Origin: Octopus vulgaris
Taxonomy: Eukaryota
DNA length: 64,000 nucleotides
Direction of reading: 5' to 3'
NCBI GenBank assembly: GCA_951406725.2
Contig: OX597825.1
Span: 69,192,001 to 69,256,000, forward strand
Shown: one piece after another, positions 1-64,000 of the stretch
How positions within the stretch are numbered: the stretch's first letter is position 1
How the letters are laid out: each line of letters opens with the position of its first letter
The notes under the pieces: generated by a model
The model's database searches: none
What the model was told of the DNA's origin: nothing
Seen by the model: the letters and a program-made list of their open reading frames with translations, nothing else
Program-made: the position numbers and the translations under genes

Positions 1-611
1 CTATGTGTGTGTGTGTATTGTTGTTGTGTGTGTGTGTATATATGTGTGTGACAAACAGACGCTGTCTGACCAGCAGGCACACGGACACATCTATTCACAC
101 CCGCATACTCACCTCCCAATAACCCCAAAATCACTGATGCTTGAAGGGGAAGTATAAACCAAATTGGGTACATATCTTTTTTTCTCTCAATTCAACTTTT
201 CTGCTAAAACAAACAGGTCAGTAAAAAACAAATTCTCGCCTTCGATTCAAAATATTCTGAGATGTCTAAAATATCCATTTTAATTTTCTCTGTCAATATT
301 ACAAGCTTTCTCACCAAACTATTACACTTCCTTATGTCTTTAACATGTCATTTCTACCAAAGACTGTATATATATACATGTAATGTGACAATTTGCGACA
401 ACCAATAATTAACGCAACCAAATTTCCAATAATATATTTGTTTTATTCTTTTCTGCCAATTTTTCCAAATATTCTCATCACACTATTGAACTTTTTTATA
501 CTATATTTATACATGTAATGTGACAATTATGTATAAAAAAACATTCTTGAATTCATAATATTCAATGTGACAATTATGTAAAAAACTTTTTTGAACCCAT
601 AATATTCAATG

Positions 612-656
612 TTACTTTTGACAATCTTTTACCAAAGAGTGAAACCGGTTAAGTAA
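612..656 (+). ncRNA. Minimal type I hammerhead ribozyme, U3-A8 core variant
   Basis: Stem I TTACTT/AAGTAA; core TTGACAA; stem II TCTTT/AAAGA plus 2 unpaired nt; GAAA; palindromic stem III ACCGGT; cleavage triplet GUU. Confidence 0.7.
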
Positions 657-731
657 ATAAACATCGTTTAAATTGCATTTTCAAACCTTTTTTCATATAT
701 AATCCCACTCGTGCGATACCCCACAACTCAA

Positions 732-780
<49 letters not shown>

Positions 781-897
781 ATACATATATATATAGTTTA
801 TCCAAACATGGAAACGCAAAGAGAAAACATAACAACGCGAGGACGTGGAACAAGTATAGTGTTATTGGACGCTCAGGAAAGGAAAGAAAGAAGGAGG

Positions 898-932
898 ATT
901 TAACGTTTCGAGCGAAGCTCTTCGTCAGAAAC
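898..932 (-). ncRNA. Minimal type I hammerhead ribozyme, canonical core
   Basis: Minus strand reads GTTT CTGACGA A GAGC TTC GCTC GAAA CG TT AAAT; palindromic AACGTT stem III; lies in a ~210 bp element (about 796-1007) flanked by (TA)n. Confidence 0.85.
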
Positions 933-1057
933 ATAGGAAAAGGAAAGATCCAAAGAAGGGAAGACGGAAAAAAAAATCGCCAACGGTACACACGCGTTCA
1001 CATTTTGTATGTGATCGCATGTGCACCGTTTGAATATATATATATATATATATATAA

Positions 1058-1215
1058 GATGAGGTCTCAGAGAGATTTAGGTACTTGAAAACGTATGCAC
1101 CAGGTAGGTTTGGGAAATCTCTGTGGTTGAGGACTATGATTGGTAAAATTCGAAATATCAATTTGACTATTTCGGTAGTTTTCGGTAGTGTACGCAGAGA
1201 AATCAACCTTATGAT
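1058..1215 (-). pseudogene. Penelope-like element ORF relic (RT-to-endonuclease linker)
   Basis: With frameshifts reads FRIL..S.TTEIFPNLP..FK.PKSLRDLI, similar to the PLE linker pattern L..dp...iFp.pP...yr..kslrd.L. Confidence 0.45.
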
Positions 1216-1234
1216 TATTTAAATATGAACATAA

Positions 1235-1645
1235 GGCGCAGGAGTGACTGTGTGGTAAGTAGCTTGCTTACCAACCACATGGTTCCGGGTTCAGTCCCAC
1301 TGCGTGACACCTTGGGCAAGTGTATTCTACTATAGCCTTGGGTCGACCAAAGCCTTGTGAGTGGATTTCGTAGACGGAAACTGAAAGAAGCCCGTCGTAT
1401 ATATGTATATATATGTATGTATGTGTGTGTTTGTGTGTCTGTGTTTGTCCCCCTAGCATTGCTTGATACCCGATGCTGGTGTGTTTATGTCCCCGTTTCT
1501 TAGCGGTTCAGCAGAAAGAGACCGATAAAATAAGTACTGGGCTTACAAAAGAATAAGTCCCGGGGTCGAGTTGCTCGATTAAAGGCGGTGCTCCAGCATG
1601 GCCGCAGTCAAATGACTGAAACAAGTAAAAGAGTAAAAGAGTAAC
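1235..1645 (+). mobile_element. SINE family A (tRNA-derived head, internal microsatellite, (AAAGAGT)n tail)
   Basis: GGCGCAGGAGTG..GGTTCCGGGTTCAGTCCC head; CTTGGGCAAGTG core-like motif; >15 similar copies or fragments in the window. Confidence 0.9.
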
Positions 1646-2512
1646 AAGAATATGTTTAAAAATGCAAATATATATGTGTATACAGGGACAAAAACACATG
1701 CACGGACGCACGCACACACACACACGGACGGACGCACACACAAACACACTCAGTGTCACACATACTCGTCGTCAGACACACTCAGTGTCACACACACTGA
1801 ATATCACATATACTCAGTGTCACACACACGCATATATTAATTTTGCACGCACTCATGCAGATACACACATGCACACACTCATACGCATTTATGCACAAAG
1901 CACTTGCAAACTTTTATAGACAGAACATTAACCTACTGGCGAGAAATAGGAGCCAAAGAACCTTCATCAAATCACACTCTTTACCCTTTTACTTGTTTCA
2001 GTCATTTGACAGCGGCCATGCTGGAGCACCGCCTTTAATCGAGCAAACTCGACCCCGAGACTTATTCTTTTGTAAGCCCAGTACTTATTCTATCGGTCTC
2101 TTTTGCCGATCGGCTAAGTAACGGGGACATAAACACACCAGCATCGGTTGTCAAGCAATGCTAGGGGGGACAAACACTCGAACCACTTGAAATGTAACAA
2201 TCATACAATTCTCCAGACAGCGAAAATGATGGGATGGTCACAACTAGAATGTCTTTTATGAAACACCACCAACTCATTCACACTCATGCGCACTAAGAAG
2301 TAACTTAGAATACAAAGCCGTACAGGAGAAGATGTAGTTTAGCGTCCCCTTTTCAGCATGTACACATGAAGTAGTGCAGCAACTGCAATAGTCATGTAAC
2401 TACTCATACAACTTCAGCCACTTTAACGACAATCACAGAGGCTCACCATTATTACATCAATCTTTCATAATACTGCATTATATATATATATATATATATA
2501 CGTACACAAATA

Positions 2513-2578
<66 letters not shown>

Positions 2579-2700
2579 TATAAATATATATATATATATA
2601 TATATACATATATACATACATATATACATACATACATACACACGCACACACATATATATATATATAAATACATACATATACACACACATACACACACATA

Positions 2701-3673
<973 letters not shown>

Positions 3674-3890
3674 TTGTGTATGTGTATGTAACTATTTACG
3701 TATACATATGTATATACATGTGCGTGTATCTTTTATATGTGCATACACACATATATATATATTTCTTTACTGCCCACACGGGGCTAAACATAGAGGAGAC
3801 AAACAAAGACAGATAAAGGGATTAAGTCGATTACATCGACCCCAGTGCGTAACTGGTACTTAATTTATATACATTACGCCTATATACATA

Positions 3891-4298
3891 GGCGCAGGAG
3901 TGGCTGTGTGGTAAGTAGCTTGCTAAACAACCACATGGTTCCGGGTCCTGTCTCACTGCGTGGCATCTTCGGCAAGTGTCTTCTGCCATAGCCCCGGGCT
4001 GACCTATGCCTTGTGAGTGGATTTGGTAGACGGAAACTGAAAGAAGCCTGTCGTATATATGTATATATATATATGTATGCGTTTGTGTGTCTGTGTTTGT
4101 CCCCCTAGCATTGCTTGACAACCTATGCTGGTGTGTTTACGTCCCCGTTACTTAGCGGTTCGGCAAAAAAGACCGATAGAATAAGTACTGGGCTTACAAA
4201 GAATAAGTCCCGGGGTCGAGTTTGCTCGACAAAAGGCGGTGCTCCAGCATGGCGGCAGTCAAATGACTGAAACAAGTAAAAGGGTAAAAGAGTAAAAG
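3891..4298 (+). mobile_element. SINE family A
   Basis: Full-length copy. Confidence 0.9.
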
Positions 4299-4347
4299 AG
4301 AGAGTACCCATATATATATATATATACACACACACAGACGCAAATAC

Positions 4348-4454
<107 letters not shown>

Positions 4455-5160
4455 ATACACATACACACATACACAGACACACACAAACAGACACACAGAC
4501 ACACAGATGAAAGGCAAAGTCGACCTCGGCGGAATTTGAACTCAGAACGTAACGACAGACGAAATACCGCTAATAACGTGTCTGGTGTCTGTGTTTGAAC
4601 GTGTGTTTGTGCACTCACAATTGTATATGAATGCATATAGCAACATCTACATAACGGAAAAACTTACCTACATTACATTATAACATTTATATGAAACTTT
4701 CCTCTCGCGCTCTTACACAACATTATTAAAACTTCAAGTCTAATAACAGCACCGCCGATAGCAGCGAAAACAAGAGCAGAAGCTGCAGTAGTGACAGCGA
4801 AAACAGAAACAACATTTCCAACGATACATTCTCACCAGATAAAGATAACGCAGAGGATCTTACTATCATTCCAGCGAGAGGGAGAGAGAGAGAGAAAGAG
4901 GCACTTGCGGAAGCAGTGTTAATAGCTTTCAACGCTGAAAGACGGATCAGCTGTTTTGTGTGAGGTAGTTTACTTCTTGTTAAGTGCTCCGTTGGTTTGA
5001 ACAAACTCTCTCATTGCGGACATTCGAAAACAATTCATATTTTCAAAAGCTGAGGTACCAATTAATGTATATGCATGTGTGTGTGTGTGAGTGTGTGTCT
5101 GTGTATCTGTGTGTCTGAGTGTCTGTGTCTGTGTGTGTCCGTGTGTATGTGTATACATTC

Positions 5161-5234
<74 letters not shown>

Positions 5235-5341
5235 GTGTAATGTATACATAGGCAAGTCTGTTTTACAAATGCACACAAACAACGCATACATACGTAATAT
5301 ATACATATAATATATATATATATACATACACACACACACAC

Positions 5342-5409
<68 letters not shown>

Positions 5410-5445
5410 GTGTACATTTATAAGTGTATATATATATATGTATGA

Positions 5446-5476
<31 letters not shown>

Positions 5477-5720
5477 AGTGTATATGTGTGTGTGTGTATG
5501 TGTGTGTTTGTGTGTGTGTGTGTGGGGGGGTGAATCGTCTCCACGTGACGATGTAAACAACTAGAAGGTAATCGGACCTGATTATATATATATATATATA
5601 CACACACACATATATTTATCTTTTCATCGGCAGGAGTATTTACAACATGGATCAAGAACGGAGAGTTTCGTGCACTGTGGAACTTTGAATCACTTCGTAA
5701 TTTCTGCTAATTAGAATAAT

Positions 5721-5753
5721 ATACATACATACATACATACATACATACATACA

Positions 5754-5787
<34 letters not shown>

Positions 5788-6175
5788 CATACATACATAC
5801 ATACATACATACATACGTACGTACATAAATACATACATACATACATGCATACATACATACATACATACATACATACACACATGCATACACACATACATAC
5901 ATACATACATGCATACATACACACATACATACATATATACATACATGCATACATACATACATACACACATACATACACACACATACATACATACATACAT
6001 ACATGCATACACACATAGATACATACATACATGCATACATACATTCATACATGCATACACACATACATACATACACACATACATACATACATACATACAT
6101 GCATGCATTCATACATACATACATACACACATACATACACGCATGCATACATACATACATACAACCATACATACA

Positions 6176-6206
<31 letters not shown>

Positions 6207-6220
6207 GCATATGCATATGT
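5721..6220 (+). repeat. (TACA)n tetranucleotide microsatellite
   Basis: Direct reading; similar (TATG)n at 38220-38720. Confidence 0.95.
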
Positions 6221-6846
6221 AAATAAGATGTCTTGAGTTCGTTTTTTTTCTCTATGTATCACCAAACCCATGAAAATACATGAAAAGAAAATGTATATTC
6301 ATACACATACCCATACATACCCATGCATATGATTTATGTTACAATTTCAGAAACTCTTCATCATTGTTCAAAATCGCAATAAAGTGTTTTAAAGTCTTGA
6401 AGATTTCTTTACTATTAAACACATGTGTATATGTGTGCATGTGTGTAACTATCTATCTATGTATTGTATCTATATAATCATAAATGCTCACTATATCATT
6501 ATACGTATGTATTTTTCTTATAGAATACTCAATAATTTATATGATTGAGTACGTTTTTCACATATCATGTTTTATATATATATATATATATATGTATATT
6601 TATTTACCATAGTGTCATTTTTGTCGCCCTCTTGTGTTATGCATTTTTCTCGTTGTAAAAGCATAAGTTGATGTTTAATCCCAGGATGTTATCAAGTGAT
6701 ATAAGTTTAAATTCATACATACATACACATACGTAGACAAGTATGTTACATGCAAATCCTTAACTTTGTGTATATATGTATACACACACACACACACACA
6801 CACATACACACACACACACACACATACACACACACACACACACACT

Positions 6847-6881
<35 letters not shown>

Positions 6882-7662
6882 GTGGACTCGCGGTTGTAGA
6901 ATCGCGGTTTCAATTCCCAGACTGGGCGTTGTGAGTGTTTATTGAGCGAAAACACCGAGGCTCCGGCAGGGGGTGGTGGCGATCCCTGCTGTACTCTTTC
7001 GCCGCGACTTTCTCTCACTCTTTCTTCTGTTGGCCTGCTCGCTTAGCCAGCTGGGTGGCGTCATTCGAAGGCTAAAACAATGCGAACGCATTGTGACCAG
7101 CGATGTGTAACAACATCTGATAGCCTGGTCGGTCACGGTGATCACGGTGATATATATATTATGTGAAGACGCGTGGCTCAGTGGTTAGAGCGTCGAGCTT
7201 ACGATCGTGAGGTTGTGAGCTCGAATCCCGGACCGGACTGCGTGTTGTGTTCTTGAGCAAGACACTTTATTTCACGTTGCTCCACTTCACTCAGCTCTAG
7301 AAATGTGTTGCGACGTAACTGGCGGCGTGGAGAGGGGGAGGCCGGTATTCATGGTCGACTGCTGGCCTTCCATAAACAACATTGCCCGGACTTGTGCCTG
7401 GGAGGGTAACTTTCTAGGTGCAATCCCATGGTCTGTGTCGTGACCGAAGGGGGTCTCAGAATATATATCATAATGAATAGTTGCGTACGCTTGGTTGCGT
7501 GTGCATGCGTGTGTGTTTATGTGTGTGTGTTCTGGGTTTGTATGTGTAAACGAAGAGAATTCAGCACCAATAAAATTACCCATCCCCCAACCAATTTGTA
7601 AAAATTGAAATAATACATTTATGTCCAATCGAACATGTAATTATTGCGTAAAAATAAAATTA

Positions 7663-8061
7663 GGCGCAGGAGTGGCTGTGTGGTAAGTAGCTTGTTTACA
7701 AACCACATGGTTTCGGGTTCAGTCCCACTGCGTGGCACCTTGGGCAAGTGTCTTCTACTATAGCCTCGGGCCGACCAAAGCCTTGTGAGTGGATTTGGTA
7801 GACGGAAACTGAAAGAAGCCCGTCGTATATATGTATATATCTATATGTGTGTTTGTGTGTTTGTGTCCCCCTAGCATTGCTTGACAACCGATGCTGGTGT
7901 GTTTATGTCCCCGTTACTTAGCGGTTCGGCAAAAGAGACCGATAGAATAAGTACTGGGCTTTTCAAAAGAATAAGTCCCGGGGTCGAGTTTGCTCGATTA
8001 AAGGCGGTGCTCCAGCATGGCCGCAGTCAAATGACTGAAACCAGTAAAAGAGTAAAGAGTA
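7663..8061 (+). mobile_element. SINE family A
   Basis: Full-length copy. Confidence 0.9.
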
Positions 8062-8359
8062 AGATTATCCACATACCGTCGGTATTATATTTAGGCCCGC
8101 CACACACCTTACACACACACATATACACACATATGTATACGCATTGGCTAACGTGCACACACGCACTCTTACACACACGCACTCTTACACACGTAGAAAA
8201 AAATTCTCGATACACATAACTAAGTCGGCATTTATATAAAACTGCATATAACATTATATAACTATATAAGTTTTTAGCACGTAGGAAGATATGTATATAA
8301 TACACACACACACTCATACACACACACATACACATAGGTGTGTGCGTGTGTACATCTTT

Positions 8360-8366
8360 ATCATCC

Positions 8367-8413
<47 letters not shown>

Positions 8414-8451
8414 CGTCTTTCTATCTATCTATCTATCTATCTATCTATCCG

Positions 8452-8550
<99 letters not shown>

Positions 8551-8747
8551 GTCTGTCTATCTATCTTTCTGTCTGTCTTCCTCTTCCCTTTTTTTCCTCT
8601 TTTTTCTTTTTATTCTTTTGTTTCTTTTTTTCCTTTTTCCTTTTTGATCGAAAACCTACGCCACTTTTTTTTTCATCCCCCAAAAGAAAAGCTCTACCTT
8701 GTAATTTGTCCCATCTGTGTGCAGCCCTGTGTGGCCAATAAAGAAAC

Positions 8748-8835
<88 letters not shown>

Positions 8836-8884
8836 TTACCTACCTACCTACCTACCTACATACCTGTCTGTCTATCTATCTATA

Positions 8885-8937
<53 letters not shown>

Positions 8938-8942
8938 GTCTG

Positions 8943-9036
<94 letters not shown>

Positions 9037-9045
9037 AGTCTATCT
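8360..9045 (+). repeat. (TCTA)n microsatellite blocks
   Basis: Direct reading. Confidence 0.95.
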
Positions 9046-9276
9046 AAATATATAAATATATATGTATGCATGTGTGTGTGTGTGTATGTGTGTGTGTGTG
9101 TGAGTGAGTGAGTAAGGGAGGGTCGGTGTCCATATGTGTGCAAGTTATGTATGTGATTATATGCAATAAATTACTTCAGTCCTTTTATTTGATTGAATTT
9201 CGGAATTCGTAAATCAGAAACGTCAATAACGCTCTTATTATATTAGTTGTAATTTTCAACCAAAATCGCTGTGAGC

Positions 9277-9278
<2 letters not shown>

Positions 9279-9349
<71 letters not shown>

Positions 9350-9368
9350 GAGAGAGAATGAAAGAAAC

Positions 9369-9406
<38 letters not shown>

Positions 9407-9468
9407 GAACGAGAGAATGAAAGAAACTAAGAAAGAGAGAGAGAGATAGGAGAACGAGAGAATGAAAG

Positions 9469-9512
<44 letters not shown>

Positions 9513-9825
9513 GAGAACGAGAGAATGAAAGAAACTAAAAAAGAGAGAGAGAGAGCGAAAGAGAGAGAGAAAGGAGAACGAGAGAATGAAAGAAACTAAG
9601 AAAGAAAGAGAGAGAGAGAGAGATAGGAGAACGAGAGAATGAAAGAAACTAAGAAAGAGAGAGAGATAGAGAGAGAGAGAGATAGGAGAACGAGAGAATG
9701 AAAGAAACTAAAAAAGAGAGAGAGAGAGCGAAAGAGAGAGAGAAAGGAGAACGAGAGAATGAAAGAAACTAAGAAAGAGAGAGAGAGAGAGAGAGAGATA
9801 GGAGAACGAGAGAATGAAAGAAACT

Positions 9826-9857
<32 letters not shown>

Positions 9858-9935
9858 TAGGAGAACGAGAGAATGAAAGAAACTAAGAAAGAGAGAGAGA
9901 GAGAGAGGGAGAGAGAGACAGAGAGAGAGAGAGAG
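9279..9935 (+). repeat. Purine-rich minisatellite GGAGAACGAGAGAATGAAAGAAACTAAGAA(AG)n
   Basis: About 11 units of ~45-55 bp with variable (AG)n spacer. Confidence 0.9.
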
Positions 9936-10319
9936 TGTGTGTGTGTGTGTGTGTGTGTATACACTTGTGTGTAAGAAAGAAAAAATTAATGGAATGTTTA
10001 TTTAATAAAGGTGCACATTTACAAACACAACACAAACAATAAACAGAAAAGGTAAACAACAACTACAACAACTAAAGAACAAAAAAAACAAACTGTTAAC
10101 TAACAAGTAAGAAACAAGGAATAAATCTAAAAGCCGAAATTTCGATCGATTTGACAGGAATAGATAAAGAAAGGAAGGAAGGAAGAAAGGAAGGAAGGAA
10201 GGAAGAGGGGAGGAAGGAAGGAAAGAAGGAAGGAAGGAAGTGTGAGGAAGAATGACCAAAGCGAAACCAATACAAACAAATAAATAAATAATGATATATA
10301 CATGCATATGTGTGTGTGT

Positions 10320-10382
<63 letters not shown>

Positions 10383-11080
10383 TGTGTGTGTGTGGTAAAG
10401 TAAATAAAAAAAAAATATGGTAAAATATACTACAACAAAAGACCGAATGTAAAGGATTTGGCCAATTGTAGCGTGTTCTACCGTAAGATTATGCCACAGC
10501 GACAGAAAGAGCGGGAAGATGAGCGGTGAAGTGAAGAGGGTGGAGTCGGGGAGGATTTAATCGGCAAAAGACAACTATAGGGTGGGAGGGAGACAGAGAG
10601 AGAGAGAGAGAGAGAGAGAAGGAGGGGAAGAGAAAGAGGGGAAGAGAGAAGAGAGAAAAGAGAGAGAGAGAGAGTGGCTGATGGAGAAGTGACAGAGAAG
10701 GTGAGAAAGAGAGGGAGATATAGGACGTAAGGAATTTTGAAGACAGTCGTCATCGTTGATTTCCTCACACCGGCTTCTGAGACGCACAGACACACAGACA
10801 CACGCTTATACATAGTTACTGTAACACCCAAACACATACACACGCACACACAGACACGCGCGCGAGCATACTCACACACACACACAGGCACGCACATACA
10901 GACACACGCAAACATACGTATGCACATGCAAATATACATAAATACACACACATGCGCACACACACATACATGTACCATCGTCCACCTTTTTCTTCCCGTT
11001 CGCTGTGAACGTCAAGAATTCTTTCTTAATGCCATTTCGGGGACCAGGTAGTTATCACGAACAGTCCTTGCTGTGTCAAT

Positions 11081-11552
11081 ATGGTTCGAGGAAACAGCTA
11101 TTATTGTTATTCTTCATCTTCTTTCATACTTTGTAATACTTTTTGCCTTACCGTTTCTTTAATTTGCGCCGGCCAACTGTTGCTGGTTTTCGGAAGAGCT
11201 GAGGCAGGGCAGGGCCACATGAAAGTCCCGAGTGCTATGTCTAGCGAAAAACCCCGGACAGTTTTAGGGAAATACGGTAATTATACTTGGCCAAACCGTC
11301 AACTTGCTTCTAAAATCGACGGCGAAATCGTAATCGGAGCTTTACACATGATTCATGAGAGGAGCGAAGAGATGATCTGTGGCGCCATCATGCCGGACGG
11401 CGGTATACAGGCGCTGGAAGTTATGCTTTACACCATAGATCAGATAAATAAGGACCCTGACTTCTTACCTGGGATAAGGTTGGGTGTCCTTGCAAAGGAT
11501 GACTGCGACCGGGACATCTACGGACTTGAGCAATCAGTCGACTTTATCAGAG
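11081..11552 (+). CDS. First coding exon of a class C GPCR (metabotropic glutamate receptor family; mXR/mangetout-like): signal peptide plus start of Venus flytrap domain
   Basis: ATG at 11081 and hydrophobic signal peptide, then KIDGEIVIGAL..IHE..CG..GGIQALEVMLYTIDQINKDPDFLPGIRLG..DDCDRDIYGLEQSVDFIRG, typical of the mGluR N-terminus. Ends at a phase-1 donor AG|GTTAGT (intron starts 11553). No downstream exon recognised in the window. Confidence 0.95.
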
Positions 11553-11561
11553 GTTAGTGTT

Positions 11562-11768
11562 AACTACTACTACTACTACTACTACTGATAATAATAATAA
11601 TAATAGTAATACGATAAATCATCATCATCATCATCATCATTAATGTTTTCATTATTATTATTATTATTATTATTAATATTATTATTATTATTATTATTAT
11701 TATCATTATTATTATTATCATCATTATTATTATTATCATCATTATTATCATCATCATCATCATCATCA

Positions 11769-11841
<73 letters not shown>

Positions 11842-12075
11842 CATCAAGGCGGCGAGTTGGCAGAATCGTTAGCATGCCGGGTGGAAATGCTTCGCAGCAT
11901 TTCGTCCGTCTTCGCGTTGTGAGTTCAAATACCGCCGAGGTCGACTTTACCTTTCATCCTCTCGAGGTCGATAAAATAAGTACCAGTTACACACTGGGGT
12001 CGATGTAATCGACTTATATCCTTCCCCGAAATTGCTGGCCTTGTGTCAAAATTTCAAATCATCATCATCATCATC

Positions 12076-12136
<61 letters not shown>

Positions 12137-12182
12137 CCACCATCATCATCATCGTCGTCATCCTCATCCTCATCACTATTAA

Positions 12183-12216
<34 letters not shown>

Positions 12217-12240
12217 ATTATAATATTATTATTATTAATT
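11562..12240 (+). repeat. Compound trinucleotide microsatellites (CTA/ATA/TCA/TTA) at the intron start
   Basis: Direct reading; interrupted by SINE B. Confidence 0.95.
11848..12060 (+). mobile_element. SINE family B (Meta-domain-like centre), older tail type
   Basis: GGCGGCGAGTTGGCAGAATCGTTAGC head, GAGTTCAAAT B box, CCTTTCATCCT..GGTCGATAAAATAAGTACCAG centre. Confidence 0.8.
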
Positions 12241-12918
12241 ACTCTCATGGCATGCCTTGCACCCTATCTTCTTTAAGCTCCAGTAAGCAATGAAAGTGAT
12301 GGTGGGGAGGGGAGTTTTATCGCTTGGTTGAATTTGGTTAAAATCTGCATGCGAGAAGGACAAGAACAGCTGCGGAAATGTATCTGAGCTCAGTATGCGC
12401 AAATGCTTCCTCCTGGCAGCTGGGTGAGGGCACTTGCGCCTGGAAGTTCGGACAATCATAAATCTGTGCGATTTACTTTTCATCGATCTCGTATTTTAAC
12501 ACCTTGTTTCATACAGTTTCTAAATGCAAAATTTTTAATGCCTACCTATATTTTTTAAATTTTCGTCATGGATTATGCGTAAATTGCCATCGCATCGTCT
12601 TTGTAATTAGCCCTTTTCAAAGTATTGTGTGACCAGCACCAAGAAGGTAGCGGCTGTGGCGCAGAGAGTTTGCGACCCTGTATCAGTCCTATGTTGTACC
12701 GCTACATTTTATTTCGTGTCACTCTAACAGCAAAGAAAATGCACCTAAGGAGCGGACCGACTTCAACTTTACAACACTTATTAAATTGTCTTTAAACAAA
12801 TCACCGCAAATTTAAATAATGAATACAACTCGACAAAATCTGTTATCATTGTTATTCCGTCATAATAATCATGTTAGTAGTACTTTTTTCTCAATTCTAG
12901 TACACGCACACACACATA

Positions 12919-12979
<61 letters not shown>

Positions 12980-13055
12980 CAGTTCTATATTTAACAGGTG
13001 AGGAATTATGTACATTATTTACAGTTGACGAATATTTGTCATCTTGTTTGTTGTT

Positions 13056-13101
13056 AACACAATGTGTCTGCTGATATACCCTCCAACCTTCATCAGGTGT
13101 C
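13056..13101 (-). ncRNA. Degenerate type I hammerhead (GAAA damaged)
   Basis: GACAC CTGATGA A GGTTGG..TCAGCA GACA CATT GTGTT; stem I GACAC/GTGTT. Confidence 0.6.
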
Positions 13102-13239
13102 TTGGGGAAATTTCGAACCTGGGTTCTCATTCGCAAGGTATTTTTCGATGGTGGTGGTGTTGTTGTTGTTGCTCTTCTTGTTCTTGTTGTTGTTGTTGTT
13201 GTTGTTCTTCTTCTTCTTCTTCTTCTTCTTCTTCTTCTT

Positions 13240-13336
<97 letters not shown>

Positions 13337-13425
13337 TCACTGCCTGAAATCAAACTCGGAATCTTGGGGTTTGCAGCCCGCACTCTTAACCCAAGATTCC
13401 GAGTTCGATTCCAGGCGGTGACCTG

Positions 13426-13501
<76 letters not shown>

Positions 13502-13562
13502 CAACAACAACAACATCGAAAAATACCTTGCGAATGAGAACCCAGGTTCGAAATTTCCCCAA

Positions 13563-13606
13563 GACACCTGATGAAGGTTGGAGGGTATATCAGCTGAAAT
13601 ATTGTT
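13563..13606 (+). ncRNA. Degenerate type I hammerhead
   Basis: GACAC CTGATGA A GGTTGG AGGGTATA TCAGCT GAAA TATT GTT; stems III and I partly eroded. Confidence 0.65.
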
Positions 13607-13743
13607 AACAACAAACAAGATGAGGACAAATATCCGTGAAATGTAAATAATGTGAATAATGTATATGTGTGTGTATGTGTGCGTGCGTACGTGTGTGTCT
13701 GTGTATGCCTGTGTGTATGTATGTATATTTGTATGTATATATG

Positions 13744-13818
<75 letters not shown>

Positions 13819-13821
<3 letters not shown>

Positions 13822-14038
13822 CATAAGGGACTAAAGCCATCTGAATATGGCTAGGGACAGGGCGGGTGGTGGGGGTGTTACTGTTGCATTTAGCCCCAGG
13901 CGAACATCGACGTCTGGGGCTAAATGCAACAGTAACACCCCCACCACCCTGCCCTGTCCCTAGCCATATTCAGATGGCTTTAGTCCCTTATGTTATCGAG
14001 CAGTTACTGTCTATATCTATTTTAGAGAATTATTATTG

Positions 14039-14040
<2 letters not shown>
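13819..14040 (+). mobile_element. Fold-back insertion in (TA)n (inverted partial copy plus longer direct copy)
   Basis: Near-perfect ~80 bp inverted arms 13819-13898 / 13914-13995; right arm continues ~45 nt before (TA)n resumes. Confidence 0.7.
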
Positions 14041-14082
<42 letters not shown>

Positions 14083-14440
14083 ATGTATGTATATCTATAT
14101 ATGTATTTGTATCCATATGTGTATCACACCTAAAAGTTGTTCAAAGTTTTCAACTTTATTACTGTATAGTATGAGTAGTTTGCAGAAGATATGTTACAAT
14201 AAGATTAAAATACGATTAAAACATATTTTTATAATTAATTGTAGTCGTCGTCGTGTGAGTAGCATCTGTATAAAATTTTTCTTTCGAAAGCAATTTAAAG
14301 AACGTGAAATTGTATATTAAAAAAGCAGAAGCCAAAAGACAAATTAAAATATTGATTTTGTTACATAAGTTTTAGAAAATATACTTGTATATTTGTGCAT
14401 ACGTATTATATGTCAATATCTATATTCATGTTAATATCTA

Positions 14441-14520
<80 letters not shown>

Positions 14521-14864
14521 TGTATGTATGTATGTATGTATGTATGTATGTATGTATCTTTTTATATATCTATCTGCTTATCTATCAGTATGAATATATA
14601 TATATATACACGTGGAGGCGCGTGGCTTAGTGGTTAGGGTGTCAGCGTCATGATCGTAAGATTGTGGTTCGATTCCTGGACTGTGCGACGCGTTGTATTC
14701 TTCAGCAAAACACTTCATTTCACGTTGCTCCAGTCCACTCAGCTGGCAAAAATGATCAACGCTGAGATGGACTGGCGTCGCGTCCAGCTGGGGAACACAT
14801 ACGCCATTAAAACCGGGAAACCGGGCCCATGAGCCTGGCTAGGCTTTAAAAGGACGCATATATA

Positions 14865-15249
14865 TCTCTCTATATATAAACGGCAGTTTGTCTGTGCGTG
14901 TTTCTGTGTGTCTGTTTGCTTGTACCCTCACCCTGACCACGGCTTTCAACCGATTCTGATGAAACTTGACACACACATAGCCCAATGTCATAATTCAAAA
15001 CTAACGCAGCGAAAATTTTGAAAAGTTTCCCCAGTTCTGAAAAAAATCGATAAATTCGACATGGGGTCGAGAATCAGAAACACGAACCACAAACTGTCTA
15101 GGGGATGCAACTCCACCTTTTTTAAATCTCAAAAAAAAATTTACCATCATTTTTTTCCATTTTTTTGCTATTTTTTGGCTATAACTCTCTAAAAATGCTT
15201 TATAGTTATTTCCCTTACAAACCTGAGCAACGCCGGGCGATACTGCTAG
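14865..15249 (+). mobile_element. Non-autonomous Helitron-like element
   Basis: 5' TC..TATATATAAA, then (GTCT/GT)-rich tract, ACCGATTCTGATGAAACTTG motif, and GC-rich 3' end GAGCAACGCCGGGCGATACTGCTAG followed by T; no TSD seen. Confidence 0.7.
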
Positions 15250-15496
15250 TATATACATACACACACAAATGTTTTTCCGAACATACGTGTGTGTGTATGC
15301 GTAATTACAGTGCTTGAGAACACTGCAAGCCAAAAGTTTGATATAAGAAAAGTCAAATTAAATGATTGGAAACAAACCCACCACGCATATTCGTACACAA
15401 GTACAGTTACACGCATACAGCTGTATTTATCCAGCATATATCACCTATGTGTGTATGTCTATATATACCTATATATATATATATATATATATATAT

Positions 15497-15889
15497 GTGG
15501 CTGTATGGTAAGTAGCTTGCTTACCAACCAAATGGTTCCGGGTTCAGTCCCACTGCGTGGCACCTTGGGCAAGTGTCTTCTACTATAGCCTCGGGCCGAC
15601 CAAAGCCTTGTGAGTGGATTTGGTAGACGGAAACTGAAAGAAGCCCGTCGAATATATGTATATATGTATATATGTGTGCGTGTATGTTTGTGTGTCTGTG
15701 TTTGGCCCCCTAGCATTGCTTGACAACCGATGCTGGTGTGTTTACATCCCCCGTCACTTAGCGGTTCGGCAAAAGAGACCGATAGAATAAGTACTGGGCT
15801 TACAAAGAATAAGTCCCGGGGTCGAGTTGCTCGACTAAAGGCGGTGCTCCAGCATGGGCGCAGTCAAGTGACTGAAACAAGTAAAAGAG

Positions 15890-15920
<31 letters not shown>

Positions 15921-16363
15921 GTGTGTGTGTGTGTGTCTATATATATATATATAGGTGCAGGAGTGGCATTGTGGTATTTTGCTTCTTACCCACCACATGG
16001 TTCCTGGTTGAGTTCCACTTCGTGGCCCTTTGAGCAAGTGTCTTCTATAATAGCCTCGGGTCGACCTGGGCCTTGTGAGTGGATTTGGTTGACGGAAACT
16101 GAAAGAAGACCGTCGTATATATATATAGATATTTGTATGTGTGTGTATGTGTTGTTAGTGTGTCTGTGTTTGTACCCACCAACATCGCTTGACAAACGAT
16201 GTTGGTGTGTTTATGTCCTCGTATCTTAGCGGTTTGGCAAAAAAAATCTGATAGAATAAATAGGAGGCTTACAAAGAATAAGTCTTGGGGTTGATTTGTT
16301 CGACTAAAGGTGGTGCTCCAGCACGGCCGAAGTCAAACGACTGAAACAAATAAAAGAATAAAA
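15497..16363 (+). mobile_element. Two adjacent SINE family A copies (15497-15890, 15953-16363)
   Basis: Young copy followed by a more diverged copy. Confidence 0.85.
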
Positions 16364-16449
16364 GATTACATATATGTATATATATATACGTTTATATGCG
16401 TGTATGTGTGCATGTATAATGTATATATATCTATACATATATATATAAG

Positions 16450-16492
<43 letters not shown>

Positions 16493-16497
16493 TTATA

Positions 16498-16535
<38 letters not shown>

Positions 16536-17348
16536 CATACATACATACATAGATACATACATACATACATACATACATACATACATACATACATACATAC
16601 ATGCATTCATACATATATACATACATATATATATACTTACACACACACATGCACACACATCCGTCCATATGCCAGTCATGATTTTCACAACAAGCATTTT
16701 GACAACGTGGGTTATCTTATGACAGTTGTCAGATTCATTCGTGAGTTTATTTGAAAACCAGTCTGTCTTTGAATGAGCGCATGTTGTGAAAGAAAGTGAA
16801 AATAGACAGAGGTCAGAAGAATGTACAAAGAAGGAGAGAGAAAGAAAAAAAATAGAGGAAGATATATATATATATATAGAGAGAGAGAGTGCGGCGGGAA
16901 GGGGTAGGAGGGAAAGAGAGAAAGAAAGAGGGTGATCGGATGAGTCATAAAAGATACTCACAAACATATGTGGAAGCACTCCGTCGGTTACGACGATGAG
17001 GGTTCCAGTTGATCCGAATCAACGGAACAGCCTGCTCGTGAAATTAACGTATAAGTGGCTGAGCACTCCACAGACACGTGCACCCTTAACGTAGTTCTCG
17101 GGGATATTCAGCGTCCGTCAGTTTTTTCTTAAGCTCTGTGAAAGAACTCGATTGGTTGATCCTCTACCCAGACCCTTCGCGACACCTTTAAAGCTAGAGT
17201 TTTTCAGCGCTCCCTCATATAAACGTAGATGAAACTTACGTCGGTAATTGCTTTCAAAATATGTGACTTAACTCGAAAAAGAACGGAAAACTAAACGACA
17301 TTTAAAAATACTTATTAGCTTATTAATAAATATTCTGTACATATTACG

Positions 17349-17573
17349 GAGATGTACTTGCATAGCAAGTGATTTGATCTGAGATCGTGTGCTGGAACGA
17401 AAACAATTGCATCGTGGAAAGTGTTTGTAAGCCATGCTAGCACGGATTTTTGTCAGTGAACAGGTCGCGGTCTTAAAGCGTCGAAAATATTTTGACAAAT
17501 TAAACTTAAATGTTGAAGTGAATCGAACGGCCTTTGTGTGTTTCTTAAATGGCTTACAAACACCTTCCACTCT
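17349..17573 (+). mobile_element. Hammerhead-bearing element (same family as 21899-22549) with inverted 5' fragment
   Basis: 17349-17435 is the reverse complement of the family 3' end; the direct part contains the G3-C8 hammerhead. Confidence 0.75.
17449..17499 (+). ncRNA. Type I hammerhead, G3-C8 core variant
   Basis: TTTGTCA GTGAACA G GTCGC GGTCTTAAA GCGTC GAAA ATAT TT TGACAAA; 7 bp stem I; palindromic AAAATATTTT; UUU triplet. Confidence 0.75.
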
Positions 17574-17608
17574 GTACATACTTTCACGTATATTTTATCT
17601 GATCTGTA

Positions 17609-17998
17609 GTGGAGGCGCAATGGCCCAGTGGTTAGGGCAGCGGACTTGAGGTCCGGTCGTAGGATCGCGGTTTCGATTCCCAGACCGGGTGTTGTGAGTG
17701 TTTATTGAGCGAAAACACCTAAAGCTCCACGAGGCTCCGGCAGGGATGGTGGTGATCCCTGCTGTACTCTTTTACCACAACTTTCTCTCACTCTTACTTC
17801 CTGTTTCTGTTGTATCTGTATTTCAAAGGGCCGGCCTTGTCACTCTCTGTGTCACGCTGAATATCCCCGAGAACTACGTTAAGGGTACACGTGTCTGTGG
17901 AGTGCTCAGCCTCTTACACGTTAATTTCACGAGCAGGCTGTTCCGTTGATCGGATCAACCGGAACCCTCGTCGTCGTAACCGACGGAGTGCTTCCACA
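17609..17998 (+). mobile_element. SINE family C head with alternative tail (..CGGAGTGCTTCCACA)
   Basis: Head as at 3321; tail shared with 16970-17113 (-) and 28610-28903 (-). Confidence 0.85.
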
Positions 17999-19050
17999 TT
18001 TGATCTGTCCATTTCAGAATTGATCTTTAGGTGTTTTTTTTTAAATAAAACTTTTATACTTTTAATTGTGTTCGGTGAGACCAACGTAAAATTGGACTAA
18101 TCGATTAAAGCTGAGGCGGATTTTTCCTATTAATTCCTTAAGAAAACGACGTTAAGTCGAAAAAGACGTAACTCGAAATAACATAATTTGAGGTCTGCCT
18201 CTATTTACTATAAAATCTAAGCACTGGTCTATATATGTGTTAAGCGGATCATTAGCTTTCCATTATTGGTGACATATATTCTATAAGGGTGTATATATAT
18301 TTACAGGTATGGCCGGTATTTCTACGTCTACTTATAGTATGGCGACGGTTTCTCAATTGTCCATACCTTGCGGCAAAAAGAATTTAACTTCATCTCGACG
18401 GATCAGGCTTGCTTAATATTTATATGAGCACGTGGTTGTGAATGTGTAGGTCTATGTGTATGCATATACGCATATAAACCATATGTGTATATATGTGCAT
18501 ATGCTAATGGTTATATGGATGACACGCACATACACAAACGCACGCATACACATACATAGATATATGTCTTAAAATATCAATACGCAAATTTCACGTGACT
18601 CTGAGTTACTCATGTAGTATTACAATCGGTTATCATAAAGTATGTATGTTTCCTCATATGCACTGAGTTATATATACATGTGTGTGTGTATGTGTGCGTT
18701 TGTGTATATATATATATCACGTGATCACATGACCGACCAGGCTATCAGATGTTGCTACACATCGCTGGTCACAATGCGTTCGCATTTTTTAGCCTTCGAA
18801 TGACGCCACCCCGCTGGCTAAGCGAGCAGGCCAACAGAAGAAAGAGTGGGAGAAAGAGTGGTGAAAGAGTACAGCAGGGATCACTCGTGGAGCTTTTAGG
18901 TGTTTTCGCTCAATAAACACACACAACGCCCAGTCTGGGAATTGAAACCGCGATCCTACGACCGCGAGTCCACTGCCCTAACCACTGGGCCATTGCGCCT
19001 CCACACACACATACACATATATAACACACACACACACACATACACATATA

Positions 19051-19090
<40 letters not shown>

Positions 19091-19091
<1 letters not shown>

Positions 19092-19260
19092 GGGAGAGTT
19101 TACGAAAAACAAAAGACGAAGACAGGTGGTGTACAAAACAAACAGATATACAAAACAAACGCTCAGGAATTGAAAAATACGCTCTTCTACAGAAAGGGAC
19201 ACAGAAAAAACAAGGAGAGAAACAAGGTGAGAAAAAAATGTGTGTAGTGGCTAACGATGT
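19091..19260 (-). mobile_element. Same family, 3' half of the hammerhead deleted
   Basis: Shares AGGGAGA..TTTAC..AAAACAAAAGACGAAGACA end and GCTCTTCTACAGAAAG; abuts (TA)n. Confidence 0.7.
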
Positions 19261-20097
19261 GTGCATGTCTGTTTGCATGTATAGATGTGCATATAATACT
19301 TATGATATAAGATATATATATATATATATGTGCATCTTATATCGTTTAGGTTTTCTTTCTTTCATTTGCGGCCATGCTGGTGCACCGTCTTGAAGAATTT
19401 TCGGTCGAGGGAATCGAGCAAGCACTCATTTTTGTTAAGCCTGGTGCTTATTGTATCAGTCTCCTTTTGTCGAAGCGCCAATTTATGGGAACGTGGTAGC
19501 GGGAGACACACAAACACATATGATGGGCTTCTTTAAGTTTCCTTCTTGCAAATCCACTCACAAAATTTGATTGGCCCGAGGCTAAGTAGAAGACATTTGC
19601 CCAAGGTATCGTGCAGGAACTGAACCCAAAACCATATGGCTGGGAAGCAAGGTTCTTCCCACACAGCCAGGAAAATTTCATTTTAGATTCTATAAGTCCT
19701 TTCAGGAATGTTGGGTGTCGAAGCAAATAAAGCTATAAAATATAGCGTATAAATATTAGGATAAAATCCTGCTGGATCGAAAAAGTAGATTCCGTATTTT
19801 CTGTTTTATTTTTTCCGCCGCAATGGATTTTAGGAGAACGGATAGAGGAAAATGGATAGATATTTTATTAAAGCAAAATTTCACAGCGTACTATAACCTT
19901 TAATATAACCATTTTTGCCAATATGCATTTCTAAACACCAATCTCATATAAAATAAGATGAATCACAGTGATATCAACAAACAGATAATGTATATTTACA
20001 AGGTTCTTGTTTGCATAGCTGTTTTCTTGTTCCATGAAAATTTATAACAGAAATTATATAACATGTAAGTATATGCTAAAAACAAAACGTACAGATA

Positions 20098-20494
20098 GGC
20101 GCAGGAGTGGCTGTGTGGTAAGTAGCTTGTCTACCAACCACATGGTTCCGGGTTCAGTCCCACTGCGTGGTACCTTGGGCAAGTGTCTTCTACTATAGCC
20201 TCGGGCCGACCAAAGCCTTGTGAGTGGATTTGGTAGACGGAAACTGAAAGAAGCCCGTCGTATATATGTATATATATATATGTGTTTGTGTGTCTGTGTT
20301 TGTCCCCTAGCATTGCTTGATAACCGATGCTGGTGTGTTTATGTCCCCGTTACTTAGCGGTTCGGCAAAAGTGACCGATAGAATAAGTACTGGGCTTACA
20401 AAAGAAGAAGTCCCGGGCTCGAGTTGCTCGATTAAAGGCGGTGCTCCAGCATGGCCGCAGTCAAATGACTGAAACAAGTAAAAGAGTAAAAGAG
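20098..20494 (+). mobile_element. SINE family A
   Basis: Full-length copy. Confidence 0.9.
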
Positions 20495-21039
20495 ATAATT
20501 CGCGCTCATGTCAGACCCGATACTGAAAATCCAACGTCGAAGGAAGGGAGACAGAATCCAAGCAAGAGTTGGCTATAGAAGGTGTATCGTGATCTATCTA
20601 ATTATCCATGTATAATTTTTATGAACGCTCGCTTTCCTGATATTCCTGTTTAAATTTTAGCATTCAGATTACTCTGTGAAGGCGGCGAGCTGGCAGAAAC
20701 GTTAGCACGCCAGGCGTGCTTTCGGGGTCGATGTAATCGACTTGATCTGTTTGTCTGTCCTTGTTTGTCCCCTCTGTGTTTAGCCCCTTGTGGGTAGTAA
20801 AGAAATAGGTATTTCGTCTGTCTTTACGTTCCGAGTTCAAATTCCGCCGAGGTCGACTTTGCCTAACATCCTTTCTGGGTCGAAAAATTAAGTACCAGTT
20901 ACGCACTGGGGTCGATATAATCGACTTAATCCGTTTGTCTGTCCTTGTTTGTCCCCTCTATGTTTAGCTAAGTTACGGGGACGTAAACACACTAGCATGT
21001 TGTGGGGACAAACACTGACACAGAAATACACATACACAC

Positions 21040-21094
<55 letters not shown>

Positions 21095-22186
21095 TATCTA
21101 CGGCGGGCTTCTTTCAGTTTCCGTCTACCTCGCGCCTAGAATAGGATTTTTTAAACAACGAATGCCTAGGCTGGTTCATCCGAGTAAAACAGGAATCGAA
21201 CGAATCAATCCCAGTACTTTTGTCAAGTGTCTAAGTTACGGGGACGTAAACAAACCAACAGCAGTTGTCAAGCAATGCAGAGAGACAAACCAATATATTG
21301 ACACACACAGATACACTTACACACGCACACACACACACACACACACCATACACTGCCCACCTCCAAATATATATTTATATATACGATGGGCTTCTTTCAG
21401 TTTCCATCTACTGAACCCTGGCAAGGAAACATGCGTTTGAGAAGCAAACTTTTCACCACGTAGCCACGCATGCACCTTTATTTATTATTTCATTAATCTA
21501 CAGAGCTGTTGTAGAACCGTTGGAAATTCTGATGTAATCCTGTGTTCTTTACAGAAATCAATTGATTTGGTTCCGACTGCTTTGATGCCAGCTGTAAGTG
21601 TGCAAGAGAGCTCTTGACAATTTCCATATGCTAACGCCGCTTGAAGCAGAATACATTCGATAATCATTCAAAATGCTAGAAATAACAATAGAACATCCTA
21701 CCGCTTACACCCGCTTATCTAATAACAGGAAGGACACGTTGGTTCATATCGTCCAAAAAAATACTATGTCTGGAATAGCGCAAGAATACTGTACGGAGTG
21801 GGATGCGGAGGGATGCTGAACAGTTCCTGGTTTTGGGTAAAAGAATATACAAGAGGATAAGTTAATTACGATTTTATTTAACATACTCTTTTCTTAGACA
21901 ATTGCAGCGTGGAAGGTGTTCGTATGACAGGGTGCTGAAAAGTTCCTGGCTTTCAGAGTATTGTGAAAGGCCTGGCTGGAGGCTCAAACTTCTTAATTCT
22001 TTGACAGGGCTTAGAAAAACCGCTGCAATCAGTGTGTGAATCTAAGAAAAGAGATGTATTTGCATAGCAAGTGACCTGATCTGAGATCGTGTGCTGGAAC
22101 GAAAACAATTGCAGCGTGGAAGGTGTTTATAAGCCATTTAAGAAACACACAAAAACCGTTAGATTCACTTCAACATTTAAATATAA

Positions 22187-22237
22187 TTTGCCAAAATATT
22201 TTCGTTGCTTTGAGACCGCGACCTGTTCACTGACAAA
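22187..22237 (-). ncRNA. Type I hammerhead, G3-C8 core variant (inverted copy)
   Basis: TTTGTCA GTGAACA G GTCGC..GCAAC GAAA ATAT TT TGGCAAA. Confidence 0.72.
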
Positions 22238-22249
22238 ATTCCGTGCTGC

Positions 22250-22338
<89 letters not shown>

Positions 22339-22364
22339 GGCGCTGGCGTGATGCAGCACGGAAC

Positions 22365-22415
22365 TTTGCCAGTGAACAGGTCTCGGTCTCAAAGCGACGA
22401 AAATATTTTGGCAAA
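22365..22415 (+). ncRNA. Type I hammerhead, G3-C8 core variant
   Basis: TTTGCCA GTGAACA G GTCTC..GCGAC GAAA ATAT TT TGGCAAA; stem I covaries with the 17449 copy. Confidence 0.75.
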
Positions 22416-23049
22416 TTATATTTAAATGTTGAAGTGAATCTAACGGTTTTTGTGTGTTTCTTAAATGGCTTATAAAACACCTTCCACGCTGCAATTGTTT
22501 TCGTTCCAACACACGATCTCAGATCAGGTCACTTGCTATGCAAGTACATCTCTTTTCTTAGATTCACACACTTATTGCAGCGGCTTTTCTAAGCCCTGTA
22601 AAAGAATTAAGAAGTTTGAGCCTCCAGCCAGGCCTTTCACAATACTCTGAAAGCCAGGAACTTTTCAGCACCCTGTCATACGATTTTTGATGATTGATCG
22701 GTTGGATCACGTGTTAGTAAGGGTTAAGTGGTTACAACAGCAACAATCCATAAGGCACAGTTTAGATGCATTTATTTGAAAACTGGTGAACTTGGCTGTT
22801 AGATTTTCTATATCATCGCTACTACATTATGTCCGGTTTACTTGCAGGAAAATTGGAATAGCAGTGATGAATTACAAACCATTGATCTCTGTGTATCTGT
22901 CTGAGTGAGTCACTCGCTTTCGATGTCCGAATCGAATATGTTTGAATGTTCTAGATTTATCTCTTAGGTAGAAAACGAAAAGCAGCGAATATAATATTGT
23001 TCGTTACCCCGCTCCGCCAGGCTGGACCTGATTGGACAAACGTAATATC

Positions 23050-23470
23050 TATTTCTTTACTACCCAGAAGGGGCTAAACACAGAGCGGGGACAAACAAGG
23101 ACAGACAAACGGATTAAGTCGATTATATCGACCTCAGTGTGTAACTGGTACTTATTTAATCGACCCCGAAAGGGATGAAAGGCAAAGTCGACCTCGGCGG
23201 AATTTGAACTCAGAACATAACGGCAGACGAAATACCTATTTCTTTACTACCCACAAGGGGCTAAACACAGAGGGGGGACAAACAAGGACAGACAAACGGA
23301 TTAAGTCGATTATATCGACCCCAGTGCGTAACTGGTACTTATTTAATCGACCCCGAAAGGATGAAAGGCACAGTCTACCTCGGCGGAATTTGAACTCAGA
23401 ACGTAGCGGCAGACGAAATACTGCTAAGCATTTCACCCGGCGTGCTAACGATTCTGCCAGCTCGCCGCCT
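23050..23470 (-). mobile_element. SINE family B, 1.8-mer inside one 21 bp TSD
   Basis: TGATTGGACAAACGTAATATC at 23029-23049 and 23472-23492. Confidence 0.9.
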
Positions 23471-24226
23471 TTGATTGGACAAACGTAATATCAAAGATGT
23501 TCCATATGAAGTCATTATGTTATTTTCGTATATTTTACGAGCCCAAAGTCATATGATCCGAATGTCATTTCTCTAAAACAACAGGATACAATAAGAGACA
23601 GATTTAGCCACTGTTTCTTGTATCAAGTAACCGTATACCGAATCCTTTAATGCTTCGAGTTATCCTGGTTCTCCGAGAATAATAAACTACAGTAGAATGA
23701 AATTAAAATGATATATTAAAGCATATAATTGGGCGTAACGATAACGAGGATCCAGTTGTCTCTCTACCGATCTGTAAATATTACAAGAGAATGGATTGTA
23801 GAAAAGAATACCTGAAGGGTCGGCCAGATGGGATGCGTGCTATCAGATTCACAAGGTTTAGAGAGACCCGAGGGTATGCTACAGGGCTCTGACTTAATAT
23901 ACGTTGCAGCGGAGTCGAAACAAGTGATTGCTAATGACAGATATAAACCTAAAGGCTAACACGGCTCCAGAAGAATAGTGTAACACAATTTCTCTTATAA
24001 TATTACGTACTCTAACTAATATGAAGACAGTAAATTGTTCTCAAGAAAAATTCTTAGTGGTTGAGACCACTGCGGATCTATTTTTAGCGTAAGAGCGTCC
24101 ACGTAGTGGATTCTCTCTCATATTTGTGTATTAATATTTACTGAATCTCAGTCTTTTATGCGCTAAACCACTTGGTGTTAAATTGATGTTATTAAATTAA
24201 TATCCAATTTTTTCACCCTTATTTTG

Positions 24227-24279
<53 letters not shown>

Positions 24280-24422
24280 CTGCTGTTGGCAAATACCCTG
24301 AAACATGTCTGCATATGCCTTTTCGACGGTTATAATGGACACAGGTTCGTGTCATATAGCTAGCTAGAGGCGATGGTCTCTTGGAGCTAATCAACAGCAG
24401 CTTTCGTTCTATATTCATGGAC

Positions 24423-24461
<39 letters not shown>

Positions 24462-24521
24462 CAAAATAAGGGTGTCTGTCTGTCTGTCTGTCTCTCTTTC
24501 TCTGTCTCTCTCTCTCTCTCT

Positions 24522-24606
<85 letters not shown>

Positions 24607-24940
24607 GTGGGACTAAAACATACCAGATCGACAAAGACAAAACGTGAAAAATAATGAGACTCAGAGGCAACAGGCAAAAAAATAATACATGGAGTCAGAG
24701 AGAAAGATAAGATCCATGGCTGGAGAAGGATGAGAATATAAAGCAAGAAAAGAAGACAATGGGAGAATTAGACAAGGAAAATAAATGCGCAACTGGAAAA
24801 AACAGAAGAGAATTTAACATTCCAGATGAGATCATTCATGAAATGGAAGGAAAAGAAATAAGAGACGCGAGAAGAAAGGAAAATACACGATATCGAATTT
24901 ACGGCTTTTGTTATATTCCAGGCCTTGCAACACACACGCG

Positions 24941-24978
<38 letters not shown>

Positions 24979-25143
24979 TATATATATATACGTGTGTATG
25001 TGCGTATGTGTATGTGTATGTGTGTATGCATATATATATGTATGAGTGTGTGTGTTTGTGTGTCTATGTGCATGTGTGAGTATGCGCTTATACAAGTGTA
25101 TATATGTACGTATGTAAAATGACTAGGTGTGTGATAGACTGAA

Positions 25144-25226
<83 letters not shown>

Positions 25227-26864
25227 TTAGAGAGAGATAGAGATAGATAGATAGATAGATATATATATATAGAGAGAGAGGGAGAGAGCCAGCGTTAGAG
25301 AAACAGCAATCAAAGAAAGGTGACATGGAGGAAATAAATGACGTACCTCGAGTGTGTTTCTATATACTTACGCGCGAATAGAAAAAGCCCTCACACGCAA
25401 ACACATGCACACACGAGTACACACATGCAAACACACACGAACAGACATGTGCGCATGCACACACACACAGACACATAGACACACACACGCGCAAGCAATT
25501 CAATATCAGATGGGAACGTTTTTAACGTTATATTTATCATGCAATTTCGTTTAAACACATTTGGTCGCTTGACATTCCCCCTAATAACATGTCTTAATTA
25601 ACATCATATATTAACCGACTTAACGGCTACCATCTTAAATATATATATATATATACCGTTTGTAATTTGCAGGTTAATACATACTCTACCTGCAAACAAA
25701 GTGAAACACCTGTCAAAGGATAACCTTTGTTGCTGCGCCTGTTAAAATGCCTAGTAGTGTTTCTTCCAACTCTACGTTCTGAGTTCAAATGCGTCTGAGG
25801 TCGATTTTATCTTTCATTCTTTCGGGGTTGATAAAATAGAACTCAGTTGAGTACTGGCATTGAAATTATCGACTTACCTCTCCCTTGAAATTGCTGGCCT
25901 CGTGCCACAATTTGAAACCATTTTGAACGGGTAGAATCAATGCAGCGTCGTACAAAATTGTTCAGCAATATTTCTTTCCGCTCTTTACGTTTTCAGTTCA
26001 AACGCTACCGAGGCCGATAGAATAAGTATAAGTAGAGATCTGGAGTCGCTGTAATCGGCGTTCCCCTGCCCTCAGAAATTACTGGCATTGTGTCAAAATT
26101 AGAAAGAAATATATAAAGTACATTATATATTTCTTTACTGCCCACAAGGGGCTAAACATAGAGGGGACAAACAAGGACAGAGAAAGGGATTAAGTACATT
26201 ACATCGACTCCAGTGCGTAACTGGTACTTAATTTATCGACCCCGAAAGGATGAAATGCAAAGTCGACCCCGGCGGAATTTGAACTCAGAACGTAACGGCA
26301 GACGAAATACCACTAAGCATTTCACCTAACGTACATTATAGCCCTTAACTGAGTTCGAATCCTCCTGATGCCGACTTTGCATTTCTCTATTTCGACCTCA
26401 GTAAACGAGTAATTAAATAAATATAACGCTCTGGGGTTTTGTTTAATCGATCATACCCTTTACCTCAAATGTAATGTCTTGTGACAATATCAGAAATCAA
26501 TATATAAAGTAATTAAGACATTCATCTATAATTATTGCAATTGTTTGATCAGCTAACCGATAGAACTAAGCACGCATTTAATTAAAATGAAAGTTGGCTG
26601 ATTTGAGTTTTTCCACCTAGGTGAGTGACATAATATTCATGCAGAATGTAACTTGTGTTTTATGGAAAATAATTGAGTATTTTACAAACATCAATAATCT
26701 AAAGGAATTCACGAAAAAATTTTCTGCGACATAACTGTATTCTTTATAGTACCAGATCAATAATCCGGCAAGGTTGAGATCAGAAGTTGCTTGGATTCCT
26801 GGAATTCCCTATATATATATATATATATATAACTGTAAATGTAATGTGTGGTAATTATTCGGTA

Positions 26865-26934
26865 GCCAAGATAAAACTCTGAGTTTCGGATGCCGAGCTG
26901 GAAATCCACGCCGCCATCTCTTCAGTTATCCGGC
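26865..26934 (-). ncRNA. Type I hammerhead with long stems I and II
   Basis: GCCGGATAA CTGAAGA GATGGCGGCGTGGATTTCCAGCTCGGCATC C GAAA CTC A GAG TT TTATCTTGGC; element ends in (TA)n at ~26830. Confidence 0.8.
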
Positions 26935-27270
26935 CATGGGAAAAATGCTATGAAAAACGACCGTCATACAAAGGGAAGGCACATAGCCTAGTGGTTAGAG
27001 CAGCGGATTTGCGGTCGAGGGACCGCGGGTTCGAATCTCAGACCGGGCCATGTGTGTGTTTATGAGCGAAACACCTAAACTACACGCGGCTCCGGCAGAA
27101 GGTAATGGCGAACTTCTGCTGACTCTTTCGCCACAACTTTCTCTTACTCTTTCTTCCTGCATCTTGCAGCTCACCTGCGACGGACCGGCGTCCAGTCCAG
27201 GTGGGGAACCTATACAGCAAGGAAATCGCGAAACCGACCCTATGAGCCAGGCGTGATTCGAGAAGGAATA

Positions 27271-27317
<47 letters not shown>

Positions 27318-27942
27318 AAAATAAATTATCAAAATGAAAGAACTAAATTAAGGAACTAAATTGTATTTAAGAAAACCAAATTAATGATTTCAAATTTTGG
27401 CACAAAGCCTGCTATTTCGGGGAGGGGATAAAAAGGCAAAGTCGATATCGGTGATATTTGATTTCAGAGCGTGAATACGGACGAAATACCGCTAAGCATT
27501 TTATCCGGCATACTAAAGATTCCGCCAGCTGGCTGCTTAAAAATAGTGATTTAAAATTTTGACACGATTTTGCCATCTTACTGTCTTGCACAGACTTAAA
27601 TTAATGCATGCCTAAAACAGGTTGATTGATGCTTATTCTTCCACTTAAAATTCTCAAAATATATCATACTTGACCTTCAATGCTGCTTAATATTTATAGG
27701 ATAACAATTAATTGGAGTAGTTTAGCAGATGCAGATATAAATAAAATTCTCATGTAGAAAATCTTTAATCGTCATCAATCCACACATAGCGGTAAAGGAG
27801 AAAAGTATTTTTAATATAGACGCTGGCATAGCTGTGTGGTAAGAAGCATGCGACCCAACCGCGTGGTTTCGAGTTCTATAGCCGCGGGTCGACCAAAGCC
27901 TTATAAGTGGATTTGGTACAGTCGTATATATAATATACATGT

Positions 27943-28030
<88 letters not shown>

Positions 28031-28034
<4 letters not shown>

Positions 28035-28220
28035 AGAATTTACAAAAAAACAAAAGACGAAGACATGTGGTGTAGACAACAAACAGATGTATTAGTATAA
28101 CGCTCGAGAATTGAAAAAGTATTTAACGTTTCGAGCCTACGCTCTTCCACAGAAAGGAACACAGAAAGAAACAAGGAGAGAAAATAAAGAATGTGTAGTG
28201 GCTAGTGATCTATCATGGTG
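28031..28220 (-). mobile_element. ~190 bp (TA)n-anchored element with A6U hammerhead variant (28121-28156)
   Basis: Minus: CTTT CTGTGGA A GAGC GTAG GCTC GAAA CG TT AAAT; other copies at 19091-19260 (-, internally deleted) and 31820-31996 (+). Confidence 0.75.
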
Positions 28221-29439
28221 ATATATGCATGTATACATACATATATATGCATGTGTATGTGTATGTGTTGTGTTTGAGTCGGTGTTTGTTCCCCACCGGT
28301 GGTTGTGTGTTTAGGTCACTGTAACTTAGCGGTTCAACAAAAAATACCGATAAAATAAATACCAAGCTCGGAAAGAAATAAGTAGAGGGTTTGATTGTTT
28401 CGACTAAAATTCATGTCGGTACCCAAGCATGAGCGCAGTCAAATGAGTGAAGCCGATAAAAAATAAAAATATATCTTTGTGCAAATTAATCAACAAAGGG
28501 GACGTGAAGCGAACTTCAACTAACCCGCGAAATTCAAAACTAGCCAATTTAAACGATAACCGGTGTCTAGAAGCTGGATACGAGGTCCAGTACTGTGTTA
28601 TCGTATAGGAACACTCCGTCGGTTACGATGACGAGGGTCCCAACTGATACGATCAACAGAACAGGTCGTTCGGGAAATTAATGTACAAGTGGCTGAGCAC
28701 TCCACAGACACGTGTACCCTTAACATAGAGTGTGACAAGGCTGGTCCCTTTGAAATAAAGGTACTACTCATTTTTACCTGAATGTACTGGAGCAACGCGA
28801 AACAAAGTGTCTTGCTCAAGGACGCAACGCGTCGCCAGGATTTGAACTCACAAATTTACGATCGTGAGCGGCATGCCCTAACCACTAAGCCACGCGCCTT
28901 CACATGATCGTATAACTGGTTGGAAGTTACAGTCTTCTAGCTGTCATAAGTGCTTATTACGTAAGATGTTGAGGAGTAGATGCTTATGATCATAATGTAA
29001 TCTTCACTGTGACACATGCGTATCAAGGCCGCCGACTTTGGTTTACAGCTAGAGTTCAATTAGCTTCATAATCTCAGGGGGCCGGGCCGAGTATTCCGTA
29101 AACTTCGTAAGCACTTTTAACGTCAAAACACTGATACCGTTAAATAAAAAAATGTGGAACTGTGTGCAAGCGGCAAGGTTGATTTCTCTTGAGTTACAGA
29201 TGCAGACTATTTGTCTGTCTGTCTGTCTATCTGTCTGTCTGTCTGTCTATCTGTCTGTCTGTCTGTATTTTTGTCTGTCTGTCTGTCTTTGTCTCTCATG
29301 TTCCTGATCATTTCAAGTATCTAGGCAGATGATCGGGAAGGTGAATGTTGAATAGCTAAATATGTAGTTCTAGCTGTCATAAGCATAAGTAACTCTTGAC
29401 TTTCAGCATTGAATATCCTTTTGATCTCTTTAATTTTAC

Positions 29440-29441
29440 CT

Positions 29442-29472
<31 letters not shown>

Positions 29473-29866
29473 TACACAAATACACTCACACACACACTCA
29501 CACACACATACACACACACACTCACACATACACTCACACTAACACACAGACACTCACGCACACACAGACACACACAGACACTCACACACACACTCACACA
29601 CACACACATACACACATACACTCACATACACTTACACTCACACACACATGCACACACACAGACACTCACACACACATATACACACACACACAGACACTCA
29701 CACACACACATACACACACATAGAGACACACATACACACACAGATACTCACACTTACACACACAGACACTCATACACACACACATACACACACACAGACA
29801 CACACACTCACACACACACAGACACACACACACAAAGACACTCACACACACACACAGACACAGAGA

Positions 29867-29915
<49 letters not shown>

Positions 29916-29920
29916 AAACA
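29440..29920 (+). repeat. Degenerate (CA)n microsatellite
   Basis: Direct reading. Confidence 0.95.
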
Positions 29921-30148
29921 AACAAAGTTGGCGGCCTTGATACGCGTGTTTTAAAAGTTTAGTATTAGGTATTAGGCAAAAACTTGACAAACGAAGTGTA
30001 CGATAAAGAACAATACGCTAAAAGAAAGACGGCATCGATAATCTGATTTTCCGTGTGATATACGCTATCAAAGCAACGAAGAAAGAATTAACAGACAAGA
30101 GAAAGAGAACCGTACTATACCAATGATGTCCGTATGTTTTTATATGTA

Positions 30149-30376
30149 TCTCTTTTACTCTTTTACTCTTTTACTTGTTTCAGTCATTTGACTGCGGCCA
30201 TGCTGGAGCACCGCCTTTAATCGAGCAACTCGACCCCGGGACTTATTCTTTTGTAATCCCAGTACTTATTCTATCGGTCTCTTTTGCCGAACCGCTAAGT
30301 AACGGGGACATAAACACACCAGCATCGGTTGTCAAGCAGTGCTAGGGGAACAAACACAGACACACAAACACACACA

Positions 30377-30418
<42 letters not shown>

Positions 30419-30589
30419 TATATACGACGGGCTTCTTTTCAGTTTCCGTCTACCAAATCCACTCACAAGGCTTTGGTCGGCCCGAGGCTATAGTAGAAGA
30501 CACTTGCCCAAGGTGCCACGCAGTGGGACTGAACCCGGAACCATCTGGTTGGTAAACAAGCTACTTACCCCACAGCCATTCCTCTGCCT
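30149..30589 (-). mobile_element. SINE family A
   Basis: Full-length reverse copy. Confidence 0.9.
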
Positions 30590-30829
30590 ATGAGTATAAA
30601 ATTAAATTGCATCTGGTGGTGAGGCTCTTGTCCGGGAGTTCTGATGTAGCGGAGTGTGAAGTCATCCCTTAACAACAATCACTCCCAGGTGCACCCTGGC
30701 TCGGAATGGTAGCACCTGTCAGTATCCCATCTATGGGTTGAATAAATTTCTCTGGGTTACAGGCGGCATCCGTTATTCTTGTTATTCTTGACAAAGCAGT
30801 GGGGAAGGAAGCTCTTCTAGATGGATTTG

Positions 30830-31143
30830 TTTTACTTATGCGCCCTTTTCAAGCCTAACCAAGCTCATGGGCCCGGTTTCCCGGTTTCTGTGGCGTATGT
30901 GTTCCCACAAGCTGGACGGGACGCCAGTCCATCGCAGCATCACTAAAGAAACAGGAAGAGAGAATGAGAGAAAGTTGTGGCGAAAGAGTACAACAGGGGT
31001 CGCCACCACCCCCTGCCGGAGCCTCGTGGAGCTTTTAAGTGTTTTTGCTCAATAAACACACACAACGCCCGGTCTGGGAATCGAAACCGCGATCCTCCGA
31101 ACGCGAGTACGCTGCCCTAACCACTGGGCCAGTGCGCCTCCAC
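30830..31143 (-). mobile_element. SINE family C head with third tail type
   Basis: GATGGACTGGCGTCCCGTCCAG..GGGCCCATGAG tail shared with 14612-14860 (+); related copies 26975-27275 (+) and 44507-44805 (-). Confidence 0.8.
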
Positions 31144-31819
31144 AGATGGAAAATACTCTGACATTAAAATTGTAGTCAAAATAATACCAGTCATCTTGCT
31201 ATGTTTGTCAATTGAAACTACCATGGCGATCCAGAAAGTGGCAAAAGCGTTTCACATGAGTTTGACGCTTAAATTCCAAGACGAACAGATGTCTGATTCA
31301 TTTCATTTCTTGGTCCACTGATTTCCTGTATAGGAAATCAACAATCAGGCTGAATGTGAGACGGCTATCATTCGGAAGAATATGAAGCAATCACCATTCA
31401 TCATGTCTGTATGTATTGATGTGTCTATGTGTGTATGTATGTATGTATGTATGTATGTATGTGTGTATGTATGTATGTATTTTATCATTCAGTTTTATTT
31501 CAAGATTTCTTGCCAATAAAGAACGAGCTAGTTTGTAACCTACATCCAAGTCCCCTTCATAGGAATTTCATCAACAAGGTATTTGTGCATGTTAATGTAT
31601 ATGTGTGCAGCATTTGGAGTCAGTGCATGTGCAGATTTGTAGTTTTGTCATATATATATAAATTTTTTCATGCACATAGTTGCATGTCTAGGCATGCCCA
31701 TATATAGTTAAATCCGAAACTTCTGGAACTTAACATTTTTTTTACAATTCCATTGATGGCTTGAATCTGCATGTATGTATGTATGCACATATGTAAATGT
31801 GTGCATGCATGCGTGCATA

Positions 31820-31994
31820 TATATTTTTTTCTTCTCCTATTTTTCCTCTCCTATTTTTTCTCTCCTTGTTTTTTTTTTCTGTGTCCCTTTCTGTAGCAGA
31901 GCGTAGGCTCGAAACGTAAAAGACTTTTTCTATTCCTGAGCCTTTGTTTTGTACACCACCTGTCTTCGTCGTTTGTTTTTTTCGTGAACTCTTC

Positions 31995-31996
<2 letters not shown>
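31820..31996 (+). mobile_element. Same family; hammerhead-like fold at 31887-31922
   Basis: CTTT CTGTAGC A GAGC GTAG GCTC GAAA CG TA AAAG; followed directly by (TA)n. Confidence 0.72.
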
Positions 31997-32028
<32 letters not shown>

Positions 32029-32595
32029 TTATTATGACATTTGCATATTATTTATTCAGTAGTTTTACGTTAATTGCTACCTGTATCTTCAATATCAAAA
32101 CTATTAGGAAAGTCGACAGCTTACTGAGCTAATAATACCTGTCTATTACTATGGCTTATTTTACCGAAACCTAAATGAAGGCAGCCACTTGAAATCCAGC
32201 GATGTTTTAAAACCGAACATGAAGGCAAAAACTGAACAAAAAAATAGGCAATGAATTTTATGGAACACTTTATCTTTTTGCTACTTTGAGGGGTTAAACT
32301 AACAAAGCATTAGTTTCTTGCTTGGTCAAGGTCTGTTCTTGAAAGAGAAAGGTCCGAGTGAATTCCGTACACATCTGCACATGACAATGTTATTATTCTA
32401 CCGTGTTTAAATCCTATGTGGTCATCGCTGGAAACTCGAAAATCAAATACAGCGACTTCCAAGTGGAATTGCACAAGTCATCGTTAAGCACTTAAAGAAG
32501 AACTTGCCGCTCTGCATTTCTTTTATATTTCTATGAGTTCCTGGTCCTAAATCAAATAAATGTACAAAGAGAAGAGAAAAGCTTCAGCGAGCGTG

Positions 32596-32636
<41 letters not shown>

Positions 32637-32921
32637 CTGTGTACGTATGGTATTTGTATAGACATACAAACACATGCACAACCACACATACAATCACACA
32701 CACAGACACACATGTGCAATGTTCAGTTTCCTACTTATGTCATTGCGCCAAGTTTCGGTTTGCCTGGACATAGGTATATTATCTGTCTACCTACCAACCT
32801 ACCTACCTGCCTGCCTGTCTGCCTGTCTGCCTGTCTGCTTGCCTGTCTGTCTGTCTGTCTGCCTTTCTATCATTTTATCTGTTTCTGCTTTCTGTTCTGT
32901 CCATCTCATTAATTCGCCATC

Positions 32922-32969
<48 letters not shown>

Positions 32970-33440
32970 TCCTCGTTTTTTCCCTTTCTTTCTTTCTTTC
33001 TTTCTTTCCTTCCTTGTTTCTTTTTCTTTCTTTCTTTCTTTCTTTTTTTCTTTCTTTCTTTCTCTCTCTTTCTCTCTCTTTCTCTCAGATATATTTATTA
33101 GTCCGTCTATTATTTTGTCTGACTATCTGTCTGTCTCTCTGTCTCTCTGTCTTATTTTGTTCTTCCATTTTCTTATCTTGTCCATCTCGTTAACACCCGC
33201 TCTCATCTCTCTGAAATATGTTTATCAATTAGTCTGTCTGTCTTTCTATCTATCTGTCTCTCTTTTTGTCTCCTTATCCGTTTATCTATCTACTTATTGA
33301 AGTTTACGTATAATACTTCCCAAAGTCCCATCCGTATGTAAAAGAGAAACTTTGTGCCATAATTTCATTAACCGATATATAACCAAATTAATGGGGTAGT
33401 AATTTCCAGAAGTATGTATCTCATGTTATGTACAATTTCC

Positions 33441-33845
33441 GGATCTTTTCGGTTTGAACGGCAGTTTTTTCTAGCGGTGTCATATGAAATTGTCACCCAT
33501 AATTATGACCCTAGAATCGATCTATTGCATTTCAATCTCTTTTAGGGTTAGGGTTAGGGTATCTTTTTTTCTTCACAAATGTAAATAAATCCAATCTGTT
33601 TCTTAAACGAGGGACATATTCATACGGCACAGAATACTTTTTAACTCAATAGACGTCACTGATTGGTTGAAATTGCAGAAATTTAAGAAAAAAAAAACAA
33701 AAAATATCTTACAAACTATAGAATTTTCTCAATAAAGCCAAGAGAAAAAGATGTTTTATAAACACATTCTACCAGATACAAAGTTTAAACTTTTTTAGTT
33801 ACCTAGAAATTATGTTAAAAACTGCCGTTCAAACCGATAAGATCC
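33441..33845 (+). mobile_element. MITE with ~28 bp TIR, 8 bp TSD and internal (TTAGGG)3
   Basis: TIR GGATCTTTTCGGTTTGAACGGCAGTTTT; TSD CAATTTCC at 33433-33440 and 33846-33853. Confidence 0.9.
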
Positions 33846-34772
33846 CAATTTCCTCACCATTAACCGGAAAGATGAACAAGTACAGTTCCAGCAAACCGGA
33901 AGGAATCTAATGGTGGTTATGGTAACTTTTCTTCATTTGCATTTGCCTTCGTTGCGATCACTCGTCTTGATGTCTTAGCTACATATTTTAGCTGTAGTTT
34001 CTATTCTCGGTTTCTTTATTAGCCACAAGGGCCCAAACATAGAGGGGGACAAACAAGGAACAGACAGGACACCACAGAGGGGACAATACATAGAACGAAT
34101 ATGATGAGATGATTATACAATAATGGGGTTATGAATGGCTGCATGCGCCCCTCATCACATGCATTACCATTAATATTTTTAAACTGTCCGTTTTTATCAT
34201 GTGATTACATAACATTTAATTATCGTCTACCATTACAATTATTTGAACCGTTATATACGTTCTCTAAAAATGTTCTTCTATTTTTCCGATATTATTAAAC
34301 ATAACATAAAACACTTACTCTTTCTTTTCCCCATTTTTTCCTCATTTTTCTTTTTTTCCTGTCGATTTGACATACTTATTTACTTTTTAGTAATATTTCA
34401 TTAGTGGTTGAATTTCGACTAAATCCACTACTGGTGGCAATTCTTTGAATTCCACCATTTTAGCTGTAGTTTCTACTCTCAAAGCAAGCATACCTTTGTG
34501 GTTGTTGTGTCGACGCCCCCAGACGACGAAGAAGACTAGCCCAATACGTAGATACAGAGGGAAAAGTCTACACGTCGAGAGAAGTGTAGACTAGAACAGA
34601 GTAGGTTGAATAGTAGAGGCATCCGAACGTGCGACATAACAGTGGTTAAGTAGTTCGCTCAGCAACCATGTGGTTTTGCGTTCAATCCCACTGGGCGGCA
34701 CCTTGGCCAGGTGTCTTATACACAATTAATGAGATATTTCTCGTTACACTATGCCAGAATAACAATAGACTG

Positions 34773-35198
34773 GGATCTTTTCGGTTTGAACGGCAGTTCT
34801 TAACATAATTTCTAGGTAACTAAAAAAATTTAAACTTCGTATATTGTTAGAATGTGTTTATAAAACATCTTTTTCTCTTGGCTTTATTGAGAAAATTCTA
34901 TAGTTTGTAAGATATTTGTAGTTTTTTTCTTCAATTTCAGCAATTTCAACAAATCAATTACGTCCATTGAGGCAAACAACATTCTGTGCCGTATGAATAT
35001 GTCTCTCGTTTAAGAAACAGATTGGGTTTATTTACATTTCTGAAGAAAAAAAAGATACCCTTCCCCCTATCCCTAACCCTAACCCTAACTAACCCTAAAA
35101 TAGCTTGAAATGCAATAGATCGATACTAGGGTCATAATTATGGGTGACGATTTCATATGACACCGCTAGAAAAACTGCCGTTCAAACCGAAAAGATAC
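34773..35198 (-). mobile_element. Second copy of the same MITE, opposite orientation
   Basis: Same TIR; TSD ATAGACTG/ATAGAATG; internal (CCCTAA)n at ~35071-35098. Confidence 0.9.
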
Positions 35199-35800
35199 AT
35201 AGAATGATTATTGCTAGAATAACTTTGAGTTACGCAAATCTGACTGTAATGATGCTGTTAAATGATGGGCCGTGAGAAATAACAACCAAATATCTTTAAA
35301 ATTAGGTTCTACTATAATTGAAATGTTTTCAGTTTTGCTCTCACCAAATAAGGGCCAACGTAACCCTAAATTTCAATAACAACAACAATAGGGGTAGTAT
35401 GATTGTATGCACAAAACAGAAGTTTTAAAAAGATGCAAAAATCGATATAGTGCATCGTATTAAGATACGTTCGATACATTATCAACTAAAATTGATTAAA
35501 TGCTAATAAAAATCCATTGAAGATTCGAATTGATATATCGCATGTTATGAATTTGAGACGGTCAGATAAATAAACTGTAACATACCTACCTACCTACCTA
35601 CCTACCAACATACCTACGTACATGTATACATACATACATACATACATATATTCATAGATACGGACACATATATACATATGTGTGTGTATATATATTCATA
35701 TGTATATATAACTATGTATAGATATGTATGTATATGTATATATATATATAAGTATAGATATGTATGCATATATATCTATTTCTATATATATATATATATG

Positions 35801-35842
<42 letters not shown>

Positions 35843-36085
35843 ATATCATAAATCTGTGTATGCGTCTGTTTATATACGTAGATCGTTAGTTAGACAATGA
35901 GACATAGACAGACACAGAGATACAGAGAGGGACATAGAAGCAGACAACTGAATAGATATTCGGATAGATTAAATTTTTAATAGACATAAAAACTGTGGAT
36001 AGGAATGTTAGAAATAGCAGATTTTCATTAGCAAGTCTCAAGATATATTAAATACAATGCGCTGTGTCCGCTTTGAGAGAAGGGC

Positions 36086-36122
<37 letters not shown>

Positions 36123-36171
36123 GAGAAAGTGAGAGAGTTAATCTCTCAAATTACTATTGATATATATGTGT

Positions 36172-36223
<52 letters not shown>

Positions 36224-36227
36224 ATGC

Positions 36228-36289
<62 letters not shown>

Positions 36290-36406
36290 CATATATATAC
36301 ATATAAATATATATATGTATATATATATATACATATATATATATATACATATATATATGTATATATATATACATATATATATATTTATATATATACATAT
36401 ATATAC

Positions 36407-36456
<50 letters not shown>

Positions 36457-36500
36457 GTATATATACATATATATATATACATATATATACATATATATAC

Positions 36501-36553
<53 letters not shown>

Positions 36554-37152
36554 CATATATACACACACACGTCTGTTTGTATGTATATTGTCCCGAAGGA
36601 CATATTTGACTGCAGAATACTTTGTCAGCGATTAAAAATCACAAATATTATAATTATATTCCTATATTGAACAGACAGTTTTCATTAAATGCCAGACATT
36701 AAATGTACGTAATTCTATTCAACATATATCATACATTGTCATTCTTTTGTGTCCTTAATTTTCCGTTTGAAAATGTTCGTTTGTGGACGAGTATTTGCGA
36801 AGTGTTTCTGTTATTCTGAATTACATAATTTTGTTAATTATGTGTTAACACCACTGATAGAGTTAAGGCAAATATTAACCAGGACTTTGGGATCAGAGCC
36901 TAATTTAATTATAGTCTGCTGTTGCATTTAATCGGACAGTCTTGCTTGAAACAATTGAATTGGATGGTCGCACTTTAAGATGCAGTAAATTTAGTAGACA
37001 TGACTTGCAGCTATCACTTTCCATATATAAATATATATAGGAGTAATATGTATGTATGTAGGTATGTTGTAAGTCTATTTGTATGTAAGTATACTGCTTG
37101 TATATATGTTTGTATGTATGAACAAAGATACGTATGTATGAATGTATGAATG

Positions 37153-37333
<181 letters not shown>

Positions 37334-37566
37334 GTATATACTCTTTTACTTGGTTCATAAATTTGATTGTGGCCATGCTGTAGCACCGCCTTTAGTCGAG
37401 CAAATCGACCCCAGGTCTTATTCTTTGTAAGCCCAGTACTTATTCTATCGGTCTCTTTTGCCGAACCGCTAAGTTACGGGGACGTAAACCACCAGCATCG
37501 GCTGTCAAGCAATGTTGGGGTGACAAACACAGACACACAAACATACATACACACACACACACACAT

Positions 37567-37599
<33 letters not shown>

Positions 37600-37677
37600 C
37601 AAACTTGCACGCGTGCGCACACACACATACACACACACACAATACGTAAATTTCTTCCTAAGTGCGCGACATTCTGT

Positions 37678-38125
37678 TTTTCAAAGAAATATTTAAAAAA
37701 TTTAAATTTAAATAGTTAATAACTTTTAAGAACAGTTCTTTATTATTAGTCAATTAATTAAATATCCAACTAACTAATCGACTGTTTGTTTATTTTGGTT
37801 GAACAGTAAGTCATTTGTTTTTGTTTGTCGTGGCCACACACGCGCCCTCAACAGGGCCTCAAGCATACGAACGCAGCCACCGTATCGGGCTAAGCCAAAA
37901 GTCACAGAAAAGGTTACAAATTGCAACGAAAGAACTTTTGACAAACAAAAACAAAACAGATGACGTACTGTTGTACCAAATTAAACAACCAATCGATTAG
38001 TTTGTAAGATATTTAACCAACTGACTAATAATATAGAAGTAGAATTGAACCAGTGCGTCTATTATTATCATATTATCATAATGACTCTCCATAGACACAA
38101 CTTTTAAGAAAATATTTCTTGAAAT
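37678..38125. mobile_element. Old MITE-like imperfect inverted repeat
   Basis: TATTATTAGTCAATTAATTAAATATC..CTAATCGA (37741-) pairs with TCGATTAG..GATATTTAACCAACTGACTAATAATA (-38032); outer TTCAAAGAAATATTT/AAATATTTCTTGAA. Confidence 0.5.
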
Positions 38126-38286
38126 ATTGCGACTGTATCAAGTATTGTATTTGCAAAATTTTTTACATATATATATGATTGTGTGAGTGAGGATATGTAT
38201 GTATACGCATATTGTGTGTGTATATGTATGTATGTATGCATGTATGTATGTTTGCATGTATATATGTATGTATGTATGTTTGCATG

Positions 38287-38320
<34 letters not shown>

Positions 38321-38458
38321 TGTATGTATGTATGTATGTATGTATGTTTGTATGTATGTATGTATGTATGTATGCATGTATATATGTATGCATGTATGTA
38401 TTTATGTTTGCATGTATGTATGTATGTATATATGTATGCATGTATATATGTATGTATG

Positions 38459-38494
<36 letters not shown>

Positions 38495-38676
38495 TGTATG
38501 TATGAAAGTATATATTTATGTATGTATGTTTATATGTATGTATGTATGTATATATGTATGTATGTATGTGTATATGTATGTATGTATATTTGTATGTATG
38601 TATGTATATATGTATGTATGTATGTATGTTTATATATATGTATGTATGTATATATGTATGTATGTATGTATGAATG

Positions 38677-38710
<34 letters not shown>

Positions 38711-40074
38711 TGTATGTATAAATTCTGCTTCCAGGAGCTTTGCACACGGTTATTCGATCAAGCTATTCGCTTTGAATAATGTAAATCTGTTTCGTCTGTG
38801 CTGTACCATTTATATCAATTCACAAATTTTGTTATTTGTATTGTTTCTTGTAATTCTCATTAATAATTCTTACAGCCATAGTCAACAATTTCAATGAGGC
38901 AGTTGCTTGGACAAAATAAAAGGAGAGCTGCTGCTAAAAGTTTATTTTTGTCTAATGTTGTCCATGGTGAATGCAAGACACGTCGCTATGTCCTAAACTT
39001 TGAAAATACAAGTAGGCGACAGCTTATAGCGAAAATGAGTGGATGGAGTTAAGCTGATAAATGTCCAGTTACAGGCTCACTCATCAGGAGCTGATCTAAG
39101 GTTAAATAACTACAATTCTTTTTACAATAAGCACATGATCTGAAGCTTTTGGGTGGAGTGACTAGTCAATTACGTCGATTATATCGTTGCGGTGGTAATC
39201 ATTTTATTGACCCCGAAACGATGAAAGTCAATGCCAACCTCGGTGGAATGTGAATTCAGAACGTAAAGCTGGAAGAAATAACGCTAAGCATTTTGCCGGG
39301 CGTGCTAACGATTAAGTCAGCTTACCGGCATGGGTTAGAAAACAATAATTACAACATGGAGACACTCTCTAACTACGCGTACAGTTGTGTATGTTGAAGG
39401 TTCCAAATTCAAGAAATTTAAATTCGTAAATTAGGGGTTAAGGGTTAATCTCACCTTGATCTATACAATGATTTTGATCAGATACTTCAGTCAATTACTT
39501 TTGTTTCTCCTTAATATTAGAGATTCTGTCAGCCACCGCCATAGTACATCGGCGCACAAATTGGTGATAGGACAAATAGAGATGAATTAATAGAATGATA
39601 GGAAGATCAGTAAAATGGCGAAAGAATAACAGATTCATTTTAAGGTGATTGCACACCGGGCGAAATGCGTAGCCGTATTTCGTCTGCCGTTACCTTCTGA
39701 GTTCAAATTCCGCCGAGGTCGACTTTGCCTTTCATCCTTTCGGGGTCGATAAATTAAGTACCAGCTACGCGCTGGGGTCGATATATTCGACTTAATCCGT
39801 GTGTCTGTCCTTATTTGTCCCCTCTATGTTTAGCCCCTTGTGGGTGGTAAAGAAATAGGTATTTCGTCCGTTTTTAAATTCTGAGTTCAAATTCCGTCGA
39901 AATCAAACTTGCCTTTCATCCTCTCAGGGTCGATAGAATAAGTACCCGTTGAGTACTGGAGTCATTGTAATCGACTTACCGCTCCCCTGAAATTGCTGTC
40001 CTTGTGCCAACATTTGAAACGAATAACCTTTAGAAATGATTAAATATGCTCGTACGTGGATACTCAATCTGCTA

Positions 40075-40494
40075 GAAACAACCACATCCACTTAAATGCC
40101 ATCGTACTGAAATGATAAACGCGAAGGAAATCTTCGAGAATATATTTCGTTTTTGGAGTTGGCTTGCAAGATTCATTATATGAATTCGTGTGTTGAAGCA
40201 TATTCTGTTGTGTCTGGGGAGAGTCATTTTCTTTTTGTGCCTTATAATATAACACACTCATCGGTAAAATTTCCGCTTATTTCTTATTTTTCTTTTCCAA
40301 AAATTTTCGTTGCGTCTTGCAACCTTTTCAATAGTCTTGACTCTTGATAAGGTTGAAAGGACTCTTGAAAAGGTTGCAAGGCACAACCAAAATTTTAGGA
40401 AAATAAAAATAAGAAATAAGTGGAAATTTTACCTGTGCGTGTGTTACATTATAAGGCACAAAAAGAAAATGACTCTCCCCAGACACAACAGAAT
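40075..40494. mobile_element. Fold-back element with two U3-A8 hammerhead copies (40295-40336 -, about 40360-40400 +)
   Basis: ~130 bp inverted arms 40202-40336 / 40360-40494. Minus: CTA TTGAAAA G GTTGC AAGAC GCAAC GAAA ATTTT TGG. Plus copy has GAAA changed to CAAA. Confidence 0.7.
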
Positions 40495-41426
40495 TCGAGA
40501 ATATAGTTGTACGCTTAATAAAAATTAGGTATCAACATAGTTAAAACGCTTTTCAACATAGTTTCTTTTGATCTGGATTGATCTGACTCGAAACAACAAC
40601 AACAACAAGATAAATAACAGCAGATGCAACAAGAGATTATTCAACCTATTACTCAAGTTCCTCTTTCTTTTACATGTTTTCGTTTGTAACATTAAAAGAT
40701 ATCTATCGTAAATTTCCAGTGCAGTTCCCAGACAAAAAGTCAATGAAAGTTTTGTTTGAATTCCTACAAAAGATATCACACTGTGCGATAATCAATGCAC
40801 TTGTGAACCAGATAGAATGTATACTCTGATAGCTTCTGGACAATTCAATTCATAATTAATTTCGACTGTCTAAATTCAAGTCTATCTTACACAACGTTAA
40901 TGGAAATCTGTTCCAGTCAGATGTTCCAATCGATTTATATTACCATTTTTTTACGTTTTGCCTGGTGGATAACTTGGTGATAAAAGAATAAAATAGTAGC
41001 TACTATTTGTATTATTTTAAAATCACAATGGGGCGTCGTGGGTGTAGTGGCAGTGGCACAATCGTAAGAATATCGGACAAAAATCGCCTCATCGTGATTA
41101 GCTTTGGCTCTTTATGTGCTGAGTTCAAATCTCGTGGAGATCAATTTCACTTTCCTTCCTTCTGGGAAGATAAATGGTATACAAGTCAAATATTGGTAAT
41201 TCTTTTGAGCAAACTGCTGGCTTTTTAGCTCTTAGTTCTTTCAGACATTGAACTGCGGCTTTTAAGAATTCTAGTCGAATGAATCGACACCTGTATTTAA
41301 TATTTTAAAGACAGGTGCTTATTCTATCGGTCTCGTTTGCCGAACTGCTATGTTACAGGGGCATAATACACTACCACCTTTGTCAAGCCGTGGTGACACA
41401 TACACACATACACCCACATACATACA

Positions 41427-41490
<64 letters not shown>

Positions 41491-41755
41491 TATAAGTTTC
41501 TTTCAGTTTCCGTCTTCCAAATGCGCGAGGCATTGAGTGAAATTTGATCGCTGGAAACTACATGGAAGCTCATATTTCTCAGATACTATTACTATTCTTG
41601 GCTATCTGGTTTATCATTACCAACTGAGTTTGCACAATCTTGGGTATCTTTAGCCACGTCTATTTTGATGCAAGAATTTGAGGCAGATTTCCGGGTATTC
41701 ATTTCTTCATTTCATTTGTTTGTTATATATAGCTGTTTATTAAATAACGTTAACT

Positions 41756-42128
41756 TTTTACAAATGCATATTACACAATTGTACTGCCACATACATCGGA
41801 TCAACCATAAATTTTAAAGAACGATATGCCGCTCACCTAAATCTACAACACTCGCCAGTCACATATATCATCTAAAAATACAAATATACCCTATACTTTG
41901 TCATGGTCCATATTGGATTTAGGGTTTCCATACCAAAGTCAACGCTCAACCTGCAAGTTTTGCCTGAAGGAGGCACTTCATATATTGGAGCAGAAGTTTT
42001 CAACACCGCTAAATAAACATAATGAGGCCCTAAGCACATGCAACCACCACTTTTTTCACACATTCAAATTCTACCACAAATCCAAATGCCTAAACAACCA
42101 CGCAGTATATATCCACTATACTTCTTAG
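41756..42128 (+). pseudogene. Penelope-like element GIY-YIG endonuclease relic
   Basis: FYKCILHNCTATYIGSTINFKERYAAHL / KSTTLASHIYHLK / LSWSILDLGFPYQSQRSTCKFCLKEALHIL..PLNKHNEALSTCNH matches the PLE endonuclease pattern YIG.T..FK.R...H..sT.L...W.Il...Y....C..C..E...I...LN...E....C.H; two frameshifts. Confidence 0.85.
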
Positions 42129-42683
42129 GTAATCCCTAATAACCTTATAAATCTATTAACTCGTAATGCTTATCTAATTCCTCTTTCATACTTGAAGATC
42201 ACAATTTAATTAAGTACATATATGTACGTATCTATGTATTATGTATATATGCGTGGCATATGTGCATATACGTGCAGGTGTGATACACGTATGTATGAGT
42301 TTGTATATGTACGTGTGTGCATATGTATGTGTTATATATATATATATATGTATATGTGTATGTGTGTATGTATGTATCATATATGTATATACATATGTAT
42401 ATGTATATTTATATGCATATATGTGTATGTGTGTGTATGTAGGTGTATATGTATATTTTTGTGTATGTATATATGTACGTATATATGAACCTGCGTGTTT
42501 ATACGTGTGTATGTATACATATATGAACATGTAAGTGGGTACATGTAAATATTTATAGATATTTTAAATAAAGCACAGATTTGTATATAAGCATGTGTAG
42601 ATGTATGTGTGTATACACACATATACGTGTGTGGATATATATATGTAATCATGTGTATGTTTGGATATATATATATATGTATG

Positions 42684-42724
<41 letters not shown>

Positions 42725-43589
42725 TCGCATAAATTTCTGCGCGTGTGCGAGTTCTGCATGCATGCATTTATATATGCAAGAATTTATATATACAAAAATA
42801 GATACAAATGAGCGTATATATACATGAATGCATGTAACTTACAAGAGCTTGAATGCGTATATATATATGTTGATATATGTAAATGTCTATATACATGTGT
42901 AGATACGTATGGGTGTATACGTCTTCACAGATATAAATTCTTCAATTCTTCTACTACTCACCATTGACGTTTCCTTTCAAGCAACTTAAATTATATTCCC
43001 CATTTTCATTCCACCTCAATTTTACTACCCTTAGCTTCTCTCTATACTTTCTATGTCCAGCCCCTTATGCTCTTCCACGACTTACCTCACACTCTTTTAC
43101 TCGTTACAATCTCATCTCTTCCTCTCTCTCTCTCTTTCGTTCATCTCTCCCTTCTTTCTATCATTTTATCTATCATTTTACCTCGGTGGGATTTGAACTT
43201 AAAATATAAAAAGCCATAACAAAATACCACAAGGTATTTTGTCAATAGAACACTTATTTCTTCATTTATTTATTGTATGTCTCCTTTTTTTTTGATTTTT
43301 CTTTCTCTCTTCCTGTTTTTGATTTGACCTTACAAACACATTCACAGCTTTTAAGTCACTTCAAAAAACCCTCGATCGAATAACGCCGTTTACACGACTC
43401 TATGCTTGGAATGACCGATTATAAACACCCTTGGAACTCATACACAAGGTATATCTACACCATTCTACTTAAATAATGGAACTGCAAACACACCCTCCTT
43501 ACGTATCTCACGTCTGTTTTCATTTCTCCACTTTACTCTGTATTTCCTATCTTCTCTATAAAAGCTATTATTTAAACATCTTCTCGTAC

Positions 43590-43639
43590 TGTCTCTGATG
43601 AAGGGATATATAAAATATCCCGCAAACAGCTGTAAGACA
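43590..43639 (+). ncRNA. Type I hammerhead with 1-nt insertion in GAAA
   Basis: TGTCT CTGATGA A GGGATAT ATAAA ATATCCC GCAAA CAGCTG TA AGACA; (TA)n starts ~65 nt downstream. Confidence 0.75.
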
Positions 43640-43700
43640 TTCTCTTTATAAATGTTCTGAAAACTATTCACAGCCTTGGATTTTTTATCTCATTTTGTTA

Positions 43701-43785
<85 letters not shown>

Positions 43786-43940
43786 TGTGTGTATACATAT
43801 ATGCATACTTACGTCATACATATACACATCTACACCCGTACATGCATATATATGTGTGTGTGTATGTGTATATATATATAAGTATATATGTATGTGTATA
43901 TATATGTATATATATATGTGTATGTATGTATATATATTTA

Positions 43941-43984
<44 letters not shown>

Positions 43985-44890
43985 TGTGTGTGTGTGTGCG
44001 CGTATATATATATGTATATATGTATATATATATGTGTGTGTGTATAGGCACTATTAACTTTAAGCTGTGTGCTTCCTACATTGCATATAAATGGAATTTC
44101 TTCTTTTATATTTTTACTGTTATTTTCTTTGTATTTCAATCAATTTAGCAGAAAAGAAATCGTTAAATAGAATAAATCATAATAATTGCTATTCCTCCAG
44201 GTTCGATCTATACATGGAACCTTCTACGACTGCACCATTGTTCACTCCATCCCTTCAACGAAACAGTTATTTAATTACTTTCTAACCCCATTTCTATTTA
44301 TTTCTTTTCCATCTTAATTGTATTATAAATCTTACTTGTAATCCAACGTCACAGATTTGTCGCAAAATACATTCAGAAATATACATACCATGAAGCAAAC
44401 GTCTTTTAGACCAATACTTTCTGTGATTATAATCGAGAATAGAACGATTCCTCAGGAATAGAATGATTATCAGAATGATTTCTTATGAGCTATTTGTTGC
44501 TGCTGTTACTGTTTTTTCCTTCTCGAGCCATGTCTGGTACATAAATGGTCGGTTTGATTGGCGTATGGGTTCCTCACCTGGACAGGGCGCTCAACTGTCG
44601 CAGATGAGCTGCTAATGCAGGAGGAAAGAATAAGAGAAAGTTGTGGCGAAAGAGTCATCAGAAGTTCGCCATTACCTTCTGCCGGAGCCTCGTGGAGCTT
44701 AGATGTTTTGCTCATAAACACACACATCGCCCGATCTGAGATTCGAATCCGCGATCCTGAGTCCGCGAGTCCGCTTCTCTAACCACTAGGCCATGTGCCT
44801 CTACCATGCGCTATTTAGAAATGTTTATTTTATGGCTTGTTAGTTTAAATATTTGTTGTAGTAAATGTTTGTTGCTTAAATATTGTTATA

Positions 44891-45300
44891 GGCGTAGGAG
44901 TGGCTGTGTGGTAAGTAGCTTGTTTACCAACCACATAGTTCCGGGTTCAGTCTCACTGCGTGGCACCTTGGGCAAGTGTCTTCTACCATAGCCACGGGTC
45001 GACCAAAGCTTTGTAAGTGGATTTGGTAGACGGAAACTGAAAGAATCCCGTCGTATATATGTATATATATATGTATGTGTGTGTATATGTTTGTGTGTCT
45101 GTGTTTGTCCCCCTAACATCGCTTGACAACCGATGCTGGCGTGTTTACGTCACCGTAACGTAGCGGTTCGGCAAAAGAAACCGATAGAATAAGTACTAGG
45201 CTTACAAAGAATAAGTCCTGTGGTCGATTTGCTCGACTAAAGGCGGTGCTCCAACATGGCCACAGTCAAATGACTGAAAGAAGTAAAAGAGCAAAAGAGT
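44891..45300 (+). mobile_element. SINE family A
   Basis: Full-length copy. Confidence 0.9.
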
Positions 45301-45847
45301 AGTTATTTTGTATTTGTTTTTAATTTTCGTCGTCTTTTGATTGTCTCTCGGGAGGGTCATCACACCATTGATGAACACACGCTTTTCAACACGCGAGTTC
45401 ATGTCAAGAATTTGGCAAACCAAATACAAATACGATACATCTTTTATCTATTATCTTTTACGTATTTTTTTCAGTCATTAGACTGCGACCATGGTGGAGC
45501 ACCGCCTTGAAGAATTTTAGTTGCACGAATTGACCCCAGTCCTTATAGTTTTAAAGCCTAGTACTTATTCTATTAATTTCTTTTGTCGAACCGCTATGTA
45601 ACAGGTACGTAAACACACCGACAACGTTGTCTAGCGGTGGACGTGGACACACACAGACCCTATGTCCCTCCCCTCCATATATGTACGTCGGGTTTCTTTT
45701 CCATCTACTAAATCCACTCTCAAGGCATTTGTCGACTCGAAGGTGCCATACGGTGGGACTGAACCCGGAGCCTCGTAGTGCCCTAATACTCTCGCAGTTT
45801 ATCGGTCTAATTCCTGAGCTATACGGTCGGTACATCGTTGATATATC

Positions 45848-46080
45848 TGTTTCTTTATTGCCCACAAGGGGCTAAACATAGAGGGGACAAACAATGACAG
45901 ATAAACGGATTAAGTCGATTATATGGACCCCAGTGCGTAACTGGTACTTAATTTATCGACCCCGAAAGGATGGAAGGCAAAGTCGACCTCGGCGGAATTT
46001 GAACTCAGAAGGTAACGACAGACGCAATACCGCTAAGCATTTCGCCCGGTGTGCTAACGTTTCTGGCAGCTCACCACCAG
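45848..46080 (-). mobile_element. SINE family B inserted in the PLE RT catalytic motif
   Basis: 15 bp TSD CATCGTTGATATATC at 45833-45847 and 46083-46097. Confidence 0.9.
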
Positions 46081-46243
46081 CTCATCGTTGATATATCGGC
46101 ACAACTTCACTTCCCAGCAAGCAACTCAACTCCTCCCTTTCTTTATTTCTATCCTTCCACCCCACGCATGAATTCTGCTCCGTCTCCAGCATCGCCGTAA
46201 ACTTCCTCGATATTTCCGTTGCCATCAACTACTACTCTCTTAA

Positions 46244-46743
46244 GCCATTTACTGCCAAATTTCACCTTTGGCTTTGTCAGGTGTCTTAGGAGTTAAAATA
46301 ATATATGGTATTTAAATTTACTTTATATGTGAACTATTTTGGAAATTATCATATTCTTTTCGAAAAGTCCCAAATGGGGATTGCTGAAAAAAGCATATTT
46401 ATCATTTTCTATTCAATTCCAATAATTTTAGTTTTTTTTTTAAACTATAGTATCAAATGCTGATGTGTATGAAATATCAAGGAATGATATAGATGGGAAA
46501 TGCAAAAAAGAAAACATTTTCAAAACAGTCAATATTTTTGTAGTTCAAAAATTGCGATTTATGACAGAAAATGTCCTCTAGAATTAACCAGAACTAATAA
46601 TGACAAACTTTAATTACTAAATATTGTTAAACACACCTCTGCAAATGCAATTAACATAAGCAATTCACTTTAAATACAACGAACAACCAGGAGTGAGTCT
46701 GTTTTTAGAAGATCTCCAAATAGGGATTATGGCAGGCAATGGG
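46244..46743. mobile_element. piggyBac-like MITE inserted in the PLE relic
   Basis: TTAA|GCCATTTACTGCCAAAT ... ATTATGGCAGGCAATGGG|TTCA; imperfect TIR (about 13/18); AT-rich interior. Confidence 0.5.
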
Positions 46744-47608
46744 TTCACGACGCTGAACTATACACCCTTTACTCTCAGTTACTCCGTCTCTGTCGCTCTG
46801 CAGTGGCAACCATGATCCCGAGACACAATCGTAACTCATGGCTCACCACATCCCTCAACGAGGATACACTACCGCTGTTATCCAAACTGGCCTCGCCTGC
46901 TCTCGGTCTATTTATCACCATCCACCCCCTCTCCGCGCGCTCATCCAACTCTCCCGTCTCCCTTTCCCCTTACCAACCATCTCTCCATCCTACCCTCCAA
47001 CGCGCAATTTTACGCACTTTCCGCCAACTCCTATTCACCCCTTTCTCTTCCCACATGTTCCCCAACTTCGTAAGAAAATATAGAGAGTTAGGATGTCTGG
47101 GCAAGAATGCTATGAGACACGGCCTGCGTTTTTCCATCTTTGTTACAATTTAGAGAGAGAGAGTGGGATACAAAGAAGAGAGAGAGAGAAAGAAAGAAAG
47201 AAAGAGAGGGAGAGAGAGAATTCAGTGAGGCGACTCGAAAGAAAGAGAGCGAGAGAGAGGCGACTTGTCCGGACCACTGTTACTCTTTCAGGCCAGATTC
47301 CCGATCTTTCATTGCAATTTTCATATCTTCAACTTGATTCCCAACGTTTGCTACGTGTTGATTGATATAAGTTCCTGGTCTGCCGTACACGCATGTCTCA
47401 CTGTGGTTTCCAGAGGAGAAAATTGCTGGGTACTTTATCATTGCTTCTCCAGCAGTGTCCTGCTTAACCTGCTTTTCTTCCTCGGAATACCGAGGGAATG
47501 GTCGGAAAGCTGTAATGCATTTGCTTGCCAAAAATACTCACTGCTTTGTAGAGTGTTGTTGCTAAAAAAGATTGAGAACTGCATGAAACATTCTTCTTTA
47601 TGTACCCA

Positions 47609-48338
47609 TTTATTTATTGCCCACAAGGGGCTAAACACAGAGGGGAAAAACAAGGACAGACAAACGGATTAAGTCGATTACATCGACCCCAGTGCGTAAC
47701 TGGTATTTAATTTATCGACCCCGAAAGGATGAAAGGCAAAGTCGACCTCGGCGGAATTTAAACCCAGAACATAACGGCAGACGAAATACGGCTACGCATT
47801 TCGCCCGGCGTGCTAACGATTCTGCCAGCTCGCCGCCTTATTTTTCTGTATGTACCTATTTCTTTATTACCCACAAGGGGCTAAACACAGAGGGGACAAA
47901 CAAGGACAGACATAGGTATTAAGTCGATTACATCGACCCCAGTGCGTAACTGGTACTTAATTTATCGACCCCGAAAGGATGAAAGGCAAAGTGGACCTCG
48001 GCGGAATTTGAACTCAGAACGAAACGGCAGACGAAATACGGCTACGCATTTCGCCCGGCGTGCTAACGATTCTGCCAGCTCGCCGCCTTATTTTTCTGTA
48101 TGTACCTATTTCTTTATTACCCACAAGGGGCTAAACACAGAGGGGACAAACAAGGACAGACATAGGTATTAAGTCGATTACATCGAGCCCAGTGCGTAAC
48201 TGGTACTTAATTTATCGACCCCGAAAGGATGAAAGGCAAAGTGGACCTCGGCGGAATTTGAACTCAGAACGTAACGGCAGACGAAATACGGCTACGCATT
48301 TCGCCCGGCGTGCTAACGATTCTGCCAGCTCGCCGCCT
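47609..48338 (-). mobile_element. Three tandem SINE family B copies, 250 bp period
   Basis: Near-identical units (track ORFs start at 47692, 47942, 48192). Confidence 0.95.
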
Positions 48339-49148
48339 TATCCTTCTGTATGTACCGTCAAGCTGTTTCTGAAGTGTCTTGTTCAGATTGAAAAGAGACA
48401 AGAGAGATAAAGAAAGCGTGACATATAGACAGATAAATAGGAAACAGAGAGAATGAGAGAGAGAGAAAGAGAGAAAGAGAGGGGGTAGTATTGTTCACGA
48501 AACTGGATTGGTTCATTATATATAGACACCGAAAATGATAAAAGGTACACATGACTTTGGACGAATTTGAATTCAGATCGTAGAGACCTGGAGAAACGCC
48601 GCAGGGCATACTGTTTGTTGCTCATTTCCAATTCTTATAATAGGAGATTGAGATATAGGAAGAGGAAAGAAATTATTCCCCACCAGTTGTGTTTATCAGG
48701 TATCGGATATTATTGATTATTTATGTCTATAAAATAAAGGGAGATTTCGTGGGAGGGTGTTGGCGAATATATCGACCAACGTTACATCATGAATGTATAG
48801 ACAGTACTTTCAATGTCTATAATGCTGCACGAAGAAGACAGGGCGCTTTTCTATTGCTACACTATTGTAGACAATTATACCGTTCTATTGTTATAGAACA
48901 TGTATGGAGACAGGCAAAAGATGGACTTGTTAGAAATTAATTTTCTCAGCTATTGAATTCTTCTTCAGAATGAAATTAATTTATTATTGTGTCTTCTTGT
49001 GTTGGTTTCAATTATTAATCTAACTGTTGCCAGGCAAGGGCAACGGCTTGAAACCACAGCGTTTGATTTTTCAGACGCATATATATTTTATTGATCTCCC
49101 TTTACCAAATAAATAAATAAAAAAATAAATAAATAACTAGATAAATAA

Positions 49149-49215
<67 letters not shown>

Positions 49216-49546
49216 CTTTAATCTTTTACTTGTTTCAGACATTTGACCTGGGCCATGCTGGAGCACTGCCTTTAGTCGAGCAAATCGACCCCAGGAATTA
49301 TTCTTTGGAAGCCTAGTATTGATTCTCTCGATCTGTTTTGCCGAACCGCTACGTTACGGGGACGTAAGCACACCACCATCGATTGTCAGGCGATGTTGGG
49401 AGACAAACAAAGACACACAAACATATACACACACATACTTATATATATATATATATATACGACGGGCTTCTTTCAGTTTCCGTCTACCAAATCCACTCAA
49501 AAGACTTTGGTCGGTCCGAGGCTATAGTAGAAGACACTTGCCCAAG

Positions 49547-49596
<50 letters not shown>

Positions 49597-49917
49597 GTGT
49601 GTTTTATATCTGTTTCAGTCGTCGAACTACGGTCATGCAGGGGCACCACATTCAAGAATTTTAGTCGAATGCCTCGACCATAGTACTAATTTCCTAAAGC
49701 CCGGTACTTAATTTTTCAGTCTTTTTTACTGAACCACTAAGTGACGGGGACGTAAACACACCAACAGCCGTTGTCAAGAAGACAAAACTCACACACACGC
49801 ACACACACATGCGCGTACACACATGCGCGTACACACATGCGCGTACACACATGCGCGTACACACATCTAAATATATATGTGTATATGTATATATATGTAT
49901 GTGTGTATATATATAAT

Positions 49918-50230
49918 ATAAATTAGAGATAAAACCACTATTATGCAAATCAGTGATAGACATAAATCAAAACATAAATAACAAATAGAAAATATTTTTA
50001 TAAAATACTTATTATATATTGATTATTCGTTTTTATACTTTTTGAGATCTAGTTGTATGTTTTATAAAAATATTTATATTTGTTATTTATGTTTTGGTTT
50101 ATGTCTATAACTGTTTGAGTTGCATAATAGTGGTTATATCTCTAATTTATACTTTATATATTTATATTGCGAAATTTGATTTAATACTAAATTGAACTTT
50201 TCCCTGTAAGTTTGGAGTTATACTTCCTAA
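49918..50230 (+). mobile_element. Fold-back insertion in TA/TG microsatellite
   Basis: ~90 bp inverted arms 49918-50008 / 50058-50150; right arm continues ~80 nt to (TA)n. Confidence 0.6.
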
Positions 50231-50234
50231 TATA

Positions 50235-50277
<43 letters not shown>

Positions 50278-50280
<3 letters not shown>

Positions 50281-50615
50281 AGATAGGAAAATGGAGAAAT
50301 ACATCTAAATCAAATATCAGATAATACTCAATCACATACTTTACCCTACAGTCTCTTATGTGGTGGTTTAATAAAGTATGTGATTGAGTATTATCTGGTA
50401 ATTGATATTTGATTTAGATGTATTTCTCCATTTTCTTATCTTGTATTAGCAATTTGTGGTAAATCATTTTACCTTTGCCCATATAATACAGTAAATGAAT
50501 TGATTGCATCGCAATCCTTAACATTTATGTATTAACTTTGTTGGGTACTTCACTAGCAGCATATTGGATATATGTTACCCCATGGAGGGTTGCATTTACA
50601 ACCCATATCTCAATT

Positions 50616-50618
<3 letters not shown>
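50278..50618 (+). mobile_element. Fold-back insertion in (TA)n
   Basis: ~67 bp inverted arms 50278-50344 / 50373-50445; right arm continues ~170 nt to (TA)n. Confidence 0.65.
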
Positions 50619-50659
<41 letters not shown>

Positions 50660-51044
50660 TATATGTATGTATATATATCTATATATGTATATATGCACAC
50701 GAAAAAAAATTAAAACTAGCGTAATTAATTACTTCTGCATATTTTTCCTGACGTTAATACCACTGAAGCACTTACACACACACATCCACAGACACATGGT
50801 CACACACACATACACACACATATTACTGAAAGAAAGACATTTGAGAATAATGGATGCATAAATATTTTATTTGTATGATATAAAGATGTCTCAATCTTTC
50901 ATAAAAACAATATACATTAATTAGAAATTGTAAAGCTCTAAAAGAATTGGCTGATGCCAAAAACCTACATAAATCTTTGAATTCAACTTAACCTTTCTGA
51001 TAATAAATTTAAGAATAAATTTAATAAATATATATCTTAGAGAG

Positions 51045-51098
<54 letters not shown>

Positions 51099-51210
51099 GT
51101 ATGTATATATATATATATACATATGTATGTATATATATATATACATATGTATGTATAGGTAGTTATTTTGTGTCAATATACGTATGTGAGTATGTGTGTG
51201 TGTACAAATA

Positions 51211-51276
<66 letters not shown>

Positions 51277-51871
51277 GTGTATGATTAATTTCTGGAATGA
51301 AGTTTTATAAATCCAATCAAATCAAATCCAAATAGAAAAGATAAGATGTTAAAAGGGTGTACGATGTTTCTTTATGCATACAACCGTTTCGTGCATAGAT
51401 ATAATTTCACTTTTGAATTTGCAAATATTATTGTACTCATCAGTGCAGAGTAAAAAAAAATAGGAATTTAAAAAAAGAGCAGAGAATTTGGATCTATGAG
51501 TTTCATGTTTATTTGTTCGTATCGGGAGGGCTATTGCCGCCTCCCAACGAAAAATTTGCCCACGCGTCGTTAGTGTTGTTGGGAAAGAATAAAGTCGGAT
51601 ATCTTTTGAACTCACAGCATATGTGTATATAATAACGCATACACTGAATGGAAACAAATATCTTATCGTCCTAGCAATACGACAAGTTACTAGAAAGAAG
51701 ATATAGATAACAAGAAATAAAGCTATTTCGTGAGGTGGCAAACTTTCTAACCACACATATTTGGCGTATACAATCACACACACACATATATATATATATA
51801 TATTATCTATATATATGTATATATATATATATGTATATATATGTATATATGTATATATATGTATATATGTA

Positions 51872-51933
<62 letters not shown>

Positions 51934-52219
51934 TATGTATATATATGTATATATGTATATATATGTATATATATGTATATATATATATATATATGTATAT
52001 GTATATATATGTATGTATATGCATGTATATGTATGTATATGTATATATATGTCTGTATATGTATATATATGTATATATATGTATATATATATGTATATAT
52101 ATGTATATATGCTATATACATATCATACATGCTATATACATATCATATATATGTATATATGCTATATACATATCATACATGTATATATGTTATATACATA
52201 TCATATATGCTATATACAT

Positions 52220-52253
<34 letters not shown>

Positions 52254-52926
52254 CCATACACACATACACATATATGCACACACACAAGTTATGCCTTATA
52301 CCTCTTTCAACTAGTAACAGAAACGGATTAATTAAATATATCTTTTCATATAAAAGCCAAATGTTAATGTAATATATTTTTATGTAGAAGTATGCATTTT
52401 GAGTGCTACATATTCACTTAATAAGTATTAAAAAGGAAGAATATAATTTTCCTACCTAAATAAAAATACTACGATGCACTATATATAATCATTTTGATAC
52501 ATCTTTCATTCTGTGGATCTTACGTGACATACAGACTTTAATGTCACAGAACAGCATCAGAAATATCTAAATAACTTATATATTACATCGTTCTACTATC
52601 TATATATAAAGTGTTTTTTTTTTTAAATTATAATATTGCCAGCAAAAGCAATTATATTTATCTAACTCAAAATATATTAAAAATAATAAGTTAGAATATC
52701 GAAATTAATTTTTCTTTCAAATGCAGACAAGATATATATGTGCATGATATAACAGGCTTTGAACATTCTTGAAAATCAGAAAAAGCAAACAAGAAAAATG
52801 TCTTCGTTTTCTATTTACTTTAATAGTTTACAAACCGTCTTCCGTTTTGCTTATCGTTGAGAAACGATCACGCAACAGCGCTGAGCAAGCACAAACTTTG
52901 CTAGTGCCATCTTTAGTATCTAATTT

Positions 52927-53316
52927 CAGGAGTGGCTGTGTGGTAAGTAGCTTGTGTACCAACCACATGGTTCCGGGTTCAATCCCACTGCGTGGCACCT
53001 TGGGCAAGTGTCTTCTACTATAGCCTCGGGCCAACCAAAGCCTTGTGAGTGGATTTGCTAGACGGAAACTGAAAGAAGCCCGTCGTATATATGTATATAC
53101 ATATATATGTGCGTGTGTGTTTGTGTGTCTGTGTTTGTTCCCCTAGCATTGCTTGACAACCGATGCTGGTGTGTTTACGTCCCCGTCACTTAGCGGTTCG
53201 GCAAAAGAGACCGATAGAATAAGTACTGGCCTTACAAAGTATAATTCCCGGGGTCGATTTCCAGTATGGCCGCAGTCAAATGACTGAAACAAGTAAAAGA
53301 GTAAAGAGTAAAAAGT
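52927..53316 (+). mobile_element. SINE family A
   Basis: Near full-length copy with small deletion. Confidence 0.9.
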
Positions 53317-53637
53317 ATATATATTTTGATTTATTACTGCACTTTTAGTTTTTGTAGTGGAAATTTTTTCTCAAGGGTGTATGTTGTTCTCTTCTCTCAC
53401 GAATATATATGTGCACGTTAGTGCATATATATGAGTATATGTATTTATGTGTGTACGACTGTGTGTGTGTGTGTGTAAATATATATAGATGTATTAATGT
53501 TTGCTTTTATGTTGAGTTATAATGACAATTTTACATTAATCCGAGGGATTATTTACTACTTTTGTAGAGTACATATTTATCACACTTTAACAGGAATAAT
53601 ATAATAGTATGGATTATAACTTCAAAGTCAAGGAGCT

Positions 53638-54027
53638 ACACACAGAGGGGACGAACAAGGACAGATAAACGGATTAAGTCGATTATATCGACCCCAGTAC
53701 ATAACTGGTACTTATTTAATCGACCCCGAAAGGATGAAAGGCAAAGTCGACCTCGGCGGAATTTGAACTCAGAACATAAAGACAGACGAAATACCCATTT
53801 CTTTACTACCCACAAGGGGCTAAACACAGAGAGAATAAACAAGGACAGACAAACGGATTAAGTCGATTATATCGATCCCAGTGCGTAACTGGTACTTATT
53901 TAATCGACCCCGAAAGGATGAAAGGCAAAGTCGACCATGGTGGAATTTGAACTCAGAACGTAAAAACTGACGAAATACCGCTAAGCATTTCGTTCGGCGT
54001 GCTAACATTTCTGCCTGCTCGCCGCCT
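53638..54027 (-). mobile_element. SINE family B partial dimer
   Basis: Same tail-to-internal junction as 23050-23470. Confidence 0.85.
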
Positions 54028-55625
54028 TATACGTGACTGGTGTATATACGTGACTTCGAAGTTTCTGCCCGCTTAGCCTTCATGAGAAGAAACTATGATA
54101 AAATAGCCGCAAAGGGAGATAAATCTAATGGGATTGAGTTTATCTTTCTTTGACACGAATTATTTAAATATACAGCGGCATTTATTTAAGAATACGTGAA
54201 TCGTGGAAATGTATTTTATCGTCGTTCATGTACTTAAAAATTGTTATTAGTATTGTCATTTCTCCTTGTTTCTATAGTACCTGTGTAGCTTGGTTCATGA
54301 TGCAATCCCTCTAGATCTCAAATCATTTGCTAAACCTCGAATAATTGAAATTGAAATTGTAAATTCCATATTAATTTCCCCATAGCAAAATAACAGTGAA
54401 GCCTCTACGAGACCGTTTGATCAGTTAGAAGTAGGAGATAAATTTCCTTTGAATTCGCAACCGTTCCCCGAAAAAGAAAGGGAAGTTCGCATCAGATACA
54501 TTGGCCTGAATGGCTGATAATCATAAGTCTGCTAGGTTATGGCTGACCTGGGGCCCCACAACAACAACAACAACAACAACAACAAAAACATCGCGGACAA
54601 GAAAATGTTATTAATGTGTGTTATCAGATAAAGAATTTTTCTTTCATTTTTAGAGAGATCAACCTGGGAGAATCGTTAGAACGCCAGAGAAAAACGCGTC
54701 TAGTGGAGTTAAAATTCTTCCGGGATCAACATTGCCTTTAATCCTTCCGGGGAAAAAATACTTTGTGATATTTATCCTCGTTTATTGCGTTATGAATTCC
54801 AATTCCGCCGAGAACATCTTTGCCTTTTATCGATTTCCGGGTCGATAAAATAAAATGCTTGTCAAGTCCTGGAGACGATGATGTCTACTAACATTTAGCC
54901 TCAAACCTGTTGGCTTCAATCAGTAATCATTTTCAATGATTAGTTTTAATTTGTAGCAGTTCCATTCACCTTGTCAAGCTGCCTATCTGGCTTCGGCTTT
55001 CCTTGGTGTTCAACTTCAGCGTTTATATTAGTTTCAAATCTTGGCACAAGGCCAGCAATTTCGGGGAAAAGTTTAAGTCAATTACATCGACCTTAGTAAT
55101 AAACTGACCCCCAAAAGGATGAAAGGCAAAGTCGACCGTAGCCTTTAAGTGTTTTGCCCCGTTAGCTAACGATTCTGTCAGCTCACCTTCTTATCTTCAG
55201 TGTTTATGTTAAAATATAGATGAAAGAACTTATCCCACTTCCCTGAACTGAACTCTTATTTCGATACGAGTATTTGAACACACGTCATCCAGTTCACCAG
55301 ATCATTCGACAATTTAACGAAGAACCCACTGTTAATGGACAGCAGAATGTTACATGCACATGTTAAAGGATATATAGAATATACGATTTTTCCCTTTCGA
55401 ACCTGGGAGCCAGATGCGATTTCGCTTTTCTAAACTCATGGAAAACGCTAAAGCAGGAGGCCTCAAAGTTTTGTGTCTGTGGCTCAGTAATTGGCAGAGG
55501 CATCGTTATTGTTCATCGTTAACAAAACAACCAAGTAAACTTAGGCTTTTGCGTTCTCCAAGGTTATAGTCAAACGAAATCGTGCTCGCTAAAGCTTATT
55601 CGCAGGTTCAATATTTTCTAAGTAT

Positions 55626-55859
55626 GTATTTCTTTACTACCCACAAGGAGCTAAACACAGATGGGGACAAACAAGGACAGACAAACGGATTAAGTCGATT
55701 ACATCGACCCCAGTGCGTAACTGGTACTTAATTAATCGACCCCGAAAGGATGAAAGGCAAAGTCGACCTCGGCGGAATTTAAACTCAGAACATAACGGCA
55801 GACGAAATACGGCTACGCATTTCGCCCGGCGTGCTAACGGTTCTGCCAGCTCGCTGCCT
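55626..55859 (-). mobile_element. SINE family B monomer
   Basis: Full copy; flanking AAT(A/G)TTTTCTAAGTAT duplication. Confidence 0.9.
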
Positions 55860-56524
55860 TTTAATGTTTTCTAAGTATTGTAGACAAAACCATTTGAATT
55901 CAGAGAGAAACTTTTTGAAGGCATAGGAAATTAAATTTGTATGCATAGGGGACTATGCCATTTTAAAGCATGGCGGAGAAACCCATTTGAGATCATGGTG
56001 GCTATATAGTGAGTTAAATGTTTAGTGAATGGCACGATTTTTAGTTTTTGGGATTATAGTATTTGAGTGCATGATGCTTTAAACCATTCGACGAAACAAT
56101 TTAACTGGACATATACAACATCAGGGGTAACAACTTGCAGTAAATTATACCAACCTGTTTATACCTACTCAAAGCATAATAGACTGAACCATTCCAATAA
56201 ACTATTTGACCAGTCGTACGTAGCTCCGGTTACATTGCATAATTGGTTCATGTTTATTAGATTCTTCGATTTGTTATCTCTTGGCTATATACCCTGTCTT
56301 TCCAGAGAATACATGTTCTAAAGCAGTAATATTTGAAAGTCGTTAGACTAATCTACACAGACATCAACAAGACTTACACGATTTGTAGAAAACAAATTAC
56401 TTTCTTTTTTCATTCTATAGCTAAAATTCTCTTAATCAGCGCATAGATCTTAGTTTTTTAAATACAAAATTTCTTTCTTTTTATGTTCTATGTTTTAAAA
56501 TCAATTTATATAAATATATGTATA

Positions 56525-56632
<108 letters not shown>

Positions 56633-57237
56633 TGTATGTATGTATGTATGTATATTTTTTTATAATATCGTATTTCTTTGCACTTGGTAAAACTTCTCTT
56701 AATGGCTTCTGTGTGATAATATCAATAATTTACCTTATCGTCACATCGAATATTAAATTCTTTAGTCTCAACATCACTTCGTTTCTCAGTGTTTTTCCTT
56801 CTTTCATTTACATTTAACTTGTATGTATAAATAGTAATAGTCTTTGTATTTACACAGGAAGTGTAAAGTAAAATTGAGATATACTCAGAATGTGATTAGA
56901 GATCGACTGTTATGATTAGAAAATACGTGGTAACTTGATCTGCTAGAGATAGTAACCAAATCTCCCTGAAATCACAACCTACATATCTAAAAAAAAAAAT
57001 ATCTAAAAGTTATAAAAAGGGAGAGACACTTATTAATGCATTCTAAGATATATTATGAGCGGAAATATGTTTCATGGGATCCACAAACACATAACCTTCG
57101 TATAAGTCTCAGGCAGATTGCGCGCGACACAGCACTACTTTCAAATTACGTGTGCAATTCAGAAGCAGATGGAGAGTAAGAGGGAAACAGGGTGTGAATT
57201 GATGGAAATTTAGGTGTTATTTATAATAAAACAAATA

Positions 57238-57402
57238 GGCGCAGGAGTGGCTGTGTGGTAAGTAGCTTGTTTACGAACCACATGGTTCCGGGTTCGGTCC
57301 CACTGCGTGGCACTTTGGGCAAGTGTCTTCTACTATAGCCTCGGGCCAACCAAAGCCTTGTGAGTGGATTTGGTAGACGGAAACTGAAAGAAGCCCGTCG
57401 TA

Positions 57403-57459
<57 letters not shown>

Positions 57460-57657
57460 GTGTGTGTGTGTTTGTCCCCCTAGCATTGCTTGACAACCGA
57501 TGCTGGTGTGCTTATGTCCCCGTTATCGATAGTACTGGGCTTATAAAAGAATAAACCCCGGGGTCGAGTTGCTCGATTAAAGGCGGTGCTCCAGCACGGC
57601 CGCAGTCAAATGAATGAAACAAGTAAAAGAGTAAAAGAGTAAAAGAGTAAAGAGTAA
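57238..57657 (+). mobile_element. SINE family A
   Basis: Near full-length copy with small deletion. Confidence 0.9.
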
Positions 57658-58028
57658 ACTAGTATGTGGTGAAGCCCTCCTTGCCTGATATTTATCCGCT
57701 TTTTTGTTTCGTGGTAGAGTTCTACCGAGCGAGTTTATTTTTAATCAAAGATTGATAAAATAAATGGCAGGATACTGTTTTATCTTTTATTTCTCTCCTA
57801 TTTCAATCATTGGACTGCGGCCATGCAAGAGCATCAACTTGTGGGGTTTACTTGAGCAAATAGATCTCAGTTCTTGTTTTTTTTAAAATTTAGTACTTAT
57901 TCTAGTGGTATCTTCTGCCGATCGGCAAAGTCACTCGTACGTAAACAAACTAGTATCGGTTTTCAAGTGTTAGAGTATGGCAAACACAAATATATATACA
58001 CACACACTCTTAGATACACACTACCGCA

Positions 58029-58081
<53 letters not shown>

Positions 58082-59027
58082 ACACACACACACACAGACA
58101 ACAGGTTTCTATACAGATTCCGTCCAAAAAAATCCACTTACAAAGAATTTAGTTGGTTCGAGGCTAGAATATAGGACAGACACCCAATGTACTGCGCAGT
58201 GGGATTGAACCTGAAGCGACTTGCTTACAAAATGAACTTCCTTACCACATAGCATTGTCTACGTCTATAACCACATCACTCAGGTATTTTTTTTTGTTAC
58301 TAGAAACGATACCTCGCACAGTTGATGCGCAATAAGTTTTACACCTTGTCTATCAACGACTCAATCTCTCCCAGAATATATATCACCCACAGCACTCGAC
58401 TCCTGGGTCTAAATTTGATAAGTTACACCGTAAACACACCATCTGTTATTGTATTCAATTTGTTTCCAAGATCTTTCTACGATATTCATATATTTTCTCT
58501 CTCTTTAGCTACATCTAATTCTAACAAAAGAATCCTTCGTTCTTTTATCTTGCTACATGTCAAAAGACATTAACTTTTCATTTACTTTTTGTCGTAATAC
58601 ACCTGAAGAAATCGCAAGTATTTCTGTTAATCGCTTGTGTTTCTCAACTGCTTCCTGTTTTTCTTTTATTTTTTATTTTTTTCTACACCAGGCTATATTT
58701 ACACAATTTGCAATTCGAGTTATCACGAATTTATATGACAGGTTGTTAAAGTTACCATGTATAGTGATTACGTATATACTTTACGAGAAATGCTAGTTCC
58801 TGGCAGGGTAACAAGTTGCAGATGTTAAGCTTCAGTCTTAAAACGAGAAGAAGAAAAGTAGGAAGAAAGGTATATATGTTGCGTAGTTAAGAGGTTGGCT
58901 TCCTCAAGTATTTGTTTCCTGATTCAATTCCAATACTTTTTAATCTTTTACATGCTTCATCATTGGGCTGTTGCCATGCTGGTGCACCACAATCCATGCG
59001 TTTTAATCGAACACAAGAAATTAAAAG

Positions 59028-59060
<33 letters not shown>

Positions 59061-59106
59061 CTCTCTCTCTCACACACACACGTGCTTTCATAGCATTTTC
59101 CCAATG

Positions 59107-59163
59107 GCCGGATAACTGAAGAGATGGCGGCGTGGTTTTCCACCTCGGCATCCGAAACTCGGA
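59107..59163 (+). ncRNA. Hammerhead of the 26865 family, 3' side deleted
   Basis: GCCGGATAA CTGAAGA GATGGCGGCGTGGTTTTCCACCTCGGCATC C GAAACTC; 59085-59176 matches the reverse complement of about 26832-26955 with an internal deletion. Confidence 0.65.
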
Positions 59164-59242
59164 TATTACATTTACAGATAAATTCCTCTACTTACATAAT
59201 ATCGAGGTCTCTTTCTTTCTTTTGTTGTCTTACCATTTTTAT

Positions 59243-59301
<59 letters not shown>

Positions 59302-59330
59302 ATAAGTGTAGGTCGTATACGAGTGGGCAA

Positions 59331-59804
59331 ATATTTATAAAAAAGAAGTTTGAAAACGCCACTATATAAGATAAATTTTAATTTTCTTAGAAATTTTACA
59401 TGTTTCGGTTCTTCTTGAAAAAACGAACCTTATCAAAAATATTTTAAAAAGTTAAGTGTGATAAAAAAGTTCATAATTGTTTCTTACTGGTCACAACAGA
59501 ATCCACGTGGTGGTCTTTTTGTGGGGAGTAAGCATAATAGCTGTCTTATGTGTTCGAATAAAATTACCTTAGTTTTATTCGAACACATAAGACAGCTATT
59601 ATGCTTACTCACCACAAAAAACCACCACGTGGATTCTGTTGAGACCAGTAAGAAACAATTATGAACTTTTTTATTACACTTAACTTTTTAAAATATTTTT
59701 GATAAGGTTCAAATTTTCAAGAAGAACCGAAACATGTAAAATTTCTAAGAAAATTAAAATTTATCTTATATAGTGGCGTTTTCAAACTTCTTTTTTATAA
59801 ATAT
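59331..59804. mobile_element. ~235 bp-arm palindrome carrying two U3-A8 hammerheads (59393-59440 -, 59695-59742 +)
   Basis: Arms 59331-59563 / 59573-59804 with 9-nt spacer. Plus: ATTT TTGATAA GGTTC..GAACC GAAA CATG TA AAAT. (TA)n lies nearby on both sides. Confidence 0.85.
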
Positions 59805-60883
59805 ATATATACATATATATATATATATATTTTTATAAATATATATATATATATATATGCATATGCATAATGCACTCACATAAATATTGAACAATGCAAT
59901 ATGATAATCCTATTATAGTCGATTTACAAACCGATTACTCGGATGAGAAATTGGGTCTGGGGAATACAAAACAATCTTTTTACACATCAGAGAAGCTACC
60001 CTGCATTCTTTTCCTATCATTCCCTCTGATGTATGCCGAGATTTTTCCCCCAAACCTCTCGTGTTCGTAATCGATTGGTAAACCAGCTGTAAGAGAACTA
60101 CAGTTATTTTATATAATTGATACTACCCCATCCATTGTAAAATATGCGAATGCTTTGATTGCATCCTTCAGCAACTATATATGTGTGTGTGTGAGTGTCA
60201 GAGTGTGTGTGTGTATGTGCGCGCTCGTGTTTCTTTGACTCTGCCCTTGCGCTGTTAAGCGGTCATTGTTGTTTAGCTCACGTCACGTTAACTTTGCGGT
60301 TCGACAAAATAATCCGATAAGGTGGTACTCAATCATTCTAACCATAGAAAGAAATGAAAGAATATGCGAAAATCCAGGATAGTAAGAATACTTTTAATGA
60401 AAAGTTGAGCAAAGTCGAGGCTAAATATCAACACGAGCAACGCATAAAATATTTTGACAGTTAGAGAGAGAAAGCAATCAGATGTTAAGCTTGTATTTTC
60501 TTTTAAAAATAGACACTTTCTGAAAATAACCAGCTTTAAGTTATTTAGCATAGTAATAACAAAAATACATATACAGACATCTTTTGTTTTTCATCCGTCT
60601 GAACCTAACTGAAAGATAAGAAGACAGTAAAATGAAAATAAACATGAGGAAGAAGTGAAACAAAGATGTCTTTTTAAGAATGTTGTTTGATATTCTTGTA
60701 CATTATTTAAATATTTATGACGTTATCGTATTTATAGAATCGAAGGTACGGTCGCATTTTCTGCTACTGTTTGCAGAAACCAGCGAAAGTCGTTAATATG
60801 TTAGATAGAAAGTCATGTCCTATTCGTTCTGTCCACGTCCAAATTAACTTTTAAATTACACAAAGACACAAACACCACACACG

Positions 60884-60930
<47 letters not shown>

Positions 60931-61911
60931 GTTTCCGTCAAGCAAATCAGCTCACAAGACTTTGGGCAGCCTGGGGTTATAGTGGAAGACATTTGGCCAA
61001 GGTGGAATGCAGCGGAGCTCATCCTTGAACTAGAAGCAAACTCCTTACCTCTTACCTAAGAAGTGGGACTATGCATGTATATATATTCATTTTTTCATTT
61101 TCTTTCTGATCATGTATATATATAATAACAATTTAACAAATAAAACATATGCATACATACATACATATATGTACATACCTACATCTATATGTATATATAC
61201 ATGCATATGTGTATATATATGAGTACAGGACACCACAAATAAACGTAGGACACAACGAGAAACGAAAACATAACAAACAAGGAAACGAACTTTTTGTAAC
61301 AACGAAAAAACAGAGTACAAGACAAACAATTCAAGGAATATTCCCCTTCATCGGCTGCCCCTGGTTCGACTCAATGCGTGTTTCGAAGGTAAAGGTAGAA
61401 CACAATCCGGCCGAAGCTATCCTTCCTGCAAAATGAATTAAATAAAATTCTTTTGCAGGGGGGTAAAAAAAGAAAAAAAGTAAAAAGGGACAAGAAGAGG
61501 ACGTAAAAGCAATACAAATAAAAATACAGTACACATAAAGAATAAATACAGGACAAGGAAACCAACATTAAGGGCTTTTTTTAAACCCAGACAGTGGAAA
61601 AATTTGTTGGAACGCAATTCAGAAGATCGACTTGCTAGAGACAGAAGTCGATAGGGTATTATTAGAGAGAGAATATATATATATATGTATAAATATATAT
61701 ATATATTCTCTCTCTTTCATAATACCCTCAGATTTAGTGTTACTTAACTCATGTGGTTTTGTTTACTTCTGAAGTTGCTGAAGAAAATCATGGAGAAAAC
61801 TGCTTTTGGGTATTATATGCAAGCCTGCATGTTCTTTCAATCAATTCTAAAAATATTCATTCCATCACCTAAATTCAAGATGAAAAATTTTGCAATAATT
61901 TTATACACACA

Positions 61912-61965
<54 letters not shown>

Positions 61966-62095
61966 CATCATGCTTCAATCATTGATCGGCGGACTTGTTG
62001 AGGCACTTCTAGATTACGGTGGCGTAGACAAACGTTCATTGACAAACGCAAAGACTCACAGACACCACTCTCACACACACATACACACACACAAA

Positions 62096-62150
<55 letters not shown>

Positions 62151-62409
62151 GGAGAGATATGTATATATATTATATGCCTGGCTTCCCCATAGTTCCGTGT
62201 CACTCGTAACGCCGGGTTCGAGCGTTCACTGATATTCTCTTGAACCTGGATCTACGGGTTTGCGATACGAAGTTCGAAGCCACACACTCATGACAACACC
62301 TAATGTACAATTTTTCTGCGGTGAAGTTCACTTATGGATATTGAGAAATATTTTGGGTTTTATTAAGTATGTTCTAGAATCGATCTCTGCGACCGCCATC
62401 ATTTGGAGT

Positions 62410-62782
<373 letters not shown>

Positions 62783-63045
62783 CGAGAATACATTACAAAC
62801 AATGAATGAAGTAAACACGAAATGAAAAAAATCTTATAAATAAAAGCTCGTTGAAAACTATGTTGTACCGAATATTCAAATTTGTGAACTATAAATTTTC
62901 AATAGTAAAAAGTTCAGAATATAAATTTTCCTGAAATCTTCAATTTATGAAAAATGTCGCTTTCGTTTTAAAGTGAAAGATAGGAGTAAGTGAAAGATGT
63001 ATGTACGTGTATATGAAATAAAGTTATGTGTAAGTGTGTGTGTGA

Positions 63046-63088
<43 letters not shown>

Positions 63089-64000
63089 CGAGAGCGAGAG
63101 AGTGCGTGAAGGGGAGTGTCGTCATATATACATACATACATGAATAAATATGCATAAATTTGTTTTGTATGTATGTCCGCGCGTGCGTTAGTGTGTGTGA
63201 GTGTGAGAGTTAGAGTGCCACTTAGACATTATTCTATCTTAGTCTCACACACATACAGAAAAGATGTATGCATATGTATTTATGTATATACGTGTACACA
63301 CACAGACACATACACATACATAAATGTATACAAACGTACATACAAAACCACACGCGTGCGTGTGTGACTGACTAGAAATACATAGAACTGAACACGAAGC
63401 GCAAAAAGTAAACAAATAGAAAAAGATTACAGAAATTAACTAAGTGTGCGAGCTCAAGCGAAAGAATGTCAAACTATCTTCTACCGAATATTTAAATTTG
63501 TGAACTTGAAATATTCAATAAGAAAATGAAATTCAGAAAGTAAATTTTCTTTAAAACTTTAATTTATAAAATATCTCACGGGCTTAGGAAATATTTTCCA
63601 GTAATTTATCGTAGTTGTAATATATCTGCAATTTAAAGAAACTTCAAGGTAACCCTAGCACGTTTAAATTGTTAGAAATAGCAGACATCACGTAGTTATC
63701 TTAAGGCTTATAGCGTTCCAAACAGCCATACCAATAAAATGACTCGTTAATTTTTAAAAAAAATTATACCGGTATATTATATCATGGTCATACAGTCATA
63801 CACCTGTTTTGTCTAATCGCATTCAATCATTCCTTAAATAAACAATTTTGTTTTACATTACGTGCATAGAATAAACTGTCGGTTTTGCAAATAGTGAATT
63901 AAATCTTGAAATAAAAAACATTGAATTTAGTATCTATTAAATTATCATTACTGAAAGTAGAAGCGAAAAGGAGTGAGAGAATTTAGCATATGAAAACAGA

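What the first reader, a model, noticed from the sequence alone, without database searches (positions are those of the whole stretch)
59331..59804. Large palindrome with back-to-back U3-A8 hammerheads; U3-A8 recurs in three families
The ~235 bp arms each carry TTGATAA-GGTTC..GAACC-GAAA-CATG-TA. The same U3-A8 compensatory pair occurs in sequence-unrelated elements at 612 (TTGACAA) and 40295 (TTGAAAA). With the C-G and G-C families, three of the four possible 3-8 pairs occur in one window, which is strong internal evidence for selection on ribozyme structure. Transcription of either strand yields one ribozyme plus its antisense.
Basis: partly seen in the sequence, partly recalled or inferred. 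Interest (0 to 1): 0.75.

Follow-up and report, generated by a model that had tools for sequence, protein, structure and literature searches.

The report
Head-to-head Penelope retrotransposon ends with hammerheads
The palindrome is two shortened tail ends of one very common Penelope-type jumping gene, pasted head to head into a TA repeat; each end carries a small self-cutting RNA motif of an already described type that is predicted to be inactive in this copy, so the site is ordinary.

Summary
The palindrome (59331-59804, arms 97% complementary) and both U3-A8 hammerhead motifs are real. Each arm is the 5'-truncated 3' end (pLTR) of a high-copy Penelope-like element. Longer genomic copies carry an RT plus C-terminal GIY-YIG ORF upstream of the same arm. 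About a quarter of sampled loci have such an inverted partner. U3-A8 hammerheads, opposite-strand pairs 100-700 bp apart and inverted truncated copies are all published PLE features. Three 3-8 pair types do occur in the window (U-A, C-G, G-C). But the 612 element is homologous to this family, not unrelated, and both 40.3-kb copies are damaged. Within the family, positions 3 and 8 do not covary. Inherited changes avoid the ribozyme, whereas private changes do not, so selection acted on source elements and not on this copy. A read-through transcript is predicted to bury the ribozyme in a ~235-bp duplex. Two side results are more interesting. The ~35-nt tail lies on exactly one arm in 19 of 19 inverted pairs, which fits two-start-site priming on both target strands. 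A G3-C8 hammerhead family has 4,996 exact matches in the genome. No A3-U8 family was found.

The parts
59245..59295 (.). (TA)n microsatellite, left flank (target site)
   Evidence: sequence
59296..59330 (-). ~35-nt AC-rich PLE 'tail', present on the left arm only
   Evidence: the same tail follows 25 of 56 single copies
59331..59566 (-). left arm: 5'-truncated 3' end (pLTR) of the Penelope-like element
   Evidence: the same arm lies downstream of the endonuclease region in 30 of 30 loci
59393..59440 (-). minimal type I hammerhead motif, U3-A8 (U3 at 59436); predicted cut after A17 (59397)
   Evidence: activity not tested
59563..59566 (.). junction of the two truncated 5' ends; about 4 nt can be read as belonging to either arm (microhomology, my reading)
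59563..59804 (+). right arm: 5'-truncated 3' end (pLTR), without tail
59695..59742 (+). minimal type I hammerhead motif, U3-A8 (U3 at 59699): stem I 4 A-U pairs, stem II 5 bp, palindromic ACAUGU in place of stem III; predicted cut after A17 (59738)
   Evidence: activity not tested
59805..59850 (.). (TA)n microsatellite, right flank
   Evidence: sequence
612..656 (+). comparison site: U3-A8 hammerhead motif of a related young repeat family (family B); U.U in place of the 10.1-11.1 pair
40297..40400 (.). comparison site: inverted pair of damaged U3-A8 motifs of family C (cores 40331- and 40365+)

Best explanation
The palindrome is two 5'-truncated 3' ends of one Penelope-like retroelement family joined head to head in a (TA)n repeat, likely made in a single insertion event, and each arm carries the family's minimal U3-A8 hammerhead, which is predicted to be inactive here. 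Shown: family identity (RT then GIY-YIG ORF upstream of the same arm), variable 5' truncation, TA flanks, frequent inverted partners, and the tail on one arm only. Inferred: the GIY-YIG endonuclease nicked both strands of the TA tract; reverse transcription was primed from each nick on RNA of the same source element, once at the outer start site (with tail) and once at the inner one (without); both cDNAs stopped after about 240-270 nt and were joined at a short microhomology. Inferred from the published model: in source elements the hammerhead processes tandem PLE RNA as a dimer through the ACAUGU palindrome and/or with help from the PLE protein. This copy has no ORF and decays neutrally like its siblings; a transcript across it would fold into a long duplex that buries the ribozyme.
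For: Arm is a dispersed repeat: at least 2001 candidates; 253 exact hammerhead-pattern matches, control 0. Upstream ORF hits RVT_1 (E 2.5e-8) then GIY-YIG (E 3.1e-6), both above the Pfam cut-off in 2 of 3 long ORFs tested, with a CxxxxCxxC motif before the GIY-YIG. The arm lies downstream of the endonuclease region in 30 of 30 loci. 7 of 29 loci picked by the ribozyme pattern alone have an inverted, 3'-outward partner. Tail on exactly one arm in 19 of 19 pairs scored by motif; single copies 25 with and 31 without; 1.5e-6 if independent. Arms of one pair share subfamily variants (14-22 shared non-majority positions in L041, L077, L080, L086). Shared minor alleles in 1 of 25 ribozyme columns vs 42 of 177 others (p=0.02), while private changes are alike, 1.6% vs 2.0% (79 copies). 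Whole-palindrome fold -346 kcal/mol, stem II probability about 0; two monomers cofold through ACAUGU. Literature: PMC4209133, PMC8557442, PMC11167929.
Against: No cleavage was tested. Stem I is only 4 A-U pairs (probability about 0.14 in the monomer) and the 56-nt monomer folds no better than shuffles (z 0.08), so even the source ribozyme may be weak. No complete element with an upstream pLTR was found among 5 long loci. Fold-back copying of a single cDNA also gives arms from one source and is not excluded. In several pairs the arms are no closer to each other than to other copies (L044, L075, L076). The selection test rests on 25 columns and on related copies.
Confidence: 0.9

Rival explanations
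1. Same PLE origin, but the inversion arose by fold-back: one cDNA snapped back at a microhomology and copied itself, or a later inverted duplication took place.
For: Arms 97.4% identical vs median 94.5% to other copies; short shared junction; arms share subfamily variants.
Against: The tail-less arm ends at the same place in nearly all pairs (reference 1244-1250), and tail-less ends are also common among single copies. Self-copying gives no obvious reason for a fixed stop, whereas two RT start sites flanking the tail, with both strands extended, were shown in vitro for an anole PLE (PMC11167929).
Confidence: 0.25
2. The palindrome is a selected regulatory device at this locus: an antisense-locked ribozyme, or a dsRNA source for siRNA or editing.
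For: Both ribozyme cores are intact at this site; a perfect long hairpin is predicted on either strand.
Against: Intact cores are the norm in this young family. Such pairs are common by-products (7 of 29). Private changes hit ribozyme and flank alike. No RNA evidence specific to this locus was obtained.
Confidence: 0.05
3. A MITE or foldback DNA transposon with TA target duplication.
For: About 470 bp, long inverted repeats, TA flanks.
Against: Most copies are single arms with variable 5' ends that run into an RT-endonuclease ORF; the two ends are asymmetric.
Confidence: 0.02
4. Assembly or long-read chimera.
For: Inverted repeats beside microsatellites are artefact-prone (own knowledge); no public contig spanned the junction.
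Against: The arms differ at 7 places, only one has the tail, and about 20 other loci show the same rule-bound architecture with different breakpoints.
Confidence: 0.02

Closest known systems
Minimal type I hammerheads in pLTRs of metazoan Penelope-like elements (Cervera & de la Pena 2014, PMC4209133; parts 1-2 of 4 read)
   Same: Type I, short stem I, G10.1-C11.1, palindromic stem III; U3-A8 variant (about 1,300 hits in Schistosoma mansoni); pairs on opposite strands about 100-700 bp apart; mostly truncated single copies.
   Different: Other host and family; 2-nt palindromic insert (ACAUGU; ACGU in some copies); no bulged base between 9 and 10.1 in this family; stem I all A-U.
Neptune/Nematis-type EN+ PLEs and PLE tandem/inverted insertions (Craig et al. 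2021, PMC8557442; passages read)
   Same: RT then C-terminal GIY-YIG with CX2-5CxxC before it; inverted 5'-truncated copy at the 5' end; 30-40-bp tail often at one end only; microsatellite targets.
   Different: Here both halves are reduced to about 240 nt, so only pLTR sequence remains. Neptune vs Nematis was not resolved (no tree).
PAc Poseidon element of Anolis (PMC11167929; passages and second half of main text read)
   Same: Two ends separated by an AC-rich tail, AT-rich target, hammerhead in the pLTR. Both target strands are cut and extended in vitro, which fits the one-tail-per-pair rule.
   Different: PAc has C3-G8 and belongs to the Poseidon clade; the in vitro work does not count inverted pairs in the passages seen.
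Non-LTR retrozymes (bioRxiv 10.64898/2026.07.22.740005; part 1 of 5 read)
   Same: Non-coding, PLE-derived, type I hammerhead.
   Different: Retrozymes are head-to-tail tandem units that can give two ribozymes per transcript; this pair is inverted and gives one.

Membership tests
EN+ Penelope-like element (family of the arm) | Single ORF with RT followed by C-terminal GIY-YIG endonuclease | tested here: met
   Pfam RVT_1 then GIY-YIG in L088 and L079, upstream of the same arm; the ORF is absent from the window copy itself
EN+ Penelope-like element (family of the arm) | Hammerhead motif in the 3' pLTR | tested here: met
EN+ Penelope-like element (family of the arm) | 5' truncation, inverted 5' partner, optional 30-40-nt tail, microsatellite target | tested here: met
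EN+ Penelope-like element (family of the arm) | Partial tandem: pLTR directly upstream of a complete ORF | tested here: inconclusive
   none seen in 5 long loci, which are interrupted or 5'-truncated
Neptune/Nematis clades | CX2-5CxxC motif before GIY-YIG | tested here: met
   CxxxxCxxC in the L088 translation, also L033
Neptune/Nematis clades | Placement in an RT phylogeny | not tested
   no reference set fetched
Minimal type I hammerhead ribozyme | Core N3UGANN8A...GAAA...UH with Watson-Crick 3-8 pair, stems I and II | tested here: met
   U3-A8, GUA triplet, stem II 5 bp (p 0.93), stem I 4 bp (p about 0.14)
Minimal type I hammerhead ribozyme | Palindromic stem III allowing dimers | tested here: met
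   ACAUGU, with ACGU in several copies; cofold pairs it between molecules
Minimal type I hammerhead ribozyme | Match to an Rfam hammerhead model | tested here: inconclusive
   none among the 150 of 311 matches listed; the list was swamped by microsatellite hairpins
Minimal type I hammerhead ribozyme | Self-cleavage | not testable with these tools
   needs a bench assay
MITE / foldback DNA transposon | Palindrome of fixed length with symmetric ends as the mobile unit | tested here: not met
   mostly single arms, variable junctions, asymmetric ends
Non-LTR retrozyme | Head-to-tail tandem units, each with a hammerhead | tested here: not met
   arms are inverted

The most novel reading that the evidence does not exclude
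These palindromes are the genomic footprint of a two-ended Penelope insertion: one (dimeric) RNP primes both nicked target strands, always one at the outer and one at the inner start site (tail on exactly one arm, 19 of 19), and joins the cDNAs head to head. In the same genome, hammerhead families have fixed three different 3-8 pairs, including a G3-C8 family of about 5,000 exact copies that I did not find described as natural, while A3-U8 seems missing. Together they would form a natural mutational scan of the hammerhead core.
Probability: 0.4. Interest if true: 0.45.

Novelty: new member of a known kind. Interest (0 to 1): 0.22.

Why it matters
The site itself matters little: it is one dead insertion among many. 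The family offers two usable things. First, a countable in vivo rule (one tail per inverted pair) that bears on the open question of how PLEs make their tandem and inverted insertions. Second, a genome in which U3-A8, C3-G8 and G3-C8 hammerheads each amplified, which allows the rates of natural core variants to be compared side by side.

Tried and rejected
Rfam scan of the window: only microsatellite-hairpin miRNA matches below the gathering scores among the rows shown. A3-U8 family: two genome-wide patterns gave fewer matches than their reversed controls (291 vs 476; 165 vs 313). Of the two recurring hits, one lies inside a long-stem-II C3-G8 hammerhead and the other has no hammerhead stems. 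Patterns with AATT/AATATT stem III or without C11.1 were not searched, and only the first 100 matches of each search were seen. Compensated C3-G8 copy within the family: 0 matches. RNA evidence: no RNA holder listed on record; contigs of 4 of 24 runs were laid and none spans the junction, which is no evidence either way. An unbiased 400-kb sample gave only 4 descriptor hits (3 C-G, 1 non-pairing; reversed control 0), too few for a genome-wide tally. Linking families B, C and E to a PLE ORF: no ORF in sense within 1.6 kb upstream of B; none near C or E (tblastn). Earlier findings of the scan: none returned. Lunse et al. 2016/17 (PLE hammerhead dimers) and Przybilski & Hammann 2007 (3-8 exchanges) were not held; only their titles were seen in reference lists, and either may already cover natural or tested G3-C8. 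Supplements of PMC4209133 (larger alignment of min-HHRs) were not opened and may bear on the same point.

Full report
Observation. The stretch 59331-59804 is an inverted repeat between two (TA)n tracts. The arms align over about 233 nt with 6 substitutions and one indel. Each arm carries a type I hammerhead-like motif facing outward, with U3 at 59699(+) and 59436(-): stem I of 4 A-U pairs, core UUGAUAA, stem II GGUUC/GAACC, then GAA-ACAUGU-A. A strict descriptor found these two hits in the window and none in 20 Markov shuffles. The motif has no stem III of its own; the six bases from 15.1 to 16.1 are a palindrome.

What the arm is. The genome has 2.8 Gb in 227 contigs; an octopus-like host is my guess from size and repeat content and comes from no call. 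The arm is a dispersed repeat with at least 2001 candidates and 253 exact ribozyme-pattern matches against 0 in the control. Copies share a 3' end that runs into (TA)n and have variable 5' ends. Longer copies continue upstream into a GIY-YIG frame (the fragment alone scored below the Pfam cut-off). All 30 loci fetched with the endonuclease region carry the arm downstream. Their long ORFs hit RVT_1 and then GIY-YIG (both above cut-off in 2 of 3 long ORFs) with a CxxxxCxxC motif before the endonuclease. This is the layout of EN+ Penelope-like elements of the Neptune/Nematis type (PMC8557442, passages). No complete partial-tandem element was seen in five 9-kb loci. The window holds only the two arms of this family.

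Why it is a palindrome. Among 29 loci picked only by the ribozyme pattern, 7 have an inverted partner with 3' ends outward; one more pair faces inward and was set aside. Flanks were only 1.5 kb, so more distant partners would be missed. The left arm in the window continues into a ~35-nt AC-rich tail (59296-59330) and the right arm does not. Of 21 outward pairs (duplicated loci counted once; L022 and L094 added by hand), 19 could be scored at both ends by motif, and all 19 have the tail on exactly one arm. The other two (L027, L041) showed one tail by BLAST. Single copies had the tail in 25 of 56, so independence would give about 1.5e-6. Arms within a pair share subfamily variants where these exist (L041, L077, L080, L086), although in some pairs the arms are no closer to each other than to other copies. 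Inverted truncated partners and a tail often at one end only are described for PLEs (PMC8557442). An anole PLE cuts and extends both target strands in vitro and starts reverse transcription at two sites that bound the tail (PMC11167929). I infer one event with priming on both strands and joining at the short shared junction near 59563-59566. Fold-back copying remains a rival.

The 3-8 pair within the family. In 66 arms not selected by the pattern, 64 read T3/A8, one T3/G8 and one has a gap. In 79 copies, position 3 was T in 77 and C in 1; position 8 was A in 76, G in 2 and C in 1. Of the first 100 pattern matches listed, 95 read TGATAA. No C3-G8 copy exists under the family pattern. So there is no within-family covariation; the rare changes are single and uncompensated. 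Selection shows up differently. Alleles shared by 4 or more copies occur in 1 of 25 ribozyme columns against 42 of 177 other columns (p=0.02), while private changes run at 1.6% against 2.0%. The stem III palindrome also alternates between ACATGT and ACGT. Source elements therefore kept the ribozyme, and inserted copies decay without regard to it. The pooled count (4 of 325 vs 255 of 2263) points the same way but counts inherited changes many times.

The 3-8 pair across families. The window has U-A at 618, 40331/40365 and 59436/59699, C-G at 928, and G-C at 17456, 22230 and 22372. The G3-C8 family has 4,996 exact matches, control 0. Flanks of fetched loci gave further U-A and C-G motifs and one U.G. 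In non-random loci, 181 of 187 descriptor hits had a Watson-Crick 3-8 pair, but most belong to the four families that were searched for. The 612 family is homologous to this one downstream of the ribozyme (p<=0.001), so the two are not independent. The 40.3-kb family is not detectably related, but both its window copies are damaged. No A3-U8 family appeared in two pattern searches. Covariation across families is thus real but already known: natural U3-A8 is in PMC3088659 (passages) and, in PLE pLTRs with about 1,300 hits and opposite-strand pairs 100-700 bp apart, in PMC4209133. For G3-C8, searches gave only laboratory variants (PMC3884650; PMC11167929). Two key papers could not be read, so I do not claim it is unpublished.

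Function at this site. A transcript of either strand makes the antisense first and is predicted to fold into one long duplex (-346 and -342 kcal/mol; stem II probability about 0). The 56-nt monomer forms only stem II and is no more stable than shuffles, while two monomers pair through ACAUGU. Published minimal PLE hammerheads show no monomer activity and low dimer activity (PMC4209133; review PMC6765202), and one needs the PLE protein (PMC11167929). This copy is therefore likely inert as a ribozyme. Public runs gave no usable RNA evidence.

Verdict. This is a new member of a known kind: an inverted pair of truncated PLE ends carrying a known hammerhead variant. Interest is low for the site, and somewhat higher for the one-tail rule and the G3-C8 family.

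Noticed in passing
window 17456(+), 22230(-), 22372(+); L156-L175: G3-C8 minimal hammerhead family: 7-bp stem I, bulged G, 5-bp stem II, AAUAUU palindrome, U17; 4,996 exact matches. Short element with a fixed 5' start about 20 nt before the core, an optional ~60-nt tail, TA targets and frequent inverted pairs. No ORF link shown.
   Followed up: partly
window 40260-40560; L126-L155: Family C (U3-A8, AAUU palindrome, U17) also starts just before its ribozyme and very often forms inverted pairs with scrambled short repeats at the junction.
   Followed up: partly
window 1-727; L096-L125: Family B is very young (98-100% identity over 201 nt), extends more than 1.6 kb upstream without a detected PLE ORF, has U.U at 10.1-11.1 and shares its tail with family A.
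   Followed up: partly
window 928(-), 618(+), 17456(+): Four of the five hammerhead families in the window have U at position 17; only the family of this finding has A17.
   Followed up: no
L217, L218: A C3-G8 hammerhead family with a 6-bp stem I, C17 and an unusually long stem II of about 40 nt (read from the flanks printed).
   Followed up: no
L035, L123, L036, L020: Different PLE families, or two copies of one, sit tail to tail in the same (TA)n tract, which suggests repeated targeting of the same microsatellite.
   Followed up: no
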